In this document: in pieces, positions 1 through 64,000 of the stretch | Numbering within the stretch: the stretch's first letter is position 1 | Layout: every line of letters begins with the position of its first letter | DNA from: an uncultured Clostridia bacterium | GTDB lineage: Bacteria; Bacillota; Clostridia; UMGS1883 | Assembly (NCBI GenBank): GCA_947630975.1 | Contig: CANRJP010000001.1 | Coordinates: 18,712-82,711 of the forward strand | DNA: 64,000 nt | Direction of reading: 5' to 3' | The notes under the pieces: model-generated | Told to the model about the DNA's origin: nothing | The model's input: only the letters and a program-made list of their open reading frames with translations | Database searches by the model: none | Translations under genes and position numbers: made by a program

Positions 1-120
1 TGTGCTCAAGACCGTTTCGATGGTCTGGCGCTCAAGGTCGGAATCCTGGGTCATTTCAATGTCCCGATAGGCGGAGGAAATCACCACGTCATGATTTTGA
101 TCCAGACGGAAGCCCTTCAT
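1..120 (-). CDS. phage baseplate/tail protein, N-terminal part only (XkdS/GpW-like small baseplate protein); CDS continues beyond the window edge
   Basis: Reverse-strand ATG at 118-120 overlaps the stop of the upstream ORF (TAATG). The translated N-terminus is MKGFRLDQNHDVVISSAYRDIEMTQDSDLERQTIETVLST, typical of small baseplate-wedge proteins. Position in the tail module supports the call. Confidence 0.4.
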   Translation of the reverse strand, partial: MKGFRLDQNHDVVISSAYRDIEMTQDSDLERQTIETVLST

Positions 121-506
121 TATGGCAGCACCCCCACTATAACGGAATAGTTTTTGCTGTGCCGTCCCGCCTCGGGCAGCACATTCGCGCCCCGTATGTC
201 CTGCGATATGTCGTGGTCGCAGCACACGCAGATAACCAGATCGCCGGCGGAAATTTTCCTGTATGTCAGCAGCTCAAGCCCCTCGTGGGTCACGGGCTCA
301 AGCTTGTATCTTGCCGTCCACGCTATGGGTACGCTCACCGACGCCTGGGCCTTGGCCGCTTCGCCCCGCTGCTGTATCAGTCCCAGGGGCTGAACCTCCG
401 CCCTTGTCAGTCCGGCGTCCACGCTCAGCACACGGCCCACGAAGGCAACGCTTAGCTCCATGGACAGCCTTTGGCTCATGTCGTCAAAATATTTCTGTAT
501 TCCCAT
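120..506 (-). CDS. phage tail/baseplate-associated protein (XkdR-like position)
   Basis: 128-aa ORF tightly packed, 1-bp spacing or overlap, in the minus-strand tail operon between the XkdQ-like and baseplate genes. No recognisable motif. Positional inference only. Confidence 0.4.
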   Translation of the reverse strand: MGIQKYFDDMSQRLSMELSVAFVGRVLSVDAGLTRAEVQPLGLIQQRGEAAKAQASVSVPIAWTARYKLEPVTHEGLELLTYRKISAGDLVICVCCDHDISQDIRGANVLPEAGRHSKNYSVIVGVLP

Positions 507-507
507 G

Positions 508-1383
508 CTACATCACCTTGACCTCCGTGTAAAAATCGTTTTCGCTGACGGTGTGCTTCCCGCTCTTTACCCGAAAGCTTCCGTTGGCGAGGAGGCTGCT
601 CAGGTTTATTATTGACGCGGCCTGTATCCGGTGCTGGAGCAGCAGCTTAACGTTATAGCCATGAACCGTCTCGCTTTCGCCCCCGTCCTGCTCCTGCTCC
701 TCCTCGAACTCCTCCGGACTGCCGACCATGCCAGTCTCCTCGGAGACGGTAAAGCTTATGTCGTCGCCCTTGCTGAGAACCCGGGCGTAGAGCTTGCCCT
801 TAATGATGTACACCGATATTCCGCAGACCCGGGCATATTTTTTTATGTTTTCCATCAGGTCGCCGTCCACGATTTCAGCCTCGCCGTAGGTCTTGTCCCT
901 TACCGGCGTAAAATCCTCAATCGGGGTGCCCGTCTTTTCCAGCAGGGCCCGCAGAATGGTGCTGGCCTTTGTTCCGGCGGGGTATTTTATGCTTTCGACG
1001 GTTTTTGCCTCCACATCGTCCACGCATTTAATCACCGTGGCCCGGTCGGCGCCGTTCCATTGGGTTTTTACCCTGTCTATCACGCCGGAAAAAATCACTC
1101 CCGTGTCGTCGCCGTAACCGGCCTCGACGGTCAGCGTCTGCCCTTTTTCCAGCCGGGCGGCGTGATCCCATGTTATGTTGTACAGGGTAATCTCGGCCTC
1201 GTTGGGCTCCATGTCGTCGTCGAAGGGAACCGACACCTCCATGTCAATCTGCTCATAGTCAAAGGTCATGCCGCCGGTGCGGATCAGGCATTTTCGGCCA
1301 AAGGCCAGCGTGGGAGCCTTGGGGATGTCGTCCGCAGCCCATTCCTCCGCCGCCCGCGCCATAGCCTCGGCATATCCGCTCAT
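508..1383 (-). CDS. phage tail protein, XkdQ/late-control-D-like
   Basis: 291-aa ORF following the LysM tail protein in PBSX-like gene order. Acidic central linker EEFEEEQEQDGGESE. Overlaps its neighbour by 4 bp (operon). Confidence 0.45.
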   Translation of the reverse strand: MSGYAEAMARAAEEWAADDIPKAPTLAFGRKCLIRTGGMTFDYEQIDMEVSVPFDDDMEPNEAEITLYNITWDHAARLEKGQTLTVEAGYGDDTGVIFSGVIDRVKTQWNGADRATVIKCVDDVEAKTVESIKYPAGTKASTILRALLEKTGTPIEDFTPVRDKTYGEAEIVDGDLMENIKKYARVCGISVYIIKGKLYARVLSKGDDISFTVSEETGMVGSPEEFEEEQEQDGGESETVHGYNVKLLLQHRIQAASIINLSSLLANGSFRVKSGKHTVSENDFYTEVKVM

Positions 1384-1730
1384 TCGGCTTCACCCCAATC
1401 CGTGTCGGTCACCGACTCCTCGCCGTCATCGACATATAACTGTACTTCGTCGCCGAAATTATCCCATGTCACCCTGTCGGCAGTCCCCGACGAACCCCAC
1501 GGGATAACCGTCACAGCGGGATAGCCTTCGCCCACCCGGAGCTGCTCGAACAGCGGCCTACCGTATATCAAAGGCGCCCCGGCGCAGATCACCGTGCCGC
1601 CCTTGCTCAGAGCGGCGGTAAACATATCCGCCGAGGCGTTGTAACCCAGGGCGATGTTAAACATCTCGTCCCCCAGGGAAATATCAAAATTATATGGTAT
1701 CATCGTTTTTGAAACAGGTATCTTGCTCAT
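1380..1730 (-). CDS. phage tail protein (hypothetical)
   Basis: 116-aa ORF between the LysM protein and the XkdQ-like ORF, overlap-coupled in the same minus-strand operon. Confidence 0.4.
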   Translation of the reverse strand: MSKIPVSKTMIPYNFDISLGDEMFNIALGYNASADMFTAALSKGGTVICAGAPLIYGRPLFEQLRVGEGYPAVTVIPWGSSGTADRVTWDNFGDEVQLYVDDGEESVTDTDWGEAE

Positions 1731-1734
1731 TGTG

Positions 1735-2643
1735 CTATCTCCTTGTGCCCATCAGCAGCCTTGCTCCGACCGTCAGCGTTCTCGGGTCGCCGGGAGTTGA
1801 AAACGCGCCGGGGTTGTTTTTGATTACCCATTCGGCGGAGGTTTTCAGCGTTTTGTAGTGGTTGTTTACCAAATCCCAAAGGTTATCCCCGCTCCGCACC
1901 GTGTGATATACCGCGCCCTCGCCGTCGGTCAGCCGTTTTACACCGGCGTCGCTTTCGGCCTTGGTGTCGTTGCTGGGGCAGCCCTCCACCCGGTCGGCGT
2001 CCACCCAGCCGTCGATACCGCCCCCGTCCGTGGATTTCAGACAATAGGGATGCTCGGCGGCGTAAGCCCCGCCGGTCATTACACAGGTTCCGCGGCTCCG
2101 GCTGAAGGCCGGCATTAGCGAATAGGGCGTCATGTACACGTCTCCGCCCTTGAAGACCACCCGAACCTCCGACTCCGTTCCGGTCAGAAGGGCGGCTGTT
2201 GCCGTCACGGCGGCGTCAGGCTCAACGGCGGGCGGCTCCTGCGTCAAAAACGCGCTGGTCGGAGTGTCGGGATCGACATAGCTGTTTTTCGCTATCCGGG
2301 CCTGCCTCAGCGTTATGCTGAAATCCGCGCCGTTGGCTACCGTACTGGAATGTGTCGATGTAAATTTTGCAATCTGCATCTGCCACAGCCGGCACCGTCC
2401 CGAATAGCTCACCAGCGCTCCGGTCTTTTGCCACTGATAAATCCGCTCCACCGCCGAGGCCGCCGTGAGGCTGTCGCTGTCTACCACCGTGCCGCTGAGG
2501 TCAAGCTGTATCGCGTTGGGGCGCACATGGTCTGTCAGGTCGATGCCGGTCTCCGTGGGGTGGGACGGCAGGTCAACGTTCCTGTCAATATCCTCGCTTG
2601 TGACCGTTATGTATATGTCGTTCAAAAACGCCATAGCTTTCAC
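1735..2643 (-). CDS. phage tail protein with C-terminal LysM domain (XkdP-like)
   Basis: C-terminus YHTVRSGDNLWDLVNNHY...NNPGAFSTPGDPRTLTVGARLLM matches the LysM consensus. Located immediately downstream of the tape measure gene, as xkdP is in PBSX. Confidence 0.6.
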   Translation of the reverse strand: MKAMAFLNDIYITVTSEDIDRNVDLPSHPTETGIDLTDHVRPNAIQLDLSGTVVDSDSLTAASAVERIYQWQKTGALVSYSGRCRLWQMQIAKFTSTHSSTVANGADFSITLRQARIAKNSYVDPDTPTSAFLTQEPPAVEPDAAVTATAALLTGTESEVRVVFKGGDVYMTPYSLMPAFSRSRGTCVMTGGAYAAEHPYCLKSTDGGGIDGWVDADRVEGCPSNDTKAESDAGVKRLTDGEGAVYHTVRSGDNLWDLVNNHYKTLKTSAEWVIKNNPGAFSTPGDPRTLTVGARLLMGTRR

Positions 2644-2756
2644 CCTCTTTTGAGTTTTTCAGTAATATTTTGGTTATCTACAACTCACTTGACAGGCACC
2701 GCCGCCGTAGGCGGCGTTATTCCTCATTCCTCATTCCTAACTCCTCATTATCCAAA

Positions 2757-5700
2757 TCACGCCAGCCTCGGGGCCGGACGCTTCCGGCTCATGCTGTCAA
2801 ACTCGTCCGCTATCGCCTCTTTCACCCATTCCTTGACCCTGCGGGCCAAATCCCGATCGCTTGAGCTTCCGCCGTTGATCGTGAGGTTGAATGTGGGCGA
2901 ATAGTTATTTGTCTCGGACGAGCTGCTGTTCACGGTGGAATAGCCGCCGCCGGACTCCGGCGTGTAGTTCTGGGAATATGGGATAGCCATCTCGCCGGCG
3001 GCTTGAGCCGTATCTCGCATTTGCGGCATGGTTTTTTCCATACCGATTATGCCGCCCTCGATGAGGAATTGGCCTTTTTCCTGCCATACCTTGGAGGGCG
3101 AGCTGATTTTTTGTACCTTGTTGAACTCCGCGTTGACTGCGGTGGCCACGCCGCGAGCCGCTGCCACGGCGGCGGCCTTTCGGGAGTTTATACCGTTGAC
3201 AAGGCCGTTTATCATGTTGGCCCCGGCGGAGGAAAGATTTACCGCGCTGACGGCGGCTATTATCTGGCTTAGTCCGTTTTGCACCGCCGACAGGCAGGCC
3301 GCCATGCCGCTTGTAACGGACGTGGTTATCTCGGTCAGCTTGGCCGTTACCGTCTGCGAGGCCGTGCCCATGGCCGTATCGAAGACCTGCGGAATCTGCC
3401 CCACGGCGGTCTGGGTCTCGGCGACAAAGCTGTTCACCGCGCCGCTCGCCGCCGCAAGTCCGCTCTGGTCTACGGTCAGGTTTACGGCCACATCCTGCGC
3501 TCCGCCCAACTCCGTAAGTCCGGCGTTGAAGCCGCTGCTGAAGTTCATGGCCGAGTTTGTGCCCACGGAAGCAAAGTCTATTCCCATATCGCCAACGTCA
3601 ACGCTGGGAATATTTAAGTCGCCAAAAGTTCCGGAAAGAGAAGATTTCAGGTCGTTGGCCGACGCCTCAACAGAACCCTTGCCATTTTCAATTCCTTTTG
3701 CTACTCCGCTCGAAATTTTTTCACCGGCGGCCTCTGCGACTCCTCCGTCCAGCGAATCCGCGAATCCGCTTAGTCCGTCCGCCGCCTTTTTGAATACGCC
3801 GCCCACTTTATCGCCTATCCAGCTAAGAGCGCTCTTTATGCCGCTGAGTATTTTTTGCAGCGGTTCACAGTTCTTTACCCAGTCCACTATGCCGCTGATA
3901 AATTCTCCTATTTTGCCGACCACCCAGCCGATTATTCGTCCGAGGGAGTCGATGATTGTGCGGAAGGTCTCGCTTTTGTTGTAAGCGATTATAAGCACGG
4001 CGACAAGAGCGACAATGCTGGCTACTATCCGTGTTATGGGGCAAAGCAGCAGGCCCGAGTTAAGCGCCCACTGCGCGGCCGTTTCTATGGCCGTAGCTGC
4101 GGCGGCCAGTTTCTGAGCCGTTACAACAGCCATTATCGAGCCCGCCACAAAACCAAGAATAGGCAAAATGCTGTCCATGTTTTTGCCGAGGAACGCGAAA
4201 ACGCCCGAGGCCAGATTTAGCAGACCGCCGATCAGCGGCCCGGCGGCGGATATTATACCGCCGACAAAATCTCTGACGCCCGAGGCGAAGCCGACTATAC
4301 CGTCAAGAACGTTCTCAGCGGCATTTTGAATTGACGAAAACATTCCCTCCGGCATGGGCTGGCCCACTATCATTTCATACATTCCGCTGACAGCGGTCAT
4401 AACCACATCTTTTATCGCGGATAATAGTTCCGGCCCGTTTGCCTTGATAACGGCGGCGCCGGATTTAAACATCATAACCAGGCCGTTCGCAAAAGACTTT
4501 GCCAATGTGGGCGCAAGTTTTATCAGCGATTTGCCGAGAACAGATATTGCCATTGCCGCGAAATTCATAAAATAAGGCAAATACTTATTCAGTCCGGCTA
4601 TGCCTTTATCGGCCAAAGTTTCGACAGTATTTGCAATATCGCCAATATCCGAATCCTGGAAGCCGTCGCTCATAATATCGTTTAACGACGATAGCGTATC
4701 CGTAAACATTCCCAATAGGGAAACATATTTGCCTGAAAATACCGCGCCGATTTTTTCCTTGAGATCGCCGAACAAATTGTTCATCTGGGCCAGTTTGCCG
4801 GTAGGAGTATTGACAAAGCTTTCGGCCATTCCGCCCCAGCTTTCACCGATAATTTCCTGAATGGCGGCCACTTTTTCCATATCGGTGCCGGTTGTCAGGA
4901 TCTTTTTCTGCGCTTTAGTGACGACAAATCCCTTTTTGGTCATGGCGTCATAAGCGCCGGTGGTCATTTTAGCCAGATTTGTAGTGTAATCGACGATTTC
5001 CTGAGTGGAAAGAGCCGTTCCCCCGCTCATACCGGCGGCGTAATCGGTCACGGTTTTCATGAGGCCTTTAATCGCTTCGGGGTCGGTGAAGTAGGTCGCG
5101 GCTTCGGCGGCCGCGCCGATCATGGCCTCATCGCCGTACATGGTGACTTTTTGCAGTTCTCCGGCATAGTCTTTTATGCTGTTTATTGCCTCATCGGATA
5201 TCCCCATATTTTTAGCGGTGGTCGCCAACTGTGTTTCCATTGCCGTTTGTTCTCCCAGCACCGTCATACAGTTGTTTATCCCCGCTATTGCCGCCGCTGT
5301 GCCGCCGGTCAGGGCGCCTATGCCGACTTTTGCCGCCGTCTTTATTCCCTTGCCGAGAGCGCCGGACACCTTTTTTATCCCTGATGTCAGCTTTTCAAAT
5401 TTCTGGCTTGCCGCCTCCTTTAAAGCGACGGCCCAGTCCTTGGTTTTACTCCAGGCCTCCTTGATAGAGGAACCGACACCTTTAAATTTTTTCCCGCTGT
5501 CTTTCACTTTTTCGGAGGATTGATTTAATCCTCCCAGCTCTTCCTTGGCTTTGTCGGCTTCTTTTGCAATATTCTCAATGCCTTTTGCTGCCCCTTTTAT
5601 TCCTTCAACGCCCGCCGCGGCCTTCTTCGCCGTGTCTTTTATTTTGTCAAGGCCGCCTTCGGCTCCGGTGACAGAGGCCTTCAGCTTATCCATTTCAGCC

Positions 5701-5774
5701 GTGACTTTCGACAGCGGATTGTCGGCTATCTCAAAGCTGATTTTGACAACGTCCTCGCGTACAACGTTCGCCAT
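2757..5774 (-). CDS. phage tail tape measure protein
   Basis: 1005-aa ORF, coiled-coil/Ala-Gly-rich. Contains a hydrophobic TM-like stretch (ITRIVASIVALVAVLIIAY). Sits between the tail assembly chaperone and the LysM/baseplate genes. Confidence 0.8.
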   Translation of the reverse strand: MANVVREDVVKISFEIADNPLSKVTAEMDKLKASVTGAEGGLDKIKDTAKKAAAGVEGIKGAAKGIENIAKEADKAKEELGGLNQSSEKVKDSGKKFKGVGSSIKEAWSKTKDWAVALKEAASQKFEKLTSGIKKVSGALGKGIKTAAKVGIGALTGGTAAAIAGINNCMTVLGEQTAMETQLATTAKNMGISDEAINSIKDYAGELQKVTMYGDEAMIGAAAEAATYFTDPEAIKGLMKTVTDYAAGMSGGTALSTQEIVDYTTNLAKMTTGAYDAMTKKGFVVTKAQKKILTTGTDMEKVAAIQEIIGESWGGMAESFVNTPTGKLAQMNNLFGDLKEKIGAVFSGKYVSLLGMFTDTLSSLNDIMSDGFQDSDIGDIANTVETLADKGIAGLNKYLPYFMNFAAMAISVLGKSLIKLAPTLAKSFANGLVMMFKSGAAVIKANGPELLSAIKDVVMTAVSGMYEMIVGQPMPEGMFSSIQNAAENVLDGIVGFASGVRDFVGGIISAAGPLIGGLLNLASGVFAFLGKNMDSILPILGFVAGSIMAVVTAQKLAAAATAIETAAQWALNSGLLLCPITRIVASIVALVAVLIIAYNKSETFRTIIDSLGRIIGWVVGKIGEFISGIVDWVKNCEPLQKILSGIKSALSWIGDKVGGVFKKAADGLSGFADSLDGGVAEAAGEKISSGVAKGIENGKGSVEASANDLKSSLSGTFGDLNIPSVDVGDMGIDFASVGTNSAMNFSSGFNAGLTELGGAQDVAVNLTVDQSGLAAASGAVNSFVAETQTAVGQIPQVFDTAMGTASQTVTAKLTEITTSVTSGMAACLSAVQNGLSQIIAAVSAVNLSSAGANMINGLVNGINSRKAAAVAAARGVATAVNAEFNKVQKISSPSKVWQEKGQFLIEGGIIGMEKTMPQMRDTAQAAGEMAIPYSQNYTPESGGGYSTVNSSSSETNNYSPTFNLTINGGSSSDRDLARRVKEWVKEAIADEFDSMSRKRPAPRLA

Positions 5775-5932
5775 AGCCTCTCCTCACTCCTTACTTCTTT
5801 TTCTTCATCATCTTTGCGGCCATATCCAGCGCGATATTGGCCTCGTCCACCTCCTGCGGCGTCATGTGATTGAACACATAATCATGGGTGAAATGAGCAA
5901 AATCGCAGAATATCAGCCGCCAGCAGGCCCAA

Positions 5933-6238
5933 TTACGCCTTACTCTTTCCTTCAGCCTTGCCCGCGTCAGCTTCAGGCCGAAAATTACCCTGCATTACCT
6001 CGGTGCCGAAGCGCACAACCTCGTTGAGTTCGTCAGCGGAGTCAAAGTCGTCGGGGGTGAGGCCGCCGGGCTCCACAATGACGTTTTTCAGCACGTAGGC
6101 CGCCATCTTTTCAATGCTGGTGGTGTTTGTGCCGGGGATGTATGTCTCGTCCACGCTTTTCAGCGCGGCGGAAATGCCGTTGAACTGTGCGGTGTATTTT
6201 TTGCCGTTGATTTCTTTATCAACAGTGTAAAATTTCAT
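5933..6238 (-). CDS. phage tail assembly chaperone (XkdN-like); possible -1/+1 frameshift extension to ~5791
   Basis: 101-aa ORF between tail tube and tape measure. An alternative frame continues past its stop (…ERVRRNWACW…MAAKMMKKKK*) and ends 17 bp before the TMP start. This is the canonical G/GT chaperone arrangement. Confidence 0.5.
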   Translation of the reverse strand: MKFYTVDKEINGKKYTAQFNGISAALKSVDETYIPGTNTTSIEKMAAYVLKNVIVEPGGLTPDDFDSADELNEVVRFGTEVMQGNFRPEADAGKAEGKSKA

Positions 6239-6284
6239 GATTGCATATCTCCTTTTAATTTTAATTTTTTAGATAACGGTGAGT

Positions 6285-6607
6285 GGGCTGTAAAAAAACT
6301 TACTATGTAATCTGGAGGCACGGGGGCCGGTCGAAAAAATCGTGCAGAACGGACGAAAATCAGCTCTCGCAGGCGACAGGCGAAGCCTGCCGCCGAGAAA
6401 GCCCTCCCGACGGCGTACATAGGTACGCCAAGGGTGATTTTCGTTCGTAGTTCAAGGGCATAAAAATGAGAAAATTCGCTCGCAAGGGCGAATTTTTTAC
6501 ATTATGCAATTATTTTTATATTTATCGACTTATATTATAACACTCATATTTGCCTTAAATAAGTCATTCAGCCCTTGAACGGTCTGCGCGACTTTTTTTA
6601 CGGCCCC
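6285..6607. repeat. MITE-like TIR element, copy 1 (~323 bp, non-coding)
   Basis: Ends gggctgtaaaaaaa… and …agcccttgaacggtctgcgcgactttttttacggcccc. Its reverse complement aligns over ~180 bp plus ~60 bp at the far end with 45677-46216, and its ends match the 36-bp TIRs of 59937-60130. Fills the gap between the tail tube stop (6618) and chaperone start (6238). Confidence 0.75.
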
Positions 6608-6617
6608 CTCAATTCGG

Positions 6618-7019
6618 TTATATCGCTTCCGTCACGCCGTCAAACACCATGATGGTGAACTCCAGATCCTCAGCCTCGGCGCCCTGGCTGATCTCGGGGG
6701 CCTCCTGAATGGCGCCCTGTTCGCCGCCGTGTCTCAGGCCAAGCTCCTTGTTTATGCACCATACGGGGAAGTTATCCTTCCGTCCCTCAAGGCTGAGGAG
6801 ATACCCCAGCTGAGGGCTTGTGGGCTGAACGGAGAGGGTAAGGGTGTGGATGTTGTTGTTTATCTCGCTCTTGATGATGTCGCCCTGAGCGCCCACCACA
6901 GGCTCAAAGAAGGATTCCTCCTTGGCCCAGGTTATCATGTCCTCGCCCACGCCGGTAATGTACACGCCGCCGATCATTATGGTACAGTCTTTGGCGTTAT
7001 ATCTTGTAATGCGTTCCAT
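6618..7019 (-). CDS. phage tail tube protein (XkdM-like)
   Basis: 133-aa ORF immediately downstream of the sheath gene, in PBSX-like sheath-tube-chaperone-TMP order. Confidence 0.6.
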   Translation of the reverse strand: MERITRYNAKDCTIMIGGVYITGVGEDMITWAKEESFFEPVVGAQGDIIKSEINNNIHTLTLSVQPTSPQLGYLLSLEGRKDNFPVWCINKELGLRHGGEQGAIQEAPEISQGAEAEDLEFTIMVFDGVTEAI

Positions 7020-7037
7020 AATTTTTCACCTCCGAAG

Positions 7038-8105
7038 TTATATAACGGCCTCGCCGATTATGGTTGCCTCATGGATTGCTCCGGCAAGGTCGAAGCTGAA
7101 GCTGCCGTAGGGATACTTGCGGACCAGCCGGTCGTCGGGCGAGGTCTGCTCCCTGAGTACGAAGCTGGTACTGTACGCGGGCTTACCGTCCTCGCCGACG
7201 GCGATTATACCGTTGTTCCAAGCGTCCTTGAGAGCGCCCAGGGTGGCGCTTTCCAGCATGGCGATGCCGTTGTTGTCATAGGGCACCTTGGGCGAATTGT
7301 TCAGTACCTTCTGGGAACGGTAGGCTATATTCTGGATGGTGTAGTCCAGACCGTCCACCACGTCGATATACTCGCCGCCCACGGTCTTGCCCTCGGTGGT
7401 CACAATGTCCCCGGCCTTGGTCACAAGGCTCTGCGCTCCGGCGGCGTGGATCGTCTCGATCTCGGTGTCCGACAAATCCAGCGGGGGAACTCCCTTGATG
7501 ATCATGTTCTTGTAGGTGAATCCCCCGGCCTTGAGACCGGCGGTTGCGCCCACCACAGCAGCCGCCAGATATACGCTTTCATCGGGATAGTACCAGATGT
7601 TGGTGTAGTCACAGCCCGTCAGCTTGAGGCCGTCGATGGTTGTTTTAAGGCTCTTTATCTCGCCGGAAATCTGGGCGAACAGCATCCTGTCCTTTACGGT
7701 TTCGTAGTGCTCCGCCACCGCTTTCCAAGCCTCGGTTTCAGCGCCGGGCATTACGGTCTGCCGCCAGCCGCCCATCTTTCTCAGGTCGTCGATGCCGTCG
7801 GCGGTCGGGGTCTCCTCGTAAAGACCGACGGCAAATTTCTCGGGAATGTCGTCCTGAGTGAGCATTATCTTTGCCGCCTTGTAGACCGCGCTCTCGGTCA
7901 CCGTTCCGCTCTCCCCGTCGCTCTTGACGAAGCCCGCGTCCCGCAGCTCCTCAAGGTTGCGGAACTCGCCGTAAACGAAGTCGCCCAAGGCCTCGGTGTC
8001 AAGTCCCTCGTCTCCGGTTTTGTTCCCATAAATCAGCGGGAACCAGCTCCCCGGCCTGCCCGTGGGCTTCGCCAGGTCGATTTTTACTTTTACGTCCAAT
8101 GCCAT
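7038..8105 (-). CDS. phage tail sheath protein
   Basis: 355-aa ORF preceding the tube gene. Sequence resembles contractile-tail sheath proteins (e.g. IGEAVI C-terminus). A strong antisense ORF (6729-8126 +) is an artefact. Confidence 0.65.
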   Translation of the reverse strand: MALDVKVKIDLAKPTGRPGSWFPLIYGNKTGDEGLDTEALGDFVYGEFRNLEELRDAGFVKSDGESGTVTESAVYKAAKIMLTQDDIPEKFAVGLYEETPTADGIDDLRKMGGWRQTVMPGAETEAWKAVAEHYETVKDRMLFAQISGEIKSLKTTIDGLKLTGCDYTNIWYYPDESVYLAAAVVGATAGLKAGGFTYKNMIIKGVPPLDLSDTEIETIHAAGAQSLVTKAGDIVTTEGKTVGGEYIDVVDGLDYTIQNIAYRSQKVLNNSPKVPYDNNGIAMLESATLGALKDAWNNGIIAVGEDGKPAYSTSFVLREQTSPDDRLVRKYPYGSFSFDLAGAIHEATIIGEAVI

Positions 8106-8163
8106 GTAGATTTACATCTCCTTTGATAGATTTTTTTATTTACGCTGCGCTGTTGCAGCACAG

Positions 8164-8697
8164 TTATGTCACCGTGCGGTGATACTCTCTGCCGTTGACG
8201 GTGAGGTGCTCGATAACGCTGTCAAAATCCTCGCTCTCCTGCCCGGGCTCGCCGTATCCCGGCAGCGGCAGCTCGTCCATGAGCCACAGCACAGCGTCAA
8301 AGCCCTGTCGGTATTCGTACTCAAGGGTTATTAAATTGTCCCTGTTGGCAATGCCGCCCACCGACTGGACAATGACGCCGTTGTCGTTGAGATACGTCCT
8401 GCCGGCCCGGTCAAGCCACTCTCTGGCCTTCACGGCGAGGTTCAGAGACTCGCCGTAATTGTCGGACTGAGCGGTTATGCTCCAGGTCTGGGTGAAGGGC
8501 TTGCGGGCCTTTCCGTCGCCGTATTCGCCCCAGGTGCCGTTATCGGCGCTCATCGGCGTAGTAATCGTGTAGGACAAATACGGATATTTCGGTATCTCCC
8601 CTGTTTGATTGCTCCGTATGACCTGAACGTTCAGATAATTTTCCAGCCCTTTTATGACCGTCTCTCTCACCGCGTCAAGGTTTGCCATCGTCCCCAC
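8164..8697 (-). CDS. phage protein (tail completion/terminator-like position)
   Basis: 177-aa ORF between the head-tail joining genes and the sheath. Positional inference only. Confidence 0.35.
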   Translation of the reverse strand: MGTMANLDAVRETVIKGLENYLNVQVIRSNQTGEIPKYPYLSYTITTPMSADNGTWGEYGDGKARKPFTQTWSITAQSDNYGESLNLAVKAREWLDRAGRTYLNDNGVIVQSVGGIANRDNLITLEYEYRQGFDAVLWLMDELPLPGYGEPGQESEDFDSVIEHLTVNGREYHRTVT

Positions 8698-9052
8698 CTC
8701 CGAACACGCTTATAAACTTCAGCACATAGCAAAATGCGCCGGTAAAGGGGGAATTACCCACGCTGGGTTCCTCCTCCACACTGTACAGATCGCCTCCGTA
8801 GATTACCTTCACTCCCGTTATGTCGCCGAGGCTCTCTTTGGTGTACAAATGCTTGTCCCTTGCCGTCAGCACTCCGTCCGACCGGTAGACCTTGTTTTCA
8901 CTCAGGCCGATGATGGCGCCCCGCATCTTCACCGGCGGCAGCTTCCGCTTTATCAGGTCTCCCTTGCTGTCGTAGGACGAACACTCCTCCGGCAACAGCT
9001 CAAAATCGGAGCTGTACTTGTCTATCAGCCGGTCAAAGTTGTAGTACCGCAT
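8675..9052 (-). CDS. phage protein (head-tail joining region)
   Basis: 125-aa ORF overlap-coupled to its neighbours. Confidence 0.35.
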   Translation of the reverse strand: MRYYNFDRLIDKYSSDFELLPEECSSYDSKGDLIKRKLPPVKMRGAIIGLSENKVYRSDGVLTARDKHLYTKESLGDITGVKVIYGGDLYSVEEEPSVGNSPFTGAFCYVLKFISVFGGGDDGKP

Positions 9053-9053
9053 A

Positions 9054-9554
9054 TCATTCCACCTCGTAGCTTATACTCTCGATCATGTCGCCGGTGTCCA
9101 CAAGGGGATTGCCGCTGCCCTTGCGGTCCTGAGTGAAGGGATGGTTGGGCGGCGAATCAAGGTCGCGGGCATATTCCTTTATGGCCGTGGACAGCGTAAC
9201 GCCCACAGTCTCAAGAAAATCCTCCGGACTCATGCTCCCGTCAATTACCAGCGGCATCAGCCTTTCCGCGGAGGAAAGCACTTCTCCGTTTTTGGCGTCG
9301 AAGCCTCCCCGCAAAAAGGACCTTTCCGAGATTGTGATGTACTGGGTAGTCGGCTTCAGGTGCAGCCCGTGAGCGTGGAGCCAAACGCGCATCTTCGGCG
9401 TGACGGGTATTTTGCAGCCGTACTCATGTATTCCGGCCAGCCATGCGTGCTTTCCGCCCATAACTCCCACCTTAACGCTCCGTCCGTCCAGCCCCTTGAC
9501 CGCCGCCTCCACGTCGGGAAACCTGTTTTTTACCGTCGTCCATTTAACACCCAC
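9054..9554 (-). CDS. phage tail component, HK97 gp10-like family
   Basis: C-terminal PLVDTGDMIESISYEV motif resembles the HK97 gp10 family signature (L-x-D-T-G…S). Sits in the head-tail connector region. Confidence 0.55.
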   Translation of the reverse strand: MGVKWTTVKNRFPDVEAAVKGLDGRSVKVGVMGGKHAWLAGIHEYGCKIPVTPKMRVWLHAHGLHLKPTTQYITISERSFLRGGFDAKNGEVLSSAERLMPLVIDGSMSPEDFLETVGVTLSTAIKEYARDLDSPPNHPFTQDRKGSGNPLVDTGDMIESISYEVE

Positions 9555-9736
9555 GGGGATTTCATCTCCTAATTCCTAATTCTCCTGCCCGCCCTGCGGG
9601 TCACTAAAGGCTCACCGCTTACGGGTTCGCATTTTATGCGACAGTTTAAATGTATCAGGTCGCAAGTTAGTCGCAAGATTATAACCTACCCATCGACCAA
9701 CCATGACGGGCCCCCACTATTCCTAATTCCTCATTC

Positions 9737-10108
9737 CTAATTCCTAATTTTCCTCCATCCGCTTCGGGCCGTGCGGAACTTCACGTCCGATACGATGTCG
9801 CCGCCCAGCAGGCTTTTCAGCAGCTCCCACAGCAGGGCCGTCCTGTCCCTGTCAGAAAACGACTGGGACAGGTGGCCGCTTATGCTTTCGCTGGTCACGC
9901 CCGCCGTTACGCCCATGATTTCCACAAACTTCACCGCGAACAGCCGGACTCTGGCGGGAAGCTCCGCCAGCTCCTCGTCGCTGTTCAGGTCGAATTTAAG
10001 CCGTGTGTTCTCCAGCACGTACTGAAGGGCGGCCTCCACCATGAGCACGGTCTCCGGCGTTATGGGGTCAAGACCCAGATTTAAGGCCTTGACCTGCTCC
10101 TCGGTCAC
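9737..10108 (-). CDS. phage head-tail connector/adaptor (gp6-like)
   Basis: 123-aa ORF directly downstream of the major capsid gene (4-bp overlap). Size and position are typical of a head-tail adaptor. Confidence 0.5.
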   Translation of the reverse strand: MTEEQVKALNLGLDPITPETVLMVEAALQYVLENTRLKFDLNSDEELAELPARVRLFAVKFVEIMGVTAGVTSESISGHLSQSFSDRDRTALLWELLKSLLGGDIVSDVKFRTARSGWRKIRN

Positions 10109-11166
10109 TCTGCCACCTCAAGGGCGGCGCACTCGTCCACCCGTTCGAAGGAAGGCAGCACGATTTCCGACACGGTGGTCTTGGTGTTCACGGGATCCTC
10201 GGTCACGGTGACGGCCACGGCGATGCCGGTATTGACAAGCGTAACGTCGGCATTGCCGCTGCCCATGAGGGTGCGCTCCTCGGGGGTGGTGCCGTACCAT
10301 GTGCTGCCGAGACTGCTGTCGGGCAGAAGCATGATGATGTTGTCGGGGTAGAATTTCTTTTCCTTGCCGCTCTCGTCCTTGTAGGACTTGTTGTATATCA
10401 CAATCGTGATGTCCAGCGCCTCCTCGATGTAGCTGCGGACGATCTTGGTTGTGTAGTTCAGGTTGGCGGTGGTGTTCTGGGCGAGGACTCCGCTCCGCAC
10501 CTTGGCGCTGTTCTTGATGAGGTTGAAGGTAGCCTTGCTCATCAGCGCAACCTTGGGCCGGGTGCCGTACTTGTCCTCCTGCTTATCCATGGCGGCCTCA
10601 AGGTCGGCCACGGGGTCACAGTCGGCGGCGCTGCTCCACCGGGTGGCCGTCTTGGTGTAGTGACCCTTCTTCCACTCGCCGGTGGGGTCGTAGTTGTAGG
10701 TGTAATTTACGCCGTTGGCCTTGATCTCGATGCCAAGCTTGCCGCCGATGGGGGCCAGCAGCTGCATCCTCATGCGCTCGGGCACAACGTCGGCGCCGTC
10801 CACGAGGGTGGTCACATCGTCAAAAATGCGGTCAAGCACCTCGTCGGCGTAGGGGTCGTTGCTGTCCTGAACGCGCATGATCTCCTGCTCGTCCCTTTCC
10901 TTCACAAGTATACTCTCGCGGAAAAAGGGCATTTCGGTTTCGGTCTTGCCGATGCCTACCCTGTCGCGCAGGGTGCTCTTGGCGTCGAAGGTGGAAGGCA
11001 TCAGGGATACGGGCAGGCCCTTGTGTCCCCTTATCCATTTCAGGTCAAGGCCGTTTTTCTTCTGGGAAGGGAACAGCCCCGCGCCGAGATAGGCTTCCCT
11101 GTTGCTGGCCTCCTCGGTGTAGTGGGAGGCGATGGCCTCCGAGGTGAAAATGTCTCTCAAATTCAT
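10105..11166 (-). CDS. phage major capsid protein
   Basis: 353-aa ORF following the decoration and scaffold genes. Length and composition are consistent with HK97-fold (lambda E-like) capsid proteins. Confidence 0.75.
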   Translation of the reverse strand: MNLRDIFTSEAIASHYTEEASNREAYLGAGLFPSQKKNGLDLKWIRGHKGLPVSLMPSTFDAKSTLRDRVGIGKTETEMPFFRESILVKERDEQEIMRVQDSNDPYADEVLDRIFDDVTTLVDGADVVPERMRMQLLAPIGGKLGIEIKANGVNYTYNYDPTGEWKKGHYTKTATRWSSAADCDPVADLEAAMDKQEDKYGTRPKVALMSKATFNLIKNSAKVRSGVLAQNTTANLNYTTKIVRSYIEEALDITIVIYNKSYKDESGKEKKFYPDNIIMLLPDSSLGSTWYGTTPEERTLMGSGNADVTLVNTGIAVAVTVTEDPVNTKTTVSEIVLPSFERVDECAALEVAE

Positions 11167-11178
11167 GGTTTAACCTCC

Positions 11179-11493
11179 TTACTCTTCATCGAAGGGCAAA
11201 AATGTAATGTCCTTCAGCGCTGTCACGGCCGCTTCATCGGGAGCGGCGGGCAGCTTGTCCTTGTTGACGCAGCCCCGGATCACGATTGTACCGTTGGGAT
11301 TTTCGTCAAGCGCAACGTCGCTGAGCAGCACGCCCAAAGCCTGGGCGTCGTTGGAGGGGATTACCGTCCCCGCGGGAATGACGCCGCTCTGAGCCAGATT
11401 GCTGAGCTCGGTGCAGTCGTAGGGTATAGCGGTGTAATGGCTGTTAGCCAGAATTTCAATGCCTCCGGCCACAGCGGTTTCGGTAAATTTCAT
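11179..11493 (-). CDS. phage head decoration protein (gpD-like)
   Basis: 104-aa ORF between scaffold and capsid genes. The Gly/Val-rich beta-type sequence is typical of decoration proteins. Confidence 0.5.
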   Translation of the reverse strand: MKFTETAVAGGIEILANSHYTAIPYDCTELSNLAQSGVIPAGTVIPSNDAQALGVLLSDVALDENPNGTIVIRGCVNKDKLPAAPDEAAVTALKDITFLPFDEE

Positions 11494-11530
11494 GTGGTTT
11501 GCATCTCCTTTAAAAATTTTTTTGACCGGA

Positions 11531-12169
11531 TCAGTTCCTTCTCAGGTAATAATCCAGAATGTTGTTGGCCCTGTCTCGGGCCTCCGCCCGTTTCTTTCCC
11601 AGCTGACGGGCCTTTTCCGTGCCGGGATCCTTTGTCGGCTCCGTCTGCGTTCCGCCGCCGGGTATTCTGCCTGCGCCCTTAATCGCCGCGTCAACCCTAC
11701 GGGCGGCAAGGGCCTCCACCGCCGCTTTCAGAGCGGCCACGTTGGTGTTGATGGTCTGCTCGTCCTCGCCGATGACCAGCGGCACCAGCTCGAGGACTTT
11801 GTCGTCTCCGCTGTCCAGCTCGGCGGCTTTCAGGGCCTTAAGTGCGATGAGCTGGTTTTCCCGGTCTCTGAGGGCCTTTTCCTTGTCGGCCAGCTCCTTC
11901 TGCTTTTCCTCCAGCTCCAGGCTTTTCAGCTCCGCGTCGGACAGGCTCGCCTTACGCAGCTCGTTCAGCTTCCGCTGAAGGTCGGCGTTTTTCTTGCCAT
12001 AATTGGCAAGCAGCTTGTCGGCCTTCGACTGGGCCAGCCGCTCGACGCGTTCCTCAATGCTTTCGCCCGAAGGCTCCGGGGCGGGAGGATTGGGCGCGGG
12101 GTCCGTCTGGGGCGTCGGCTCCTGTTTTGGCTCCTGTGCGGGGTCGGGATTGGGTAAAGGTTCGTTCAT
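11531..12169 (-). CDS. phage scaffolding protein
   Basis: 212 aa. Low-complexity Pro/Glu N-terminus, then long coiled-coil (ELKSLELEEKQKELADKEKALRDRENQL). Located upstream of the decoration and capsid genes. Confidence 0.6.
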   Translation of the reverse strand: MNEPLPNPDPAQEPKQEPTPQTDPAPNPPAPEPSGESIEERVERLAQSKADKLLANYGKKNADLQRKLNELRKASLSDAELKSLELEEKQKELADKEKALRDRENQLIALKALKAAELDSGDDKVLELVPLVIGEDEQTINTNVAALKAAVEALAARRVDAAIKGAGRIPGGGTQTEPTKDPGTEKARQLGKKRAEARDRANNILDYYLRRN

Positions 12170-12598
12170 GATTCATTCCTCCATGTAGAAAAAATTTCAC
12201 CCTCCGTATAGAAAGGTTAAACAAATTGAACTCCTTCCGCCAATGAGGTAAAAAACATCAAAAACACGGGCGTGTACCGGGTTTTTGATACCTCAATCGG
12301 GGTAGGAAATTTGTCCGCGGACAAATTTCCGTAAGCGAAAGCGCCCGATGCGGAAAGGGGGCACGCGGGGAAAACCGCTCGGGTTGTCCCCGCGAGAGCG
12401 CTGTCAGCGCTCCTACCTTCCGTATAGAAAGGCATAAAAAAACGCCCACCGTATAGATGAGCGTAATATGTAATTTTTTATACTAATCCATAATTAAAAT
12501 CAGACACCGAGATGGCGCGGAAAAGGCCGTCGCAAATGTCTGATTTTAGTTGGGGATTAGTATTATGGACACAGTTTAGCGACCTGTCCGGGTCGGGC

Positions 12599-12922
12599 TC
12601 ATAGGCCGGGGATTATCTCTACCACGCCGCGCATGGCGTTGTGAGCCCGTTTCATCAGGGAATTATCATTGAGGTACTCTATACCCTTCAGCGTTATTCT
12701 GGGATTGCTGACGGTCAGCACAACGCTTCCGGTCGCTCCGTACTGAAGGCCGATCCCCTGAATAAGTTCGTTCCGGCAGAGCATCTCAATTATTCTTGTC
12801 CATCTGGTCTCGCTGATTTTCAGTCTTTCGGCCGAGATTTCCGCTATGTCAAACTCCTCGATGTCCATGGCCTTTTCAAGGGTTTTGAGTATCCGGTATA
12901 TGATTTTTATATTCTCGTCCAT
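12599..12922 (-). CDS. YjcQ-like small winged-helix protein (phage-associated)
   Basis: 107 aa (MDENIKIIYRILKTLEKAMDIEEFD…). Resembles the YjcQ family found in Bacillus prophage regions. A rho-independent terminator (12969-12995) separates it from the orphan toxin gene upstream. Confidence 0.4.
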   Translation of the reverse strand: MDENIKIIYRILKTLEKAMDIEEFDIAEISAERLKISETRWTRIIEMLCRNELIQGIGLQYGATGSVVLTVSNPRITLKGIEYLNDNSLMKRAHNAMRGVVEIIPGL

Positions 12923-13128
12923 ATTTTCCTCCGTGCAAAAAGCACGCTGCTAAACGCATCAAAAAAGCACTCTCGAAGTAAGAGTGCTTAATTATAGCTA
13001 AAATGGACTTTGGCGGGCGTCGCGTCTCCCGCATCTCTCGGGTTTCCCCTGTCATGCCATCGGCGTGTGGTCGCAACGAAATTTACCACCTCAAAGTCCA
13101 TCTTTAGCTCACTTATATTATACCACAA

Positions 13129-13647
13129 TTATTTGTTTTTGTAAAGTATCTTTTTGTTATTTATATAATTTTTCCAGCGCCGTTCACTAATTTTCCATGC
13201 AGATATTATCGAATTTTTATATCCTTCCACATCTGAAGTCGTATGTAAACGTAAAATCACTTGAAATGTCAAATTTTCAGCTTTAATGCTTTTTAAAATC
13301 AATGCTGAATTTTTCTTGTCCTCAAGAATATAATCCGGCTTCTCAACCGCAAGTTTTAAGAAAGGTTCAATTATTTCAAAATGACCCGGATGGCGTTCCT
13401 CAATATGAGCTATTCGTTCCTCGGTAATGATAACTTCATCTGTAGTTATATTGTCAGCAACACACTTATACAAATCCTTGTCTATACTACCAATGAACCT
13501 CACATTTCCTCCCGCCGTTTCATCCTTAGTTGTCTTTATTATACCACTTTCCGCAGGTTTGTCAAGAGTTTTTTCATTTGCGGGCTTGTCAATGACCACT
13601 TTATCAAAATGCCGCCCCGTGGCTTTAAAAAATTCCTCATCGCTCAT
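13129..13647 (-). CDS. orphan polymorphic-toxin C-terminal cassette (uncharacterised toxin domain)
   Basis: Begins MSDEEFFKATGRHF. The full-length MuF toxin (13898-15361) has M-NDEEFFKATGRHF at its MuF/C-terminal-domain junction (residues 300-314), and the following ~158 aa are unrelated. This is the classic orphan-module architecture. Confidence 0.5.
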   Translation of the reverse strand: MSDEEFFKATGRHFDKVVIDKPANEKTLDKPAESGIIKTTKDETAGGNVRFIGSIDKDLYKCVADNITTDEVIITEERIAHIEERHPGHFEIIEPFLKLAVEKPDYILEDKKNSALILKSIKAENLTFQVILRLHTTSDVEGYKNSIISAWKISERRWKNYINNKKILYKNK

Positions 13648-13701
13648 TAGCTTTTAAAAGCACGTCCGAAAACGTGCTTTTTTATTCGGTTGGTTGGTAC
13701 A

Positions 13702-13914
13702 TTAAAAATCTGACATATCTATGGATACATTGTTTACATGTATCATGCATCCACAATTATTACACCTGAAACAATTACAATGTGATAAATCCTTGCAATA
13801 CTCCGGAGCAACAAACACTCCATCATGACATTTATTACAAGATATTTTTTCTCCCGATTGAATTTTTTTCACAATTTCGAAAATGTCTTCCGAATCGCTA
13901 AAATTTTTTTCCAT
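13702..13914 (-). CDS. Cys-rich small protein, candidate immunity protein for the MuF toxin
   Basis: 70 aa with CxxC…CxC…CxxC motifs. Its start overlaps the end of the toxin gene (translational coupling). Confidence 0.4.
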   Translation of the reverse strand: MEKNFSDSEDIFEIVKKIQSGEKISCNKCHDGVFVAPEYCKDLSHCNCFRCNNCGCMIHVNNVSIDMSDF

Positions 13915-15361
13915 TAAAATAACCGCCCTTCTTCCATTGTAGTTCAGGATATGCCGCTTTCACACGTTTTATAATAAGCTTCTTCTCGGCAACCGTCAAT
14001 TCATTTCTGCCTTCATAGTGCATTTTTTCAGCTAAAAAACAATTTACCTCCGCCCATTGACAGTAACCCATATCGTATTTATGATGTGTAATTTCATGTA
14101 CAACAGCTTGCGCTGCATTCTTCTCATTTTTCGTGTTAGAAACAAAAATTTTTATAACATCGCCTTGTTGCACACCACGATTGGTATGAGGTTGCGGCTC
14201 ATAAATAAGCTGGGGTCTTATGCCGGTCTGTTGAATGTATTCCAGCGTCTCTCGTCCAATTGGCGTTGTTTCAAGATTATCAGCTATTTTCTGAGGGGTT
14301 ATTTCAACATTTTCGTCAATATTCTCATATTGGAAAATGTCTTCGGCTCTTGCATAATTTATTATATCACTTTTCCCCGATTTGTCAATAGGGAAATGCC
14401 GCCCCGTGGCCTTAAAAAACTCCTCGTCATTCATTAGTTTGTACTGGACGAAGCAGCGGCAGTTGATGTCCTGACTTGCCACGCCGCTTTTACCGGGGCA
14501 GTCGGCCATGCTACCGTCGGAGAGAGTGAACTGCTCATCGGCCAGCACCGTCACGCCCTCCATCATTTGATGGTCGGCCTTGCCGCCCACATAGGTTTTC
14601 CAGCCGTGCTTGGTCTTGACACGGTGATTGGGCCGGACGCGCTCGTCCTTCATGGTGCGCCATATCTTCACCATCCGCAAATCCGCGCCGCTCTCTCGCA
14701 GCCCCTCGTCCAGACGGGCCGCCGAATCGTACATACCGGCCTCCCGCACTCTGTGTGTCTCGGTGCGGGCTATCCTCACGGCCTTTTTGTAATCGCCCTC
14801 CACGCGGCCGGCGATCCGCCCGGCCATGGTCTCGATGCGGTCGCCGTTGGTCAGTCCGGTCATGATGTCCCGCTTTATATCATACACCACCTGACGGCGG
14901 TTCCGTTCCAGACGGGCGTTAAGCGTCAGACCGGCAATGGGATTTTCCACCGCCTGCTTTATCACCTCCGGCGTCACCGTGGGAACGCCTTTCAGCGCCC
15001 GCTTAAGCTCCGCCGTATCAGCGGCCCGTTCCACCGCCGCCGCCGTGTCCCTGTATGCCCGCTCGTAGGTCTCCGCCGCCAGCTCGGCGATGAGCTGCTT
15101 CGCCCGTGGGCTTACGCCGTCCAGCCGCCGCTGTATCTCCTCAAGAAATCCGGCGTAGCGGTTCTCCCGCATCAGGGCCTCGAAGGTCAGACGCCCGTCG
15201 ACGGCCATGTCGGCGTATTCCGTGCCAAGGAACATCTTAAGCTCCTTTATCAGCTCACGGTACAGCCGCCTCAGCTCTTTTTCCGCGCCCTGCTCCCGGT
15301 GCTCCGCTATGCGTCTGAGCTGCACCAGCGCCCGCTGAAGCTCCTTATCGTTAACGGCCAT
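13898..15361 (-). CDS. phage head morphogenesis protein, MuF/SPP1 gp7 family, fused to a C-terminal HExxH toxin-like domain (MuF polymorphic toxin)
   Basis: Residues ~1-299 carry MuF motifs (RIARTETHRV…DERVRPNHR…NCRCF) and the gene lies directly downstream of the portal. The C-terminal 173 aa are an extra domain containing HEITHH (HExxH). Confidence 0.7.
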   Translation of the reverse strand: MAVNDKELQRALVQLRRIAEHREQGAEKELRRLYRELIKELKMFLGTEYADMAVDGRLTFEALMRENRYAGFLEEIQRRLDGVSPRAKQLIAELAAETYERAYRDTAAAVERAADTAELKRALKGVPTVTPEVIKQAVENPIAGLTLNARLERNRRQVVYDIKRDIMTGLTNGDRIETMAGRIAGRVEGDYKKAVRIARTETHRVREAGMYDSAARLDEGLRESGADLRMVKIWRTMKDERVRPNHRVKTKHGWKTYVGGKADHQMMEGVTVLADEQFTLSDGSMADCPGKSGVASQDINCRCFVQYKLMNDEEFFKATGRHFPIDKSGKSDIINYARAEDIFQYENIDENVEITPQKIADNLETTPIGRETLEYIQQTGIRPQLIYEPQPHTNRGVQQGDVIKIFVSNTKNEKNAAQAVVHEITHHKYDMGYCQWAEVNCFLAEKMHYEGRNELTVAEKKLIIKRVKAAYPELQWKKGGYFNGKKF

Positions 15362-15367
15362 AACCTA

Positions 15368-16819
15368 TCACTCCAGACTGATTTCGCCCTCTTCCTCGCC
15401 GGTCCCGTCTGTCAGGGCGGGTATTCCTTCCGTCTCGGCCTCGGCCATTTCCAGCGCGTAGTCCACGTCGTCTATTTCCGGCACGGCTATGCCCCAGGCC
15501 AGAGACTTGGGCAGGCCCGCCGCCATGAGCGCCTGAGCCGCCTGAGCGTTGCTGAGTGTGTCCATGGGGAAGTTGCGTTTGAAGTCCATGGTTATCTGCA
15601 AGGGGTCAACCGCGATTTGCTTTAAAGTCCAGAAGCCCGCCAGCAGCCGCCACATATGGGTCGCCGCGTCCATCATCTTCGCCTGGAACATTCCGCACTT
15701 GGTTTCAAGGCCGTGAAGCTTGAATTTTAACGAGACGCCGCTGGCCGTGCCGAAGGTTTCGTCGCTGAGGTCCGGCGTCTTGCTGAAGCGGTAGATGTTC
15801 CCCTCGAGCCGGTCAAGCTGGTGCTCGGCAAAGCTGTCATTCACGTCCTTTGTCAGAAAGTATATCTTCCGCTCCGAGGTGGCTCCCGTGCCGGGAATGG
15901 AAAAGGCTCCGCTTCTGCGGGCCTCGTCGAGGGTTTCGTCGTCCGGACTTAAGCCCTGGAACACCATATAGGCGTGGGCGAAGCTCTCCACGTCGTTTAT
16001 GTTGTCGCTGAGCACCTTTTCGTAGGCGTCTATCTCGCTGAGAACCTTTTCCGCGTCCCCGATGCGCTCGTTGTTGTTTTCCACCGCCTGAAGGGGACAG
16101 CCGCCGAACAAGTGCATCCGGCTTTCAATCAGCTTCAGGTCGCCGAGCCCGCCCTCGTAGACGTGGTACATCTCGCTGTCGTAAAACTCGGCGTGCCAGG
16201 TCTTTGCCCCTCCGGCCAGCTCGGTATAATAATACCTTACGGCATATTCCGGCTCGGACAGGCGGGAGCTTGACAGGCTCACCGTCTCCCATGCCGGCAC
16301 CGGCATAACCCTCGCCTCGCCCTCGGGGTCAACATAGAACAGCCGCCCCGCGTATCCGGATATGGCGGCCATCTTCGTTATCTCCATGTCCACGCCGAAC
16401 ATATTGTTTCGCGTGACGAAATCGGTCACGGCTTTTGTAGCCCTGTCCACCGCCGCCGCTCCGCCGGTGACGGCCTCCGCCTCGGCGGTTCTGCTGTAAC
16501 CGTAGGCGATGGGCTTTCCGGCGAAATATCCCGTCTTGAAATCTACTATCTCGCCGACGAAATCGGTCTTGACCTTGTTGTTGATGGGGTCCGTCTCGTG
16601 GAACCGGGGCTCCCGCCCGTCGATGGGAGAGCTGCCGTCAAGGCCCATGTAACGGTTGTACATCTCGCGGCTGTATTTGGCGTTGAGCTTGTGCTTGCGG
16701 ATGATTTTTCCCAGCAGCGCCGGGGATATGGGCCCCCGGCCAAGCTCGCCCAGCTCCGCCTTTATCTCGGCCAGCTCCGCCGAATAATCAGGATATACGT
16801 TTGTTTTGTTTCTTCCCAT
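15368..16819 (-). CDS. phage portal protein, SPP1 gp6-like
   Basis: 483 aa, located between terminase large and the MuF protein. Length and sequence are consistent with SPP1-family portals. Confidence 0.8.
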   Translation of the reverse strand: MGRNKTNVYPDYSAELAEIKAELGELGRGPISPALLGKIIRKHKLNAKYSREMYNRYMGLDGSSPIDGREPRFHETDPINNKVKTDFVGEIVDFKTGYFAGKPIAYGYSRTAEAEAVTGGAAAVDRATKAVTDFVTRNNMFGVDMEITKMAAISGYAGRLFYVDPEGEARVMPVPAWETVSLSSSRLSEPEYAVRYYYTELAGGAKTWHAEFYDSEMYHVYEGGLGDLKLIESRMHLFGGCPLQAVENNNERIGDAEKVLSEIDAYEKVLSDNINDVESFAHAYMVFQGLSPDDETLDEARRSGAFSIPGTGATSERKIYFLTKDVNDSFAEHQLDRLEGNIYRFSKTPDLSDETFGTASGVSLKFKLHGLETKCGMFQAKMMDAATHMWRLLAGFWTLKQIAVDPLQITMDFKRNFPMDTLSNAQAAQALMAAGLPKSLAWGIAVPEIDDVDYALEMAEAETEGIPALTDGTGEEEGEISLE

Positions 16820-16945
16820 GGCTTTTTCTTCTCCTCACGGCCGGCAGCCGCCGGTCGAAGATGATTTTTCCGTCAAAGGTTCGTGTCAGGCCGCACTTGG
16901 CGCAGACCGACACGTTGTTTATTTGCGTCCAGAAGTGATTACACA

Positions 16946-18178
16946 TTACAGCCTCTTTCCCGCCTGAATACGGGCCTCGAGCATATCGCCCTCCACCGCG
17001 TAACGCAGGGCGTCCATCAGATGGTTGTCGGCGTCCACCGGCCGGGCCAGTGTGTTGCCGTATTTGTCCTCCTCCCAGCGGTACTGGGATATTTCTTTCT
17101 TGAAGTTTTCACAGCCGCTGTCCACGATGATTTCATAGTCCAGCAGCCACCGTATGCCACGGTTCACGCTGTCGGGGCCCTTCACCGCCGGAATGGCGTT
17201 GACGCCGTTGTCCGCCAGAAAGTCAATGGTCTTTGGGTCGGCGCTGTCGCAGGTTATGTAATTCCGCCCGGCGAACTCACCGGCCACCCTCAGCAGCTCG
17301 GCGTCGGACATTCCCGACCGGTACACCTCGCCGAGGATATATATCTTTTTCCGCTTGCGGTCGATGTGCAGCTTGATAAGGGCGTTGGGATCGGCGGCAT
17401 AGCCGAAGTCGCAGCCGAACCGGAGCCTGTCGAACTCCGCCTCCCGGCCGCTCAGATCCTCGACCTTCCAGTTGTCGAAGATGAGGCCCTTAGCCACGCC
17501 CCAGTTCCCCAGCCCCGCCACCTCGTAGCGCTTGGGCCGATTTTTCTTCATGTCCTCGAACAGCTGGCGGTCCCGGTCGTCCAGCCATTCGTTGCACATA
17601 TAGTTTGTGGTCAGGGCGAGGATGTCCGGGCTTACCGTGTCGAAAAACCGCCGCTTCAGCCAGTGGAGCTCGTTCCACGGGTTGAAGGTTATGGTGATCT
17701 GCTTGAACAGTCCCGGCGGTGCCGCGCCGCGTATGGATTCGTCGAGGGTGTTGAAGTCCTCCTCGTCCATTATCTCATAGCCTTCCTCGATCCACATCCA
17801 GCACAAAACGCCCACATCGACGGTTATGGACGTGACCTTGAGCGGGTCGTCAAGGCCCCGAAAATAAATCTTTTGTCCGGTGGGAAGGTAGGTCATTTCC
17901 AACGGGTTAAGCGTCACCCGCCACAGATGCTCGACGCCGAAGCGCCGGATGGCCCACCGAAGCTCGGTAAAGCAGGAGTTTTTCAGCGTGGCCGCCGTCC
18001 GGCGCACAACGAGAGTGTTGGCCTCGGGGTACTTCATCATGCTGAAAATATACCACAGAGCCGCCGTCTTGCTCTTTTTGCTGGCGCGGCTGCCCTTTAC
18101 CACACGGTAGCGGCCCTTGAAGTCCCAAAAGCGCTTGTAGCCGCCGCCCACGATTTCGCTGAGCCTGAGCGGGGGCAT
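16946..18178 (-). CDS. terminase large subunit, PBSX (XtmB) family
   Basis: 410 aa. N-terminal ATPase region (…GSRASKKSKTAALW…) and C-terminal nuclease acidic residues. Follows the small subunit with overlapping start and stop. Confidence 0.85.
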   Translation of the reverse strand: MPPLRLSEIVGGGYKRFWDFKGRYRVVKGSRASKKSKTAALWYIFSMMKYPEANTLVVRRTAATLKNSCFTELRWAIRRFGVEHLWRVTLNPLEMTYLPTGQKIYFRGLDDPLKVTSITVDVGVLCWMWIEEGYEIMDEEDFNTLDESIRGAAPPGLFKQITITFNPWNELHWLKRRFFDTVSPDILALTTNYMCNEWLDDRDRQLFEDMKKNRPKRYEVAGLGNWGVAKGLIFDNWKVEDLSGREAEFDRLRFGCDFGYAADPNALIKLHIDRKRKKIYILGEVYRSGMSDAELLRVAGEFAGRNYITCDSADPKTIDFLADNGVNAIPAVKGPDSVNRGIRWLLDYEIIVDSGCENFKKEISQYRWEEDKYGNTLARPVDADNHLMDALRYAVEGDMLEARIQAGKRL

Positions 18179-18600
18179 TATCCGTCCTCCGGCAGGTCTT
18201 CCACGATCTGCACCGGCGCGGCCCCGTCGATTTTAGTCCTGTCGGTGAACATGGCGTAATATTTGCCCAACAGCTCCGCGGCCTTAAGTCGTTCCCTGGC
18301 GGGCACGTCTATGCTGTCTATCGTCTGAACGCCGTCGCCCACCATGCGAAGCGTCTGTTCGGTCATTTCTCCCCGCAGCACTAATGTCAGATATTCCACA
18401 ATTTCTTGTACGCTGGCCGTTTTTTCATCGTGAATTTTTGCGAGTTGCTCCTCGATATAGCTTTTAATCTCAACATTTTTCAACATCCGCTGTCCCTGAC
18501 TGTAGGCTGTCCTCAGCGAATACCCCGCTCTGACGGCCGCCTGAGTGGCGTTAAGGTCAGTGAGATACTCGTCGCAAAATCTTTTCTGTTTCGGCGTCAC
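18178..18600 (-). CDS. terminase small subunit (Terminase_2/P27 type)
   Basis: N-terminus MTPKQKRFCDEYLTDLNATQAAVRAGYS is the canonical small-terminase HTH signature. Confidence 0.8.
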   Translation of the reverse strand: MTPKQKRFCDEYLTDLNATQAAVRAGYSLRTAYSQGQRMLKNVEIKSYIEEQLAKIHDEKTASVQEIVEYLTLVLRGEMTEQTLRMVGDGVQTIDSIDVPARERLKAAELLGKYYAMFTDRTKIDGAAPVQIVEDLPEDG

Positions 18601-18624
18601 AGCGGCCGCCTCCTTTCGCTCAGT

Positions 18625-18660
18625 TTGTAATCAAAAAGGCACCGGAGCCGTCCTCCCGTG
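18625..18660. terminator. bidirectional rho-independent terminator-like hairpin
   Basis: aaaaaGGCACcggagccgtcctcccGTGCCttattttt: a GC stem flanked by an A-run and a T-run. Confidence 0.4.
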
Positions 18661-18698
18661 CCTTATTTTTCAGCTTACAGTATAGCACAGATGGTTAT

Positions 18699-18738
18699 GG
18701 ACATTCAAGGACATTTATGGACATTTCAGGACATCTTT
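18699..18738. promoter_or_regulatory. four tandem 10-bp-phased direct repeats GGACATTYMA upstream of terS
   Basis: ggacattcaa|ggacatttat|ggacatttca|ggacatcttt, with an exact 10-bp period, ~100 bp upstream of the terminase small subunit start. Confidence 0.5.
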
Positions 18739-18783
18739 TGTTTTTTGGGGGAAAATTTTTTTAAAAAATTTTCAAAAAACACT

Positions 18784-18811
18784 TGACAAACCACGGATTT
18801 CGTGGTATAAT
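18784..18811 (+). promoter_or_regulatory. sigma-70-type promoter (TTGACA-16-TATAAT) for the small + strand gene
   Basis: TTGACA at 18784-18789, TATAAT at 18806-18811, preceded by an A/T-rich UP-like tract, followed by RBS AAAGGAGG. Confidence 0.5.
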
Positions 18812-18836
18812 AGAAACATAGAAAGGAGGTAAGACA

Positions 18837-18962
18837 GTGGCAAAGAAAAACAAAAAGCCCGCCAAGCGCAAGAACGAAATGTGGACAATCGTCATAAATG
18901 CGTTAGCGGACTTAATCATCGGAACTCTGCTGATACTCATCCAGAAGCTGATTGAGGATTAA
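18837..18962 (+). CDS. 41-aa small membrane protein (moron)
   Basis: GTG start 7 nt after AAAGGAGG. Protein is VAKKNKKPAKRKNEMWTIVINALADLIIGTLLILIQKLIED: a Lys-rich N-terminus followed by a single TM helix. Not in the ORF track because it is under 60 aa. Confidence 0.45.
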   Translation: MAKKNKKPAKRKNEMWTIVINALADLIIGTLLILIQKLIED

Positions 18963-19141
18963 CAGAGCGAGGGGAACGGGGCGGCGAGCCGCCCCACCCC
19001 TCAAAATCCATGATAACACAATAATCCGCCATTGTCAAGAGCCATGTCAAAAACTTTATTATTTCTTGGCGTGTTTTTTATCGCCATAGGTATCGCAAAA
19101 TTGGTTTACGTGCTTATCCGAAAGCGTAAGGGGGACTGACC

Positions 19142-19330
19142 GTGGAGACCGTGAAAGAGCTGCGCAAAGCGGCAAAAATGACCCAGCAGGCTTTTGCCGA
19201 TTACTTCGGTGTGCCGAAGCGCACCGTCGAGGACTGGGAGGGCGAAAAGAGCGCGGTAAAGCCTTATTTGCTGGAGCTTATGGAATATAAGCTGCGCCAT
19301 GAAAAAATTATAGCCGAGGCGGAGGGGTGA
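19142..19330 (+). CDS. XRE-family helix-turn-helix transcriptional regulator
   Basis: …LRKAAKMTQQAFADYFGVPKRTVEDWE… is a classical HTH_XRE motif. The + strand placement in a minus-strand region suggests a moron or regulator. Confidence 0.7.
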   Translation: METVKELRKAAKMTQQAFADYFGVPKRTVEDWEGEKSAVKPYLLELMEYKLRHEKIIAEAEG

Positions 19331-19344
19331 CCCTCCGCTTTTTT
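19319..19344. terminator. rho-independent terminator (bidirectional)
   Basis: gcggaggg-gtga-ccctccgc followed by tttttt. Overlaps the stop codon of the XRE gene and lies just downstream of the stop of the minus-strand late activator gene. Confidence 0.6.
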
Positions 19345-19370
19345 ATGCGAATTTTTTCGAGAACAGTCGT

Positions 19371-19829
19371 CTAAAATTCTTTTAATTCCGGGGCGTTCGC
19401 CTTTGCGAAGCTTTTCAACGCTCTGCCGTGCAGGCGTGTCACTTGCCTAATGCTGTAGTTCAGCTTGTCGGCAATATCCTCCCAGGCCATGTCGTTTATG
19501 TACCGCTCCCGGAGGATAAGCCGCTCATGTGGGCTGCTAAGCCGTTCGATAGCTACACGTATTTCCCGGTGAACTTCCACAAGGCGGTCGATCTCGGCGT
19601 TGATTTCCTCTTCGAGGGCGATTATCTTCACCACCGAATTTTCCACCTTGCTTTGGGGTATGCCGCCCTCTATGCGCTCTCCGTCCGTGGGCGGAGAGGA
19701 CACCGACGCGGCCAACTGACGAAGGCGCGACACCTCCCGAAGCCTGCTATCTATCAGTTCGTTAAGCCGCCGCCCACGGTTCAAAAATTCCTTGGCGCCA
19801 AGCCGTCCCGCGCCACGTTCATGTTCCAT
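19371..19829 (-). CDS. phage late-gene transcriptional activator, sigma-70 region-4-like (ArpU/RinA-type)
   Basis: C-terminal ERLILRERYINDMAWEDIADKLNYSIRQVTRLHGRALKSF is a sigma-region-4-type HTH. Positioned upstream of the terminase genes. Confidence 0.55.
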   Translation of the reverse strand: MEHERGAGRLGAKEFLNRGRRLNELIDSRLREVSRLRQLAASVSSPPTDGERIEGGIPQSKVENSVVKIIALEEEINAEIDRLVEVHREIRVAIERLSSPHERLILRERYINDMAWEDIADKLNYSIRQVTRLHGRALKSFAKANAPELKEF

Positions 19830-19868
19830 AGTTTGAATCCCCCTTTTCGCTGATTGCTTAACGCACGC

Positions 19869-19886
19869 AAACGCACGCGTGCGTTT
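19869..19886. promoter_or_regulatory. 18-bp perfect palindrome upstream of the late activator gene
   Basis: aaacgcacg|cgtgcgttt, preceded by an extra acgcacgc direct copy. Lies in the 5' region of the minus-strand late activator. Confidence 0.35.
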
Positions 19887-19921
19887 GAGCCTTACCGTGT
19901 AACGTTACGCTTCCCGCTGCA

Positions 19922-20329
19922 TTATTGCAGCTCCTCGGCCCTGATGTATATGCCGGGCTTTTCCGCCCAGAACTTTTCGTTGAGCTCGCTGGCAACCTGG
20001 GCGTCGTCATGCCAGAAGCCCAAGACGGTCATGCAGTCCTTGAGCAGCTTTATCAGGTTGTCCGTGTCGGGTTTGGTGTCCTTGTACTGTCCGTCGCTGT
20101 GGCCGGCGGTCTTGGGGAACAGCCAGCGCACCACCAGCCGGACAGGCCCGCTGAGCCGTCTTTCCGGCCGGTGCGGGCTCAGATGCGCCATAAGCTTCGA
20201 CCGGGCGTCCGCCAGCCTCGGCGGCTCGTAGTATACCGGCTTACCCTTAACCACGTGAACGGCCTTTTGCTGATGTGTCACCGTGGGCGGTTCCATTGGC
20301 ATAAAAAATTCAACCGTCAAAAACTTCAC
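19922..20329 (-). CDS. rusA: RusA-family Holliday junction resolvase
   Basis: 135 aa with a …KPDTDNLIKLLKD… motif and Asp residues typical of RusA. Confidence 0.7.
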   Translation of the reverse strand: MKFLTVEFFMPMEPPTVTHQQKAVHVVKGKPVYYEPPRLADARSKLMAHLSPHRPERRLSGPVRLVVRWLFPKTAGHSDGQYKDTKPDTDNLIKLLKDCMTVLGFWHDDAQVASELNEKFWAEKPGIYIRAEELQ

Positions 20330-20552
20330 AACCCCTCCATGTGCCCGTTTTCTTGTCGTAAACTATAATTTTTTTATGGGCCGCCACAGAAAACATTTTT
20401 TGTCGTATCTCCGGTCGATTTGCAATATATGCGGCCACATCACTGTCCATAATGTCGAAGTCTCCATCAAACTTTTTATGTTTTAGCGGAGGCATCCAAC
20501 GAAGGCAATCCAAAAATCCATAATCAATTCTGCCTTTTGCTACACCTTGCAT
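20310..20552 (-). CDS. phage hypothetical protein
   Basis: 80-aa ORF overlapping the start of rusA. Confidence 0.35.
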   Translation of the reverse strand: MQGVAKGRIDYGFLDCLRWMPPLKHKKFDGDFDIMDSDVAAYIANRPEIRQKMFSVAAHKKIIVYDKKTGTWRGCEVFDG

Positions 20553-20580
20553 TTTTCACTCACCTTTCAATTTGCATAGG

Positions 20581-20780
20581 GTCAGGTTTCAAAAGGGGGT
20601 ACGTTCAATTATTAGGGGGGATATACATCCCCCTAATAATTGAACCCCTTTTTTGAACCCTGACGGGGCTTCAATTTAACGATATTACATTTTTTGAACC
20701 CTTTTTTGAACCCGCTTTATACGATATATCATTTGAATTTTGGCTCAGGGTTCAATAAATATTTCGTTTTTTGAACCCTA
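20581..20780. repeat. iteron-rich region (candidate phage replication origin)
   Basis: Four direct TTTTTTGAACCC iterons (20649, 20690, 20702, 20767) plus inverted partial copies (gggttcaa). Also a perfect 17-bp inverted repeat gttcaattattaggggg/ccccctaataattgaac (20603-20645). Lies immediately 3' of the primase/helicase gene. Confidence 0.5.
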
Positions 20781-20781
20781 A

Positions 20782-22974
20782 CTATTGCGATATTCGGGTA
20801 ACATTGCCCTTTTTGTCTCTTTGAAGGAAGCCGGATTCATCAATGTGAGTTCTTACGGTGTTGCCGGACTTGCTGCCGCAATATTCCATAATGTCTTTCA
20901 TTTTAGCTACACCGTTTTCGTCCTTCAAGGCTTCAAAGGCGTTGTTAAGGGTCTCATTCCACTCGTCCTGCTTGCTTTTCTTTTTGGCGGGAGCTTTCCG
21001 GCTGCCGCGCCATTGTTTGTCCTCTTCGGGCTCGACGTCCTGGAGTATACCGTCGCCGTCCATTCGGTGAATAGGGTACTCAAACCACAGGTTCACGGGC
21101 TGAAATTTGGGATATTCCCGCAGGGTTCCCTCCACCCGCCAGGCGGTGAGGATTTTGGCCGCTCTCCGGGCCTCGTCCACGGCGCGGTCAAGCTCCATTT
21201 TTTCGGCAAGGCCCAGCCCTTCGCCGCACATCCGGAGAAGCTTCTCGGAGTTGTATCTGTCCTCGGGGGCCACCTCCCGCCCGCGGAGGGCGCGGAGACA
21301 GGCCTTGCACACGGCCCGGTTTTCCTGACGGGCCGTCATGTTCTCGTCCAGCTCCAATTCAATCAGGTCAAGCAGGGCGTCGGGGTCGCGGGCGAACACG
21401 CCGCTGCCGCTGGCGCGGTCCATGCTGCGCTTGGCGGCCTGGGCGCCCTTGCTGTGATGGTGGCAGTATATCACCGCGCAGCCCAGCTCGGCGGCCACCT
21501 TGTCAAACTGATTGCAGAAGTTCGCCATCTGGTCGGCGCTGTTTTCGTCGCCGGTTATGACCTTGTAGATGGGGTCAATGACGATGGCTATGTAATTCTT
21601 ACGGGCCGCCCGGCGGATCAGCTTCGGAGCCAGCCTGTCCATGGGTACGGCCTTGCCCCGAAGGTTCCATATATCTATGTTGCCAAGGTTGTCGGGCCGC
21701 CAGCCAAGAGCCGTGTACACGTCCTTGAAGCGGTGCAGGCAGCTGGCCCGGTCAAGCTCCAGATTAACGTACATCACCCGTCCCCGGGCGCAGTCGAAGC
21801 CGAACCACTGCCGCCCCTCGGCTATGGCGCAGCATAATTCAATGAGGGCGTAGCTCTTGCCCGCCTTGCTTGGCCCGGCCAGCAGCATCTTGTGTCCCTG
21901 ACGGAGAACCCCGTCGATGAGGGGCGGACTGAGGGGCGGCATTTCGTCCCACACGTCCGCCAGACCCTCGGGGTTGGGCAGGTCGTCGCTGACGTCGTCT
22001 ATCCAGTCCCGCCACTCGTCCCAACCGCTTTTGCCGATGTTGGTGGCAAGCAGATACTGCTTTTTGCCCTTGCGGGTCACGCCGGGGAGACGGGACAGGC
22101 GGGAGGGATTGCGGTTCTGTGTGTCGGGGTCGAGACCGTTCTTTTTGCACACGGAATACAGATAGTCCACCCGGTGCTTGTACTCCTTGTAATCGGCGGC
22201 GTCCACCCGCACGATGGCGTGGAGGCTTTTGCCGCCGCTGTACACCAGCGCCGCCACAGGCAGCTCCAGCTCCCGTATTATGGCGTTCTGCCGCGCGAGG
22301 TCAAGGCTGTCGCTCTCCACCAGAGCGAAGCGGAACTCGGTCACATTGTCGTTTTTCACACCCTTGCCGTCAAGGGGGTTGAAGCGCACCCAGGCTCCGG
22401 CGTCGGGGTCGTAATCCCCCAGAACCGCGCCTATGTCGCCCTTGCACCGTGACAGCTCCTGTATCAGCTTACCCGCCGTCCGGTCATAAACGCCCTTGGT
22501 GGGCACCGTCCGGCCCTCGCTGACATAGCTGCGCGTCACATAGCCCACGCACTCCTCGGCCTCGAACAGGGCCTCGAGGTAGGCGATTATCTGTTTGGCC
22601 GGTTCCCATTGGTCGGGGATTTCCAGCTCACGGCCCTCGACCCAGTTTTTGTCCACTATGGCGGGGCCGTCCTCCGCCGAAATAACATCGTCCCAGTCCA
22701 GCTCACGGCCTTCCCCGCTGAAGGGAACCCAGCCGTTTTCCTTTGCCAGCTGCACTATGGTGCCGCCGGTTACCGGATTGGAGGCTCCGTTGAAGCCTTT
22801 CCACTTTTTTTCGCACTCTCCGGTATGATAACGGGCAGCGTCACGCCTGCTCCATTCTTCCCATACCTCCACGCCCAGGCCCTCTTCCTTCAGGGCCATC
22901 CCAACGTTGAGCCATGCGGTGTAGTCCAGTGCTGACGGATCGATGTATTTCAGCAGTTCCTTGTAATCGGTCAT
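20782..22974 (-). CDS. phage replication protein: primase-polymerase N-terminal region plus P-loop ATPase/helicase
   Basis: 730 aa with a Walker A motif (LLAGPSKAGKSYAL) in the C-terminal half and a prim-pol-like N-terminus. The adjacent iterons support a replication role. Confidence 0.7.
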   Translation of the reverse strand: MTDYKELLKYIDPSALDYTAWLNVGMALKEEGLGVEVWEEWSRRDAARYHTGECEKKWKGFNGASNPVTGGTIVQLAKENGWVPFSGEGRELDWDDVISAEDGPAIVDKNWVEGRELEIPDQWEPAKQIIAYLEALFEAEECVGYVTRSYVSEGRTVPTKGVYDRTAGKLIQELSRCKGDIGAVLGDYDPDAGAWVRFNPLDGKGVKNDNVTEFRFALVESDSLDLARQNAIIRELELPVAALVYSGGKSLHAIVRVDAADYKEYKHRVDYLYSVCKKNGLDPDTQNRNPSRLSRLPGVTRKGKKQYLLATNIGKSGWDEWRDWIDDVSDDLPNPEGLADVWDEMPPLSPPLIDGVLRQGHKMLLAGPSKAGKSYALIELCCAIAEGRQWFGFDCARGRVMYVNLELDRASCLHRFKDVYTALGWRPDNLGNIDIWNLRGKAVPMDRLAPKLIRRAARKNYIAIVIDPIYKVITGDENSADQMANFCNQFDKVAAELGCAVIYCHHHSKGAQAAKRSMDRASGSGVFARDPDALLDLIELELDENMTARQENRAVCKACLRALRGREVAPEDRYNSEKLLRMCGEGLGLAEKMELDRAVDEARRAAKILTAWRVEGTLREYPKFQPVNLWFEYPIHRMDGDGILQDVEPEEDKQWRGSRKAPAKKKSKQDEWNETLNNAFEALKDENGVAKMKDIMEYCGSKSGNTVRTHIDESGFLQRDKKGNVTRISQ

Positions 22975-24582
22975 TTATATTACCTCCGGCACATAACGGG
23001 ACGGCACAATTCCCATTGGCAGACGCCAGTTGTTGGCGGCGATGCGGTTCATCATTCTGCTTGCGGCGTCAAAGCTCCACGTGCCCACATGAACAAAGCC
23101 GCGCTGTTCCAGATACCTTATCTGCCTTGGCGTCGCAAGCTTCAAGACGCTGCGCTTTATCAGCCGGTCGATGAGCATCGACGCTTTACCGGCGTTGTCG
23201 ATTTCTCCGGCGTAAATGCCGAATTTTTCCAATATCTGTATCTGTTTTTCGCTGGCGGGGGCCATTTCCCAGCCGAAGGCGGGCACGTAATTTGCGAGAT
23301 CCTCGGCCTGTATACTAAGCTCGAATTGAAGCGGGTCTACCAGCTTCCGCTTTCGATTTTTCATTTCGTCCAAGACCTTTGCCAGTGATTCTTCACGGGC
23401 GGCGACGACGTCGCTCTCCGCCTGCTTTTCGGCGTCCTCTATATCGAACACCTCGCCGGGGGCGGCGGCCATGTTTTCGGTCATCTTCTTCGCCACCTCC
23501 GCGCTTTCGGCGATAAGGCAGGCGGGACGGCAAAGCTCGTGCCGCTCGGTGTGCCACAAAAAGTCCAGCAAAAGCAGCTCCGACTTTCCGGGCGCCAGCC
23601 GTGTGCCACGGCCCACCATCTGGGAGTACAGGCCCCGCACCTTCGTGGGCCGCAGCACCACGACGCAGTCCACCGACGGGCAGTCCCAGCCCTCGGTGAG
23701 GAGCATGGAATTACACAGCACGTCATACTCTCCCGCCTCGAAGGCCGCTATGATGGCCCCGCGGTCGGAGCTCTCGCCGTTGACCTCGGCGGCCCGCAGT
23801 CCCTTTTCGTTCAATATGTCCCTGAATTTCCGTGATGTGGCTATCAGGGGCAGGAAAACCACCGTCTTTCTGCCCTCGCAGTAGTTCAGCATCTCGTCGG
23901 CAATCTGGTACAGATAGGGGTCGAGGGCGCTGCCCACGTCCGAAGCCTTAAAGTCGCCCTGCTGTATTCCCACGCCGCTCAGGTCCAGCTGAAGGGGGAT
24001 CGTCACGGCCTTGATGGGCGAGAGCCAGCCCTCTTTTATGGCCCGGGGCAGGGTGTATTCGTATGCCAGACTGTCGAACACCTGACCCAGGTTCTTTTTG
24101 TCGCCCCGGTCGGGAGTGGCGGTGACGCCCAGCACCCTCGCCTCGGGGAAGTGGCCGAGGATTTCCCTGTAACCGTCCGACAGGGCGTGGTGTGCCTCGT
24201 CAACGACGATGGTGTTAAAGTAATCGGCGGGAAACCGTTTCAGCCTTGAGGGCCGCTGCAGGGTCTGTACGCTGCCCACCGTGACCCTGCTCCACGTGTC
24301 GTCAAGACAGCTCTGCTCCGCCTTTTCCACCGAGGGGACGAGGCCGGTAACCTTGCGGAGCTTGTCGGCGGCCTGAGAGAGCAGCTCGCCCCTGTGGGCC
24401 AGCATCAGACAGCGGTCGCCCTCCCGCACCCTGTCCTCGACCACCTTGGAGAACACCACCGTCTTTCCTGTGCCGGTGGGCAGCACCAGCAGCGTGCGGC
24501 GGTTGCCCATGCCCCAGTGATTATGTATGCTCTCCCGGGCTTCCTGCTGGTAGGGGCGCAGCTCCATATTTGACGCGCCCAT
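22975..24582 (-). CDS. SF2 DEAD/DEAH-box DNA helicase (phage)
   Basis: Motifs LVLPTGTGKT (I), VVDEAHH (II, DEAH) and VTATPDR (III). Confidence 0.75.
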   Translation of the reverse strand: MGASNMELRPYQQEARESIHNHWGMGNRRTLLVLPTGTGKTVVFSKVVEDRVREGDRCLMLAHRGELLSQAADKLRKVTGLVPSVEKAEQSCLDDTWSRVTVGSVQTLQRPSRLKRFPADYFNTIVVDEAHHALSDGYREILGHFPEARVLGVTATPDRGDKKNLGQVFDSLAYEYTLPRAIKEGWLSPIKAVTIPLQLDLSGVGIQQGDFKASDVGSALDPYLYQIADEMLNYCEGRKTVVFLPLIATSRKFRDILNEKGLRAAEVNGESSDRGAIIAAFEAGEYDVLCNSMLLTEGWDCPSVDCVVVLRPTKVRGLYSQMVGRGTRLAPGKSELLLLDFLWHTERHELCRPACLIAESAEVAKKMTENMAAAPGEVFDIEDAEKQAESDVVAAREESLAKVLDEMKNRKRKLVDPLQFELSIQAEDLANYVPAFGWEMAPASEKQIQILEKFGIYAGEIDNAGKASMLIDRLIKRSVLKLATPRQIRYLEQRGFVHVGTWSFDAASRMMNRIAANNWRLPMGIVPSRYVPEVI

Positions 24583-25076
24583 CAGAACGTCCCCTTCTGC
24601 GGCACGGACGCGGGCATTGCCGTTTGACTGGGCGCTTCGAGGAACCGCTGTATTTCATTCCGTTTATAATTTTCGCCCTGATATGTATACTCGCGCACCT
24701 TCACCCTGCACCGCCCCGTCGCGCCGACAACGGCGTTCCAGTTCATGCGCAGGGGCTCGCCGTGCTTCTTCTGGCCTATGCTCAGGAAAAACGCGCTGAG
24801 CAGTCCCTCGGTTCGCTTGTGCAAAAACAGATTGTGCTCCAGCGTGGTCTTGCCGTTTTCGCCGCCGTCTATCTCGATGGTGAGAATCGCCTTGTTGCAG
24901 GCGGGGAGCTTGCTCCCCTCCCGGGGCTGGTAGCGGTCGCGGCGGAAATCCTTCACCGTGAAGCCGTACTCGCCCTCGGGGAGCAGAACAAAGGTCTGCT
25001 CCTCGCTTATGGTGGCGTCCCAGCCCAGCTCGTCGCTGTCGGCGGCGTTGTAACCGTTGTAGTTGTAGTCGTTCAT
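24582..25076 (-). CDS. phage protein commonly paired with Sak4-type ATPase (DUF669-like, tentative)
   Basis: 164-aa ORF immediately downstream of the AAA_24 gene. The family assignment is from memory of the gene-order pattern and was not verified. Confidence 0.35.
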   Translation of the reverse strand: MNDYNYNGYNAADSDELGWDATISEEQTFVLLPEGEYGFTVKDFRRDRYQPREGSKLPACNKAILTIEIDGGENGKTTLEHNLFLHKRTEGLLSAFFLSIGQKKHGEPLRMNWNAVVGATGRCRVKVREYTYQGENYKRNEIQRFLEAPSQTAMPASVPQKGTF

Positions 25077-25090
25077 GATAAATTCCTCCT

Positions 25091-26167
25091 CTAAAATGCG
25101 TTATTTCTCAGCCGGAAAACCAGCTCCTTCACCTGATCCCAGGCGGCGATAAGGTTGTTTTCAATGAAATCGACGGGATATTTCGTCGGCAGCATATCCT
25201 TGGGGAAATATCCCCGTTCGCCCACGGCCTCCTGAATGTCCCTGCCGCTGATATTGTCGGCCCTCATCAGCTCCTCCAGCCGCTTCAGGGCCTCGCCCCT
25301 GCGGACAAGCTCGGGGTCAACGTTTGGTGCGGGTTCCCGTGGTGCGGGTTCCCGTGATACGGGTTCGGATATGGGCTTGCCGTCGAGAATTATATCCTCC
25401 TCGGGTATGGGCTCCGGCTCCGGCTTGGGCGGCGCCGCAGGCTGACCGTTCGCGAAGGCCGCCGCCACCGCGCCGAAGTCCAGCGGCAGCTCCTCCGCCA
25501 GACCGTGGCGGTTTTTGGCGTCCCAGCAGGGATTGTGGGTGGTGTACATCACCCGCTTGCCGCCCCTGGCCTTGCCCTTGGACTTGTCGTCGCCGCCCAC
25601 GACATAGGTCTTGTAGTTGGCGAACAGCACCAGATCGGCCCATTCCTTTATCATGGGGGCGTTCTGCTTCAGCAGCTTCATTTCCCAGCGGTCATAAGCT
25701 CCCTGCTCGTCGGGCTGCTCAAATTTCCGCAGGGCGGCGTGGGCCGTCAGCAGAACGTTGACGCCCCGCTCGACAACCGCCGACAGCAGCTTCGGCAGCC
25801 GGCTGAACTCCTCGTTTAGATACACATAGCCCTTGCCGTAGCCAAATTCCTCAATGCCCTTTTTCTGGAACTTGTCCAGCACGGCGCGGAGGGCCAGCTT
25901 TTCCGCCCAGTCGAGGGTGTCCACCACCAGCGTTTTGCAGACGTTGGGATTTTCAATGACGTATGTAACCTGGGCCAGAAGCATATCCCAGTTGGCGGGC
26001 CGGTCGAAGCGGCTCACGTCCAGCATTCTGGTGCTGCCCTCGGTGTCGATGAACAGCGGGTCGGGGGCCTGGGCCGCGAAGGTGCTCTTGCCGATGCCCT
26101 CCACGCCGTAAAGCACGCACTTCACCGCGCCGGGGATCTTTCCTTTAGTGATATTCACGGTTCGCAC
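25091..26167 (-). CDS. AAA_24/Sak4-like RecA-fold ATPase (phage recombination)
   Basis: N-terminal Walker A (VLYGVEGIGKSTFA). The C-terminal region carries tandem PAPREPAPN linker repeats. Confidence 0.65.
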   Translation of the reverse strand: MRTVNITKGKIPGAVKCVLYGVEGIGKSTFAAQAPDPLFIDTEGSTRMLDVSRFDRPANWDMLLAQVTYVIENPNVCKTLVVDTLDWAEKLALRAVLDKFQKKGIEEFGYGKGYVYLNEEFSRLPKLLSAVVERGVNVLLTAHAALRKFEQPDEQGAYDRWEMKLLKQNAPMIKEWADLVLFANYKTYVVGGDDKSKGKARGGKRVMYTTHNPCWDAKNRHGLAEELPLDFGAVAAAFANGQPAAPPKPEPEPIPEEDIILDGKPISEPVSREPAPREPAPNVDPELVRRGEALKRLEELMRADNISGRDIQEAVGERGYFPKDMLPTKYPVDFIENNLIAAWDQVKELVFRLRNNAF

Positions 26168-26174
26168 TTCCTTT

Positions 26175-26744
26175 CTAACTGATTTTGTCCGGCTTGACCT
26201 CGAACTTCGCCATGCCGGGCGTCACGGTGATGCAGGGGACGATTTCGCCGTCCGCCGTAATCGCCCCGGCGTCGGTAAATTTCAGGGTCTTTTTGTATTC
26301 GCCCCACATTGCCGTCTCTTTGGTTTTTACGTACTCCGGCGCCGAAGCTTTGAGGAACTTCACAAGCTCGTTCTCATCGTAGTCGATATTCGGCGTGGGG
26401 TGCTTCCGTACCAGCTTGCCATAGAGCAGCCTGTAGCTCTCCTGCGTCGGGGACTTTTTCAGCCGGTTTTCCGGCACCTTTTCAAAATACTCCTCCAAAA
26501 GGGCGGTCAGATAGGCGGTGCTCCGCTCGAACTTCGCTTTTTCCTGCGCCAGCTTTTCCTTCAGGCGGTCGATGTTCAGCTCCGCCAGCTCCTGCAGCCG
26601 GTCAAACTCGGCCTTGTCCTCGCCGATTTTCCGGACTGCCCAGTCGGCCTTTTCGTCGTTGTCGATGGTGAAGCGATCCCGGCTTTCGCTGTTTTCGGCG
26701 TCCTCGTCGTCCATGTCCGGGAACAGATCGTATTCGTCATTCAT
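26175..26744 (-). CDS. Siphovirus Gp157-like protein
   Basis: 189 aa with an acidic N-terminus and coiled-coil. Lies upstream of the AAA_24 gene, as in the Gp157-Sak4-DUF669 modules of Firmicutes phages. Confidence 0.4.
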   Translation of the reverse strand: MNDEYDLFPDMDDEDAENSESRDRFTIDNDEKADWAVRKIGEDKAEFDRLQELAELNIDRLKEKLAQEKAKFERSTAYLTALLEEYFEKVPENRLKKSPTQESYRLLYGKLVRKHPTPNIDYDENELVKFLKASAPEYVKTKETAMWGEYKKTLKFTDAGAITADGEIVPCITVTPGMAKFEVKPDKIS

Positions 26745-27003
26745 TTTTATCTTCCTTTCTTTCCTTTTCCAGGTCTTCTTCGAGCGCCGCCAAAAGCTTT
26801 TCTACCGCTTCTTTTGCCTTGTAAATATAGTCGAATGCGACATTGGATACTTGCAAGAGAATGTCATACCGGTGTTTATACGCGTTTATGTCGGGCTCCG
26901 CCTTGGTAAAAATGCCCTCGGTTATAATTTCGTCCATGACGGTTGCGGTATCGATGGCATTTTGAGCGTCAACAAGAAGCTCCACTTTGTCAAATGTGTT
27001 CAT
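26737..27003 (-). CDS. phage hypothetical protein
   Basis: 88-aa ORF, overlap-coupled. Confidence 0.35.
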   Translation of the reverse strand: MNTFDKVELLVDAQNAIDTATVMDEIITEGIFTKAEPDINAYKHRYDILLQVSNVAFDYIYKAKEAVEKLLAALEEDLEKERKEDKNE

Positions 27004-27313
27004 TTTTATCTTCCTTCCTCCCGCCGCCGCGGGATTTTTTGTTTGCTGTGGCCTGCTGGGCCGCGTCCGTTCTGGGCCGGTAGGTTCTGGCTTCGATGTT
27101 TCCCTCGGCCTTCCTCAGCTCGCCAAGGAGCCTTTCCAACTCTGTTATCTCGCTTTTGTGCTCGTCCGCCCATTTGACCATATGCCCCAAAATCATGACC
27201 GTGTCCTTAGCTTTCCGGCAGCTCGGCAATCTGGCGGGCAAGCTCGGCGGCCGCTCGCCAGCCTCTACTGTCATAAGCGTATAACCATTGGTTATATAAA
27301 CCACCACTACCAC
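26990..27313 (-). CDS. phage hypothetical protein
   Basis: 107-aa ORF. Confidence 0.35.
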   Translation of the reverse strand: MVVVVYITNGYTLMTVEAGERPPSLPARLPSCRKAKDTVMILGHMVKWADEHKSEITELERLLGELRKAEGNIEARTYRPRTDAAQQATANKKSRGGGRKEDKNEHI

Positions 27314-27408
27314 AGTACCGCCCCATCGGCCATTCTATTGGACATAACTCGCAAATACCGTCGTTATTGTTATTGGTGTACTCACAACAATAACAATTGT
27401 GGAGCGGC

Positions 27409-27756
27409 CTATCTTCTTTTTCCCATCGCCTCTTTTAGCCTTTGGAGCTTGACCGCTACGGCCCTGCCCAGCGTTTTGTTGGAGATATTTTCAATCAACT
27501 GAATGTAACGTATTCCGATCAGCACATCGGCGCATTCTTCTATCAGTCCTAAATGGTCGCCCTTGCCGCGAATGGTTTTTGAAATTTCCTGCGCCAACTC
27601 GGCTAATTCCTCCATAACGATTATCATTTGCAGGTGGCCGCGCGGATTGCTACCATCGTCTGTGGACATAATGCTCGCCATTAAAATATCGTTGGCCTCC
27701 TTTTCTGGCAGCCGTTCAGCAAATCGAAGCAATTTTTCAAAATTTTCCCTGTTCAT
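27409..27756 (-). CDS. MazG-like nucleotide pyrophosphohydrolase
   Basis: EELAELAQEI and EECADVLI motifs (EExxE metal-binding helices of the MazG/NTP-PPase fold). Confidence 0.6.
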   Translation of the reverse strand: MNRENFEKLLRFAERLPEKEANDILMASIMSTDDGSNPRGHLQMIIVMEELAELAQEISKTIRGKGDHLGLIEECADVLIGIRYIQLIENISNKTLGRAVAVKLQRLKEAMGKRR

Positions 27757-28175
27757 TTTTCCTCCACCATCTTTCTAACATCTTCATAAAACTTCAAAAC
27801 CTCCGGCGCGGCTGCTTTGGCGTCATCTCGCGTTCTAAAACAATTTCCCATGGCAATCAGCCCTATATCGATTTCGGTGCCAAAATATACGCGGCTATCA
27901 GTTATATATCCTTCGTCATCGATATGCTTTCTTAATACTGTCCAATATATTCCGCCCATCCCGGGCCGCCACGGCTTGCGGATGATTTCCGCTGCGCCGG
28001 TTAAAATGCGTATAAAGGTATTATCATAAACAAGTGAGTGTCCTCTGTCTAAAATATACGAAACCCCTTTCTCAGTCAACTTACATTTGCCGGGGCCTTT
28101 TCCTTTAATTTCAAAAAACTCATCCATCTCCAAGCCCAGCATTTTCGCGATTTCGGGCATATGGTTTTCATTCAT
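27753..28175 (-). CDS. phage hypothetical protein
   Basis: 140-aa ORF. Confidence 0.35.
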   Translation of the reverse strand: MNENHMPEIAKMLGLEMDEFFEIKGKGPGKCKLTEKGVSYILDRGHSLVYDNTFIRILTGAAEIIRKPWRPGMGGIYWTVLRKHIDDEGYITDSRVYFGTEIDIGLIAMGNCFRTRDDAKAAAPEVLKFYEDVRKMVEEK

Positions 28176-28599
28176 TGCCGCCCACCTCCAGAAGCTCTGG
28201 ATTATCGGTCACATTGCCTATAACAACAGCTTTGTCCTCCTCTATCCAGAAAAGCAAATCGTTGCGGATGTATTCAGTGTGGGGCCACTTGCCCCAATCT
28301 ACGTAAAAACCGATGTATTTGTTGCCGTCTGTTGTATTGTATATGCCAAATCGAACAACGCCGACAAAAGTCTCATTATATTGGTTGTATTCGATTATGT
28401 CCCCCTCGAAAACCATCCCGTAGTGCTTGTCCTTTAAGCCGCTCCACAGGCCAACGCTTTTGGGAAGAACATGATATTTGTCCCCGCAATCAGAGATAAT
28501 ATAGTGCATTGGGTCTATTACTCCGTCTTTTAAGTATAATCCGTATACCCATTCGTTCCGCCCGCCATGCTCCTTTCCCCTGAATAAATACTCAGCCAT
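28168..28599 (-). CDS. YopX-family phage protein
   Basis: The C-terminal VIGNVTDNPELLE motif is characteristic of the YopX family. Confidence 0.65.
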   Translation of the reverse strand: MAEYLFRGKEHGGRNEWVYGLYLKDGVIDPMHYIISDCGDKYHVLPKSVGLWSGLKDKHYGMVFEGDIIEYNQYNETFVGVVRFGIYNTTDGNKYIGFYVDWGKWPHTEYIRNDLLFWIEEDKAVVIGNVTDNPELLEVGGNE

Positions 28600-28855
28600 T
28601 GCCGCTCACCTCCATCTCTCTTCGCAGTCTCTCCAGCTCACTCAAAAACTTGTCCCAATCGAAAGCTGTTTCACGGTTGACTTTGATTGCGGTGGCAACC
28701 ATATCCGCTAATATTACTGCCTCTTTTTCAGGGGGAACGCGATCAGGATCCTTTATGAACAAATTCAATCCTGTACTTAATTCTACCGCAATATCGAGAG
28801 CAGTACCTTTTGTGTCGAAATATATCTTTCCTTTACGCGTCTTTATCTTTACCAT
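28592..28855 (-). CDS. phage hypothetical protein
   Basis: 87-aa ORF. Confidence 0.35.
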   Translation of the reverse strand: MVKIKTRKGKIYFDTKGTALDIAVELSTGLNLFIKDPDRVPPEKEAVILADMVATAIKVNRETAFDWDKFLSELERLRREMEVSGNG

Positions 28856-29175
28856 AAACTATCACCCTTCTTCATCTGCTTGGGAACAGCCTTTTTTAAA
28901 CTCCCATTGTTCAAGAAATAAAGAACTGTTCTTAATTGCATAGACTTGAATGTCTCAACGTGTTTTGTGCGCCCATACCACATAACCCACGTTTCATTAA
29001 TCAAGTCTTGAATATTGGTAATAGGCTCTCCGACTTCATATTTTCTTTGCGTCTTAAGATACTCTTTATGGAGTGGCAATTTCTTGCAATCAGAGCATTG
29101 TTTTGAGTATCCGTGCTCATGTCTGTTTCTATATATTGTGTGAAAAGAGCAAGACCTACATGGATTTTTTATCAT
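28849..29175 (-). CDS. Cys-rich phage protein
   Basis: 108 aa with CxxC…CxxC pairs near the N-terminus. Confidence 0.35.
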   Translation of the reverse strand: MIKNPCRSCSFHTIYRNRHEHGYSKQCSDCKKLPLHKEYLKTQRKYEVGEPITNIQDLINETWVMWYGRTKHVETFKSMQLRTVLYFLNNGSLKKAVPKQMKKGDSLW

Positions 29176-29504
29176 AAATATTTCTCCTCTTGACTTTTCC
29201 TTTTTTGTATGTTACAATGAAATCACAGATCATTTTAACCCTTTCAAACTTGGTCTTGTCCTCGAAGGTTGCACCCCTTCGGGGACTTTTTTGATTTGAT
29301 TTGATAACTTCTGTCCGTCGCTGCGGGTCACTAAAGGCTCGCCGTCGTCGCCGCAAGCTCGGTATCGCTTGTTCCGATTTAAAAAATCGGAACGTGGCTT
29401 ACCTCGCTGCGTCTCCTCTTCCCCAAAAACAACTTCGTTGTTTTCGGGGGCCCCTTGAGAGGGAAACACGCTTGCGGTGGATGAGGTGTAGGCCGCAAGG
29501 CCGT

Positions 29505-29732
29505 TCATACCACTTCTGCGCCGCAAAAACCGTCATAGTCGTACCCCTGCATCAGCGCCAGATTTTCCAGCACCCGGAACACCGAACCCCCGACCCTCGG
29601 CGAGATAAATGCGCTGTCCTCGCCGAGGGTCAAAATGCTGGCCGCCCGGAAGTCCGTCATGGGCAGCACGACGCAGGTCTCGGACACGTCGTCTCCCGCC
29701 CGCATTTTATATGTGATACAGACCTTTTTCAT
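29505..29732 (-). CDS. phage hypothetical protein
   Basis: 75-aa ORF with an ATGA overlap with the upstream gene. Confidence 0.35.
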   Translation of the reverse strand: MKKVCITYKMRAGDDVSETCVVLPMTDFRAASILTLGEDSAFISPRVGGSVFRVLENLALMQGYDYDGFCGAEVV

Positions 29733-30238
29733 GTTTTCATCACCTCACTTATTTTTTGTCGCTCTTCGCTCCTCCGGGCGTCGGCTTCAAATTGCTCTTT
29801 GGTCTTGAAAAACGAACACTTTTCCGGCTCCGTCTCGATCAATACCGTACACTTGCCGTCCTTCCATGCGAAGCACTCGCACCGCTCACAGACCGTTGAC
29901 CTATCCTCGGACTTCTTCGCGGCCACAATTTGGCGGTACCGTTCCATTGCCCGCTCCCGAATTATGCGGTCGGCACATTCCGGGCAGTATTTCAGCCGTG
30001 GTTTGTACGGCATTTCCTTTCCGCAGACGGCGCAGATGATAGTGTCCGGTATATCGGCCTTTAATTTTGCCCGTCTGGCGGCGCGGCGTTCGTCCCTGTG
30101 GTTTTCATAATATCGGCAATCCCTTTCATGCTTGGCCACTTCCCGGCACCCGTCGCACAGTTTCCGGCCCCTGTGGTAATATGTGAACACTTTTCCGCAC
30201 CGTTCGCAGGTTATCTCATACTCCTTACTCGCCGTCAT
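29729..30238 (-). CDS. multi-CxxC zinc-finger phage protein
   Basis: 169 aa with at least six CxxC pairs. Confidence 0.45.
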   Translation of the reverse strand: MTASKEYEITCERCGKVFTYYHRGRKLCDGCREVAKHERDCRYYENHRDERRAARRAKLKADIPDTIICAVCGKEMPYKPRLKYCPECADRIIRERAMERYRQIVAAKKSEDRSTVCERCECFAWKDGKCTVLIETEPEKCSFFKTKEQFEADARRSEERQKISEVMKT

Positions 30239-30425
30239 CGTCAGTTCCCGCCAACAAATAAATCATCACGCACACATACGCCATCACCGGGATCCCTGTC
30301 CACGGCCACCGGGCCACCATCGCGGGGATAACTCCAGCCAGCAGACACAGCGCCACCAGCATTGTACTCCCGGCCATGAGCCGCCAATTCTCGCCCTTAA
30401 GCCGCTGTCTGAGTTTTCTTATCAT
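30225..30425 (-). CDS. small membrane protein
   Basis: 66 aa with two hydrophobic helices. Confidence 0.35.
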   Translation of the reverse strand: MIRKLRQRLKGENWRLMAGSTMLVALCLLAGVIPAMVARWPWTGIPVMAYVCVMIYLLAGTDDDGE

Positions 30426-30431
30426 TATGTA

Positions 30432-30782
30432 TCACATCTCCCTATATTCTTTAAAAAACGCCATTGCCTGTGTGCCGCATTTTTTGGCTATGCCGACAAG
30501 CTCGTCTATCCGCCAAAATCCCGGCTCTCTCAGCCGCTGGTTCAGCGTGGGCAGACTTATATTCGCGGCCTTGCTGGCCTCTTCTTTTGTCACTCCGCTG
30601 ACCGCCAGCGCGATTTTCACGTTTCGGCTTATCCCGGCCTTGAAATCTTCTTCGGCCTTCTTTGCCGCGTCCTCGGCCTTCTGGTAAGGCAGTCTGTACG
30701 GTCTTGGCATAATTTTCACCTCCTTTGTGTTGATGTTTCCCCGAGCCCGACGCCAACCGGACCCGAGATATATTCGGTTCAT
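30432..30782 (-). CDS. HTH DNA-binding protein (early-region regulator)
   Basis: VSGVTKEEASKAANISLPTLNQRL is HTH-like. Possibly preceded by a 16-codon leader ORF with an RBS (AGGAGG-7-GTG) at 30786-30842. Confidence 0.4.
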   Translation of the reverse strand: MNRIYLGSGWRRARGNINTKEVKIMPRPYRLPYQKAEDAAKKAEEDFKAGISRNVKIALAVSGVTKEEASKAANISLPTLNQRLREPGFWRIDELVGIAKKCGTQAMAFFKEYREM

Positions 30783-30906
30783 GTACCGCTCACTCTGCCG
30801 CCGCTTCGATGGCGTCCAGCTCTTTATCGCTTATTTTCACCTCATCACCTCCTGTGACACCGCGTCCGATTAATGCTATACTCACCTCGAAGGGAGGTGA
30901 CTGATA

Positions 30907-31125
30907 ATGAAACACAAATACAATATGTCCAGCAAGTCGGATATGCGTCGTTTTCAGCGGGATCTGAAAAAAGATATAAAAGCGTCGGTCGTATCAGCAA
31001 TAGAAAGCGGCCTATATGATGTAACTTGTCCGAATTGCGGGGCTGTTGTAAAAGTTCCGGCAGGAAAAAGCAAGTGTCCATCATGCCGGGGAGAGATAAA
31101 CTTAGAGCTCGATGTTGACCTTTAA
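30907..31125 (+). CDS. small zinc-ribbon protein
   Basis: 72 aa with CPNCG…CPSC. Own promoter (TGTGACA-17-TATACT) and RBS GGGAGG. Confidence 0.45.
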   Translation: MKHKYNMSSKSDMRRFQRDLKKDIKASVVSAIESGLYDVTCPNCGAVVKVPAGKSKCPSCRGEINLELDVDL

Positions 31126-31269
31126 ATTTATCTCATTGTCGTGGGTCAATTCCTTCAGGAGGGAGTTGACCTCTTTCAATTTTTCGCTTATGGCGGACAG
31201 CTTCGCAAAAAGCTCGTCCACTTGTCCAGTGTTGACCTTAACTGTCGCCGGAATATTGATCTTATCCAC
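31102..31269 (-). CDS. small coiled-coil protein (GTG start)
   Basis: RBS AAGGAGG-7-GTG. The 55-aa product is VDKINIPATVKVNTGQVDELFAKLSAISEKLKEVNSLLKELTHDNEINLKVNIEL. The longer track ORF (to 31611) overlaps the + strand gene and was rejected. Confidence 0.35.
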   Translation of the reverse strand: MDKINIPATVKVNTGQVDELFAKLSAISEKLKEVNSLLKELTHDNEINLKVNIEL

Positions 31270-31344
31270 CTCATCACCTCCTTGACACCATTTCCAATTA
31301 ATGCTATGATAAATTGTTGAAATACAAAAAGGGGAGTGATCTTC

Positions 31345-31710
31345 ATGCCGGAGCCAACCGCCATTGATTATAAGGTGCTCGGCTTCATCGGTAGTTCCGT
31401 ATCGGTGAGCCGCGCTCAGATTGACAAAAAATTTAAAAAATATTCGCCGTCCATAGACGCCCGCATAAGCTTTTTGTCTTATGATATGGGCTATATTGCC
31501 GAAGATACCACCCAACGGATAAGCGGCGCCGGTGATATAACCGTCACTCATCTCGGCATATATCGCATTACCGAGCCCGGCGTCCGTGCCCTTCAGGACT
31601 ATCGCCGGCAAAAGCGTGAAAACACCCGCCGTTTTTGGATTCCAGTTGCAATATCGATAATTGCCGTGATAATTTCCGCGTGTTCCCTGTATGTCGCTAT
31701 TTGCAAATAA
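31345..31710 (+). CDS. membrane-anchored protein (C-terminal TM)
   Basis: Promoter TTGACA-17-TATGAT (31280-31308), then RBS GGGGAG. The C-terminus FWIPVAISIIAVIISACSLYVAICK is a TM helix. Confidence 0.45.
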   Translation: MPEPTAIDYKVLGFIGSSVSVSRAQIDKKFKKYSPSIDARISFLSYDMGYIAEDTTQRISGAGDITVTHLGIYRITEPGVRALQDYRRQKRENTRRFWIPVAISIIAVIISACSLYVAICK

Positions 31711-31824
31711 TTACTATTGCAAGTGAAAGCATCGCCATCGCCATTGAAAAAATTGCGCTGTACAACGGCAAATTAGGGTGCCGTTCATAAATTGGCCTGT
31801 AATCCTTTTCCTTTTTCATGTCTT

Positions 31825-32004
31825 TCACCTCCGTCCTCCCAACAAAAGCTTTACCGCCTCAGTGGCGCAGGCCTTCAGCTCATCGTCTGTCGGTATGCGC
31901 CACTTTGTCTCGCAAAAGTATAACACCGCCAACGTGCTTATGTACCATTTCAGGCTTGTTATCGCCAAAATGGCTATAACAATGCCGAGTAAAATGTATA
32001 TCAC
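31825..32004 (-). CDS. small membrane protein (GTG start; N-terminal extension to 32097 possible)
   Basis: RBS GGGGAGG-7-GTG. Product is VIYILLGIVIAILAITSLKWYISTLAVLYFCET…. Confidence 0.35.
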   Translation of the reverse strand: MIYILLGIVIAILAITSLKWYISTLAVLYFCETKWRIPTDDELKACATEAVKLLLGGRR

Positions 32005-32071
32005 CTCATCACCTCCCCTCGGGCGCCGTGCGCGTTTCATGCGCTCACGGCCCGCGGCCGCCCCTTGCGCC

Positions 32072-32245
32072 TTACGATGCCTTTTCTGTTTGGTCAATGT
32101 CCATAGCCCTTAAACCCGCTCGAAGCAATTCCCTTATAATTTCCGAGTATGACGAGCGACAAAATCTGTCTGTTTTCCTAAGATTAACTATCGCCTGTTC
32201 CATATCGTCAGTCAGGGAAATGCTCATTCTTTTTGATTCGTTCAT
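32072..32245 (-). CDS. ribbon-helix-helix (CopG/Arc-like) transcriptional regulator
   Basis: MSISLTDDMEQAIVNLRKTDRF…SEIIRELLRAGL resembles an RHH fold. Divergent from the + strand RHH-like gene. Confidence 0.5.
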   Translation of the reverse strand: MNESKRMSISLTDDMEQAIVNLRKTDRFCRSSYSEIIRELLRAGLRAMDIDQTEKAS

Positions 32246-32266
32246 AAAATGCACCTCTTTTTGTTA

Positions 32267-32345
32267 TATTTTTCACCATTGGTGAACTCTTAATAATATA
32301 ATATCACACCAGTGGTGAAATTTTTCTTGACATTTTTGGTGAATT
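32267..32345. promoter_or_regulatory. divergent promoter/operator region with three TCACCA-N-TGGTGA-type palindromes
   Basis: tcaccattggtga, caccagtggtg and ggtgaattggtg, overlapping TTGACA (32327)-17-TATATT of the + strand gene. Confidence 0.45.
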
Positions 32346-32386
32346 GGTGTATATTGTATTTAGGAGAAAAAAAGGAGGCAAAAATA

Positions 32387-32695
32387 ATGGGAACAAATCG
32401 ACCCAGATTTTCCGTCACCATGTCAGAGGAAATGTATCAACAAATCAATGATTTTTGGCACAGCAATAAGTTTCCTACACAAACTAAAGCCATAACAAAA
32501 ATCCTTGAGCTTGGGATTGCGGCCTTAGATCAGGCCGGAGAGGAAGCAAAAAAAGAACCGCCAATCTTTGTCAAAGACGGCAGTATGGCAATGTATGAAG
32601 CTCTTGATGAAATTGACCGCGCGGAAATCCGCGGGGAAATGAAGCAAATGCTCAGGGCCGATAAATACCAGCAAGACAGCGCAAAAATGGCTTAG
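32387..32695 (+). CDS. ribbon-helix-helix-like regulator
   Basis: RBS AAAGGAGG. The N-terminus MGTNRPRFSVTMSEEMYQQINDFW is a beta-strand then helix (Arc/MetJ-like). Acidic C-terminus. Confidence 0.45.
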   Translation: MGTNRPRFSVTMSEEMYQQINDFWHSNKFPTQTKAITKILELGIAALDQAGEEAKKEPPIFVKDGSMAMYEALDEIDRAEIRGEMKQMLRADKYQQDSAKMA

Positions 32696-32762
32696 TTGTT
32701 AAAGATGGAATAATATATTTGAATAAAAATTAAAAATAATATACGACGAAAGGAGTTTCCAA

Positions 32763-33701
32763 ATGTCGGACATTGATCTTAACGATTTCATACCGCCTAA
32801 AACCATTCAGCCTTTTGAGGCAGAGCTTTCATACGGACAATTGCGTATGCTTCACTATCTGGCCCCGATTTGTGAAAAAGAGATTCATCTGCCAAATTAT
32901 TTAATGCCATATATAAATGACGCCTATAGCCTTGTTTCGCTCGGCTATCTTGGCGAAGCTGACGCGGCTGTTTTTCTAAAAAGAATAACCGTCCCGGAGC
33001 TGAAAGCTTTTCTTCAGGAGCACGGACAATCTGTTGCCGGTAAAAAAGATGTCCTGATACAGAGAGTTATTTCTTATATCAGCGCCGAAGAAATTGCGGC
33101 CCATTTCCAAATGAATAAGTACTACACTGTCACCCCCGAAGGACAGGCCATGATGGAACAATATCCGAGAGAAGTGGTGTATGACGCTGAAATGCGAAAA
33201 ATACTCATTCCGATACAAAGAAGAATGAACAAAAGTATTTTGGAGGAAAATAGAGATTTTGCGATGGCAGACATAAAATTTCTTGGCAAATATAAACAAT
33301 ACGATCTTCCTGTAAAAGCCCTTGTTTTGGCTTATAATCAAGTCGCTACTGCATGGGACTTTACGTCCAATCGACAGCGCGACAAAATGACGGATATGTT
33401 TTCCTTGCTTTATGACGTTTCCGTACCGAACAATGTATTTTATCAAGTTAAGCGGTATCTTCATGCCATGACGGAGTTAAAAAAGTTGCCGAAAGATACT
33501 TCATTCTTAACATATACTTATACTATTCAGACGATGGGAGACCAACGAACCTGTACGCATTGTCAATATATGCAAGGGAAAATGTTCAACCTTAGGGACG
33601 CTCAAATTGGCGTAAACTATCCGCCTTTTTATGATTGCAAAAGCGACTTTTGCCGTTGCTTCGTTAGGATAGGCTTTGATACAAAGGCGGTGATAAAATG
33701 A
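32763..33701 (+). CDS. SAP-domain protein with a C-terminal MuF (Phage_Mu_F)-like Cys motif
   Basis: SAP-like helix-turn-helix ITVPELKAFLQEHGQSVAGKKDVLIQRVISYI. C-terminal DQRTCTHCQYMQGKMFNL…NYPPFYDC…CRCF parallels the MuF tail motif D.RT…H…GK.F…PP.H.NCRC, also seen in the 13898-15361 MuF protein (…DINCRCFVQY). Confidence 0.45.
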   Translation: MSDIDLNDFIPPKTIQPFEAELSYGQLRMLHYLAPICEKEIHLPNYLMPYINDAYSLVSLGYLGEADAAVFLKRITVPELKAFLQEHGQSVAGKKDVLIQRVISYISAEEIAAHFQMNKYYTVTPEGQAMMEQYPREVVYDAEMRKILIPIQRRMNKSILEENRDFAMADIKFLGKYKQYDLPVKALVLAYNQVATAWDFTSNRQRDKMTDMFSLLYDVSVPNNVFYQVKRYLHAMTELKKLPKDTSFLTYTYTIQTMGDQRTCTHCQYMQGKMFNLRDAQIGVNYPPFYDCKSDFCRCFVRIGFDTKAVIK

Positions 33702-33898
33702 AATTTGGCATCCGTACCCCCTCGCTGAAAAAATCCCTGAAAGCCCGTACCACAGGGAAACTCAAGCGGTCAATAAAAAAATCCCTTCTCCCCGGATACG
33801 GAAAGAAGGGCGCCGGCTGGGTAAAAAACCCGAAGAAAGCGGCCTATAACAAAATCTATAATAAGACCTCAAAAAGCATTTTCGATTTATTTAAGTAA
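33698..33898 (+). CDS. highly basic small protein (Lys-rich), translationally coupled partner
   Basis: ATGA overlap with the upstream gene. 66 aa with ~30% Lys/Arg. Confidence 0.4.
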   Translation: MKFGIRTPSLKKSLKARTTGKLKRSIKKSLLPGYGKKGAGWVKNPKKAAYNKIYNKTSKSIFDLFK

Positions 33899-34042
33899 CA
33901 AAGAGGAATTTGACCATATTCGCATACTCGGTAAGGCCGTCACGTTTTTGAGTGATGTGCGATAGGGGGAGTGACACAAAAGCACTTGACAATTTAATAA
34001 CTTTTAAGTATAATATATATTGAGTGGGAGGGAATGATATAG

Positions 34043-34408
34043 ATGTACTCGGTAAAATTCTATAAAGACGCCGTCGGCAGAGAGCCGCTGCGGGAATATT
34101 TGGAAGAATTGGGAAAAAGGCAGGACAAAGACAGCCGTATTAATTTCACAAAAATAAGAGATTATATCAGAACCCTCAGCGAATACGGCACCGGAGCCGG
34201 AGCGCCTTATGTGAAGCACCTGACCGGCGATATTTGGGAGCTGCGGCCACTCAGAAACCGTATATTATTCTTCGGGTATGACGGCAGCAGCTTTATATTG
34301 TTATCCCATTTTATAAAGAAAACTCAAAAGACCCCGCGCCGGGAAATAGACAATGCTGAGAGACTGATGAAGGACTATATCGAAAGGAGCAAAGAACATG
34401 AAAGATGA
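34043..34408 (+). CDS. type II TA toxin, phage Gp49-like/HigB-like (RelE superfamily)
   Basis: MYSVKFYKD…REPLREYL…IWELRPLRNRILFF…HFIKKTQKTPRREIDNA matches the Gp49-like (DUF891) toxin pattern. Confidence 0.65.
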   Translation: MYSVKFYKDAVGREPLREYLEELGKRQDKDSRINFTKIRDYIRTLSEYGTGAGAPYVKHLTGDIWELRPLRNRILFFGYDGSSFILLSHFIKKTQKTPRREIDNAERLMKDYIERSKEHER

Positions 34409-34748
34409 AGAATACACTAAGGCAATAGATAAGGCAAAGGCCAATTTGGCCGACATTCGCGAGCGCGGATCGGCGGCGATTGGCAGTGATGCACTGGAGT
34501 TCATGGATTCTCTTTTAACCCCCGAGGAAATAGCGGAAAGCAATTTGCGGGTCGCTCTTATAGGTGAAATTATCAATGCCCGCACGGAAAAAGGTATCAG
34601 TCAAAAAAGGCTTGAGGAACTCAGCGGCGTGAAACAGCCTATCATAGCCCGCATGGAGCGCGGTGCGACAAGCCCCCAGCTCGACACTGTGCTCAAGGTT
34701 CTTGCCCCTCTTGGTAAAACTCTGGCCGTTGTTCCCTTGGAAGGGTGA
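34398..34748 (+). CDS. XRE-family HTH antitoxin (HigA-like)
   Basis: Overlaps the toxin stop. HTH is ISQKRLEELSGVKQPIIARMERG. Confidence 0.65.
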   Translation: MKDEEYTKAIDKAKANLADIRERGSAAIGSDALEFMDSLLTPEEIAESNLRVALIGEIINARTEKGISQKRLEELSGVKQPIIARMERGATSPQLDTVLKVLAPLGKTLAVVPLEG

Positions 34749-34754
34749 TGTCAC

Positions 34755-34916
34755 ATGAAAAAAGAGGGGTTTATCAAGCGCCTTGTCCTTGCATGGGACC
34801 CGGATTTCACAAAGGTGACCCCCGAGGAGGCGGCTCAAATCGATGCCGCCGAAAAAAGCGGATATATATTCGACGAGGATATAGACTGGGATAATCTGTC
34901 GAAGTATGCCGAATAA
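34755..34916 (+). CDS. 53-aa small protein
   Basis: Start context gggtgatgtcacATGAAAAAAG is nearly identical to that of the 35965 ORF. Confidence 0.35.
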   Translation: MKKEGFIKRLVLAWDPDFTKVTPEEAAQIDAAEKSGYIFDEDIDWDNLSKYAE

Positions 34917-34974
34917 AGTCTTTCACAGCGCTGTAAGGTAGGGGGAAAAACTCTTAAAAATTTAATATTGAACT

Positions 34975-35090
34975 ATTGACAATTCCGTTGCTTTGTGATA
35001 CACTAATGGTGAAAAGAGATTTTATATAGCCCAGTTCTCACCACCTGAATCGAAAGGCCCGGAGTTGCAGCTCCGGGCCTTTCTTTTGGG
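34975..35090 (+). ncRNA. candidate small RNA
   Basis: TTGACA-17-TACACT promoter (34975-35003). ~85-nt transcript ending in GGCCCGGAG-ttgca-GCTCCGGGCC followed by ttctttt. No ORF longer than 7 codons. Confidence 0.3.
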
Positions 35091-35328
35091 CTTCGTCGGC
35101 TACTTCTTTCCGTCAAGCCACTTGCAGATATAATATGTAATTATACCCGCCGCGACGGAAATGAAAAGAGAGACGTATTATAGCATATTTCCCCACATTT
35201 GTAAATAGCTTCGTAAAATAAAAATTGTGCACCTGTGTTGGCACCATACTCAGTGATGTGCGGCAAGGATAAATACGTATTGACAAAATACGTATAATAT
35301 GATATTATAATTAACGGAGGGCTGCGTA

Positions 35329-35520
35329 ATGCCGCTGAAATCAAAAGATATTGAGAAAATAATCCTTGATGACGGCTGGGTCTTCAAGTCACAAACCGGC
35401 TCGCACCGTCATTATACACACCCCACAAAGCCGGGCAAGGTAACAATACCTTTTCACGGCGGTGATATACCAAAAGGAACCGAGCTCTCTATCCTGAAAC
35501 AGGCTGGACTGAAAAAATAG
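35329..35520 (+). CDS. hicA: HicA toxin (mRNA interferase)
   Basis: …SQTGSHRHYTHP…VTIPFHGGDIPKGTELSILKQAGL is the HicA signature. Confidence 0.8.
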   Translation: MPLKSKDIEKIILDDGWVFKSQTGSHRHYTHPTKPGKVTIPFHGGDIPKGTELSILKQAGLKK

Positions 35521-35532
35521 GAGGTATTGAAA

Positions 35533-35952
35533 ATGTTATACGCATATCCGGCATGCTTTATCAAAGAAGACTGCGGTTATTCCGTTATTTTTCCTGATCT
35601 GAACGATTTGGCTACCTGCGGTCAAACTCTTGACGAAGCCCTTTTGATGGCCGTGGACTGTCTCGCCGGTCACCTGTATTATCTTAAGAAGTCCGGCGAA
35701 GCGCTTCCTCCGGCTTCACCTGTCGGCAAAATAGATGTCCACGGTATTTTAAGCGATCTTTCCCTTTCGTCAAACGAAGCGTTTGTGAACGTGATTACCG
35801 TTGATGTTGAGGAATACGCGAGAAAGCATTTTGAAAAATCCGTAAAAAAGACTCTCACCATTCCGGCGTGGCTCAATACCGCGGCAATGGAGCATAACGT
35901 TAATTTTTCCCAGGTTCTTCAGGATGCGCTTAAGGAACGGCTGCATGTGTGA
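35533..35952 (+). CDS. hicB: HicB antitoxin
   Basis: RBS AGGAGG-8-ATG. N-terminal HicB RNase-H-like fold, C-terminal RHH (TLTIPAWLNTAAMEHNVNFSQVLQDALKERL). Confidence 0.75.
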   Translation: MLYAYPACFIKEDCGYSVIFPDLNDLATCGQTLDEALLMAVDCLAGHLYYLKKSGEALPPASPVGKIDVHGILSDLSLSSNEAFVNVITVDVEEYARKHFEKSVKKTLTIPAWLNTAAMEHNVNFSQVLQDALKERLHV

Positions 35953-35964
35953 GGGTGATGTAAT

Positions 35965-36105
35965 ATGAAAAAAGCCGAATTAAAACAAGACGATACCGTT
36001 CGCATTAAAACCGACCTGACCGAAGAGGAAAAGGAGATTGTGAAGCGCGGACGTGAGGAGTACGCCAAAGGCGGTTTTGTCCCGCTGGACAGCGTTTCGC
36101 TGTAA
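35965..36105 (+). CDS. 46-aa small protein
   Basis: Start context gggtgatgtaatATGAAAAAAG matches that of the 34755 ORF. Confidence 0.35.
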   Translation: MKKAELKQDDTVRIKTDLTEEEKEIVKRGREEYAKGGFVPLDSVSL

Positions 36106-36269
36106 ATATTAGCAAAATAAAAAGGAGCCCCGGTGTTGGCGCACCGAAGCTCCGAGTGGTACATGATACAAAGAGGAGGATCACATACCAGAACCATATC
36201 TATTGTATCATGTACGCTCCGTTTTGTCAATATTTTTTCAATTTTTTCAACAAAAGGAGTGTATTTTTT

Positions 36270-37304
36270 ATGGCAAATGCAAAAAAATTGCCCAGTGGGA
36301 GCTGGAGCGTGAATATCTATATCGGCAAGGACAAGAACGGTAAGCGCAAGTACAAGCGTTTTACCGGCGCCGACAAGCGCAAGGTCGAGCGGGAGGCCGC
36401 CGCCTATGCCGATGAGCACCGTGGCGAGGTCAGCACCGACACCTTCGGCTATGCGGCGCGGCAGTATATTGAAAATCGAAAAAACATTCTTTCCCCGTCA
36501 ACGATATTAAATTACAACAGGATTTACAGGAACTACCTTCAGCAGTGGGAATGTGTCGCGATTTCAGATATTGGGTCAAAGGCAATCCAACAACTGGTAA
36601 ATAACAAGGCCACGGAGCTGTCGCCCAAAACGATCCGTAATATATACGGTTTTATTACGGCGGTCATTTATTCGGTCGATCCATACGCAAGAATAAAGGT
36701 TGCTCTGCCGGCGCCGGTTAAGACATTTCGGGAACTGCCGCCGCCCAAAGATGTCATTAAGGCGGTCATTGGGACCAAGTGCGAGCTTCCGGCACTTCTC
36801 GCCCTCTGGGAAAGTCTGAGGATGTCGGAAATTCGCGGGTTAAGGTTCGGTGATCTGGCAGGCAATATCATAACCGTGCGCAACGTAAAGGTAAAGGGCG
36901 AAGATGGCGACGTCCTCAAGAGCCGTACAAAGAATTATGACAGCACTCGGCGGCTGGCTTTGCCCCAATATATAATGGACCTTATCCCGAGGGATAAGGA
37001 GCCTACTGATTTTATAGTGCCGTATAGTGCCCGCCGTATATATGGTTGGTTTCAGGACGCGCTTGACGCTGCCAGACTGCCGCACATGAGTTTCCACGAT
37101 CTCCGGCATATGTACGCGTCTATTGCGCTAAGTATCGGCATACCGGACAAATATGCGATGGAGAGCGGCGGGTGGCGAAGCCCTCATGTTTTAAAGGGAG
37201 TGTACCAAGAAACTTTCAGCGCCGAGCGCCAAGCCGCCGACGCGAAAATGAACAATCATATTTACACCTTGATAGATATTGCCCGGCGTGAAAATGCAAC
37301 ATGA
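36270..37304 (+). CDS. int: tyrosine recombinase/phage integrase
   Basis: C-terminal …LRFGDL…HDLRHMYASIALSIGIPDKYAMESGGW… contains the R…HxxR…Y catalytic signature. Start at MANAKK after RBS AAAAGGAG. Confidence 0.85.
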   Translation: MANAKKLPSGSWSVNIYIGKDKNGKRKYKRFTGADKRKVEREAAAYADEHRGEVSTDTFGYAARQYIENRKNILSPSTILNYNRIYRNYLQQWECVAISDIGSKAIQQLVNNKATELSPKTIRNIYGFITAVIYSVDPYARIKVALPAPVKTFRELPPPKDVIKAVIGTKCELPALLALWESLRMSEIRGLRFGDLAGNIITVRNVKVKGEDGDVLKSRTKNYDSTRRLALPQYIMDLIPRDKEPTDFIVPYSARRIYGWFQDALDAARLPHMSFHDLRHMYASIALSIGIPDKYAMESGGWRSPHVLKGVYQETFSAERQAADAKMNNHIYTLIDIARRENAT

Positions 37305-37390
37305 ATATGCAACACGGGAAAATAAAACCGCTTGACTGTCGGCATTTTACCGCATTAGTTATATGTTCAAGTCCCGTCACTCCGACCATA

Positions 37391-37425
37391 AATGGCTTAA
37401 AACCTATGTTTTAAGCCATTTTTTA
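37391..37425 (+). terminator. rho-independent terminator after int
   Basis: aatggcttaaaa-cctatg-ttttaagccatt followed by ttttatttaa. Confidence 0.5.
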
Positions 37426-37440
37426 TTTAATTCAAATAAT

Positions 37441-37710
37441 TCAAAATTCATAATGCGTCCACATACTGACAATTTTAACCGTTTTATTTTCATCGTCAAC
37501 CTGATACACGAGCCTGTGCTGTAAATTTATTCGCCGCGAAAACGCGCCGATCAAATCACCGGTCAGCTTTTCATAAGGCGGCGGCGTCCTGTATGGATTT
37601 TCGCGCAGTATGTCAATAAGCTTCCTGACTTTGTCATCCAGATGCGCGGCCTTCAGCCTCGGAATGGATTTTAACGACGTCTTTGTATAAAATATTTTGT
37701 ACATCACCAC
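37441..37710 (-). CDS. yoeB: YoeB/Txe-family toxin
   Basis: …RINLQHRLVYQVDDENKTVKIVSMWTHYE is the YoeB signature. Confidence 0.8.
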   Translation of the reverse strand: MVMYKIFYTKTSLKSIPRLKAAHLDDKVRKLIDILRENPYRTPPPYEKLTGDLIGAFSRRINLQHRLVYQVDDENKTVKIVSMWTHYEF

Positions 37711-37952
37711 TCAACCGCGCTTTCCTCAACGCACTCCTCAAGCGGCGTATTAATGCCTTCGACAATTTCATCTTTTACTTTTTGATTGCGCGATAAATAC
37801 AGAGTTTCCATAAGTCCGTTATAGTCCGACTCGCTGATAATAATGGCATTTCCCGCCTTAGTGTTAACGTTTATTACATCGTTAAATTCCACAGCCTGAT
37901 TAATATAGTCAAACAGATTTTTTCTGAGATTGGTTATATTTATATTGGTCAT
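37704..37952 (-). CDS. yefM: YefM/Phd-family antitoxin
   Basis: MTNINITNLRKNLFDYINQ…IIISESDYNGLMETLYL. Start ATG follows RBS GGAGGTGG (the track ORF begins at an upstream GTG). Overlaps yoeB. Confidence 0.8.
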   Translation of the reverse strand: MTNINITNLRKNLFDYINQAVEFNDVINVNTKAGNAIIISESDYNGLMETLYLSRNQKVKDEIVEGINTPLEECVEESAVEW

Positions 37953-37968
37953 ATTCTCCACCTCCAGT

Positions 37969-38004
37969 ATCGTTATATGTACATTATAACGTACATATAA
38001 CGAT
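37969..38004. promoter_or_regulatory. 14-bp perfect inverted repeat operator upstream of yefM
   Basis: atcgttatatgtac-attataac-gtacatataacgat, located 17 bp upstream of the yefM start codon. Confidence 0.5.
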
Positions 38005-38067
38005 TTGTCAAGATATATATTAAAATATTTCTCCGTGATATTAAAGCATTTTTGGTCATAAAGGGCG

Positions 38068-38613
38068 TCAGCTCTCTTTGCCCGGTTCGCCGGATCTCAT
38101 TACCTTCGCCGGCGGCTCGTCATATCCGCCGACCGTCTTACCCAGCCAGACGACCCCCAGCCAACGGCCCAGCTTATAGCCGCAATTTTCAAAACAACCG
38201 ATATATTTATAACCAAGCCTCTCGTGAAAGGCTATGCTTTCGGCGTTGGTATCGGTTATGCAGGCGTAAAGGTTGATTATGCCCTGACCCTTGAGCATTT
38301 TTTCCAATTGAAGGCAAAGAGCCTTCCCCACTCCGCAGCCACGGCGGTCGCGGCGGACATATACCGTCGTTTCCGCAGACCAGACAAAGGCCGAACGGGG
38401 CCTGAATTCATGGGCGTAGGCATAGCCCAATACCTCACCGTCCTCCTCGGCGGCGATAAAAGGGTAAAACTCCGTTATCCTCCTTATTTTTTCTTCAAAC
38501 AACTCCGCCGTCGGAATTTCGGTGTCAAAGGTCACGTCGGTCTCTGTTACATACGGCGAGTATATCTCCGCGAGGGCCGCGGCATCGGCAAGCTTTACTG
38601 GTCGTATTTCCAT
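38068..38613 (-). CDS. GNAT-family N-acetyltransferase
   Basis: …RRDRRGCGVGKALCLQLE…ESIAFHERLGYKYIG is the acetyl-CoA-binding motif A (R-x-x-G-x-G/A). Confidence 0.7.
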   Translation of the reverse strand: MEIRPVKLADAAALAEIYSPYVTETDVTFDTEIPTAELFEEKIRRITEFYPFIAAEEDGEVLGYAYAHEFRPRSAFVWSAETTVYVRRDRRGCGVGKALCLQLEKMLKGQGIINLYACITDTNAESIAFHERLGYKYIGCFENCGYKLGRWLGVVWLGKTVGGYDEPPAKVMRSGEPGKES

Positions 38614-38621
38614 TTCGCACC

Positions 38622-39596
38622 TCAAAACTCAAGAACATATTTTCCGTTCACAACGGGCGTTTCTCCCTCCGACAGAGAAAGTTCCACGCCTTTTTCCGTG
38701 AAATACAGGGCGTTACAGCGTCTCGGGCCGATTATCTTACTGAAATATTTTTTCGGCGCCCTGATATCCAGCCTGTTATCCTCGACCATGCTCTCCATCT
38801 GATTGCGGACATAGCGGCTCACAACAAGCTCTCCGACAGCGGGATGATACGGGCCGGCCACGCAGCCGCCCTTAAGCTCCTCACTGTCGCTTAGCCCGAT
38901 GCGGAGCACTTTCACCCCGGCCTTACGGAATTTTTCGTATAATAACGCCCCCAGCCCCGTCGCCTCCTCCACGGTCTGGGGCAGATACGCTCCGGCCCGG
39001 TACATATCGGCGAGGCGAGTGTTTTCCATGACGAGGGTGGGGTAAATACGGGTTTCCCTCGCGCCGAGAGCGATGAACTCGTCCGCGGTGGCAAGGGACT
39101 TTTCGGGAGTGTCAAGGGGCAGGCCCGTCATCATCTGGAGTCCAAGGACAAAGCCGTGCTCCGTTATCATATGCGACGCGCGGCGGACGGCCTCCGCGTC
39201 ATGCCCCCTGCCGGCGGCCGCGAGTACCCCGTCGTCCATGGACTGGGCTCCCAGCTCGATGTTCGTGACCCCGTATTCCGCCAGAAAATCAAGCTCCGGA
39301 AGGTCGATATAGTCGGGTCGGGTGGAAATGCGGATGCCGGATATTTTACCGGCGTCAAGGTATTTTTTCGCCTGAATAAGGTAACGGCGCTGGAGTTCTG
39401 GCTCTATTCCGGTGAAGCTGCCGCCGAAAAAGGCGATCGTGCTGCCCCCCGTTTTTCCGCCGGAAAGATACCTGTCGGCAATAACGCCCACCTCCTCGGG
39501 AGCCGGAGCCTCCAAAACCCCGGTTATCGAGCGCTGATTGCAGAAAGCGCAGTCGTTGGGACAGCCCACGTGCGGCACAAAAACGGGGATATTCAT
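38622..39596 (-). CDS. radical SAM protein
   Basis: N-terminal VFVPHVGCPNDCAFCNQ contains CxxxCxxC. Overlaps the downstream GNAT gene by 4 bp. Confidence 0.7.
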   Translation of the reverse strand: MNIPVFVPHVGCPNDCAFCNQRSITGVLEAPAPEEVGVIADRYLSGGKTGGSTIAFFGGSFTGIEPELQRRYLIQAKKYLDAGKISGIRISTRPDYIDLPELDFLAEYGVTNIELGAQSMDDGVLAAAGRGHDAEAVRRASHMITEHGFVLGLQMMTGLPLDTPEKSLATADEFIALGARETRIYPTLVMENTRLADMYRAGAYLPQTVEEATGLGALLYEKFRKAGVKVLRIGLSDSEELKGGCVAGPYHPAVGELVVSRYVRNQMESMVEDNRLDIRAPKKYFSKIIGPRRCNALYFTEKGVELSLSEGETPVVNGKYVLEF

Positions 39597-40366
39597 GACT
39601 GTTCCCCGCCCAACAGCTCGTGAAGTATCGAAGTCGGGTCGGACGCCTCCCCACGGCCTTTCAATTCATCCTCTATGTGTCCGATTTTTTCCATAGCCGC
39701 CCGGGCAGCCAACTGCTGGGCCTTTTTTTTGCTGTTGGAAACGCCGGTGCCAATATATGCGCCGTCGATGGCCGCCGCCACCGTGAAAATACAGTCGTGA
39801 ACCGGCCCCACCTCGCTTATGGTTTCATAGGTCAGTTTTCGGTCCTTACCCTGAATTTTTTCCTGGAGACGGCTCTTATAGTCATGATCGATGAAATGTC
39901 CCTCGGTTATCATATCTTTAATTCTTTCGCCATACACTTTGAGCACATAGCTTCTTGTGGGCTCAAGGCCGGCGTCCAGATACATGGCGGCAACATGGGC
40001 TTCAAACATATCCGCCAAAATGGACTTTCGGTGACGCTCGCCGCAGTTTTCGGCGCCGGTACCCAGCAGAGCGAACTCGTCGATGCCTATTTGGGCGGAA
40101 AGCTCCGCCAAAGTGTCCTCGCATACCAGCGCCGCCCTGATGCGGGTGGACATACCCTCGGGAAATTTTTTGTCCAGGTAAAGCTCTTGGGCGATGATAA
40201 AGCCAAGTATAGCATCGCCCAAAAACTCTAACCGTTCATAGCTCTCAACCCCAAACTGATGAGCGTAGGATGTGTGGGTAAGGGCCGTGCGAAGGAGCTG
40301 CCGGTTACGGAAAGTATAGCCCATACGCTTTTCGAGCCGTTCAAAATCAGGCTGCCTTGTACTCAT
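39593..40366 (-). CDS. rnc: ribonuclease III
   Basis: ERLEFLGDA catalytic signature plus a C-terminal dsRBD. Start at MSTRQP after RBS AAGGAAGGA. Confidence 0.9.
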   Translation of the reverse strand: MSTRQPDFERLEKRMGYTFRNRQLLRTALTHTSYAHQFGVESYERLEFLGDAILGFIIAQELYLDKKFPEGMSTRIRAALVCEDTLAELSAQIGIDEFALLGTGAENCGERHRKSILADMFEAHVAAMYLDAGLEPTRSYVLKVYGERIKDMITEGHFIDHDYKSRLQEKIQGKDRKLTYETISEVGPVHDCIFTVAAAIDGAYIGTGVSNSKKKAQQLAARAAMEKIGHIEDELKGRGEASDPTSILHELLGGEQS

Positions 40367-40417
40367 ACATATCCTTCCTTTCTTTTGTGTAATCATATAT
40401 TATAATAAAGCACAAAA

Positions 40418-40478
40418 TCCCAGGTCGAGCCTGGGATAGTGCGTCCGGCAGAGAGTGAGGGCCTCACGGCCCTCACTC
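40418..40478 (-). terminator. tandem terminator hairpins downstream of the SLH protein gene
   Basis: gagtgagggcc-tcac-ggccctcactc and tcccagg-tcgagc-cctggga, the latter with a T-run on the minus strand. Confidence 0.5.
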
Positions 40479-40495
40479 CGCCGCGCCGGTTAAGC

Positions 40496-43400
40496 TTAGT
40501 GAATGATATAAATCATTCTGAAGGGGCTGGCACTGTTTGTGGTGTCGCCGGTGGAGAAGGTGACAACAACGCTGCCGTCGCTGCCGTCCTCATAGGCCTG
40601 AAGTTCGTCGAAGGCGTCTTCGCCGTCGATATACTCGGCGCCGCTCCTGCCATTGTAGACAAATACCTTTGTGCCGCTGCCGTAAAGGTGAGCCACAACG
40701 CCGGTACCGCTGTCCACCATATCGATATCATCCTCAACAATGGTGGGAGTAACGGTGATGCTCTTTATGTCGGTCTCATGACGGAGAACCGTACCGTAGG
40801 CCAAACGGAAGGCCGCGTTGTAAGCGTCGCCGTCGACGGGCTGAGTGGAGTTGCTCCTGATAGCAAGGATACGGTTTTCAAGAGCTTCTCTGACACTGCC
40901 GACAGGCTCGTCCTGAACGGGATCGGAAGCGTCGAGCCAAAGCTCCATATCGGTAATCCTGCCGTCGGAGCCCACCAGATAGCGGACAATATCGCCCTTG
41001 CCCAAATCGTCATACGCATTTCTCGCGCCGGAATCCATCTGACTGTAGTTAAGCTTAAGCGTAGTCTTGGATGTGGAGACAGAGCCGCCGCCGTTGTAGT
41101 TGCCCCTGTAGCCGGATACCGTTTCCTCGTCATCGTCATCAGGCCCAAAATCCGTAACGATGAGGAACGAGGACTTGGAGTTGAATACCATGGTGTCGTC
41201 CATCTTATAGATGAATACCACGTCGGCTCTGTTGGTGCTTGTGGTGCCGATATTGTAGGCCTCCACATAATAACTGTTGCCGCTGGTAAACGTAGAGGTC
41301 GTGCGCTTGCCGTACATTTTGTAATCGGTCCTGTTGTCGGGGATAAAGTATATCTTGGTAGTGCTGCTTATCACGAAGTGAGCCTCTTTGCCGTCCTCGT
41401 CGTCATACGCAAAGCCGCTGGAACGGTTGTACTGACGGAGGCCGTCGTCCGTGGTGCTGTCGTCGATGCGGGCGGAAAGAACAAGATCGTTGCCGTCAAT
41501 ATCGGATTCGGCCACGGTGTCTATGGCGGAAATCAAATTCTTGCTGTTCAGCTTGTACCTTATGGGCTGCTGATATGTGAGGTTATCCACTTCGTCGCCG
41601 GCGGGAGTGTTGAGATAAGACTCGTTGGCCTCGTTGGCAGAATCCTCGAGGGCGTCAAGAACGTCATTGTCATCGGTGTCATATCTCTTGCCGTCGATCT
41701 GTATGGTTGAACCGGTGCCGCGTTCGTGGAGGGTGCCGTCGGACTCCATGATATAGAATTCCAGATCATAATCGCTCTCGCTGTCGTTCTGGATAAGGCT
41801 GAGCAAGTAGCCGTAAGCATAGGAGCCGTTTTCGCCGGTTTCGGAAACAGTCACAGCCGCTATCTGACCGATATGGTCAAGATAGAGGTTCACGCCGGAA
41901 GAGCCGCGCTGAAGAGGAGTGACGTCCTTATTATCCTCGTTCACAAAATTCTCGTACTCGTAATTGTAGCAGTAGTAGCGGTCGCCCATCATGAACATAT
42001 TGCTGTCGTCACTGTTGACGGAGGTCACACGCTGGCCGGTAACGCTGTTCCTGGTGACCTCTATTTTCATTACGGTGGGGCCGTCAAGCTCCTCGGGCGA
42101 ACGGAGAATGTTCAGTACGTCATAGGCCCTGATCTCATTTCTCTTATTATCCTTTTCGGCAATATTGGTGTTGCCGCGGCGGAAGGTGAAGTAGTCGGCG
42201 TCCTCGCTGACAGGCATCTCCATCCTGTTGTTGCTGTCGATAAACTCATCGTCGTAATCGTACTTGAAGGTAATGTATTCAATGTTGTTTCTGGAGCTTG
42301 TGCCGCTGACAACATAGGTGTCATAGTTGGATATCTTTACAAAATTAAATCTGCCGTTCTCGGCTATTTCAATGACACCGTTCTTAAAATAGTAAGGGCT
42401 GTCGGGATCGTCAAGATCCTCGACCTCAAAATCCTCCACGAGTCTGCCGTTGTAGATAACGCTGCCCTTGAGAGCAACGGAGTTTATCTTGAATGTGTCG
42501 GGGTTGCTGGCATACTGTATCTTGCCGTCCTCAACACCCATGTAGAACTTGTTGCTGCCGCCGACATAGCCGGAATATATGTCGGTGGAATCATAATCGG
42601 TCACGCTGATCGTGGTGATAAGGTCGTCCATTTCATCATAGACCATCTTGACTTTTTTGCCCAAAAGATCGTAGATATCCACGGTCTCCATGCACTTTTT
42701 GCCTATGGTGTAGAGCTTGTCGCCGACAATTATATCATTCTTGTTGAGGTCTTCGTCGGGCTCCTCAAGATAGGCCAGATATGTCGCGGTAACGATGCCG
42801 TTGATTATGTTGTCGTCGTCGTTCTTGGAGCTGGAATTTTTACCGCTGCCGGAGCCGGAGCCGCTGCCGCTGCCGCTTTTGACACCGCTGGGCTGATAGC
42901 TTATCGAACCGGTATTGGGATCGACCACGGTCTCAAGGTTGCGGATACCGCGGGAATTGTCGGCCAGAACAGCTACCACGCCGCGGGTAACGGCCTGGGT
43001 CGGGTCACTCTGACTGGACAGGGTGTTCTTTGTGAGTCCCTCGGCGTTTCCGTGCTTGATATAGGCATAGGACCAGGTGGCGTTTTTGGTTATCTGAGCC
43101 TCATAGTCACAGGTCGGGCCCCAGCCGTGCATACGCATGAGAACGGCCACGGCCTGCTCATAGGTGACAGGATCGCCGGCGGCGAACATATTGTTGCCAA
43201 CGCCGTCCATATAACCAAGGCTTTTGGCTATTCCCACATAAGGGCGGGCCCACTTTACGCTGTCGTCGGCGTCATCGGCGTCCAGATCGGAGAAGCCGGA
43301 CATGGCGTCTTTGTTTAAGCCTGTGTCCATATTGTTCAGACGCACAATTATAGCCGCGAACTCGGCGCGGGTTATGTTTTCGTCAGGGCCGAACGTCCCG

Positions 43401-43618
43401 TCGCCGCGGCCGTTGATTATACCTCTGATGGCAAGCTCCGTAACGGCTTTGCCCACAACGGTGTTGGGATCCACGTCAGAAAAGCTTGTCACGATTTCTC
43501 TTTCGGTACCGTCTTCCGTCACGACCGCCGTGTCACCGTCGGCGGCAAAAACCGTGAAGCAGGTGAACAGCATCGTCAGAGCAAGAAGTACGGAAAGTAC
43601 AGATCTAAATCTCTTCAT
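40496..43618 (-). CDS. S-layer homology (SLH) domain cell-surface protein
   Basis: Signal peptide, then three SLH repeats (FSDV…AV..L…GII.G…F.P…ITRAEFAAIIVRL; FSDLDAD…), a GSGSGSGSGSG linker, and a large Asp/Thr-rich beta region. 1040 aa. Confidence 0.7.
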   Translation of the reverse strand: MKRFRSVLSVLLALTMLFTCFTVFAADGDTAVVTEDGTEREIVTSFSDVDPNTVVGKAVTELAIRGIINGRGDGTFGPDENITRAEFAAIIVRLNNMDTGLNKDAMSGFSDLDADDADDSVKWARPYVGIAKSLGYMDGVGNNMFAAGDPVTYEQAVAVLMRMHGWGPTCDYEAQITKNATWSYAYIKHGNAEGLTKNTLSSQSDPTQAVTRGVVAVLADNSRGIRNLETVVDPNTGSISYQPSGVKSGSGSGSGSGSGKNSSSKNDDDNIINGIVTATYLAYLEEPDEDLNKNDIIVGDKLYTIGKKCMETVDIYDLLGKKVKMVYDEMDDLITTISVTDYDSTDIYSGYVGGSNKFYMGVEDGKIQYASNPDTFKINSVALKGSVIYNGRLVEDFEVEDLDDPDSPYYFKNGVIEIAENGRFNFVKISNYDTYVVSGTSSRNNIEYITFKYDYDDEFIDSNNRMEMPVSEDADYFTFRRGNTNIAEKDNKRNEIRAYDVLNILRSPEELDGPTVMKIEVTRNSVTGQRVTSVNSDDSNMFMMGDRYYCYNYEYENFVNEDNKDVTPLQRGSSGVNLYLDHIGQIAAVTVSETGENGSYAYGYLLSLIQNDSESDYDLEFYIMESDGTLHERGTGSTIQIDGKRYDTDDNDVLDALEDSANEANESYLNTPAGDEVDNLTYQQPIRYKLNSKNLISAIDTVAESDIDGNDLVLSARIDDSTTDDGLRQYNRSSGFAYDDEDGKEAHFVISSTTKIYFIPDNRTDYKMYGKRTTSTFTSGNSYYVEAYNIGTTSTNRADVVFIYKMDDTMVFNSKSSFLIVTDFGPDDDDEETVSGYRGNYNGGGSVSTSKTTLKLNYSQMDSGARNAYDDLGKGDIVRYLVGSDGRITDMELWLDASDPVQDEPVGSVREALENRILAIRSNSTQPVDGDAYNAAFRLAYGTVLRHETDIKSITVTPTIVEDDIDMVDSGTGVVAHLYGSGTKVFVYNGRSGAEYIDGEDAFDELQAYEDGSDGSVVVTFSTGDTTNSASPFRMIYIIH

Positions 43619-43814
43619 CCTTATCTCTCCTTAAAAAATAATATGAAAGCCATATGAAAGCCGTAACGCAAACTATCACAGACTGACACATTTATAATTT
43701 TATACATTTAATATAAGGTTGTCAAGTAGTTTCAACAGTTTGTCACAATTTTTTAACAATTAGTCAAGTGACGCGGCTTCCCGCACCAACGGGCAGACGG
43801 AGAAACGGCGGTTC

Positions 43815-44609
43815 TCACTTACGCGGTTTTTTTCGCCCGACAGCGGTGATTATAAGCCCGGCCAGCCCGGCCAGCGCCGTTACGGCGGCCACTATCTGCG
43901 ACACCCTGACTCCCGGCAAGACATAGAGGCTGTCGGTTCTCAAACCCTCGATAAAAAACCGGCCCGCACCGTACCACATAAAATAGATGAAAAGGGCGCT
44001 GCCCGCCGGAAGGCATTTTTTCACAACAACGACCAGTATCGCCAGTCCGATAAGGCTCCACAGGCTCTCATACAGGAAGGTCGGATGCACCGGCTCCGAG
44101 CCGTTGATAGTCATGCCCCAGGGCAGAGAGGTCTCCCCGCCGTGAGCCTCGCCGTTGACGAAATTGCCCCAGCGGCCAAGGCACTGGCCCAAGGCCAGAC
44201 CGGGAGCGCACACGTCGGCAAACTCCAGAAAAGCGATCCTCTTCAACCGGCAAAAAACCAAGGCCACAATAAATCCGGCTATTATGCCTCCATATATGGC
44301 AAGGCCGCCGTTCCACACACGGACGATCTCCATGGGATCATCGGCGTACGAGCCGCTGTCCCAGGAAAAAAACACATAATAAAGCCTCGCGCCGATTATG
44401 CCGAAGGGCAGGGCCCAGAGCAGGAAATCCACAATCTCCTCGGGCTCCCTTCCCCTGCTTTTGTACAAATATCCGCAAAGCAGCAGAGCCAGCATGACAC
44501 CGACCGCTATTATCACGCCGTACCAATGTATGCCCCCGTCCCCAATGTGGAGGAGAATAGGGTCGATATTGAAGCTTAGGCCAAGCTTTGGAAAAGCAAC
44601 GGTTTTCAT
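43815..44609 (-). CDS. lgt: prolipoprotein diacylglyceryl transferase
   Basis: Lgt signature motifs GARLYYV and GRWGNFVNGE. Start taken at MKTVAF (the track ORF extends 55 codons upstream). Confidence 0.85.
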   Translation of the reverse strand: MKTVAFPKLGLSFNIDPILLHIGDGGIHWYGVIIAVGVMLALLLCGYLYKSRGREPEEIVDFLLWALPFGIIGARLYYVFFSWDSGSYADDPMEIVRVWNGGLAIYGGIIAGFIVALVFCRLKRIAFLEFADVCAPGLALGQCLGRWGNFVNGEAHGGETSLPWGMTINGSEPVHPTFLYESLWSLIGLAILVVVVKKCLPAGSALFIYFMWYGAGRFFIEGLRTDSLYVLPGVRVSQIVAAVTALAGLAGLIITAVGRKKPRK

Positions 44610-44894
44610 TATTTCACCATCCCAAACGACGATAATTGACGATAATTTATTATACCGCATTTCCCGTCTGATGTCAACGCTTAAATTCGGCTCCTTTACC
44701 AAAAAAAATTTGTAAATTTTGTTCTCTTCGCCCTTGACGGAAGGGCCGCGAAAGTATATAATATTATTTGACAATACCGTACAAAAAGCGCGGACGGCTC
44801 CGTGTCCGATTTGCCGGTGATTTCCCCTTTAACTTTACGCCGCACGGTATTGACGTAAAGTTGTTAGACTGACTGCAAGAGGTGTTCTCGACTT

Positions 44895-45674
44895 ATGACC
44901 AACCATCCCGAACTGCCGCAGAATGTTCTGCCCCATGTCACATATATAGCCTGTCAAAAGCCCCGCGACAAGAGCTGGGTCCTTGACCGATGGCTGGATC
45001 ACTGGGCCATAATAATCGTTCACGAGGGCTCCATAAGCTGCGAGATAGACGGCGTGATAAACACCGTCAACAGCGGCGAGGTCTTTCTTATCGCGCCCGG
45101 AGTTTGGCGCAAGGCCTGGGTCAATTCCGACAGATTTATAATTTCCGCTCTGGACTTTCATGCGCCGCGCTCGACCTCGCCCACCAAAACGGCAATTTTC
45201 AAGCCCTCCAGCATGAACGCTTTGATGGATATTCTGCATAAAATGAACTATATATACATATCGCGTCCCACCGGCTTCCAGATGGATCTGGACGGAATGA
45301 TGGTGCTCTTCCTGTCCCATCTGTTCAACAAGAGCGAGCTGAAAAGCTCTCACCCGGCGGTGGAAAAGATGAAGCGCTACATAATCGAATACTATATGCA
45401 CCCCATCACCGCCCGTGAGCTGGCGAACCTTGTCAATCTTGACCCCGCCTACTGCGGCAAGCTGTTCAAGGCCGAACAGAACTGCTCCATACCCCAGTAT
45501 ATCAACAGAGTGCGCATAAAGGTGGCCTGCAACCTGCTGGATCAGAGCGGCTATTCGCTGGACGAGATCGCGTCCATGTGCGGCTTTTGCGACAAATTCC
45601 ACCTGGGTAAAAATTTCAAGGCGGTCATGGGCGTGTCGCCGAAGAACTACGCGCGGATGAAGGCCGCGGAGTGA
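44895..45674 (+). CDS. AraC-family transcriptional regulator (cupin + HTH)
   Basis: C-terminal AraC-type HTH pair (…ARELANLVNLDPAYCGKLFK…; …LDEIASMCGFCDKFHLGKNFKAVMGVSPKNYAR). Confidence 0.8.
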   Translation: MTNHPELPQNVLPHVTYIACQKPRDKSWVLDRWLDHWAIIIVHEGSISCEIDGVINTVNSGEVFLIAPGVWRKAWVNSDRFIISALDFHAPRSTSPTKTAIFKPSSMNALMDILHKMNYIYISRPTGFQMDLDGMMVLFLSHLFNKSELKSSHPAVEKMKRYIIEYYMHPITARELANLVNLDPAYCGKLFKAEQNCSIPQYINRVRIKVACNLLDQSGYSLDEIASMCGFCDKFHLGKNFKAVMGVSPKNYARMKAAE

Positions 45675-45676
45675 AA

Positions 45677-46216
45677 GCTGTATGTAGAAAAGTCGCGCAG
45701 ATCGTTCAAGGGTTGAATGACTTAATTTAAGGCAAATTTGAATGTTATGTAACCAATCATTAAAAATAAAATAATTGCATAATGTAGAAAATTCGCCCTT
45801 ACGAGCGAATTTTCTTATTTTTATGCCCTTGAACTACGAACGAAAATCACCCTCGGCGGCGTCGGGGCAAAGCCCGTCTATGCTCCGACATTTTTTCAAA
45901 AATGCCGTCGCACGAGGGCTTGCCCCTCCTTCTTCGCAAAAGGTCACGCGGCGCTCCGGCTATTCGGGCGGATAAGCCGCCCTCATTACGCCTGCGCTTG
46001 CTACCAACCTTTTGCGAGTTTTACGCCACCACTCCCCACAAACAACAAAGTTGTTTGTGGGGAAAAGGAGGAGCAGCCGAACGAGCCAAACGATGACTTT
46101 TTTGCAAAGCATAAAAAGTCGCCGCAAGCGAAGGGAGGCTTGCGACGACGCCGTTCTGCACGATTTTTTCGACCGACCCCGCGCTTCCAGGCTACAGAGT
46201 GAGTTTTTTTCTATCC
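45677..46216. repeat. MITE-like TIR element, copy 2 (~540 bp, inverted relative to copy 1)
   Basis: Both ends align with the reverse complement of copy 1. The longer, divergent middle contains the hairpin ccccacaaacaac-aaa-gttgtttgtgggg. Lies between the convergent araC-family and nth genes. Confidence 0.7.
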
Positions 46217-46229
46217 ATAATTAATTTTT

Positions 46230-46871
46230 TTAATTACCGTTCCCGGCCGTTTCGCATATTTCTCTGGCGGGGCAAATCTCGCACTTGGGACGTCGGGCGT
46301 CGCAGAGCTCCCGTCCATGGATAACCAGCCGGTGGCAGAAATCCGACTGCTTTTCCCTTGGGATCAGCGTTTCCACATCAAATTCCACCTTGGTCGGGTC
46401 GGTCTCCTTTGTAAGTCCCACCCGCTTGAGTATACGTTTGGCGTGAGTGTCTATGACCATGCCGCCCTTGTGGAACACGTCGCCCAAAATCAGATTGGCG
46501 GTTTTGCGCCCCACGCCCGGCAGACTGAGCAGATCCTCCATGGTGTCGGGCACCTTGCCGCCGTACACGTCAATAAGACGGCGGCAGCAGCCTATTATAT
46601 TTTTCGCCTTATTGTGATAAAAGCCCGTGGGTTTAATGTCCTGCTCCAGCTCACTCAGGTCGGCGCCGGCATAAGCGTAAACGTCGGGATATTTCGGAAA
46701 AAGCGTCCGTGTGACTATATTCACTCTGGCGTCGGTACACTGAGCCGCCAGTTGGACGGAAATCAGAAGCTGAAGAGGATCCTCACACTCCAGCGAGCAC
46801 ACCGCGTCGGGATAGGTCTCCTCCATAATTTTCACAAATTTGTCCGCAAGCTCCTGTCTTTTCATTTTCAA
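46230..46871 (-). CDS. nth: endonuclease III
   Basis: HhH-GPD motif (LPGVGRKTANLIL) and C-terminal [4Fe-4S] cluster CDARRPKCEICPAREIC. Confidence 0.9.
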   Translation of the reverse strand: MKMKRQELADKFVKIMEETYPDAVCSLECEDPLQLLISVQLAAQCTDARVNIVTRTLFPKYPDVYAYAGADLSELEQDIKPTGFYHNKAKNIIGCCRRLIDVYGGKVPDTMEDLLSLPGVGRKTANLILGDVFHKGGMVIDTHAKRILKRVGLTKETDPTKVEFDVETLIPREKQSDFCHRLVIHGRELCDARRPKCEICPAREICETAGNGN

Positions 46872-47049
46872 GGCCTCGATTCATTACTTATGATATGATT
46901 ATACGTCAAATTTTCAATATTGTCAATAGGTTTTCGGAAACATATTTGAACGCCGCGACAAATTTTTTCAAAAAATTCACGTAAAATACTTGTAAATAAC
47001 ATTAAAACCTATTATAATATTAGTGGAAGAATTTCAAGGAGGTAACAGG

Positions 47050-48288
47050 ATGTATAATATCGACAAAGTAAAGGCTTTTGACCCGGAAGTCGCCGCGGCC
47101 ATCGAGGCCGAGGTCAACCGCCAGCGCTCGAAAATCGAGCTCATAGCCAGCGAGAACTTCGTCAGCGAGGCGGTTATGGAAGCCATCGGTACCCCCCTCA
47201 CCAATAAATACGCCGAGGGCTACCCCGGCAAGCGTTATTACGGCGGCTGCGAGTTTGTTGACGTGGTGGAAAATCTGGCCATCGAACGCGCAAAGGAGCT
47301 TTTCGGCGCCGAAGCGGCCAACGTCCAGCCCCACAGCGGCGCCCAGGCCAACATGGCGGTGTTCTTCGCCTGTCTTGAGCCCGGCGACACCGTGCTGTCC
47401 ATGAGTCTTGCCCACGGCGGCCACCTCTCCCACGGCAGCCCCGTGAACATGAGCGGCAAGTATTTCAACATAGTTCCCTACGGCGTTACCGAGGACGCTC
47501 AGGTCATCGACTATGCCGAGGTTCGCCGTCTTGCGCTGGAGAGCAAGCCCAAGCTCATCCTCGCCGGAGCCTCCGCCTATCCCAGAGAGATAGATTTCGC
47601 CAAATTTGCGGAAATAGCCGAGGAGGTCGGCGCTTATTTCCTTGTCGATATGGCCCATATCGCGGGGCTTGTGGCGGCGGGGCTGCACCCAAATCCCGTG
47701 CCCTTCGCAGACTTCGTGACGACCACCACCCACAAGACCCTTCGTGGGCCGAGAGGCGGACTTATCCTTTGCAAGGAAAAGCACCTCAAAATGATAAACA
47801 AGGCTATCTTCCCAGGCATACAGGGCGGCCCCCTTATGCACACCATCGCCGCCAAGGCCGTTTGCCTGAAGGAGGCTCTGTCGCCCGAGTTCAGGGAATA
47901 TCAGCTCCAAATCAAGAAGAACGCTTCCGCTCTGGCCGCTGCCCTGACCGCAAAAGGGTTCGATCTCGTCAGCGGCGGCACCGACAACCACCTTATGCTG
48001 GTCGACCTTCGCAATAAGAACATTACCGGCAAGGAGGCCGAAAAGCTCCTCGACGAGGTGGGCATAACCGTAAATAAGAACGCCATTCCCTTTGATCCGC
48101 AAAGTCCCTTTATCACCAGCGGAATCCGCATAGGCACTCCCGCCGTCACCACAAGAGGTATGAAGGAAGCGGATATGGACGAGATAGCCGACCTCATATT
48201 CCTGACCCTCACCAATCCGGACGGCAGACGCGCCGAGGTAACGGCCCGGGTAGCCGCCCTTTGCGGCAAATATCCCCTCTATCAATAA
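47050..48288 (+). CDS. glyA: serine hydroxymethyltransferase
   Basis: Highly conserved SHMT sequence (…LIASENFVS…; PLP-lysine region …[13 protein letters not shown]…). Start at MYNIDK after RBS AAGGAGG. Confidence 0.95.
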
Positions 48289-48369
48289 CGCGGGATAAGG
48301 ATTTGGGAATATTATTTCCCGGGGAATAATAAACTGGAACAAGCCTTCCATATATTAAATATAAAGGAG

Positions 48370-50679
48370 ATGGACGAGGTGCTTGAAATCGCGTCTGTGA
48401 TTTTGGCAGTTGTAGCCGTGCTTTTCGGTGTCTGCCTGACGATCTTTATCAAGAGCTACCAGAAATACACCAATGAGGACGAGGACGGCGAGCGGGAGGA
48501 ACGTTCGGAAAACCGCCGCAAAAAGCCGGCTGAAAGATCTGACGCCGACGTGAAGTCCGACAGGCCGAAACGGACGGAAGGCGCGGAAAAGGCCGAAAAG
48601 GCCGTTACAAAACGGCCCAAGGAGCCTGAAAAGCCCTCTGCCGGCGAGGCCGCGCGGCCCGAGACGGTCAAGAAGGACGCTCCCGCCGCCGGCCAACCTG
48701 TCAAAAATGAGGCTCAAACTCCTCTCCGTCCCGAAAAAGAAGAGGATATCCGGCCCGCACAGACGCCCGCGCCCAAGGATGACGAAACAGTCCGGGAGGA
48801 CATTTCCGACACGAGAGTTCCCTCTCCCGAGGAAATACAAAAGTTGAGGGACGCAGCCCAGATTCCCCCTTCCAAAAACACAAGCCGTTTCCGTCTCAGG
48901 GTTCCCGACGAGCCCGAGCCCGACGTTCCCGAATCGGAAGATGAGAACGCCGAAGGTACCGATTTCGCCAAATTCAAGCCCGCCATAATCGGCGGCGCCG
49001 CACTGGCGGCAGTTTTGATACTGGCCGTCATTGCGGTCGCTTTCACACACATGGCAAAAAAGCACGACGAGCCTCAACTCCCCGAAACCGTGGCCGTCAC
49101 CGTTCAGGATATTCAGCTTCAGGAAACTCTCGACGGTAAAATTTCCAGCCCCGACGTCATAACATCCATGTTTGCCGCAACCGGCAAGGTCACAGGACTC
49201 AAAGTCAAGGAAGGCGACTACGTCAGCAAGGGCAACACCATATATACCGTAGACAGCTCAAATCTCGAGGCCCGTATAGACTTGCTCGAGGAAAGGATAG
49301 CCGCTCTTTCCTCATCCTCAAGCTCCTCTGCACGCACCGAAACCACCCGCGCAAACATCACCGCTTCCACCGGAGGCACCGTTACATCTCTTAACGTGTC
49401 CGGCGGCGACACCGTCAGCGCCGGCGACATAGTGGCGGAGATAACCGTTCCCGCCACAAATCAGGTTACGGTTACGCTTAAAAACCGCATTTCCGTGGGT
49501 CAGAGCGTCAGTGTGTACAGCAACGGCTCTACCACCCAGGGAACCGTCCGCTCGGTAACTCAAGTAAGTCCCGCTCCGGCCGCGCCCGAAGATGAGGAAA
49601 GCTCCTCGGAAGATACGGACAGTCCCGCCGACAATTCGGATAACGACAAGAGCGCCGACAGTAACGGCGGCGCCGAAACCGATACCCAAACCGGCGCACA
49701 GCCGGACAGCCAGACCGGGTCACAGACCGGCGCCTCGACCGACACTCAAACCGACAACGACGGCACAGGCGGATCCGGCCAAAATACCGGCGATACCGCC
49801 CAGCCTCTTTGGAGCGCGGTCATAAACTTTTCCTCCAGCACGGCCGCGGGCTCCACAGCCACCGTCGCCGTCAACGGCGAGCGGGTGTCCGGCAGCGTCA
49901 CCAGGGGAAGAACCTCCGTCATATCCGTTGCCGCCACCTCCGGCGGCAAGATAACCTTCCGTGTAAGCGAGGGCGACCGGGTAAACTCCGGCAGCATAAT
50001 CGCAACCGTCGAAAATCAGCGTCAGGTGGCCGGTTCCTCTTCCGACGGCGGCTCCAATAGCTTTGAGGCCAGGGAGGCCAGGCTGGAGCTTGAGCAGTTG
50101 GAGACCGAGCTGGAGAACTACACCGTCAAGGCCACCGTGGACGGCTATGTACAGAAGCTCTTCCTCAAGGAAGGCGACACCGCCGCCGTGGGCATGAACG
50201 CTGTGACGGTCATTCCGGCCTCCGGTCTCATGCTCACCGTGGAGATGAGCGCCTCCCTCGCCGCCGAGCTTGAAACGCCTCTTGCCGCCACCTACAGACT
50301 GATAAGGAGCAGCAATTTTGACAGCTCAGTCTGGGAAAAGCTGAACACTTCCACCAATCAGATCGCCTCTATCGAAAATATAGTTCCGTCCGAAAGCGAT
50401 CCCGACAAATATATCGGCTATATAACTCTGGACGACCCTTCTCTTTACCGTGACGGCATGATGGCAGACGTCACAATAGTGTCCTACTACGCTCCTCACG
50501 CCATTACAATTCCCCAAGAGCTGGTGAAGGACGGCAAGGTCAAAATTCTCCGCGAAGGGGGTCAGACCACCGATGTGCCGGTCACGACCGGAGCGGTGAC
50601 AAAGGACGGCTACATCGAAATAACCGACGGTCTGTCCTCATCCGACAGAGTCGTCACGGAACAGGGGGCCGCTCAGTAA
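48370..50679 (+). CDS. HlyD-family membrane-fusion/efflux adaptor protein with long charged N-terminal extension
   Basis: TM1 at the N-terminus, a ~200-aa K/E/P-rich disordered segment, then TM2. Followed by an HlyD-like coiled-coil (LEARIDLLEERIAAL) and barrel-sandwich motifs (YVQKLFLKEGDTAAVGMNAVTVIP). Confidence 0.55.
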   Translation: MDEVLEIASVILAVVAVLFGVCLTIFIKSYQKYTNEDEDGEREERSENRRKKPAERSDADVKSDRPKRTEGAEKAEKAVTKRPKEPEKPSAGEAARPETVKKDAPAAGQPVKNEAQTPLRPEKEEDIRPAQTPAPKDDETVREDISDTRVPSPEEIQKLRDAAQIPPSKNTSRFRLRVPDEPEPDVPESEDENAEGTDFAKFKPAIIGGAALAAVLILAVIAVAFTHMAKKHDEPQLPETVAVTVQDIQLQETLDGKISSPDVITSMFAATGKVTGLKVKEGDYVSKGNTIYTVDSSNLEARIDLLEERIAALSSSSSSSARTETTRANITASTGGTVTSLNVSGGDTVSAGDIVAEITVPATNQVTVTLKNRISVGQSVSVYSNGSTTQGTVRSVTQVSPAPAAPEDEESSSEDTDSPADNSDNDKSADSNGGAETDTQTGAQPDSQTGSQTGASTDTQTDNDGTGGSGQNTGDTAQPLWSAVINFSSSTAAGSTATVAVNGERVSGSVTRGRTSVISVAATSGGKITFRVSEGDRVNSGSIIATVENQRQVAGSSSDGGSNSFEAREARLELEQLETELENYTVKATVDGYVQKLFLKEGDTAAVGMNAVTVIPASGLMLTVEMSASLAAELETPLAATYRLIRSSNFDSSVWEKLNTSTNQIASIENIVPSESDPDKYIGYITLDDPSLYRDGMMADVTIVSYYAPHAITIPQELVKDGKVKILREGGQTTDVPVTTGAVTKDGYIEITDGLSSSDRVVTEQGAAQ

Positions 50680-51173
50680 TGGTTCAGCGCCGCGACAAGC
50701 ACAACTATTATCTGGATATAGCCGAGTCCGTAATCGAGCGGGGCACCTGCCTGCGGCGGAACTACGGCTCTATAATCGTAAACAACGACGAGATAATCTC
50801 CACCGGTTATACCGGCGCCCCACGGGGCCGCAAAAACTGCACCGATCTGGGTTTCTGCCGGCGGGAGCAGCTTCAAATTCCGCGCGGTCAGCGCTACGAG
50901 CTGTGCCGCAGCGTCCACAGCGAGGCCAACGCCATAATCAGCGCCCCCCGACGGGACATGATAGGGGCGACCCTCTATCTGGCCGGACGGGACTGCAAGA
51001 CCGGCGAGCTGGTGCCCGACGCTTCGAGCTGCGCCATGTGCAAGCGCATGATAATCAACGCCGGCATAGCCAAGGTCGTCGTCAGAAATACCCGTGACGA
51101 GTACACAGTCATCGACGTGCAGCGGGACTGGATAGACAACGACGACAGCCTCGGCGACATGATGGGATATTAA
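50679..51173 (+). CDS. dCMP deaminase (ComEB-like)
   Basis: Zinc-binding HSEANAI and C..C (CAMCKRMIINAGIAKVVV) motifs. TAATG overlap with the upstream gene. Confidence 0.8.
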   Translation: MVQRRDKHNYYLDIAESVIERGTCLRRNYGSIIVNNDEIISTGYTGAPRGRKNCTDLGFCRREQLQIPRGQRYELCRSVHSEANAIISAPRRDMIGATLYLAGRDCKTGELVPDASSCAMCKRMIINAGIAKVVVRNTRDEYTVIDVQRDWIDNDDSLGDMMGY

Positions 51174-51174
51174 A

Positions 51175-51209
51175 AGACGAACCCCTCGGTTTCGCCGAGG
51201 GGTTCGTCT
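51175..51209. terminator. bidirectional rho-independent terminator
   Basis: agacgaacccctcgg-tttcg-ccgaggggttcgtct, flanked by aaaa and tttt. Sits between convergent genes. Confidence 0.6.
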
Positions 51210-51210
51210 T

Positions 51211-51744
51211 TTAATTGTACAGCAGACTGTACACCCTTTTATACCATTTGACCTTGTTCACATACTTTTTTGTCTCGCCGAAGGGGATTTCCTTCATGTC
51301 CCCGTCGGCGGACAGCCATTTGTCCACATTGCCCTCGCCGGCGTTGTACGCCGCCGTGGCCCTGCGCTGGTCGCCGTCGTACTTCCGGAGAAGATAGCGC
51401 AGGTAAACGGCGGCAAGGCCGATGCTTTTTTCCGCGTCGAAGGCGTCGCCGAAGCCGTACTCCTCGCCGGCCATCTCGGCGGCGTATTGGGCCGTCGCGT
51501 CGGTGAGCTGGGCCAGTCCCTTGGCCCCGGCGCGGCTGACGGCGGCGGGGTCAAAGTTGCTTTCGGCCTTTAGCACCGCGTAGATGAGCGAGCTCTCCAC
51601 CCCGTAGCGTATGGCGCAGTCCTCCACGGTGTCCCGGTAAGGGGCGGGGAAAAAGCCGTAAAGCAGGGCGGTGCAGAGGGCGGCGATGAGGCCGGCGCAG
51701 ATCAGGGACAGCAGCCGTTTATTATATTTCTTTTCCATAAACAC
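51211..51744 (-). CDS. lytic transglycosylase (SLT domain) with N-terminal TM anchor
   Basis: …VLKAESNFDPAAVSRAGAKGLAQLTDATAQYAA… is the SLT catalytic E-S motif. Confidence 0.75.
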   Translation of the reverse strand: MFMEKKYNKRLLSLICAGLIAALCTALLYGFFPAPYRDTVEDCAIRYGVESSLIYAVLKAESNFDPAAVSRAGAKGLAQLTDATAQYAAEMAGEEYGFGDAFDAEKSIGLAAVYLRYLLRKYDGDQRRATAAYNAGEGNVDKWLSADGDMKEIPFGETKKYVNKVKWYKRVYSLLYN

Positions 51745-52312
51745 CTCTTATTTGACCCAGCGCCGTATTCAAATTGCGCTCCAGCATATCTGTACCGGCG
51801 CTGTTGTCAACATCTATCCAACCGTCCGAATGGTTCGTCTGGGCTGAAATTCGCCTTTCGGCTTCATCCTCGGTCAGGCCGTCCCTTTCCATTATGCGGC
51901 GCTTGCGCAGCTCCGCCGGAGCGGTTATCCGCAGTACGGCGGCGCAGTGTTCCGTCAGGCCGCACTCTTTCAGCACGGCGCCGTCGATGACGACGGGGCC
52001 GTCGGCCTCCGCCGCCTCCCGCAGCACGGTCTCCCTTATGGCCGGATGAGTGATGGCGTTGAGCCGCCGCAGCTTTTCCGGGTCTGAAAACACGATATTC
52101 CCCAGTGCCCGGCGGTTTAAGCTGCCGTCAGGCTCTATCACGCCGCCGCCGAAGGCTTTTTTTATTTCTTCCAATATCTCCGGTCTTGCGGCTACCTCGT
52201 GGCCAACCTCGTCCCCGTCTATAACGTGGAAGCCCTTATTTTTCAATATTGACGCCGCAAGAGATTTTCCGGCCCCGGTCAGGCCGGTGAGTCCGATAGT
52301 AATCGCAGACAT
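51722..52312 (-). CDS. coaE: dephospho-CoA kinase
   Basis: P-loop IGLTGLTGAGKS at the N-terminus, CoaE-like throughout. Start taken at MSAITIG. Confidence 0.85.
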   Translation of the reverse strand: MSAITIGLTGLTGAGKSLAASILKNKGFHVIDGDEVGHEVAARPEILEEIKKAFGGGVIEPDGSLNRRALGNIVFSDPEKLRRLNAITHPAIRETVLREAAEADGPVVIDGAVLKECGLTEHCAAVLRITAPAELRKRRIMERDGLTEDEAERRISAQTNHSDGWIDVDNSAGTDMLERNLNTALGQIRGVYGKEI

Positions 52313-52334
52313 AAACGCATCACGTCCTGTTATG

Positions 52335-54836
52335 TTATTTTGCCTCGTACCAGCTATGGCCGCTCTTGACCTCGGCCACAAGGGGAACGTTCAGCTTCGC
52401 GGCGTTCTCCATTTCCCGCCGAAGCACCTGACCGGCCCTCTCCGCCTCGTCATATGGGGCCTCGATGATCAGCTCGTCGTGTATCTGTAAAATCAGCCGT
52501 GAGTTGGGACACTCGTCCTTCAAAGCCTTATAGACCTTTACCATGGCGATTTTGATAATGTCCGCCGCGCTGCCCTGAATGGGGGTGTTCATTGCCACCC
52601 GCTCGCCGAAGGAGCGGAGGTTGAAGTTGCGGGCCTTCAGCTCCGGCACATAGCGGCGGCGTCCGAAAATCGTGGACACATAGCCCTTTTCTCTGGCCTC
52701 GGCGATGGTTTTATCCATGTAGGCCCTGACCCCGCTGTATTTTTCAAAATAGCTGTCGATGTAGCGCTTGGCCTCCTTGCGGCTTATTTTCAGCTCGCCT
52801 GCAAGGGAAAACTCGCTCTGGCCGTAGATTATGCCGAAGTTCACCGTCTTGGCCCGGGAGCGCATCTCCGGCGTGACGCAGAAGTCCGGCACTCCAAAGA
52901 CCTGCATGGCCGTCATGGTGTGTATATCCTCGTTTTCACGGAAAGCACGGCACATATTTTCGTCTCCTGAAATGTGGGCCAGAACCCGCAGCTCTATCTG
53001 GCTGTAGTCCGCGTCCACAAGCACATGGCCCTCCTTGGCGACGAACATTTTTCTTATCTCGCGGCCCAGCTCGGTGCGGACGGGAATGTTCTGGAGGTTG
53101 GGCTCGGTGGAGCTGATGCGTCCGGTGGCGGTGACGGTCTGGTTAAGGCTGGAGTGAACCCGGCTTTCCCCGTCCACAAGGGGCAGCAGGGCGTCGGTGT
53201 AGGTGCTCTTGAGCTTGGCCGCGTGGCGGTACTCCATGATGTAGTCTATTATCTCGTGGCGGCCCCGAAGCTTTTCCATGACGGCGCTGTCGGTGCTGTA
53301 GCCCCGCTTGCTTTTCTTCACCACCGGCAGCATGAGCTTCTCGAACAGCACCTCGCCAAGCTGCTTGGGAGAATTTATGTTGAACTCTTCCCCCGCCATG
53401 AAGTATATGGCCTGCTCCAGCTCGGCAATGCGCACTCCCAGCACCTGCCCGAAGGCGGCAAGCTGATCCGTGTCTATTTTGCAGCCCTCTTCCTCCATGG
53501 AAAAAAGCACTTCCTCAAGGGGCAGCTCTATTTCGTCAAGCAAGCTCAACTGTCCTCTGGCCTCTATCTCTCTCAGCTGCGCTTCCATGACCGCCTTAAG
53601 GGCCGAAGGGCCGAAAGGCTTTCCCTCGCGGCGGCAAAGCTCCCGCAGGTCGTAGTCCGACTGCTGGGGGTCAAGAATGTACTCGCCTATCTCGGTGTCA
53701 TAGTACGGCCCGTTCAGGGCGGCGCCCTCCTTTGCCAAGGCGTGGCGGGCGGCCTTCCACCGGTGGGTTATCTTTTTGCCGCCGCTTTCGAGGGCGGCTT
53801 TCATTTTTTCAGCGGGGGCGGAATATGTCTCGCCGCCAAGGTCGAAAAGTATTTCGCTTCCGTCCGTCAGAAAAGCCAGCTCACCGGCTTGGGCGGCGGC
53901 CCTAATCTCATCCTCCCCGGCCTTGTTTATCTCGGCCTTCTGTTCGGGGATTTCTTCATCGGGGGCGGAGGGAATGTTCATGCGCTCGGCTATCCGTTTC
54001 AGTTCAAGCTGCTCCAGCTTCTTTGTCAGGGCCGGGCCGTCATAGGGACGGATCGCCGCCGCCTCGACGGTGAAGTCGATGGGAACGTCCCGCTTTATTT
54101 TACACAGCTCATAGCAGAAATAGGCCATTTCCTTACCGTCCAGCAGCTTCTGCCGCTGTCCCTTTTTTATGGAGGGATCGTCTATATTTTCGTATATGCC
54201 GTCCAGGGAGTGGAAGCTTTTTATCAGTTCAACGGCGGACTTTTCTCCGATACCGGCCACGCCGGGTATGTTGTCGCTCTGGTCGCCCATCAGGGCTTTG
54301 ACCGCGATAAACTCCTCGGGAGTGACGCCGTATTTTTCAATCACGGCCCTGTCGTCGTAATCCTCGGTGGTCGTTCGGCCATAGCCGGTAGTGGTCAGCA
54401 GCACGTGAGTTTCGGGGCCGGCAAGCTGAAGATCGTCACGGTCGCCGGTGGCAATTCCGCACCACACTCCGCTGTCGAGACAGATCTTGCTGACGGTGCC
54501 GATTATGTCGTCGGCCTCATAGCCCTCCATGGAGAGCTGAAGAATATTCATGGCGGAAAGCAGCTCCTTGAGGTGGGGCATCTGGGCGGCCAGATCGTCG
54601 GGCATTCCCTTTCGCTGGGCCTTGTAGTCCTTGTACATCTTGTGGCGGAAGGTGGGGGCCTTGAGGTCAAAAGCCACGCAGAGGCAGTCTGGCCCGTAGT
54701 CCTCCTTAAGCTTCAGCAGTATGTTCATAAAGCCCAAAATACCGTTGGTGGGTATGCCGTCGGCGGTGGACAGGGGACGTATGCCGTAATAGGCACGGTT
54801 GACTATGCTGTTGCCGTCTATGATTATAAGCTTCAT
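52335..54836 (-). CDS. polA: DNA polymerase I
   Basis: 5'-3' exonuclease N-terminus (MKLIIIDGNSIVNRAYYG), Klenow-like polymerase motifs (…DYSQIELRVLAHIS…, …QIHDELIIEAP…). Start taken at MKLIII. Confidence 0.95.
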   Translation of the reverse strand: MKLIIIDGNSIVNRAYYGIRPLSTADGIPTNGILGFMNILLKLKEDYGPDCLCVAFDLKAPTFRHKMYKDYKAQRKGMPDDLAAQMPHLKELLSAMNILQLSMEGYEADDIIGTVSKICLDSGVWCGIATGDRDDLQLAGPETHVLLTTTGYGRTTTEDYDDRAVIEKYGVTPEEFIAVKALMGDQSDNIPGVAGIGEKSAVELIKSFHSLDGIYENIDDPSIKKGQRQKLLDGKEMAYFCYELCKIKRDVPIDFTVEAAAIRPYDGPALTKKLEQLELKRIAERMNIPSAPDEEIPEQKAEINKAGEDEIRAAAQAGELAFLTDGSEILFDLGGETYSAPAEKMKAALESGGKKITHRWKAARHALAKEGAALNGPYYDTEIGEYILDPQQSDYDLRELCRREGKPFGPSALKAVMEAQLREIEARGQLSLLDEIELPLEEVLFSMEEEGCKIDTDQLAAFGQVLGVRIAELEQAIYFMAGEEFNINSPKQLGEVLFEKLMLPVVKKSKRGYSTDSAVMEKLRGRHEIIDYIMEYRHAAKLKSTYTDALLPLVDGESRVHSSLNQTVTATGRISSTEPNLQNIPVRTELGREIRKMFVAKEGHVLVDADYSQIELRVLAHISGDENMCRAFRENEDIHTMTAMQVFGVPDFCVTPEMRSRAKTVNFGIIYGQSEFSLAGELKISRKEAKRYIDSYFEKYSGVRAYMDKTIAEAREKGYVSTIFGRRRYVPELKARNFNLRSFGERVAMNTPIQGSAADIIKIAMVKVYKALKDECPNSRLILQIHDELIIEAPYDEAERAGQVLRREMENAAKLNVPLVAEVKSGHSWYEAK

Positions 54837-54960
54837 ATTACTCACTCTCCTCGTACGTAAACGCTGCTCCTTTGACACTGCAATAAATTTATTATACTCT
54901 ATCAAAATAAAAATTTCAATATATTTTTTATTAATTTAGGGTAACGGCGGCAGTTTTTTA

Positions 54961-55026
54961 CACCTTCAAAAAAGTTCAAAAAAATTCAAAAAAGGTATTG
55001 ACAAACGGGATTTTTTATGGTATCAT
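54961..55026 (+). promoter_or_regulatory. tRNA operon promoter with phased A-tract UP element
   Basis: A6-gttc-A7-ttc-A6 tracts at 54966-54994. TTGACA (54998-55003)-17-TATCAT (55021-55026), located 24 bp before tRNA-Thr. Confidence 0.5.
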
Positions 55027-55050
55027 ACTTAATGTTCGGGGTCAAAGCCT

Positions 55051-55126
55051 GCCGGCGTAGCTCAGTTGGTAGAGCAGCTGATTTGTAATCAGCAGGTCGT
55101 AGGTTCGAGTCCTATTGCCGGCTCCA
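55051..55126 (+). tRNA. tRNA-Thr (anticodon TGT)
   Basis: Cloverleaf: acceptor gccggcg/tgccggc, D-arm gctcagttggtagagc, anticodon stem gctga/tcagc with loop ttTGTaa, T-arm gtaggttcgagtcctat, and encoded CCA. Confidence 0.85.
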
Positions 55127-55144
55127 CTTTACTTAACTTAATAT

Positions 55145-55229
55145 GGAGGAGTTCCCGAGCGGCCAAAGGGGGCAGACTGTAAATCTGTTGTCACTGACTT
55201 CGGTGGTCCGAATCCACCCTCCTCCACCA
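55145..55229 (+). tRNA. tRNA-Tyr (anticodon GTA), class II with long variable arm
   Basis: Acceptor ggaggag/ctcctcc, anticodon loop ctGTAaa, long variable arm tgtcactgacttcggtggt, T-arm ggtgg-tccgaat-ccacc, and encoded CCA. Confidence 0.85.
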
Positions 55230-55230
55230 C

Positions 55231-55256
55231 AAAAGCGCCAGTCATGGCGCTTTTGT
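55231..55256 (+). terminator. rho-independent terminator after the tRNA genes
   Basis: aaaagcgcc-agtcat-ggcgctttt followed by gttatt. Confidence 0.55.
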
Positions 55257-55288
55257 TATTCGCAATAAGATAAAGGATGTGTATTTTT

Positions 55289-55891
55289 ATGATGACCGTG
55301 CTTTATGCCTATCGGGGCAATCTCTATGTAAATCTTACCAACCGCTGTCCCTGCCGCTGCACCTTCTGCCTGCGTCAGACAAAGGACGAAATGGACGGCT
55401 GCGGCAGTCTCTGGCTGGAACGGGAGCCGACCGTCGGCGAGGTGAAGTCCGAGCTGGACAGGCATGACCTTTCCAAATACGGGGAGCTGGTGTTCTGCGG
55501 CTTCGGCGAACCAACCGAAAGGCTGGACGCCATCGTTGACATAACGAAATATGTAAAGGAAAAATATCCCTCCGTTTCCGTTCGGGTAAACACCAACGGC
55601 CTTTCCGACCTGATAAACGGCCGTGACACGGCGGCGGACTTCGCCGGCGTCGACGCCGTCTCCGTCAGCCTCAACACTCCCGACCCCGACGAGTATCTCC
55701 GCCTGACCCGGAGCAAATTCGGCCCCGGCTCCTTCGAGGCCATGCTAAAATTCGCCGGTAATGTAAAAAAATATGTTCCAAAGGTCACTCTCAGCACCGT
55801 AAGCACGACCATAACAAAGAAAGACGAGGAGTGCTGCGCCGAGATATGCCGCGATTTGGGCGTCACCTATCGTATACGGCCCTTTGAATGA
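55289..55891 (+). CDS. small radical SAM protein (TatD-associated radical SAM-like)
   Basis: N-terminal NLTNRCPCRCTFC (CxCxCxxC). ~200 aa. Confidence 0.6.
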   Translation: MMTVLYAYRGNLYVNLTNRCPCRCTFCLRQTKDEMDGCGSLWLEREPTVGEVKSELDRHDLSKYGELVFCGFGEPTERLDAIVDITKYVKEKYPSVSVRVNTNGLSDLINGRDTAADFAGVDAVSVSLNTPDPDEYLRLTRSKFGPGSFEAMLKFAGNVKKYVPKVTLSTVSTTITKKDEECCAEICRDLGVTYRIRPFE

Positions 55892-55961
55892 GGCGTTGGC
55901 GGCAAAAAACATTGACAACAGTACCGTCTTATGATATAATATAGTTTAAGGAAGTGATGAT

Positions 55962-58391
55962 ATGAAAAAAACGGCATCTCTTTTATTGGCGCTGACACTG
56001 ATATTTGCCCTCGCTCCGTGCTCCATGGCAGAGGACGCCATTTCCGCCACCGTGGGCGGCGCTCCGGTTCTGTTCCGCGACGCCCGTCCGTATATGGACG
56101 ACGGCGTCTTTATGCTGCCCGTGGGGCCCATGGCCGACGCCATGGGGCTGGGATGCGGCTTCTATCCTCTTAGCGGCAGCGCCGTCATCTCCAACGGTGA
56201 ACAAAGCGTAGAGCTCATATCAGGGCAGCGCACCATAAAACTCAGCGGCTCCACCTTCATAGCCGACGAGCCACCCGCCATCGACGAAAGCGGCCTGCTG
56301 TATGCCAGCGGCGCCACCGTGGCCCGGCTGGCACAGTATTTCGGCCTTAAGGTAAAATTGGGCGGCCGAAGCATCGACATCACCTTTGACAGCATTTTTC
56401 CCGTATTCGTCAACGGCGGGCGGATAACCTCCTCCGCCCCGGTTATGCGCGACGGAATATTGTATCTGCCCGTTGAACCACTGGCCGCGGCCCTCGACCT
56501 TGAGTACGCCTGGAACGGCGAATATATGGGCGCCGTCATAAGTCAGCCGGAAACAGGCCGCACGGTCACGGTAAGCGTGAGCGAAAACACCGTAAACGTG
56601 CCCGATATAACCTTTTTGAATGAAGGATACCGCATACTCTATGAGGATTACAAGCTCTACCTGGACGCCGATACCGTTATCGGCATATCGGAATATTTCG
56701 GCGCTCCGGCCTCGTACAGTTATTACCAAAACGGTCTCATCGTTTCTTCCGGTCGGACTTACAACGTAAAGGTCAACGGCGTTGTGGTGAATTTTCCTGA
56801 CGTTCAGCCGAAAAACGACGGCGAGGGCGGTCTAATACCTCTGCGTCCCGTGGCCGAGGCTCTTGGCTGTTTTTTGAATTGGGACGGTGCGGAAGCCAAT
56901 CTCATCGCCGGGAACAAGACCCTTACCCTTGTCCCCGGTCAGTCTGTTATGAAAGACGGTCGGACAAGCGTGGAGCTTGATCGGGCGCCGGTTCTGGACT
57001 CAAACCGGCTTACCGTAAGTCCCGCAGACTTGCTCAAAATAGCGGAGCGTCTGTCGCTGACCGCCGAAACGGAAGGTTCCACCCTGATTTTCACAGACCC
57101 GAACGCCCTGCCCCACACTCCGGTGGAAACAGAGACGTCTTCCGACGGTACGGAAGATAATGCCGGTATAAGAGTCAGCATGGACGGGAAGGCCGTGGAA
57201 TTTTCCGACATGGCCCCTTTCGTAGTAAACGAACACACTCTTTTCCCCGTAAGGGTAATTGCCGAGGAAATGGGTCTTGACGTAAAATGGGACGGCGGAA
57301 GCGGCGTTCTCATAAGCGACGGCGGCGACAGCCTCAGTCTTACAATAGGGAGCGACCTTGTGACCGGCGTCAAGGACGGCGAAAAATCGGAGTTCCGGCT
57401 CGATGTGCCGGTATCCGCGCCCGAGGGACACACAAGCGTGCAAATAAGGCCGATAATGGAGTTTTTCGGCGCCATCGTGGGTTGGGACGGCCGGACGTCG
57501 ACCATAACCATAACCTCTCCCCGGGACAGACGCGAGACGTCTGTCAGAGACGTGGACTCCTCCGAGGATTTCGCCGTGGATTTGGGCTTCACCGTAAAAG
57601 CTCCACCGTCCGCCGAGAACGTGAGCTTCGCCGTGGTGAACGAAAACACCGCCCGCGTCAATTACACCCTGAACGGCTCCGAGTACCGGTTCAACGCCGC
57701 TCTTTCCGACGGGGGCGCCGTTCTTAACGCGGACGACTTTTCCGGCTCCCTTGTGAGCCGCAAGACGGCGGTAAACGGAGTGCCCGTCACGGTATACACC
57801 GGCTCCACGCTTTACTCCACCGTAGGGGCCATTTGGACAGTCGGCGGCTTAAGCTTCAGTCTCGAAACCTCGGCGGCGCTATCCTATACCGCCATGCTGA
57901 ACGCCGCCGAAACAGCGGCGGCGACCTTCACGCTTGTCCGGGAAGTGGAACCCGAGGAGGTCGTATTTTCCCCGACTATGGAAGCCGTAAGCGTGGAAAG
58001 CTCCTCTTTCTTCAATGATCTCGGACTGACTTTAAACGCGCCCGAGGATGCCTCCAGCGTGGAATTTTGTATATATGACGGCAGAATAGCCGAAGTGCGC
58101 TTTTATATGCACAGCTATCCGTACATCCTGAGGGCCGCCAGGAACGGCGGCGATCTGACCGGTCTTGTGCTGGATACGGACAGCGTCATGGACAGCTTTT
58201 TGTTGTCCGGCGCTTCCGACAATGCACGGGTCAGCGTTTATCGGTCGGTGGAAGGCGGCAGAGCGGGACTCTGGAGCTGGGGCGGCGCCGACTTTGCCCT
58301 GATATGCACCGAGCCGTCTCTTCCCTCAATGGACTTCAATAACGTCTGTACCATGTGCGGCAGGATAAGCTCACCCACACTTGATATGTAA
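55962..58391 (+). CDS. secreted protein with repeated copper-amine-oxidase N-terminal-like (stalk) domains
   Basis: Signal peptide. At least five repeats of the …[LV]P[LV]R.[IV]AEA[LM]G…WD… stalk motif. Confidence 0.6.
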   Translation: MKKTASLLLALTLIFALAPCSMAEDAISATVGGAPVLFRDARPYMDDGVFMLPVGPMADAMGLGCGFYPLSGSAVISNGEQSVELISGQRTIKLSGSTFIADEPPAIDESGLLYASGATVARLAQYFGLKVKLGGRSIDITFDSIFPVFVNGGRITSSAPVMRDGILYLPVEPLAAALDLEYAWNGEYMGAVISQPETGRTVTVSVSENTVNVPDITFLNEGYRILYEDYKLYLDADTVIGISEYFGAPASYSYYQNGLIVSSGRTYNVKVNGVVVNFPDVQPKNDGEGGLIPLRPVAEALGCFLNWDGAEANLIAGNKTLTLVPGQSVMKDGRTSVELDRAPVLDSNRLTVSPADLLKIAERLSLTAETEGSTLIFTDPNALPHTPVETETSSDGTEDNAGIRVSMDGKAVEFSDMAPFVVNEHTLFPVRVIAEEMGLDVKWDGGSGVLISDGGDSLSLTIGSDLVTGVKDGEKSEFRLDVPVSAPEGHTSVQIRPIMEFFGAIVGWDGRTSTITITSPRDRRETSVRDVDSSEDFAVDLGFTVKAPPSAENVSFAVVNENTARVNYTLNGSEYRFNAALSDGGAVLNADDFSGSLVSRKTAVNGVPVTVYTGSTLYSTVGAIWTVGGLSFSLETSAALSYTAMLNAAETAAATFTLVREVEPEEVVFSPTMEAVSVESSSFFNDLGLTLNAPEDASSVEFCIYDGRIAEVRFYMHSYPYILRAARNGGDLTGLVLDTDSVMDSFLLSGASDNARVSVYRSVEGGRAGLWSWGGADFALICTEPSLPSMDFNNVCTMCGRISSPTLDM

Positions 58392-58497
58392 TATTTATAA
58401 AAAAATAAAAAATTTTTTCAGCCCGGCGTGCAGCAAAACGCCGGGCCGAATCGTTTTATTAGTGTATCGCGATACAGACGAAACGGAGGCGACCGAA

Positions 58498-58995
58498 TTG
58501 AACAGTGAGGACTACGATTATTTTTCCGCCGCTTACGAAAGGTATGCGGACACGGTGTTCCGGCTGGGGCTGGTGTGGCTCGACAGCCGGGCCGACGCCG
58601 AGGATATGACCTCGGATCTCTTTGTGAAGCTCATGACCGGCAAGCGTCCGGCCTTTAAAAGCGGCGAGCACGAAAAGGCTTTTATCCTCCGCTCGGCCAT
58701 AAACCTCTGCAAGGACAGGCTGCGGCGGCGGAGGCTCCTGCGGGAAACGGATTACGACGACGGCATCCTCGCCTATATGGAGGCTCCGGAGGAAATAGGT
58801 CTGATGAAGGAAATACTGGCTCTGCCACCAAAGTACCGGGCGGTCATCTACCTCCACCACTGTCAGGGCTATTCCACCGCCGAGGTGGCGAAAATGCTGG
58901 GTTTGAGAGAGGGGACCGTCCGCAGCCAGCTCTCCCGGGGGCGGGAAAAGCTGCGGTCACAACTGAACGAGGGAGGTATACACTGTGTACAATAA
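58498..58995 (+). CDS. ECF-type RNA polymerase sigma factor
   Basis: Sigma region 2 (…YADTVFRLGLVWL…DAEDMTSDLFVKL) and region 4 HTH (…YSTAEVAKMLGLREGTVRSQLSRGREKLR). TTG start after RBS GGAGG. Confidence 0.7.
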   Translation: MNSEDYDYFSAAYERYADTVFRLGLVWLDSRADAEDMTSDLFVKLMTGKRPAFKSGEHEKAFILRSAINLCKDRLRRRRLLRETDYDDGILAYMEAPEEIGLMKEILALPPKYRAVIYLHHCQGYSTAEVAKMLGLREGTVRSQLSRGREKLRSQLNEGGIHCVQ

Positions 58996-59872
58996 AATAT
59001 TCGACAAAATCACCGTTGACAGCGGTCTCAAACAAAAAATCGAAGAAAGGATAGACGGAAACATGAACAACAAAAAGCACTTTGCGTTTAAAACCGCCGC
59101 TTTGGCGGCCTGCCTTGCCCTTGCCCTTTCGGCGGGCGCCTTCGCGGCCTATCGCTATCTGACGGCGGGACAGGCGGCCAGAGAGCTGGGCGATGAAAAA
59201 CTGGCTCTCAGCCTGGACGGCGGCGAGATCATGAATGTCGCCGCCGAGGAGGCCCCCTATCGGGCCGCGCTGCTGGGCACCTGCTCCGGCAAAAACCTCA
59301 GCGACTTCGGCGGCTCGGACGGGGAAATTTCTCCCGAGCGCACATACGCGGTGCTGGCCATAGAGCGCACCGACGGCCGGGAAATGACTTATGACGACAA
59401 TATTACGGTTTCGCCCCTTATTCAGGGACTCGACCCCATGCGTTACAGCATCTTTTCTTTGGGCGGCGGCAGCTCGAGCACCGTAATCGACGGCGTGATG
59501 TACCGCATCGTGGAGTGCGACAGCATAGAATGTCTGGCCGACAGGCAGCTATATCTGGCGGTTTACGAGGGACTTGCCCCCAACTCGGCCTACGCCATGG
59601 ACGCCGACACCGGCATTATCAGTCCCAAAGCGGACTATGACGGGGTAAATATGCTCCTCGAGCTCAACCTCGACCCCGCCAAGGCCGACCCTGCCAAGGC
59701 ACAGGCCCTCATAGACCGGGTGGAAATCAGGACGAGCGGAGAGGATAACGGTAACGAAGCCGAGGACGAAGCCGAAAGGTACAGCGTCGTCGAAGGCGAT
59801 CCCCGGCTGGTCGAGACCGCCGCCGGCGCCGTATCGAAAGAGGACGTGTTTATAATCGAACAAAATTATTAA
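58985..59872 (+). CDS. membrane-anchored putative anti-sigma factor
   Basis: Overlaps the sigma gene stop. N-terminal cytoplasmic segment, then a single TM (AALAACLALALSAGAFAAY), then an extracytoplasmic domain. Confidence 0.4.
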   Translation: MYNKIFDKITVDSGLKQKIEERIDGNMNNKKHFAFKTAALAACLALALSAGAFAAYRYLTAGQAARELGDEKLALSLDGGEIMNVAAEEAPYRAALLGTCSGKNLSDFGGSDGEISPERTYAVLAIERTDGREMTYDDNITVSPLIQGLDPMRYSIFSLGGGSSSTVIDGVMYRIVECDSIECLADRQLYLAVYEGLAPNSAYAMDADTGIISPKADYDGVNMLLELNLDPAKADPAKAQALIDRVEIRTSGEDNGNEAEDEAERYSVVEGDPRLVETAAGAVSKEDVFIIEQNY

Positions 59873-59915
59873 TGGACAATTAAATACCGCCCAATAGTAA
59901 AACCAATATTGCACT

Positions 59916-60130
59916 CACTATGTAACCTTGAGGCACGGGGCTGTAAAAAAATGGCGCAGACCGTTCAAGGGCTGTATATGGTTTGATTTAAGGCATTTTA
60001 AGTATTGAAAAATAAAACGTTAAAAGTTAAATAGCTGTCAATTAATGTGGAAAAACCGCCGTTTTTTGAAACGGCGATTTTTCTTTTATCTTATGCCCTT
60101 GAACGGTCTGCGCCATTTTTTTACAGCCCC
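59916..60130. repeat. MITE-like TIR element, copy 3 (minimal ~215-bp unit with perfect 36-bp TIRs)
   Basis: 59937-59972 ggggctgtaaaaaaatggcgcagaccgttcaagggc is the exact reverse complement of 60095-60130. The leader cactatgtaaccttgaggcac matches copy 1. Internal hairpin ccgccgtttttt-gaaacggcg. Located between convergent genes. Confidence 0.8.
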
Positions 60131-61209
60131 TATTCCTCCATCATCTGATTTACGGTGCGTATAATACCGGCGGTTATGCCCTCGGCGACGGCGCTCTGTC
60201 CCTCGGCGCTGACCAGATAGGCCCTGTCGCTGTCGTTGCTGAGATAGGCCGTCTCCACACGCACCGCCGGCTGGCGTGTCATGCGGACGACGTAGAGGGT
60301 GGAGCCGTCATGCACCTGAGCGCCCTGAAGGTCGGAATGAGCCAAAATTTCGTTATATATGTTCTGTGCAAGGATAGTGCCGTACATGGAATCCGGGTCA
60401 TAATAGACCTGGGTTCCGTTGGCGGAGGTGTCGTCAAACGAGTTACAGTGTATGCTTACAAAAACCGCCGGAACGGCGCCGCTGGCGGTGGGACGGTTGG
60501 CTATGTCCACGCGCCCCTGTGACGAGACCTGATAATCGGACTCACGGGTCATTATCACGTTGTATCCCGCCGCCGTCAGATTGTCGCTGACTCTCATGGC
60601 GATGGCGAGCGAAATTTCGTCCTCGGTGACTCCGGCATAGTTCGCTCCGGTGCCGCCGCCGTTCCCCGGGTCGATAACTACCGAGCCGTAGTCAAAGGCG
60701 ACGGTGTTTGTGGTGTCCACCGTGCCGGAGGTGTCCAGATGCACCATATCCGCGCCCATATGGGGATCGTTCATGGTAACGGCGCCCGTGGCTGCATCCC
60801 AGCCCACCTCATAGCCTATCAAGTCGGCTATCTGACGGATGTGAACCACCGTTTTGCCGTCTATTAGCATGGGGGTGGGTTCATCTTCGGGTATAACGCG
60901 GGGCTGACCGTTGACATACAGATTTCTGCCGCCAAGAGTGAAGAGCAGTTCTTTTCCGTCAAAATACACCTTGGCCTGATTTGTTTCGGTAATCCAGACA
61001 ACGGTGCCGCCGATGGCCTCGAAAAATTCTCTGATGGGCACCATGGTGCGCTCGTTGTAAAGAACCGGCGGCTGTTCAAAATATATGGGCCAGCCGTTGA
61101 CGCTGATATTTACGTCGGCGAAGGCCGCCGGAGCGCTCAGTGTCAGGGCCGCCGCCGTCACGGCGGCTATAATTCTTTTCTTTTTCATGTTATCGCTCGA
61201 ACCTTTCAA
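60130..61209 (-). CDS. N-acetylmuramoyl-L-alanine amidase (Amidase_3) with N-terminal stalk domains
   Basis: Signal peptide. Amidase_3 motifs (DPGNGGGTGA…E…IMTRESD…VFVSIHCNSFDD…AYLSND). Confidence 0.75.
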   Translation of the reverse strand: MKGSSDNMKKKRIIAAVTAAALTLSAPAAFADVNISVNGWPIYFEQPPVLYNERTMVPIREFFEAIGGTVVWITETNQAKVYFDGKELLFTLGGRNLYVNGQPRVIPEDEPTPMLIDGKTVVHIRQIADLIGYEVGWDAATGAVTMNDPHMGADMVHLDTSGTVDTTNTVAFDYGSVVIDPGNGGGTGANYAGVTEDEISLAIAMRVSDNLTAAGYNVIMTRESDYQVSSQGRVDIANRPTASGAVPAVFVSIHCNSFDDTSANGTQVYYDPDSMYGTILAQNIYNEILAHSDLQGAQVHDGSTLYVVRMTRQPAVRVETAYLSNDSDRAYLVSAEGQSAVAEGITAGIIRTVNQMMEE

Positions 61210-61212
61210 ACA

Positions 61213-62721
61213 TCAGACAAGACCTCTGTCTTGCATCATCTGCTGAACCGTCTTTATTATACCCGCCGTAATTCCGTTGGCCAGGGCTTCCTGTCCTTCC
61301 TCGCTGGTGAGGTATGCCCGGTCGCTGTCGTTGCTGATAAAGGCCGTTTCGACCAACGCGGCAGGCTGAACGGTCTTGCGAACCACGTACAAATCGGAGC
61401 CGTCTCTTATCCTCGAACCCTTGAGCGTCGTATTGGCCACGTCAGCGTCATATATGTTCTGGGCCAAGATAGTGCCGTAATGGGACTCCGTATGGTAGTA
61501 CACCTGGGTGCCGTTGGTGGATGGATCGTCGAAGGAATTGCAGTGTATGCTGACGAAAACAACGGGTATGGCATTGCCGTTAGTGGGCCGGCTGGCAATA
61601 TCCACCCGGCTTTGAAGAGAGACCTTGACATCCGATGTACGGGTCATAACCACGTTATATCCCGCCGCCGTCAGCTTGTCCCTTACCTTCAAAGCGATGG
61701 CGAGAGTTATGTGATCCTCCATTATGCCGCCGGAGGAAGCGCCGGTATAGCCGCCGTGGCCGGCGTCGATGACTACGGAGCCGTAGTCGTACTCCGCATC
61801 CGTGACCGCGTTGGCGCCGCCTGCGCTTACAATGACGGACGTCTGTTGGGGAATGCTGTCCACAAAGGCCGTGGGGTCAAAATATGCCCCGTTCCGTAAA
61901 TCGTCCGTAGAGGTGACGGCGCCGCCCTGATCCGCCGGAGAGACGGCGATAACTATGCCCGTCTCGGTGCGGCTCAGCAGCACGTTTGGCTGATTTCTGA
62001 CGTCGAGCACTATACGGGCCGTATTTTCATGGTTGGCGCAGCGGACGGAGATAACGTTCGCCCCGTTCACACTGTACTCGCTGTAATCCTCCGTCAGCTT
62101 GGTATTCGGAAAATCCAGCACCACTCTGTCGGGAGAGCCGTAGCGGTTCACCGTGGGCTCCGCCGGACTGTCATAGGCCAGATAAACCATGTCCGCCCTG
62201 TCCACCGTGGCGGGTACGATCTTTGAGATATAACCGCCGCCGAAGGGACTTGTGAGGGTGGCCGCGCCGGAATTTCCGTCCCAGCCAACGTCAAAACCGA
62301 GTTTTTCGGCTATGAGCCGCATGGGAGCCATGAGCTCACCGTTGATCACAATGGGAGCGGGCTCATCGGCGGGCAGGCTGTCGAGCTCGCCGTTCACATA
62401 TATGCTCCGGCTGTCAGCCGTAAGCTGAAGCGTTCTGCCGCCGTAGCTTATCAAAAAACCGTCGGCGCCGCTCAAGCCGGTCACGGAACAGCCCACGGCC
62501 TCGAAAAACTCCCTGACGGGCACAAAGGTCTTTTCGTTCAAAACGATTGGGGGCATTTTATTTGTAACAATTTTTCTTCCGTCAACAAGTATATTTATAT
62601 CGTCCGCACTGTAGCGGTGCGTCTCTCCGCCGTAAACGAGATCCATCTCCCGCCCGAAGGCCGTGGCCGCCGTAAGCAGCATGGCGGCCGTAACAGCGAA
62701 AATCACAGCTAAACGCCGCAT
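61213..62721 (-). CDS. N-acetylmuramoyl-L-alanine amidase (Amidase_3) paralogue with extended stalk region
   Basis: C-terminal half near-identical in motif layout to 60130-61209 (VVFVSIHCNSFDD, MTRTSD, AFISNDSDRAYL). N-terminal half has additional stalk repeats. Confidence 0.75.
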   Translation of the reverse strand: MRRLAVIFAVTAAMLLTAATAFGREMDLVYGGETHRYSADDINILVDGRKIVTNKMPPIVLNEKTFVPVREFFEAVGCSVTGLSGADGFLISYGGRTLQLTADSRSIYVNGELDSLPADEPAPIVINGELMAPMRLIAEKLGFDVGWDGNSGAATLTSPFGGGYISKIVPATVDRADMVYLAYDSPAEPTVNRYGSPDRVVLDFPNTKLTEDYSEYSVNGANVISVRCANHENTARIVLDVRNQPNVLLSRTETGIVIAVSPADQGGAVTSTDDLRNGAYFDPTAFVDSIPQQTSVIVSAGGANAVTDAEYDYGSVVIDAGHGGYTGASSGGIMEDHITLAIALKVRDKLTAAGYNVVMTRTSDVKVSLQSRVDIASRPTNGNAIPVVFVSIHCNSFDDPSTNGTQVYYHTESHYGTILAQNIYDADVANTTLKGSRIRDGSDLYVVRKTVQPAALVETAFISNDSDRAYLTSEEGQEALANGITAGIIKTVQQMMQDRGLV

Positions 62722-62816
62722 TTTTCATCACCTCTTTTAAAAGTTCGACAATATTATAGCTCTTTCTCTTTACACATTCGTTAAACAAATGTAACATTTT
62801 TGTAAAACTTTTTTGT

Positions 62817-63848
62817 TTATTGGTCAAGAGTGAGCTGACCGCCGCCCTGGTCGAAGGGCACGCCGTAGTGCTCAAAGGCCAATCTTGTAGCGCAGCGTCC
62901 CCTTGGCGTCCGGCTTAAGAAGCCGAGCTGCATAAGGTACGGCTCATAAACGTCCTCGATGGTAGAGGCGTCCTCGCCTATTGTGGCGGCGAGGGTGTCC
63001 AGCCCTACGGGGCCGCCGCCGAAGGTGGTGATAATCGACATCACCATGCGCTTGTCCACGGCGTCAAGCCCCAGATCGTCGATCTCCAACATTCTTAGGG
63101 CCTTATCGGCTATGTCCTTCGTTATGTTCCCGTCGGCCATTATCTGGGCGAAGTCCCGGACGCGCCGGAGCAGCCTGTTGGCGATGCGGGGCGTCCCTCT
63201 GGAGCGGGAGGCTATCTCCGCCGCTCCGCTGTCCTCGATCTCTATGCCGAGAATTCCGGCGCTGCGCTTGATTATGGTCATAAGGTCGCCGGTATTGTAC
63301 AGCTCAAGCCGTGAGATTACGCCAAATCTGTCCCTCAATGGCGCGGACAGCAGTCCGGCCCTCGTGGTGGCTCCCACAAGGGTGAAGGGCTGGAGACTCA
63401 GGCGGATCGATTGGGCGCTGGGGCCTTTTCCCACGATTATGTCCAGCGAAAAATCCTCCATCGCCGGATAGAGTATCTCCTCCACGCTTCGGGACAGACG
63501 ATGTATCTCGTCGATGAAAAGCACGTCCTGCGGCCCCAGATTGGTGAGTATGGCCGCAAGATCCATGGGTTTTTCAATGGCGGGGCCGCTGGTGACACGT
63601 ATGCTGACCCCCATCTCGTTGGCGATTATTCCCGCCAGAGTGGTCTTGCCCAAGCCGGGCGGGCCGTAAAGCAGACAGTGATCCAGCGCCTCTCCCCGTT
63701 CAAGAGCGGCCCTGATATAGATTTTAAGGCTCTCCTTCACCTTGTCCTGACCGATGTACTCGTCCATGGTTCGGGGCCTGATAGAGAAATCCAGCTCGCT
63801 GTCGCCGCTGAGCTGGCGGCCGGAGATTATTCTGTCGTCAAATTCCAT
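62817..63848 (-). CDS. ruvB: Holliday junction branch migration helicase
   Basis: Walker [14 protein letters not shown] and Walker [12 protein letters not shown]. Highly conserved RuvB throughout. Confidence 0.95.
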
Positions 63849-64000
63849 TGCTCATCCTCCTCAGGGCTTCCTTGATAATGTCCTCGGTGCTCATGCCCTC
63901 CGCCGGTATCTGGGTCACGGTTTTCTGGGCCTCGCTGGGAGAACAGCCCAAAGCGATAAGGGCGTTGATGGCGCTGACGTCCGCCGAGGGAGAGTAGGGC
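63838..64000 (-). CDS. ruvA: Holliday junction DNA-binding protein RuvA (C-terminal part only); CDS starts beyond the window edge
   Basis: Translation of the minus strand gives …[47 protein letters not shown], a RuvA domain III. Overlaps the ruvB start by 11 bp. Confidence 0.75.

Follow-up and report, generated by a model that had tools for sequence, protein, structure and literature searches.

Only two roles of the MuF domain are described in the papers cited here. It is part of the virion head in portal-terminase phages, which encode it with their late genes (PMC3482391, PMC5576092, PMC5512222, PMC9503650), and is defined as a module associated with the virion and the portal (PMC5512222, PMC3482391). 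It also serves as the head-targeting module of fused effectors and toxins (PMC5576092, PMC5512222, PMC9503650): in the MuF polymorphic toxins (Jamet et al. 2017, PMC5576092) the MuF domain is N-terminal, the toxin domain is C-terminal and the gene belongs to the head module (PMC5576092). In lactococcal phages, superinfection-exclusion genes sit between the repressor and integrase genes (PMC7693887), while TERi (TerI), a prophage defence of Listeria, relies on a protein made by the lysogen that blocks DNA packaging by invaders (10.1101/2025.02.27.640495).

Here we describe a MuF-related protein, SAP-MuF, that falls outside the literature picture of MuF because it is a conserved extra copy, is encoded in a repressor-integrase operon and is fused to a DNA-binding half. 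It is encoded, together with a small basic protein, in a 64,000-nt stretch of DNA from an uncultured Clostridia bacterium (UMGS1883; GCA_947630975.1, contig CANRJP010000001.1, positions 18,712-82,711 of the forward strand), referred to below as the window. An earlier account based on the nucleotide sequence (the sequence-only reading) recognized no described function for a MuF-like domain in such a lysogeny setting, and none was found in the literature.

With canonical MuF (SPP1 gp7; PF04233, TIGR01641) SAP-MuF shares a homologous core domain and a motif. However, while the canonical gene lies beside those for portal and terminase, the SAP-MuF gene is mostly found in a lysogeny operon, as an extra copy, and its product has an N-terminal SAP half and four conserved cysteines, against two in the canonical proteins sampled. 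The MuF polymorphic toxins resemble it in being MuF proteins of temperate Firmicute phages with a small ORF after them, but in SAP-MuF the MuF domain is at the extreme C-terminus, there is no toxin domain, and the small ORF that follows belongs to a ubiquitous family, mostly encoded without any MuF gene, and apparently not to a cognate immunity family. The exclusion proteins Sie2009 and SieF7/2AB offer a positional parallel: SAP-MuF occupies the same repressor-integrase slot (in the window and ~12 lineages), and some of its relatives and partners are membrane-anchored. Sie proteins are nevertheless small, located in the membrane and hydrophobic at the N-terminus, in contrast to SAP-MuF of the window, a soluble protein of 312 aa with predicted DNA binding; no sequence relationship between them was detected. 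TERi is a conceptual analogue – an unrelated small protein that targets terminase, with no mimicry of a head protein – and has dedicated self-immunity genes, none of which were identified alongside SAP-MuF. Finally, FAN1, SIZ1, Ku70 and Tho1 share with SAP-MuF the helix-extended-helix module of SAP domains. FAN1 provides its best matches among solved structures, but SAP-MuF has no nuclease domain and the likeness is confined to the DNA-binding region (TM-scores ~0.27).

Results

Organization of the locus

The two genes lie on the + strand, the first (32763-33701) encoding SAP-MuF (312 aa) and the second (33698-33898) a basic protein of 66 aa; as the sequence-only reading had noted, they overlap at ATGA (33698-33701), the ATG of the 66-aa gene lying over the TGA of the SAP-MuF gene. 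Directly upstream of SAP-MuF is a small repressor-like gene (32384..32695, + strand, ~103 aa), which is probably the first gene of the operon: residues 4-48 of its product match PHROG 4738 ('transcriptional repressor', E 4e-5), Pfam gave no match, and the order of repressor-like gene followed by SAP-MuF is repeated on independent contigs (L160-L162). A consensus scan found no promoter-like site in the 67 nt that separate this gene from SAP-MuF. It did yield a sigma-70-like promoter candidate (TTGACA-17-TATATT, 32327..32355, + strand) that precedes three + strand genes and has 11/12 matches to the consensus, as a pattern match only.

No convincing intrinsic terminator was found 3' of the 66-aa gene. 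Further downstream, Pfam identifies a Gp49 (HigB-like) and HTH pair (34043..34748, + strand), for which the promoter scan found a separate, perfect consensus promoter (33986-34014), a HicA/HicB toxin-antitoxin pair (35329..35952, + strand) and a tyrosine integrase (Phage_integrase; 36156..37304, + strand) that marks the end of the lysogeny block. The canonical MuF of the prophage (13898..15361, - strand; 487 aa) matches PF04233 across the full profile (46.5 bits) and adjoins an SPP1-type portal gene (SPP1_portal in Pfam; 15368-16819, on the strand opposite SAP-MuF). Since this resident protein joins MuF to a C-terminal metallopeptidase-like extension (DUF6782), it resembles the MuF polymorphic toxin class. 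The SAP-MuF gene is ~16 kb from the portal gene and ~17 kb from the canonical MuF gene, both of which are on the other strand; it is therefore outside the head/packaging module and beside neither portal nor terminase, in keeping with the earlier placement of the gene among toxin-antitoxin modules and regulators, far from the structural genes. Given this position, SAP-MuF is probably made in the lysogen and not late in infection. The GC content of the SAP-MuF cassette is 41%, compared with 50-62% in prophage DNA nearby, and in being AT-rich the cassette is like an acquired moron.

SAP-MuF contains a whole MuF core

The sequence-only reading had seen a MuF-like tail at the C-terminus of the protein; the similarity proved stronger than this. 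Profile-profile comparison (hhalign) of the SAP-MuF family with canonical MuFs gave a probability of 99.4% (E 9e-22, 116 columns), and because the homology covers residues 180-310 it indicates a whole MuF core, more than a tail motif. The reference for this comparison comprised 28 non-redundant portal-adjacent MuFs from viral contigs found by a shared C-terminal pattern; among the loci behind it, 61 of 80 adjoin an SPP1-type portal. More broadly, 122 of 160 viral loci found with C-terminal patterns encode the C-terminal module without SAP, beside a portal. The core (33300..33692, + strand) consists of three helices and a C-terminal beta/cysteine module, and ends ~10 residues before the stop codon, with no C-terminal toxin extension.

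With single-profile searches the window protein is a near miss: Phage_Mu_F (PF04233) scores 28.4 bits against a cut-off of 29.6 (E 2.9e-6), the match spanning profile positions 64-111 only, and TIGR01641 (SPP1 gp7) scores 34.4 bits, below its cut-off of 39.65, over the C-terminal half of the profile only. Relatives P0273, P0253 and P0277 score above the PF04233 cut-off (48-63 bits), and coverage of the profile extends to positions 13-111 in P0277 and 7-108 in the L129 protein. An ADP-ribosyltransferase-like fold, which had been named beside MuF for comparison with the C-terminal region, found no support in structural similarity. A sequence search for a solved MuF-domain structure returned none.

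SAP-MuF and canonical MuFs have in common the motif D.(R/K)T..C...G...GVN.PPF....CR. The sequence-only reading held that the resident MuF carries the same tail, which is correct for D.R.R..H and NCRC, but the PP.H element is absent from that protein. BLASTP comparison of SAP-MuF with the resident MuF was not significant (E 0.1). By contrast, SAP-MuF of the window matches 156 other MuF-type proteins, with best canonical E values of ~1e-9 to 1e-10; the resident MuF is the sole unmatched protein among the 157. No sign was seen that SAP-MuF co-evolves with the canonical MuF of its own phage: the resident protein is unmatched in the window, and in two tail-module phages the phage's own MuF ranks 12th-13th.

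Four cysteines are characteristic of the family

The core contains a CxxC...CxC motif formed by C264, C267, C297 and C299 (33552..33659, + strand; codons verified in the sequence). In the 122 proteins that combine SAP with the MuF module these residues are kept in 121, 122, 122 and 121 cases, respectively. The 28 canonical MuFs – a sample biased to one motif subtype – have Ser at position 264 and Thr at position 299, and hence two of the four cysteines. Because all four are conserved in the family, against two in the sampled canonical proteins, the motif points to an acquired, family-specific putative zinc site, zinc binding being presumed from the cysteine pattern.

The N-terminal half is a predicted DNA-binding region

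The SAP motif that had been placed near the N-terminus is recovered by Pfam above threshold: PF02037 matches residues 73-106 (nt 32979-33080, + strand) with 32 bits (cut-off 23.9; E 9.4e-8). The motif is part of an N-terminal DNA-binding half (~residues 20-135; 32820..33167, + strand) in which winged-helix-like elements stand on either side of it. An AlphaFold2 model, built from the family alignment, has a pLDDT of 92.7 and a pTM of 0.85; the SAP helices (residues 77-86 and 95-105, pLDDT >95) adopt the helix-extended-helix arrangement of solved SAP domains.

Profile matches of the SAP region include SIZ1, Ku70, MKL1 and Tho1, and the solved relatives found by sequence are eukaryotic SAP domains only. 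Foldseek comparison with solved structures returned the SAP-containing nuclease FAN1 (probability 0.97) and isolated SAP domains including those of Tho1 and Hcc-1, while among predicted viral structures (BFVD) phage 'SAP domain' proteins match best, and behind them come numerous MuF minor capsid proteins (for example, a 191-aa MuF aligned across 133 columns at 4.1 Å). On these grounds the N-terminal half is predicted to bind dsDNA through SAP and the winged-helix-like elements. A crude scan for transmembrane segments found none in SAP-MuF of the window; in the sequences of some relatives the same kind of scan shows an N-terminal hydrophobic stretch or transmembrane helices.

Distribution and genomic placement of the family

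At E up to 1e-3 an exhaustive phmmer search with the window protein recovered 265 relatives, of which many are full-length; those listed are the best 150 of the 265. SAP and the MuF C-terminal module occur together in 122 of the 161 relatives examined, so that the family numbers at least 122 proteins. In an alignment of 30 relatives, SAP is matched in 27 and Phage_Mu_F in 24 (best E 2e-14), and the invariant residues include K95 (in SAP), C264, C267, G283, P287, P288, C297 and C299. A scan of genomes with a narrow alignment gave two loci and a scan of metagenomes three; tblastn of SAP-MuF against ~50,000 phage genomes gave no match.

Placement is consistent among close and moderately related lineages: in every one placed, the gene follows a repressor and/or ImmA-type protease gene and is itself followed by a small variable gene and then an integrase or recombinase gene. 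This lysogeny-block pattern is kept by P0002, P0277, P0273, P0124 and P0149; in P0206 SAP-MuF adjoins a MrpR-type repressor domain, and in L167/L168 a serine recombinase. The architecture at this site varies. SAP-less variants retain the MuF core at the same lysogeny position (L129, L199, L076, L178-L181, L183), and P0003 retains the N-terminal half with SAP at this locus, with a coiled coil replacing the MuF part. In all, ~12 independent lineages carry the gene in lysogeny modules, between repressor/ImmA and integrase, and four lineages carry it in tail modules. The gene is directly 3' of the tape-measure gene within the tail operon in L173/L174 and L175/L176, occupies the same spot but on the opposite strand in L177 and follows the baseplate hub in L163; copies within tail operons are co-oriented and tightly packed.

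The possibility that SAP-MuF is the only MuF of tail-module phages was rejected: both of the two such phages that could be extended have a canonical MuF after the portal. A canonical MuF beside the portal is likewise present in every SAP-MuF phage checked, and SAP-MuF is thus an extra copy alongside canonical MuF where checked. The partners encoded downstream vary with lineage and are often membrane proteins: besides the 66-aa protein they include a DUF4236-TM-domain X protein, an 83-aa zinc-ribbon/TM protein, bPH_1 and a zinc-ribbon protein. Together these data define a recognizable and apparently uncharacterized family in an unexpected genomic place.

The 66-aa protein is an independent component of lysogeny modules

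The small protein contains 17 Lys and 3 Arg among its 66 residues (30.3%, agreeing with the ~30% given by the sequence-only reading) and has a pI of 10.9. It has no Pfam match, but over residues 1-66 it matches PHROGs 10934, 3374, 29766 and 4721 (E 1e-25 to 1e-31). The family is large, with 1,829 clusters at E up to 1e-3; the 120 clusters listed are ~80% identical and mostly exactly 66 aa, and 29 columns are invariant among 38 aligned members. It is found in 97 sequenced phage genomes, carriers including Lactococcus TPW22 (orf3) and Dub35A (orf4), Streptococcus SM1 (gp2), Enterococcus phiEf11 (gene 33) and pneumococcal prophages. In the four of these examined (TPW22, SM1, phiEf11 and Dub35A) the gene has the repressor/ImmA genes on one side and the integrase on the other; it also occurs alone in chromosomes and at the ends of unrelated gene clusters.

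The two genes of the window had been read as a dedicated, co-conserved operon, an interpretation that is largely unsupported. Beyond the window the pair is seen only in P0002, the closest lineage (83% identical), and elsewhere SAP-MuF is followed by other partners. From the side of the small protein, SAP-MuF is encoded within 5 kb of none of 44 viral 66-aa loci, and the 97 phage genomes that carry the 66-aa gene have no SAP-MuF match. The upstream neighbor of the 66-aa gene is on the same strand and tightly spaced in 49 of 64 loci, but these neighbors fall into at least 26 unrelated clusters, among them ImmA-like HExxH proteins, CI/S24 repressors and lipoprotein-like proteins. A dedicated two-gene module is accordingly rejected, and the 66-aa protein is best described as an independent, very common component of lysogeny modules that is presumably co-transcribed with SAP-MuF here and has only a loose family link to it.

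The structure model of the 66-aa protein has low confidence (pLDDT 65) and is too uncertain for a structure search. Longer variants join the 66-aa module to a low-complexity linker and one or more transmembrane segments, which suggests that the protein is probably a cytoplasmic, membrane-proximal basic module. The window protein is 71% identical to Dub35A orf4, and orf4, cloned alone or with orf5, left the phage sensitivity of L. lactis unchanged (Ruiz-Cruz et al., PMC7693887).

A shared domain links the two families

What survives of the proposed co-conservation is an indirect connection through a helical domain, 'domain X', which matches no named Pfam family. Domain X forms the N-terminal extension of three SAP-MuF proteins (P0129, P0154 and P0253) and the C-terminus of the DUF4236-TM protein encoded directly after SAP-MuF P0124 (48% identity to P0129, E 3e-36). 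A 312-aa variant of the 66-aa family likewise ends in domain X (E 2e-12 and 9e-7), and in L129 and L199 the domain is fused straight to the MuF core. Adjacency in the window therefore does not reflect dedicated pairing, yet the SAP-MuF and 66-aa families are linked by a network of fused domains.

Discussion

SAP-MuF is an extra, non-structural MuF paralogue – one of the possibilities raised by the sequence-only reading – in which a complete core, the four-cysteine motif of the family and a SAP/winged-helix-like half are combined in a protein encoded among lysogeny and toxin-antitoxin genes. As to function, the reading that we find best supported, although it could well prove wrong, is that SAP-MuF is made in the lysogen and, tethered to DNA, mimics MuF and so interferes with superinfecting phages. 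SAP-MuF would be expressed in the lysogen, judging from gene position only; the MuF copy, held on DNA, would compete with the MuF of the invader for contacts with the portal or DNA end, or would take the place of that MuF, and head assembly, packaging or DNA delivery of the superinfecting phage would be spoiled. The outcome would be superinfection interference through structural-protein mimicry. SPP1 gp7 binds the portal, and we extrapolate this property to the MuF core of SAP-MuF.

Several observations count in favor of a mimic: the repressor-integrase position, the presence of an extra copy, homology of both the MuF core and SAP, the links to membrane proteins, the precedent of TERi and the resemblance of SAP-MuF to foreign but not resident MuFs. 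Others count against it. A search of PADLOC-DB 2.0 with SAP-MuF and the 66-aa protein (E up to 1) matched no defence model, there are tail-operon copies, the window protein has no transmembrane segment, and Dub35A orf4, whether alone or with its upstream neighbor, did not make L. lactis resistant to phages. With the gene located inside tail operons in four lineages, expression in the lysogen is, moreover, not universal. In a wider form, which we regard as doubtful, SAP-MuF proteins would constitute an unrecognized class of prophage superinfection-interference factors: a zinc-stabilized MuF core, tethered to DNA (or, in variants, to the membrane), would poison the portal/MuF/DNA-end interactions of invaders and spare the resident prophage, whose MuF has diverged, with the 66-aa module and domain X belonging to the same membrane-proximal network.

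The steady adjacency, on the same strand, to repressor/ImmA and integrase/recombinase genes and the strong dsDNA-binding signature (SAP plus FAN1-like features) could also be explained if the protein were an accessory of lysogeny control, that is, an architectural or regulatory DNA binder that works with repressor or integrase – in a nucleoprotein complex or in tethering prophage DNA – and uses the MuF core as a zinc-stabilized interaction module. P0003, which retains the SAP half at the locus with a coiled coil instead of MuF, is in line with such a role. A core lysogeny function would not, however, be absent from most temperate phages, as the lack of matches among ~50,000 phage genomes indicates; SAP-less variants retain the MuF core at the same position, which suggests that the conserved element with a function lies in the MuF part, and the tail-module copies do not fit. 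We consider this explanation rather unlikely. The tail-module copies instead favor virion-delivered cargo, in which loading of the protein into capsids would fall to the MuF core and the SAP half would enter the next host with the DNA, where it might, for instance, protect the incoming genome or position it: the four lineages concerned have the gene in tail and late operons, where it comes right after the tape-measure gene or the baseplate hub, and fused effectors are known to be targeted to the head by MuF (PMC5512222, PMC9503650). Against this, the window and ~11 other lineages have the gene in the lysogeny block, and on the map of the window it is opposite to the strand of the late genes, so that late transcription would be antisense. 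The SAP half lies at the N-terminus, but described MuF fusions carry their effector at the C-terminus (PMC5576092, PMC9503650), and the phages checked already possess a canonical MuF. Cargo is, in our judgment, decidedly unlikely.

Phage structural proteins commonly trigger defence systems, and SAP-MuF could in principle be the sensor of an abortive-infection system whose MuF core recognizes the portal or procapsid of the invader and whose downstream small basic or membrane protein (here the 66-aa protein) is the effector that stops the cell. The close coupling of the downstream genes, their variability, and products that are small or membrane-associated would suit this arrangement, as would domain X, which joins the 66-aa module, DUF4236 proteins and SAP-MuF. 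The 66-aa gene is nevertheless mostly found without SAP-MuF – beside ImmA genes, repressors or lipoproteins, or solitary in chromosomes – and neither protein has a PADLOC match. In addition, the Dub35A homologue gave no resistance, and the study reports no toxicity (PMC7693887). An abortive-infection role thus seems quite improbable.

A conserved second MuF joined to a DNA-binding module, in an operon that a dormant prophage would keep active, suggests that phages reuse structural parts as weapons or regulators. Mimicry, if true, would add to prophage-mediated immunity in gut Firmicutes a new mechanism that is easy to test, and would provide a handle on what the MuF domain binds. The 66-aa gene, for its part, is among the most conserved unannotated genes of Firmicute lysogeny modules, and is present in the model phages SM1, phiEf11 and TPW22.

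Evidence of domain swapping at the SAP-MuF locus

The relative P0003 (6001-6966 in loci L004/L005) is 85-87% identical to the SAP-MuF protein of the window across the first ~143 residues, the SAP DNA-binding domain included; beyond this point the sequence gives way to an unrelated coiled-coil C-terminus. The gene occupies the same position as its counterpart in the window, following a CI/S24 repressor; a 66-aa gene lies two genes downstream of it. P0003 is evidence that domains have been swapped here. The N-terminal side is affected too: in the family member P0128 (712 aa) a TerB_N domain (E 1.5e-16) precedes the SAP-MuF unit, a further module swap. Neighboring genes also differ. In the prophage of the closest relative, P0002, the SAP-MuF gene has upstream of it (L001-L003, 382-1731) the genes for a nuclease-like protein of the SNIPE/T5orf172 type (449 aa) and for a small protein with a TM2 domain, in the place taken in the window by the repressor-like gene.

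A helical domain shared among fusion proteins

A helical domain (domain X), recognizable by the motifs NP[ED]T.ISR...L and LKT[ED][KR]G, links the SAP-MuF and 66-aa families. In separate proteins its fusion partners are DUF4236 with a transmembrane (TM) segment, the 66-aa module together with TM, SAP-MuF and, joined directly, a MuF core (the regions are L073 3808-4653, L037 5001-5939, L129 5209-6141, L199 5332-6312 and residues 60-177 of the SAP-MuF relative P0129). Pfam holds no family corresponding to it.

The 66-aa module itself (window 33698-33898; loci L026, L040, L043, L044 and L049; phage-genome matches H12, H14 and H27) is extremely conserved, with ~80% identity across Firmicutes among the matches listed. 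It also forms the N-terminus of longer proteins with TM segments, and in pneumococcal prophages the gene at the matching position bears the annotation 'HIRAN domain protein'.

Genomic setting of the cassette

Two small divergent genes lie upstream of SAP-MuF, at 32072-32254 (-) and 32384-32695 (+), and the product of the latter matches a PHROG repressor family; the SAP-MuF cassette may be under the control of a local genetic switch formed by the pair. By eye, the N-termini of both products look ribbon-helix-helix-like. The entire + strand lysogeny/moron block (31000-38000), which includes two toxin-antitoxin-like pairs (Gp49/HTH and HicAB), is AT-rich, at 41-49% GC versus 50-62% in the flanking prophage and host DNA. 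Genes for tRNA-Thr(TGT) and tRNA-Tyr(GTA) are found at 55051-55229 (+), ~18 kb past the integrase, which rules them out as this prophage's attachment site.

The canonical MuF head protein of the prophage (487 aa; 13898-15361, -) carries at its C-terminus a DUF6782 putative metallopeptidase with an HEITHH motif, the domain layout that characterizes MuF polymorphic toxins or effectors.

Follow-up and report, generated by a model that had tools for sequence, protein, structure and literature searches.

Correia elements (CREE/NEMIS) of Neisseria are about 100–155 bp long, carry 26-bp repeats and are flanked by a regular TA duplication. When transcribed, they fold into long hairpins and can serve as terminators or processing sites. 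REP units, which are 20–40 nt long and associated with RAYT genes, share a conserved head. Repeats of the Tn3 family begin with GGGG. The Tn3-derived TIMEs are non-coding and have 38-bp terminal repeats, AT-rich targets and 5–6-bp duplications (PMC4133298).

The repeat family described here is, like Correia elements, small and non-coding, with inverted ends and many copies near genes. Unlike them, it has arms of ~36 nt, a right arm that is split by a cassette slot and lengths of 220–548 nt, and target duplications are mostly absent. As in BOX of Streptococcus pneumoniae and ERIC/IRU of enterobacteria, its organisation is modular, with conserved ends, a variable interior, size classes and conserved structure, but the modules are different and the slot takes units of an unrelated repeat family, D, instead of iterated copies of one box. 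With REP/BIME it shares a location at gene 3′ ends between convergent or tandem but not divergent genes, a mosaic build and, in most copies, the lack of target duplications. It differs from these in its units of 115–330 nt, in having no conserved GTAG-type head in the alignments and in the absence of a RAYT gene from the sampled DNA. Set beside TIMEs by description, the family has comparable ~36-nt arms, a GGGG start, AT-rich flanks and two instances of 6-nt direct repeats. However, most copies lack a duplication, and nothing in TIMEs corresponds to the tail, to the division of the right arm or to the doubling of the right-end box. By analogy, the family could be derived from a Tn3-type element, as TIMEs are. 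Likened by its features to Correia, BOX/ERIC and REP/BIME, though not known to be related in sequence to any of them, it belongs with the ordinary "junk" repeats of bacteria and is not a new system.

The copy at the centre of this analysis lies in a 64,000-nucleotide stretch of DNA from an uncultured Clostridia bacterium, which was analysed as a whole and is referred to as the window. Here, a convergent pair consisting of an araC-like ORF (44895–45674, plus strand, TGA at 45672–45674) and nth (46230–46865, minus strand, stop codon ending at 46230) leaves a 555-nt spacer that holds copy 2 (45677–46216, 540 bp), the longest of the window's three repeat copies. We consider it likely that copy 2 is a decayed, probably immobile long form of a non-coding, MITE-like repeat with inverted ends, where "MITE" is a functional description and not a proven mechanism. 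The initial annotation had the element begin 3 bp past the AraC stop codon, and 45677 is indeed the third base after that TGA. Searching the window with the family profile (nhmmer) returned exactly three copies, at 6284–6609 (minus strand, copy 1), at 45683–45864 plus 46151–46216 (plus strand, copy 2; E-values of 4e-46 and 1e-12 for the two segments) and at 59911–60132 (copy 3).

Both ends of copy 2 were originally described as matching copy 1 in inverted orientation. This was confirmed by three repeat blocks, in which 45688–45727 matches 6557–6596 (93% identity), 45759–45858 matches 6426–6525 (92%) and 46151–46180 matches 6323–6352 (97%), all inverted. Likewise, blastn aligned 45688–45858 with 6596–6426 on the opposite strand (89%, E-value of 1e-58) at the left end and 46151–46210 with 6352–6292, also on the opposite strand (87%, E-value of 1e-14), at the right. 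The blocks shared with copy 3 are weaker, at 72–78% identity, and the pairwise alignment that had been proposed as a check finds the ends of copy 2 homologous to copies 1 and 3 alike. Repeat, blastn and profile matches thereby agree with the proposal that copy 2 is a longer member of one family bounded by inverted repeats.

Copy 1 (6284–6609, minus strand; nhmmer E-value of 6e-98) is the standard form of 326 nt with an intact Y three-way junction, and sits between two co-directional genes in the tail module of a prophage. This prophage occupies window positions 1–37304 and includes, on the minus strand, genes for a tape measure protein (2757–5774), an SPP1-type portal (15368–16819), a large terminase (16946–18178) and primase/helicase functions (20782–24582), as well as a plus-strand tyrosine integrase (36156–37304). 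Since copy 1 lies within the tail module, phages may carry the repeat between hosts. Separately, the prophage contains a skipping-rope RNA (RF02924; 51.7 bits, threshold 36.7) at 13005–13099 on the minus strand. Ahead of this RNA is an extended -10-like TGGTATAAT, the neighbourhood of which is similar to the AT-rich interior seen in copy 1 (repeat D17). Short repeats of the TTCCT(C/A)A type (repeat families D10 and D11) occur in prophage intergenic regions at 2718–2753, 9567–9600 and 9718–9768.

Copy 3 (59913–60130, plus strand) is a short form without the Y core. Its tail is inverted at 59913–59936, and its inverted repeats, 59937–59972 and 60095–60130, are 36 nt long and 100% complementary. 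Its last base overlaps by one base the stop codon of the minus-strand gene 60130–61209. The latter and 61213–62721, also on the minus strand, are tandem paralogous amidase_3-type genes (about 70% identity over 300 nt, 1095-nt spacing); a homologue in the sampled locus L091 also precedes an element of the family, in that case a long form. The window also has two adjacent plus-strand tRNA genes (55051–55123 and 55145–55226).

The probability that these similarities are due to chance, or that copy 2 arose in assembly, for instance through a chimeric join made at a repeat, is practically nil. In four samples, short-read contigs of the species that the window comes from do end inside copy 2, which could raise this suspicion, but contigs are expected to break there because the element is a repeat. 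Against an artefact stand E-values within the window down to 1e-58, independent assemblies (L001–L004) that show both junctions of copy 2 again at 99.5–100% identity, and homologous long forms in three other MAG species. These three observations together refute it.

To take a census of the family, we searched one genome of each species for an 18-mer of the left arm and took 8-kb slices around the loci. The family was found in six rabbit-gut MAGs named "uncultured Clostridia bacterium Lapin-..." and in one Oscillospiraceae MAG. A profile search of these slices identified at least 83 copies or fragments, with at least 7–17 loci per MAG among the matches listed. Matches of the 18-mer in non-Clostridia genomes and in a Hadza MAG were not confirmed by the family profile and are attributed to chance. 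IMG/VR contained no match to the 18-mer, JGI metagenome contigs contained none to two family-specific words, and phage and plasmid collections gave no blastn match to the family. In the collections searched, the family is confined to a narrow clade of gut Clostridia that have not been cultured. Rfam 15 gave no hit on copy 2 at the gathering threshold, and scans of copies 1 and 2 at permissive E-values returned at best 13–23 bits against thresholds of 40–300, which is noise.

From the slices and the window, 48 complete copies were recovered. Most of them (36/48) are of the standard form, 300–336 nt long, with the remainder made up of short forms of about 220–237 nt (3/48), a single 276-nt form (1/48), mid forms of about 401–406 nt (3/48) and long forms of 510–548 nt (5/48), which include copy 2. 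The census of these slices and the window thus reveals many copies in discrete size classes with conserved ends, in line with the size variation that was first noted.

All parts of the element follow one order: a left arm (GGGGCYGTAAAAAAATGGCGCAGAYCGTTCAAGGGC, ~36 nt), a variable stretch rich in A and T, the hairpin and its T-run, GCCCTTGAAC, a central slot, CGTTCTGCACGATTTTTTCGGCCGGCCCC and a tail. The right arm is split into an inner half (GCCCTTGAAC) and an outer half (CGTTCTGCACGATTTTTTCGGCCGGCCCC) on either side of the slot, and beyond the outer half come the 23-nt tail and, frequently, another TTTTTTTACAGCCCC box. Short forms have nothing in the slot, 36/48 copies have Y in it, and mid and long forms have D units. 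Y is a nearly invariant three-way junction; together with the right arm it is about 95% conserved, compared to 70–80% for the left half. Every standard copy retains the hairpin and T-run, with three stem variants that compensate for one another's changes in pairing. Two resemblances were dropped. A hammerhead-like core in Y (CUGAU / GAAA) has its motifs off the junction, and the Rfam ribozyme models gave no hit; a Xer/dif-like site, suggested by eye in the AT-rich interior, was set aside since the conserved ATGTRGAAAA belongs to the hairpin as its A-tract.

The consensus fold of the family comprises 55 pairs, of which 99.3% are paired, versus about 35–47% when the partners are slid. Two-sided pair changes number nine, whereas shuffles average 3.1 (0 of 500 reach nine) and the slid control has 1. 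The C/T of the left box covaries with the G/A of the inner right box in 32/34 scorable standard copies (C-G 17, T-A 15, 2 exceptions), whereas the outer box shows no covariation, and therefore the inner box is the true partner of the left box. Among wobble cells on the forward strand, the G-U type outnumbers the A-C type by 54 to 9, with 34 of the 54 coming from one invariant U-G. A plain DNA transposon would require neither this G-U excess nor compensating changes in internal hairpins, and the two hint at selection that may act on a single strand. Polymorphism for a 1-nt indel in the core excludes a conserved reading frame, and judged by its sequence the family is non-coding.

We next considered the position of the elements relative to genes, calling the neighbours with a codon-usage model. 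The upstream gene is co-oriented and points into the left end of the element in 38/44 cases; the median distance from its stop codon to the element is 5.5 nt, and 31/38 distances lie within −3 to +15 nt. Both neighbours could be called at 41 sites; genes converge on the element at 20 of these and are in tandem at 21, and no site is divergent. At the tandem sites, 15 elements are co-oriented and 6 are not (two-sided p about 0.08).

These figures bear on the idea that the repeat acts as structured RNA, a mobile module within the upstream gene's 3′ UTR, where it could for example be a stabiliser, a processing site or a protein platform. The functional core would then be Y, with copy 2 and the other long forms having lost or swapped that function. 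Helices kept through compensating changes, the forward-strand wobble preference, the 38 of 44 elements co-oriented with a gene that ends just upstream, the 15 to 6 split at tandem sites and the high conservation of the Y core and right arm relative to the left half are all in line with such a module. However, the wobble excess stems largely from the one invariant U-G, the orientation bias at tandem sites is weak, and the T-run hairpin is located upstream of Y, so that most read-through should stop before reaching it. In addition, no promoter passes the scan in copy 2, no Rfam family matches, and Y is dispensable, being absent from short, mid and long forms. On balance, we regard the RNA module as quite unlikely.

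Returning to the MITE-like reading of copy 2, its parts can be followed along the plus strand. The left arm, GCTGTATGTAGAAAAGTCGCGCAGATCGTTCAAGGG (45677–45712; family consensus GGGGCYGTAAAAAAATGGCGCAGAYCGTTCAAGGGC), has a degenerate outer GGGGCYGT-A7 box. The AT-rich interior, poorly conserved in the alignment of 36 standard copies, follows at 45713–45785; a promoter consensus scan of copy 2 found 0 sites, this interior included. The terminator-like hairpin AGAAAATTCGC-CCTTACGA-GCGAATTTTCT, followed by TATTTTTATG, occupies 45786–45825 (11 pairs in the scan). The segment 45825–45858 opens with the inner half of the right arm, GCCCTTGAAC, which pairs with GTTCAAGGG at 45704–45712 as helix 2 of the RNAalifold structure. 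After it, at 45835–45858, come the first 24 nt of the Y core (TACGAACGAAAATCACCCTCGGCG; Y q1–24 in the module scan), the only part of Y that copy 2 keeps. After the 292 nt of the central insert (45859–46150), the outer half of the right arm, CCGTTCTGCACGATTTTTTCGACCGACCCC (46151–46180; 97% identical to 6323–6352), pairs with the left arm as helix 1, and the 23-nt tail GCGCTTCCAGGCTACAGAGTGAG and then TTTTTTTCTATCC complete the copy in the family alignment (46181–46216). The fold of copy 2 has an energy of −198.9 kcal/mol versus −148.6 ± 6.4 in shuffles (z = −7.9).

The outermost boxes of copy 2 are degenerate over ~10 nt at the ends, with GCTGTATGTAGAAAA in place of the family's GGGGCYGTAAAAAAA on the left and TTTTTTTCTATCC in place of TTTTTTTACAGCCCC on the right. 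With these boxes degenerate, copy 2 is probably decayed and no longer mobile. The nhmmer match on the left opens at 45683, which is model position 11, and the block that has changed relative to the closest relative (45691–46251) starts further inward, as homology to the relative's flank (L103) reaches 45690. It follows that the left boundary may lie anywhere from 45677 to 45691, and that the left arm may begin with ~14 nt of original flank. On the right, TTTTTTTCTATCC could be either a degenerate outer box or original flank, the latter being possible because TTTTTTCTATC also occurs in the empty site of L103.

The ~300-bp centre of copy 2 was first described as divergent. This is correct with respect to copies 1 and 3, in which 45859–46150 has no counterpart, but not for other long copies, in which it is conserved, with a mean column identity of about 80% over five copies, each beside different genes. 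The first part of the insert (45859–46032, plus strand) consists of GC-rich hairpin modules that are related to the D-family array in L080. These modules are 78–87% identical to sequences in L031, L070, L091, L098 and L008, and also match L080 2985–3116 and L090 2415–2581, away from any element of the family. The second part (46033–46150, minus strand) is one D-family unit of ~115 nt in reverse orientation. It contains the previously noted hairpin with a 13-bp stem, ccccacaaacaac-aaa-gttgtttgtgggg, which is present at 46034–46062. The long-form centre is a conserved composite of D units that replaces Y, not random filler. As homologous long forms are present at different loci in three other MAG species, the long composite spreads as a unit.

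D is a second repeat family, ~115 nt long. Compensating changes are present in its three hairpins, the first of which resembles a terminator. A D unit stands alone at window 29346–29454 (plus strand), outside any element of the first family, and is 81% identical to a unit in L051. Inverted and tandem units form an array adjoining a tRNA gene at L080 2650–3320, and further D sites were found at L079 1592–1727 and L090 2414–2581. D units fill the slot of the 401–406-nt forms and interrupt the left arm in two copies. Read in this manner, the size variation of the family is one of nested, modular repeats. One orthologous site in two species (L012 2433–2768 and L067 about 380–768, with the L067 left arm at 731–766), whose flanks are 96% identical, has a standard form in one species and, in the other, a D-filled element with a right end of the short-form type (GGTCTGCACTATTTTTTACAGCCC). 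These different forms imply turnover or conversion at a single site.

Three ORFs had been placed wholly inside copy 2 and judged probably not to be genes. The second part of this claim is upheld, as their frames hit stops or frameshifts in four other long copies. The first part applies to 45775–45975 and 45902–46096; the third, 46012–46224, overruns the end of the element by 8 nt. A protein-coding centre of copy 2 is ruled out by the broken frames in its homologues.

A consensus scan counted five terminator-like sites in the copy 2 region, compared to 1.6 in shuffles. Two of the hairpins have the makeup of intrinsic terminators and are candidates for that role at araC and nth. The plus-strand hairpin, with its stem region at 45786–45815, is ~112 nt past the araC stop codon. 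The minus-strand hairpin, at 46149–46118 within the D unit, has 12 pairs in the scan, 8 of them G-C, is followed by TTTTTAT and lies ~81 nt past the nth stop codon. Because an A-run precedes the stem at 45786–45825, that hairpin may also work in the reverse direction.

To see what the site looks like without the element, we turned to the nearest genome, Lapin-008__bin63, in which AraC is 96% identical, the flanking DNA is 89% identical and the gene order SLH-lgt-araC-nth-SHMT is shared. Its araC-nth spacer is 128 bp long and has ordinary hairpins, and no homology to the family was detected in it, by the profile or otherwise. The site thus differs in the closest relative. The unalignable block measures 561 nt in the window (45691–46251) and 130 nt in the relative, and at its right edge an 11-nt exact T-rich word is common to the end of copy 2 and the L103 spacer (E-value of 0.013). 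The comparison shows gain or loss of the element since the window's lineage and the nearest one split. The event looks like replacement or remodelling of a terminator-bearing spacer, not a clean insertion, and since the spacer is remodelled on both sides, no junction or duplication is readable from this relative. Loss in the relative, or recombinational replacement, is a possible alternative to gain in the window. A more distant relative (L108 4778–4962; AraC 89% identical) has a 185-bp araC-nth spacer with TGCACGTTTTTTACAG, which resembles the right arm of the family and may be a relic; if so, the site may have been occupied ancestrally. At the flank of copy 3, the orthologue of the neighbouring gene has a different downstream neighbour, so there is no clean empty site at that locus. 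In three further comparisons, a relative has ordinary terminator hairpins at the position that the element takes up elsewhere.

How the copies move is indicated in part by their borders. The target-site duplications that had been suggested as a check do not flank copy 2, and a 6-nt direct repeat is present in only 2/22 scorable copies, against 0.13 expected; the rest have 1–4 nt, as in the null. One of the two is the long copy L031, which is flanked on both sides by ATTAAT. The flanks of the elements are A/T-rich. Neither in the window nor across the sampled loci (about 0.5 Mb) does an arm pair enclose a gene, as an autonomous parent would. A Pfam scan of 10 large ORFs, selected from the 63 called in the window, yielded only prophage genes and a phage tyrosine integrase, with no transposase partner. 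When 930 ORFs of the sampled loci, which are a small part of each genome, were searched all against all, no multi-copy family emerged. Of the MITE label originally given to the family, the non-coding nature, inverted ends, many copies and a presence that differs among relatives are retained, while regular duplications and a transposase partner were not found.

These borders also fit a mosaic of palindromes like REP/BIME, which a tyrosine HUH enzyme (RAYT or IS200/IS605-like) would spread as single-stranded DNA or which recombination would exchange between sites, with no DDE transposase involved. Such an origin would agree with the lack of a consistent target-site duplication, with mosaic combinations of hairpin units including the D array of L080 2650–3320, and with the strict location at gene 3′ ends. 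Selection for hairpins, the different fillings at the orthologous site with 96% identical flanks and a spacer that was replaced and not cleanly interrupted point in the same direction. Conversely, the units are far longer than REPs and have no conserved GTAG-type head, and their long inverted-repeat ends, of 36 nt and perfect in copy 3, are like those of DDE-type elements. The two copies with 6-nt direct repeats are above expectation, and the DNA sampled, a small part of each genome, revealed neither a RAYT-like nor an IS200-like gene. We therefore hold a REP/BIME-like mosaic to be unlikely.

Under the favoured MITE-like reading, copies would spread through a transposase that is supplied in trans and recognises the arms, and would persist by landing at gene 3′ ends with terminators of their own. 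These terminators might substitute for the native one and eventually displace it. In copy 2, the hairpin at 45786–45815 (plus strand) would end araC transcripts, and the D hairpin at 46149–46118 (minus strand) would end nth transcripts. The simple MITE reading is weakened by the few duplications, the missing transposase partner and the signs of single-strand selection. A more specialised proposal is that the family is a mobile terminator cassette that homes to the native terminator just past a stop codon and physically replaces it. The nearly invariant Y core and the strand-asymmetric pairing would then be signs of a single-stranded (RNA or DNA) intermediate, or of a role as RNA within the 3′ UTR, and both spread and function would differ from those of cut-and-paste MITEs; we deem this improbable.

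For annotation, our results mean that the three ORFs in 45775–46224 should not be called genes and that the araC-nth spacer should be recorded as a repeat. Short-read assemblies of this clade are expected to break at elements of the family. More broadly, the family is an example of a modular intergenic repeat whose slot takes varied cargo, a second repeat family included. Its elements occupy the usual sites of terminators, where relatives have ordinary ones. If terminator replacement and single-strand selection are true, the family would provide a model of how selfish repeats join gene 3′ ends.

Follow-up and report, generated by a model that had tools for sequence, protein, structure and literature searches.

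The two 36-nt arms found at 59937-59972 (GGGGCTGTAAAAAAATGGCGCAGACCGTTCAAGGGC) and 60095-60130 of the window, that is, of the whole 64,000-nt stretch of DNA that was analysed, belong to a short-form copy, here called c3, of a dispersed and modular inverted-repeat element, which probably acts as a mobile or formerly mobile terminator cassette and whose core would have been inverted in c3 by recombination between the arms. The family is undescribed, non-coding and dispersed, and its distribution is restricted to a small clade of rabbit-gut Clostridia/Oscillospiraceae. In the mechanism that we propose, copies would have inserted, now or formerly, into very short spacers downstream of genes, a spread by transposition-like insertion that we infer, each of them carrying a putative bidirectional Rho-independent terminator hairpin between two complementary arms of ~36 nt. 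In effect, such copies would be mobile terminator or insulator cassettes for gene 3′ ends. As for c3, where the GC-rich module of typical copies is lacking, arm-arm recombination may have inverted the 122-nt core relative to the leader.

The Element at the Amidase Locus

The arms of c3, 36 nt each and 122 nt apart, are exact reverse complements of each other, and the right one ends on the stop codon of the amidase gene, both as the preliminary description had stated (Table 1). That description made the element start at 59916; the element is the same, with its start moved to ~59913 and its span to ~220 bp, since the conserved leader counts as part of it. When up to three mismatches were allowed, the 36-mer occurred in the window only at these two sites, and no match was expected by chance (100 shuffles). 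The locus is reproduced with one mismatch in 2.9 kb, and with the same internal orientation, by an independent ENA metagenome contig (L001), so c3 is not an assembly artefact.

Table 1. Coordinates of c3, of its flanking genes and of the other copies in the window, with the parts of a typical copy in order
Feature	Position	Strand	Remarks
c3 leader ACTCACTATGTAACCTTGAGGCAC	59913..59936	+	Matches the leader consensus CTCACTATGTAATCTGGAGGCAC; left-side marker of the family
c3 arm A, 36 nt	59937..59972	+	Adjoins the leader; perfect reverse complement of 60095-60130
c3 AT-rich core, 122 nt	59973..60094	-	Agrees with the standard family orientation when read on the minus strand only; opposite to the leader
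c3 core-end motif TGCCTTAAAT	59986..59995	-	Conserved, normally beside the right arm; 26-copy alignment and direct reading
c3 bidirectional intrinsic-terminator-like hairpin	60050..60087	both	A-tract 60050-60055, stem-loop 60057-60076, T-tract 60077-60087
c3 arm B, 36 nt	60095..60130	-	Abuts the amidase stop codon; place usually held by the right arm
Amidase stop codon TAG	60130..60132	-	Shares one base with arm B, whose last base is the G of TAG
Flanking gene, 295 aa	58985..59872	+	No Pfam domain; converges on the leader side of c3
Flanking N-acetylmuramoyl-L-alanine amidase gene	60130..61209	-	Converges on arm B; Amidase_3 and Cu_amine_oxidN1 domains
Copy c1, typical ~325-nt form	~6284..6608	+	15-mer, leader, split left arm, GC module, core and right arm; inside the prophage tail module
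Copy c2, long form of ~533 nt	~45683..46215	-	~290-nt multi-hairpin module; between convergent nth and AraC-type genes
Typical copy, element 1: terminal 15-mer GGGGCTGTAAAAAAA			Mirrors the right terminus
Typical copy, element 2: 23-nt leader			Consensus CTCACTATGTAATCTGGAGGCAC, in more than 35 copies
Typical copy, element 3: outer left arm			GGGGGCTGTCCAAAAAAATCGTGCAGAACGG
Typical copy, element 4: GC-rich module			~95 nt, nearly invariant
Typical copy, element 5: inner left arm			TCGTAGTTCAAGGGC
Typical copy, element 6: AT-rich core			A-tract/hairpin/T-tract at its start, TTTGCCTTAAAT at its end
Typical copy, element 7: right arm			CCCTTGAACGGTCTGCGCCATTTTTTTACAGCCCC

The neighbours of c3 are genes of an ECF-sigma operon and amidases. 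On the leader side, the stop codon of the 295-aa gene lies ~38-40 nt before the leader, depending on the leader start chosen. On the other side, the amidase ortholog in contig L105 ends on a TAG in the corresponding position, and GGGC follows it there too. The amidase gene is itself one of two tandem paralogues (60130-61209 and 61213-62721), with two shared blocks at 70-72% nucleotide identity (60134-60650 vs 61229-61745) and an extra AMIN domain in the upstream one; this pair, with ruvABC ahead of it, is also conserved in relatives. Genes for tRNA-Thr(TGT) and tRNA-Tyr(GTA) are found at 55051-55229 (+), upstream of the ECF-sigma/amidase region.

Size, Distribution and Anatomy of the Family

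One genome per species was scanned with the 18-mer CCCTTGAACGNTCTGCGC, the best-conserved block of the arms, and this gave at least 98 loci. Among the matches listed there were at least 66 true family copies, held by six rabbit-gut MAGs of "uncultured Clostridia" and one Oscillospiraceae MAG, the other listed loci being chance matches in unrelated phyla. The Clostridia MAGs were Lapin-008 (at least 15 loci), Lapin-023 and Lapin-001 (at least 14 each), Lapin-024 (at least 9), Lapin-030 (at least 7) and Lapin-028 (at least 6). An nhmmer profile built from 26 full copies recovered ~75 full or fragmentary copies from these loci and from the window and, among the matches listed, the family was found only in those seven MAGs and in the window itself. 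Neither the leader nor the 15-mer is found in the window outside the three copies. Searches elsewhere were negative: none of the three window copies matched Rfam 15 at the gathering threshold, and permissive searches returned only chance matches far below it; no copy was found in annotated records of PLSDB plasmids and INPHARED phages, and no similar ends either; IMG/VR viral contigs gave three chance matches only; and contigs of JGI metagenomes yielded nothing for either a c3-specific or a family probe.

Family copies range from ~200 to 755 nt, with ~320 nt for a typical one, and have no ORF. The boundaries of the family are sharp: on the right, conservation ends after GCCCC, and on the left it extends out to the 15-mer or, in 6 of the 26 copies, just to the leader. 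Size variants differ at a single point, which lies inside the left arm: the short forms c3, L019, L036 and L091 have no module there, and two long sub-families, each conserved across different MAGs, have one of ~170 nt or ~290 nt (the latter in c2, L086, L082 and L029). The preliminary description had regarded c3 as the minimal copy of an element worth cataloguing as a family, and this view holds, c3 being a short form without module in a family with at least 66 loci. The perfect 36-bp arms, on the other hand, are not the family trait that they had been taken for, since they are peculiar to c3, and the arms of other members are related but imperfect and do not contain the exact 36-mer.

In c1 (6284-6321) and in the consensus of 20 of the 26 copies, the leader is flanked by two direct copies of the outer 15-18 nt of the arm (GGGGCTGTAAAAAAA ... 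GGGGGCTGTCCAAAAAAA), an arrangement which resembles an insertion into the arm or a duplication together with it. The leader also has a conserved ATG-TAA and a GGAGG, and a small ORF considered on these grounds was dropped, as no start codon stands at a usable distance.

Within one genome, identity between copies does not exceed 88% (mean 77%), so recent bursts of transposition are not apparent, but short-read MAGs would have collapsed any identical repeats. Many short-read contigs of Lapin-023 and Lapin-030 end inside a copy, as do two contigs of the window's species from other samples (L114 in c2 and L115 in c1), which makes the family a systematic source of breaks in this kind of assembly.

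Position at Gene 3′ Ends

The three copies in the window all abut gene 3′ ends, c2 and c3 between convergent genes and c1 between two genes of the same direction, 10 nt after the stop codon of a 133-aa gene at 6618-7019. This placement had been noticed from the outset and extends to the whole family. Once gene calls were passed through a codon-usage filter, which tells true genes apart from the numerous spurious ORFs of this GC-rich DNA, the right end was seen to face the stop codon of a converging gene in 54 of 65 copies, with the stop at -11 to +15 nt in 40 of them (median ~6). The left end faces the stop codon of another gene in 32 of 49 copies, 23 of which have it at ~0-38 nt; otherwise it faces a gene start, 28-189 nt away in 13 of 17 cases and up to 1492 nt away in the rest. 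Between convergent genes the element takes up nearly the whole spacer. Of the spacers in the family loci examined, 23 of 36 convergent, 26 of 200 tandem and 2 of 31 divergent ones hold an element, and the two occupied divergent spacers (>1.6 kb) probably contain missed genes.

Comparison of orthologous sites shows presence and absence of the element. The spacer between nth and the AraC-type gene measures 555 bp with c2 in the window, 12 bp (TAG-AGCCGCCGGCGG-CTA) in the sister species Lapin-023 (L111) and 268 bp of unrelated DNA in L108. The C-termini of the genes differ at the empty site of L111, so that the exact junctions are unreadable. A gap of 12 bp means that some convergent pairs of this clade are essentially spacer-free. 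This spacer (L111, 3631-3642) forms, together with the stop codons, the palindrome TTAGAGCCGCCGGCGGCTAA, where no terminator is evident. A BLAST search with the flanks among the collected loci found no further empty sites, L114 and L115 merely breaking inside c2 and c1.

At the c3 locus, homology between the window and the sister genome Lapin-008, whose amidase is 89% identical, stops at TAG-GGGC, and the spacer of the latter is filled with an unrelated 362-bp sequence with different inverted arms. A second intergenic inverted-repeat family, unrelated to that of c3 and made of short repeats of the GGAAT/ATTCC type (TATTCCTCATTCCTCATTCC..., TCCTAATTCCTAATTCC...), occurs at 2718-2753, 9567-9600 and 9718-9768 of the window and at 8592-8953 of L105. 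In the sister genome, it is this family that fills the same amidase/297-aa convergent spacer which c3 occupies in the window. Such spacers are thus hot spots for more than one repeat family.

The Core Hairpin as a Candidate Terminator

All copies retain an A-tract, a GC-rich stem-loop and a T-tract in the core, with at least 25 different stem sequences among them. As the hairpin is kept while the sequence of the stem varies freely, the pattern points to a signal that depends on structure only, such as an intrinsic terminator. A terminator scan made a call in each of the three window copies, always in the direction entered from the TTTGCCTTAAAT side, which in c3 corresponds to the plus strand; read on the minus strand, this hairpin of c3 has 15 bp. 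The T-rich tails of the two directions differ in strength, with means of 7.35 T and 5.44 T out of 10 in 55 copies, and 44 of the 55 have the stronger tail toward the gene that converges on the right end, 3 in the opposite direction. In c3, the plus direction, which faces the plus-strand gene at 58985-59872, shows 9 T out of 10, and the weaker tail (5 of 10) lies in the minus direction and faces the amidase. Termination by the core hairpin, one of the two explanations suggested when the copies were first noticed, is plausible from these features, and both directions look usable.

Neither a promoter scan nor inspection by eye gave a consistent sigma-70 site in leader or core. Folded as RNA, either strand of c3 reaches about -103 kcal/mol (z-score of about -12). 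The host encodes an RNase III (39593-40396), for which, by analogy with other MITE-like repeats, the perfect 36-bp RNA duplex of c3 would be a substrate.

The Flipped Core of c3

The leader of c3 aligns with those of c1 and c2 on the plus strand and its core on the minus strand. The nhmmer profile matches c3 accordingly, at profile positions 13-68 (+) and 160-316 (-), and among copies with both leader and core such opposite strands were seen only here. It is the TTTAAGGCA end of the core that adjoins the leader in this arrangement, and inversion in silico of 59973-60094 renders c3 collinear with the short copies L019 and L036. The arms are also exceptional, with 36 of 36 positions matching, compared to 24-33 of 36 in 29 other copies. 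Arm A has the inner sequence of the right-arm type, ATGGCGCAGACCG, instead of the usual left-arm ATCGTGCAGAACG, so both arms of c3 carry the right-arm variant. Recombination which left both arms with the right-arm type of sequence would explain the perfect match, and the flip is most simply accounted for by intramolecular recombination or template switching from arm to arm, accompanied by gene conversion. In another short copy, L091, the core is likewise inverted with respect to the arm types, so inversion between arms recurs. The orientation of c3 is identical in two assemblies, and the flip could be ancient, or it could be an actively switching state whose other form was left unsampled.

Alternative Explanations

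Terminal inverted repeats together with target-site duplications define a MITE (PMC3184786), and a classical one would be a deletion derivative of an IS whose 36-bp terminal inverted repeats are bound in trans by a DDE transposase, with gene 3′ ends as merely tolerated sites. The family has several traits of this kind: it is small, non-coding and multi-copy (at least 66 loci in 7 genomes, 3 copies in the 64-kb window), its long inverted arms begin with GGGG, and it is present or absent at an orthologous site. Besides, positions 44 and 319, which pair in the arms, change together (TA in 15 copies, CG in 7), as a single transposase that must recognise both ends would require, and ordinary MITEs and IS elements are likewise enriched in convergent spacers (PMC3049150). 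Terminal inverted repeats do exist, but the left arm of typical copies is internal to leader and 15-mer and is split by the module, and these conserved inserts of 95-290 nt in the middle of the left arm are hard to square with a terminal repeat bound by a transposase. The ends are asymmetric, with leader and 15-mer on one side only and the 15-mer missing in 6 of 26 copies. No direct repeat of at least 3 bp was seen at the aligned ends of any of the 26 full copies, which are flanked by A-rich sequence on the left and T-rich sequence on the right, so no target-site duplication was found. No partner IS appears in the loci, and plasmid and phage records have no similar ends. The search for a cognate transposase, advised when the arms were first described, found none in the window and none in the related loci, which add up to ~0.7 Mb and come from fragmented MAGs, nor did arms enclose coding-size DNA anywhere in those loci. 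The sole recombinase of the window is the tyrosine integrase of a prophage (36156-37304), 23 kb from c3, and the 158-aa gene between two head-to-head copies in L037, considered as a candidate transposase, is GreA-like. Altogether, the initial picture of a transposon with classical terminal inverted repeats is not supported by these results, and we regard a MITE as rather unlikely. The consensus of Tn3-type repeats starts with GGGG and ends with TAAG. A Tn3-derived miniature element of the TIMEs/IMU kind was rejected: the GGGG start is present, but a 5-bp duplication is missing and the arms read GTTCAAGGGC at the inner end, not ...TAAG. IMU is such a Tn3-derived element, with ~38-bp inverted repeats and a 5-bp duplication (PMC3184786).

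Lack of target-site duplications together with polarity would fit a transposition of the ssDNA type, and one can conceive the strand running from leader to right arm as a structured nucleic acid, either a modular non-coding or 3′-UTR RNA or an ssDNA moved by an HUH/Y1 enzyme like REPINs and IS200/IS605 derivatives, with the arms forming a helix. Double compensatory changes are found in the GC module (pair 81-109, TA in 15 and CG in 10; pair 83-107, GC in 19 and TA in 7) and in several hairpins of the 290-nt module, and modules of all three sizes interrupt the left arm at one and the same point, in the manner of the variable domains of structured RNAs. Such changes, together with the large conserved modules, suggest more than a passive carrier of a terminator. 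Wobble pairs are asymmetric as well: on the leader-to-right-arm strand, arms and module have 64 G.T cells vs 16 A.C cells, with at least three cells at six G.T positions and at no A.C position, and core stems contain G.U on the leader-to-right-arm strand in 34 copies vs 4 on the other, an asymmetry that neither flank nor element skew explains. It depends, however, on a few inherited positions, and the transition spectrum of consensus Watson-Crick columns (54 vs 39) shows no significant difference from that of unpaired columns (187 vs 195; Fisher p = 0.13). Moreover, no Rfam family matches even permissively, no convincing promoter precedes the leader, a plus-strand RNA must read through the internal hairpin to reach the right arm, and no Y1/RAYT gene was seen in a non-exhaustive look. 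The difference of 23 kcal/mol between the strands in the folding of the c2 module was discarded as evidence for an RNA strand, because it is compositional (z-scores of -8.0 and -7.9 vs shuffles). With a fragile wobble signal and a compositional folding difference, structured RNA or ssDNA is kept as a rival or an addition to the terminator cassette rather than as the main reading, and we hold it only as a tentative possibility. An improbable combined form of these ideas would have a strand-specific modular RNA/ssDNA element, and not a decaying transposon, which installs itself without target duplication a few nt after stop codons and whose flippable core works as a reversible, direction-dependent terminator or insulator for convergent pairs. 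The flip by itself leads to the idea of an inverton. Invertons exist in both orientations in a population, are usually promoter-bearing and have a dedicated invertase. Like them, c3 is a short segment between inverted repeats, here opposite to its relatives, and a recombinase flipping its 122-nt core would alter which convergent gene meets the stronger direction of the terminator. The perfect arms, a core inverted with respect to all other leader-bearing copies, the second flipped copy L091 and the unequal T-tracts (9 vs 5 of 10) all agree with this; against it, both independent assemblies have the same orientation, the arms are a generic family feature and not a dedicated recombination site, no invertase is near c3 (the distant prophage integrase aside), and the c3-locus probe gave no contigs in JGI metagenomes. 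We thus consider an inverton very unlikely, and the terminator cassette with a core inverted by arm recombination stays as the preferred explanation.

Comparison with Known Repeats

Among described elements, SPRITE and BOX of the pneumococcus come closest in function and position. No other pneumococcal repeat is as strongly enriched between convergent genes as SPRITE, which lies near the 3′ ends of coding sequences, has no established target-site duplication or partner IS, and has been proposed to be co-opted as a terminator (PMC3049150). Like the family of c3, it is a small non-coding dispersed repeat built around a terminator-like hairpin with a U-rich tract, a likeness of function and position that does not come from comparing sequences. 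SPRITE is ~105 bp, AT-rich, with an 18-bp duplex and AAAA/TTTT terminal repeats, and is confined to S. pneumoniae and S. mitis, whereas the present family is found in Clostridia and has copies of 200-755 nt, 36-nt arms around the terminator, an asymmetric leader and GC-rich modules. BOX of S. pneumoniae has the structure boxA-boxB(n)-boxC and a length of 67-637 bp (PMC3049150, PMC3184786), and it shares with our family the modular design, where an internal module is absent, present or enlarged with outer pairing intact, and an extensive predicted folding. It has terminal inverted repeats and causes target-site duplications (PMC3049150), of which none was seen here. It differs also in host and sequence and in having no constant internal terminator hairpin.

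Correia elements can influence transcription and mRNA processing, and they duplicate TA. The Correia/NEMIS elements of Neisseria and other MITEs are intergenic and have inverted arms which fold into a long hairpin when transcribed (PMC3184786), as in the family of c3. The latter is unlike Correia/NEMIS in showing no duplication, asymmetric ends and no known partner IS. REPs depend on a RAYT (Y1/HUH) gene flanked by REPs. Common to REP/BIME/REPIN and our family are the extragenic location, a bias to convergent spacers, doublets of inverted units with compensatory changes and no target-site duplication, REP units being GC-rich, 20-40 nt long and with a short spacer (PMC3184786). In the family described here the arms enclose instead 122-600 nt, including the terminator, the core is AT-rich, and no RAYT was seen in our non-exhaustive look.

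Repeats at gene 3′ ends such as REP, BOX, SPRITE and Correia shape termination, mRNA stability and rearrangement, and they have been described almost only in cultured pathogens. The present family adds uncatalogued repeats of uncultured gut Clostridia, which fragment short-read assemblies, and it would supply tightly packed convergent genes with ready-made bidirectional terminators. Its modular inserts, apparently constrained by structure, come without the hallmarks of movement driven by a transposase. Should the strand-specific structure or the inversion of the core be functional, the family would be a tractable example of terminator spread and rewiring; should they not, an entry in repeat libraries is still worthwhile for annotating these genomes. 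If the modular ssDNA/RNA reading were true, it would represent a new kind of mobile regulatory module for 3′ ends.

The Prophage Region

Positions 1-37304 of the window correspond to a prophage, which encodes a baseplate hub, a Dit-like tail protein, a DUF3383 sheath-like protein and a major capsid protein E, together with an SPP1-type portal, a large terminase, a primase/helicase and, at its end, the tyrosine integrase. The location of c1 in the tail module means that phage DNA can carry the element. Other features were seen in the same region. A skipping-rope RNA (RF02924) lies at 13005-13099 (-), with 51.7 bits vs a gathering score of 36.7, and two further repeats, unrelated to the family of c3, are a 27-nt inverted repeat (12480-12506 / 12537-12563; 89% complementary, 30 nt apart) and a 50-nt direct repeat (13607-13656 / 14394-14443; 86% identical, 787 nt apart).
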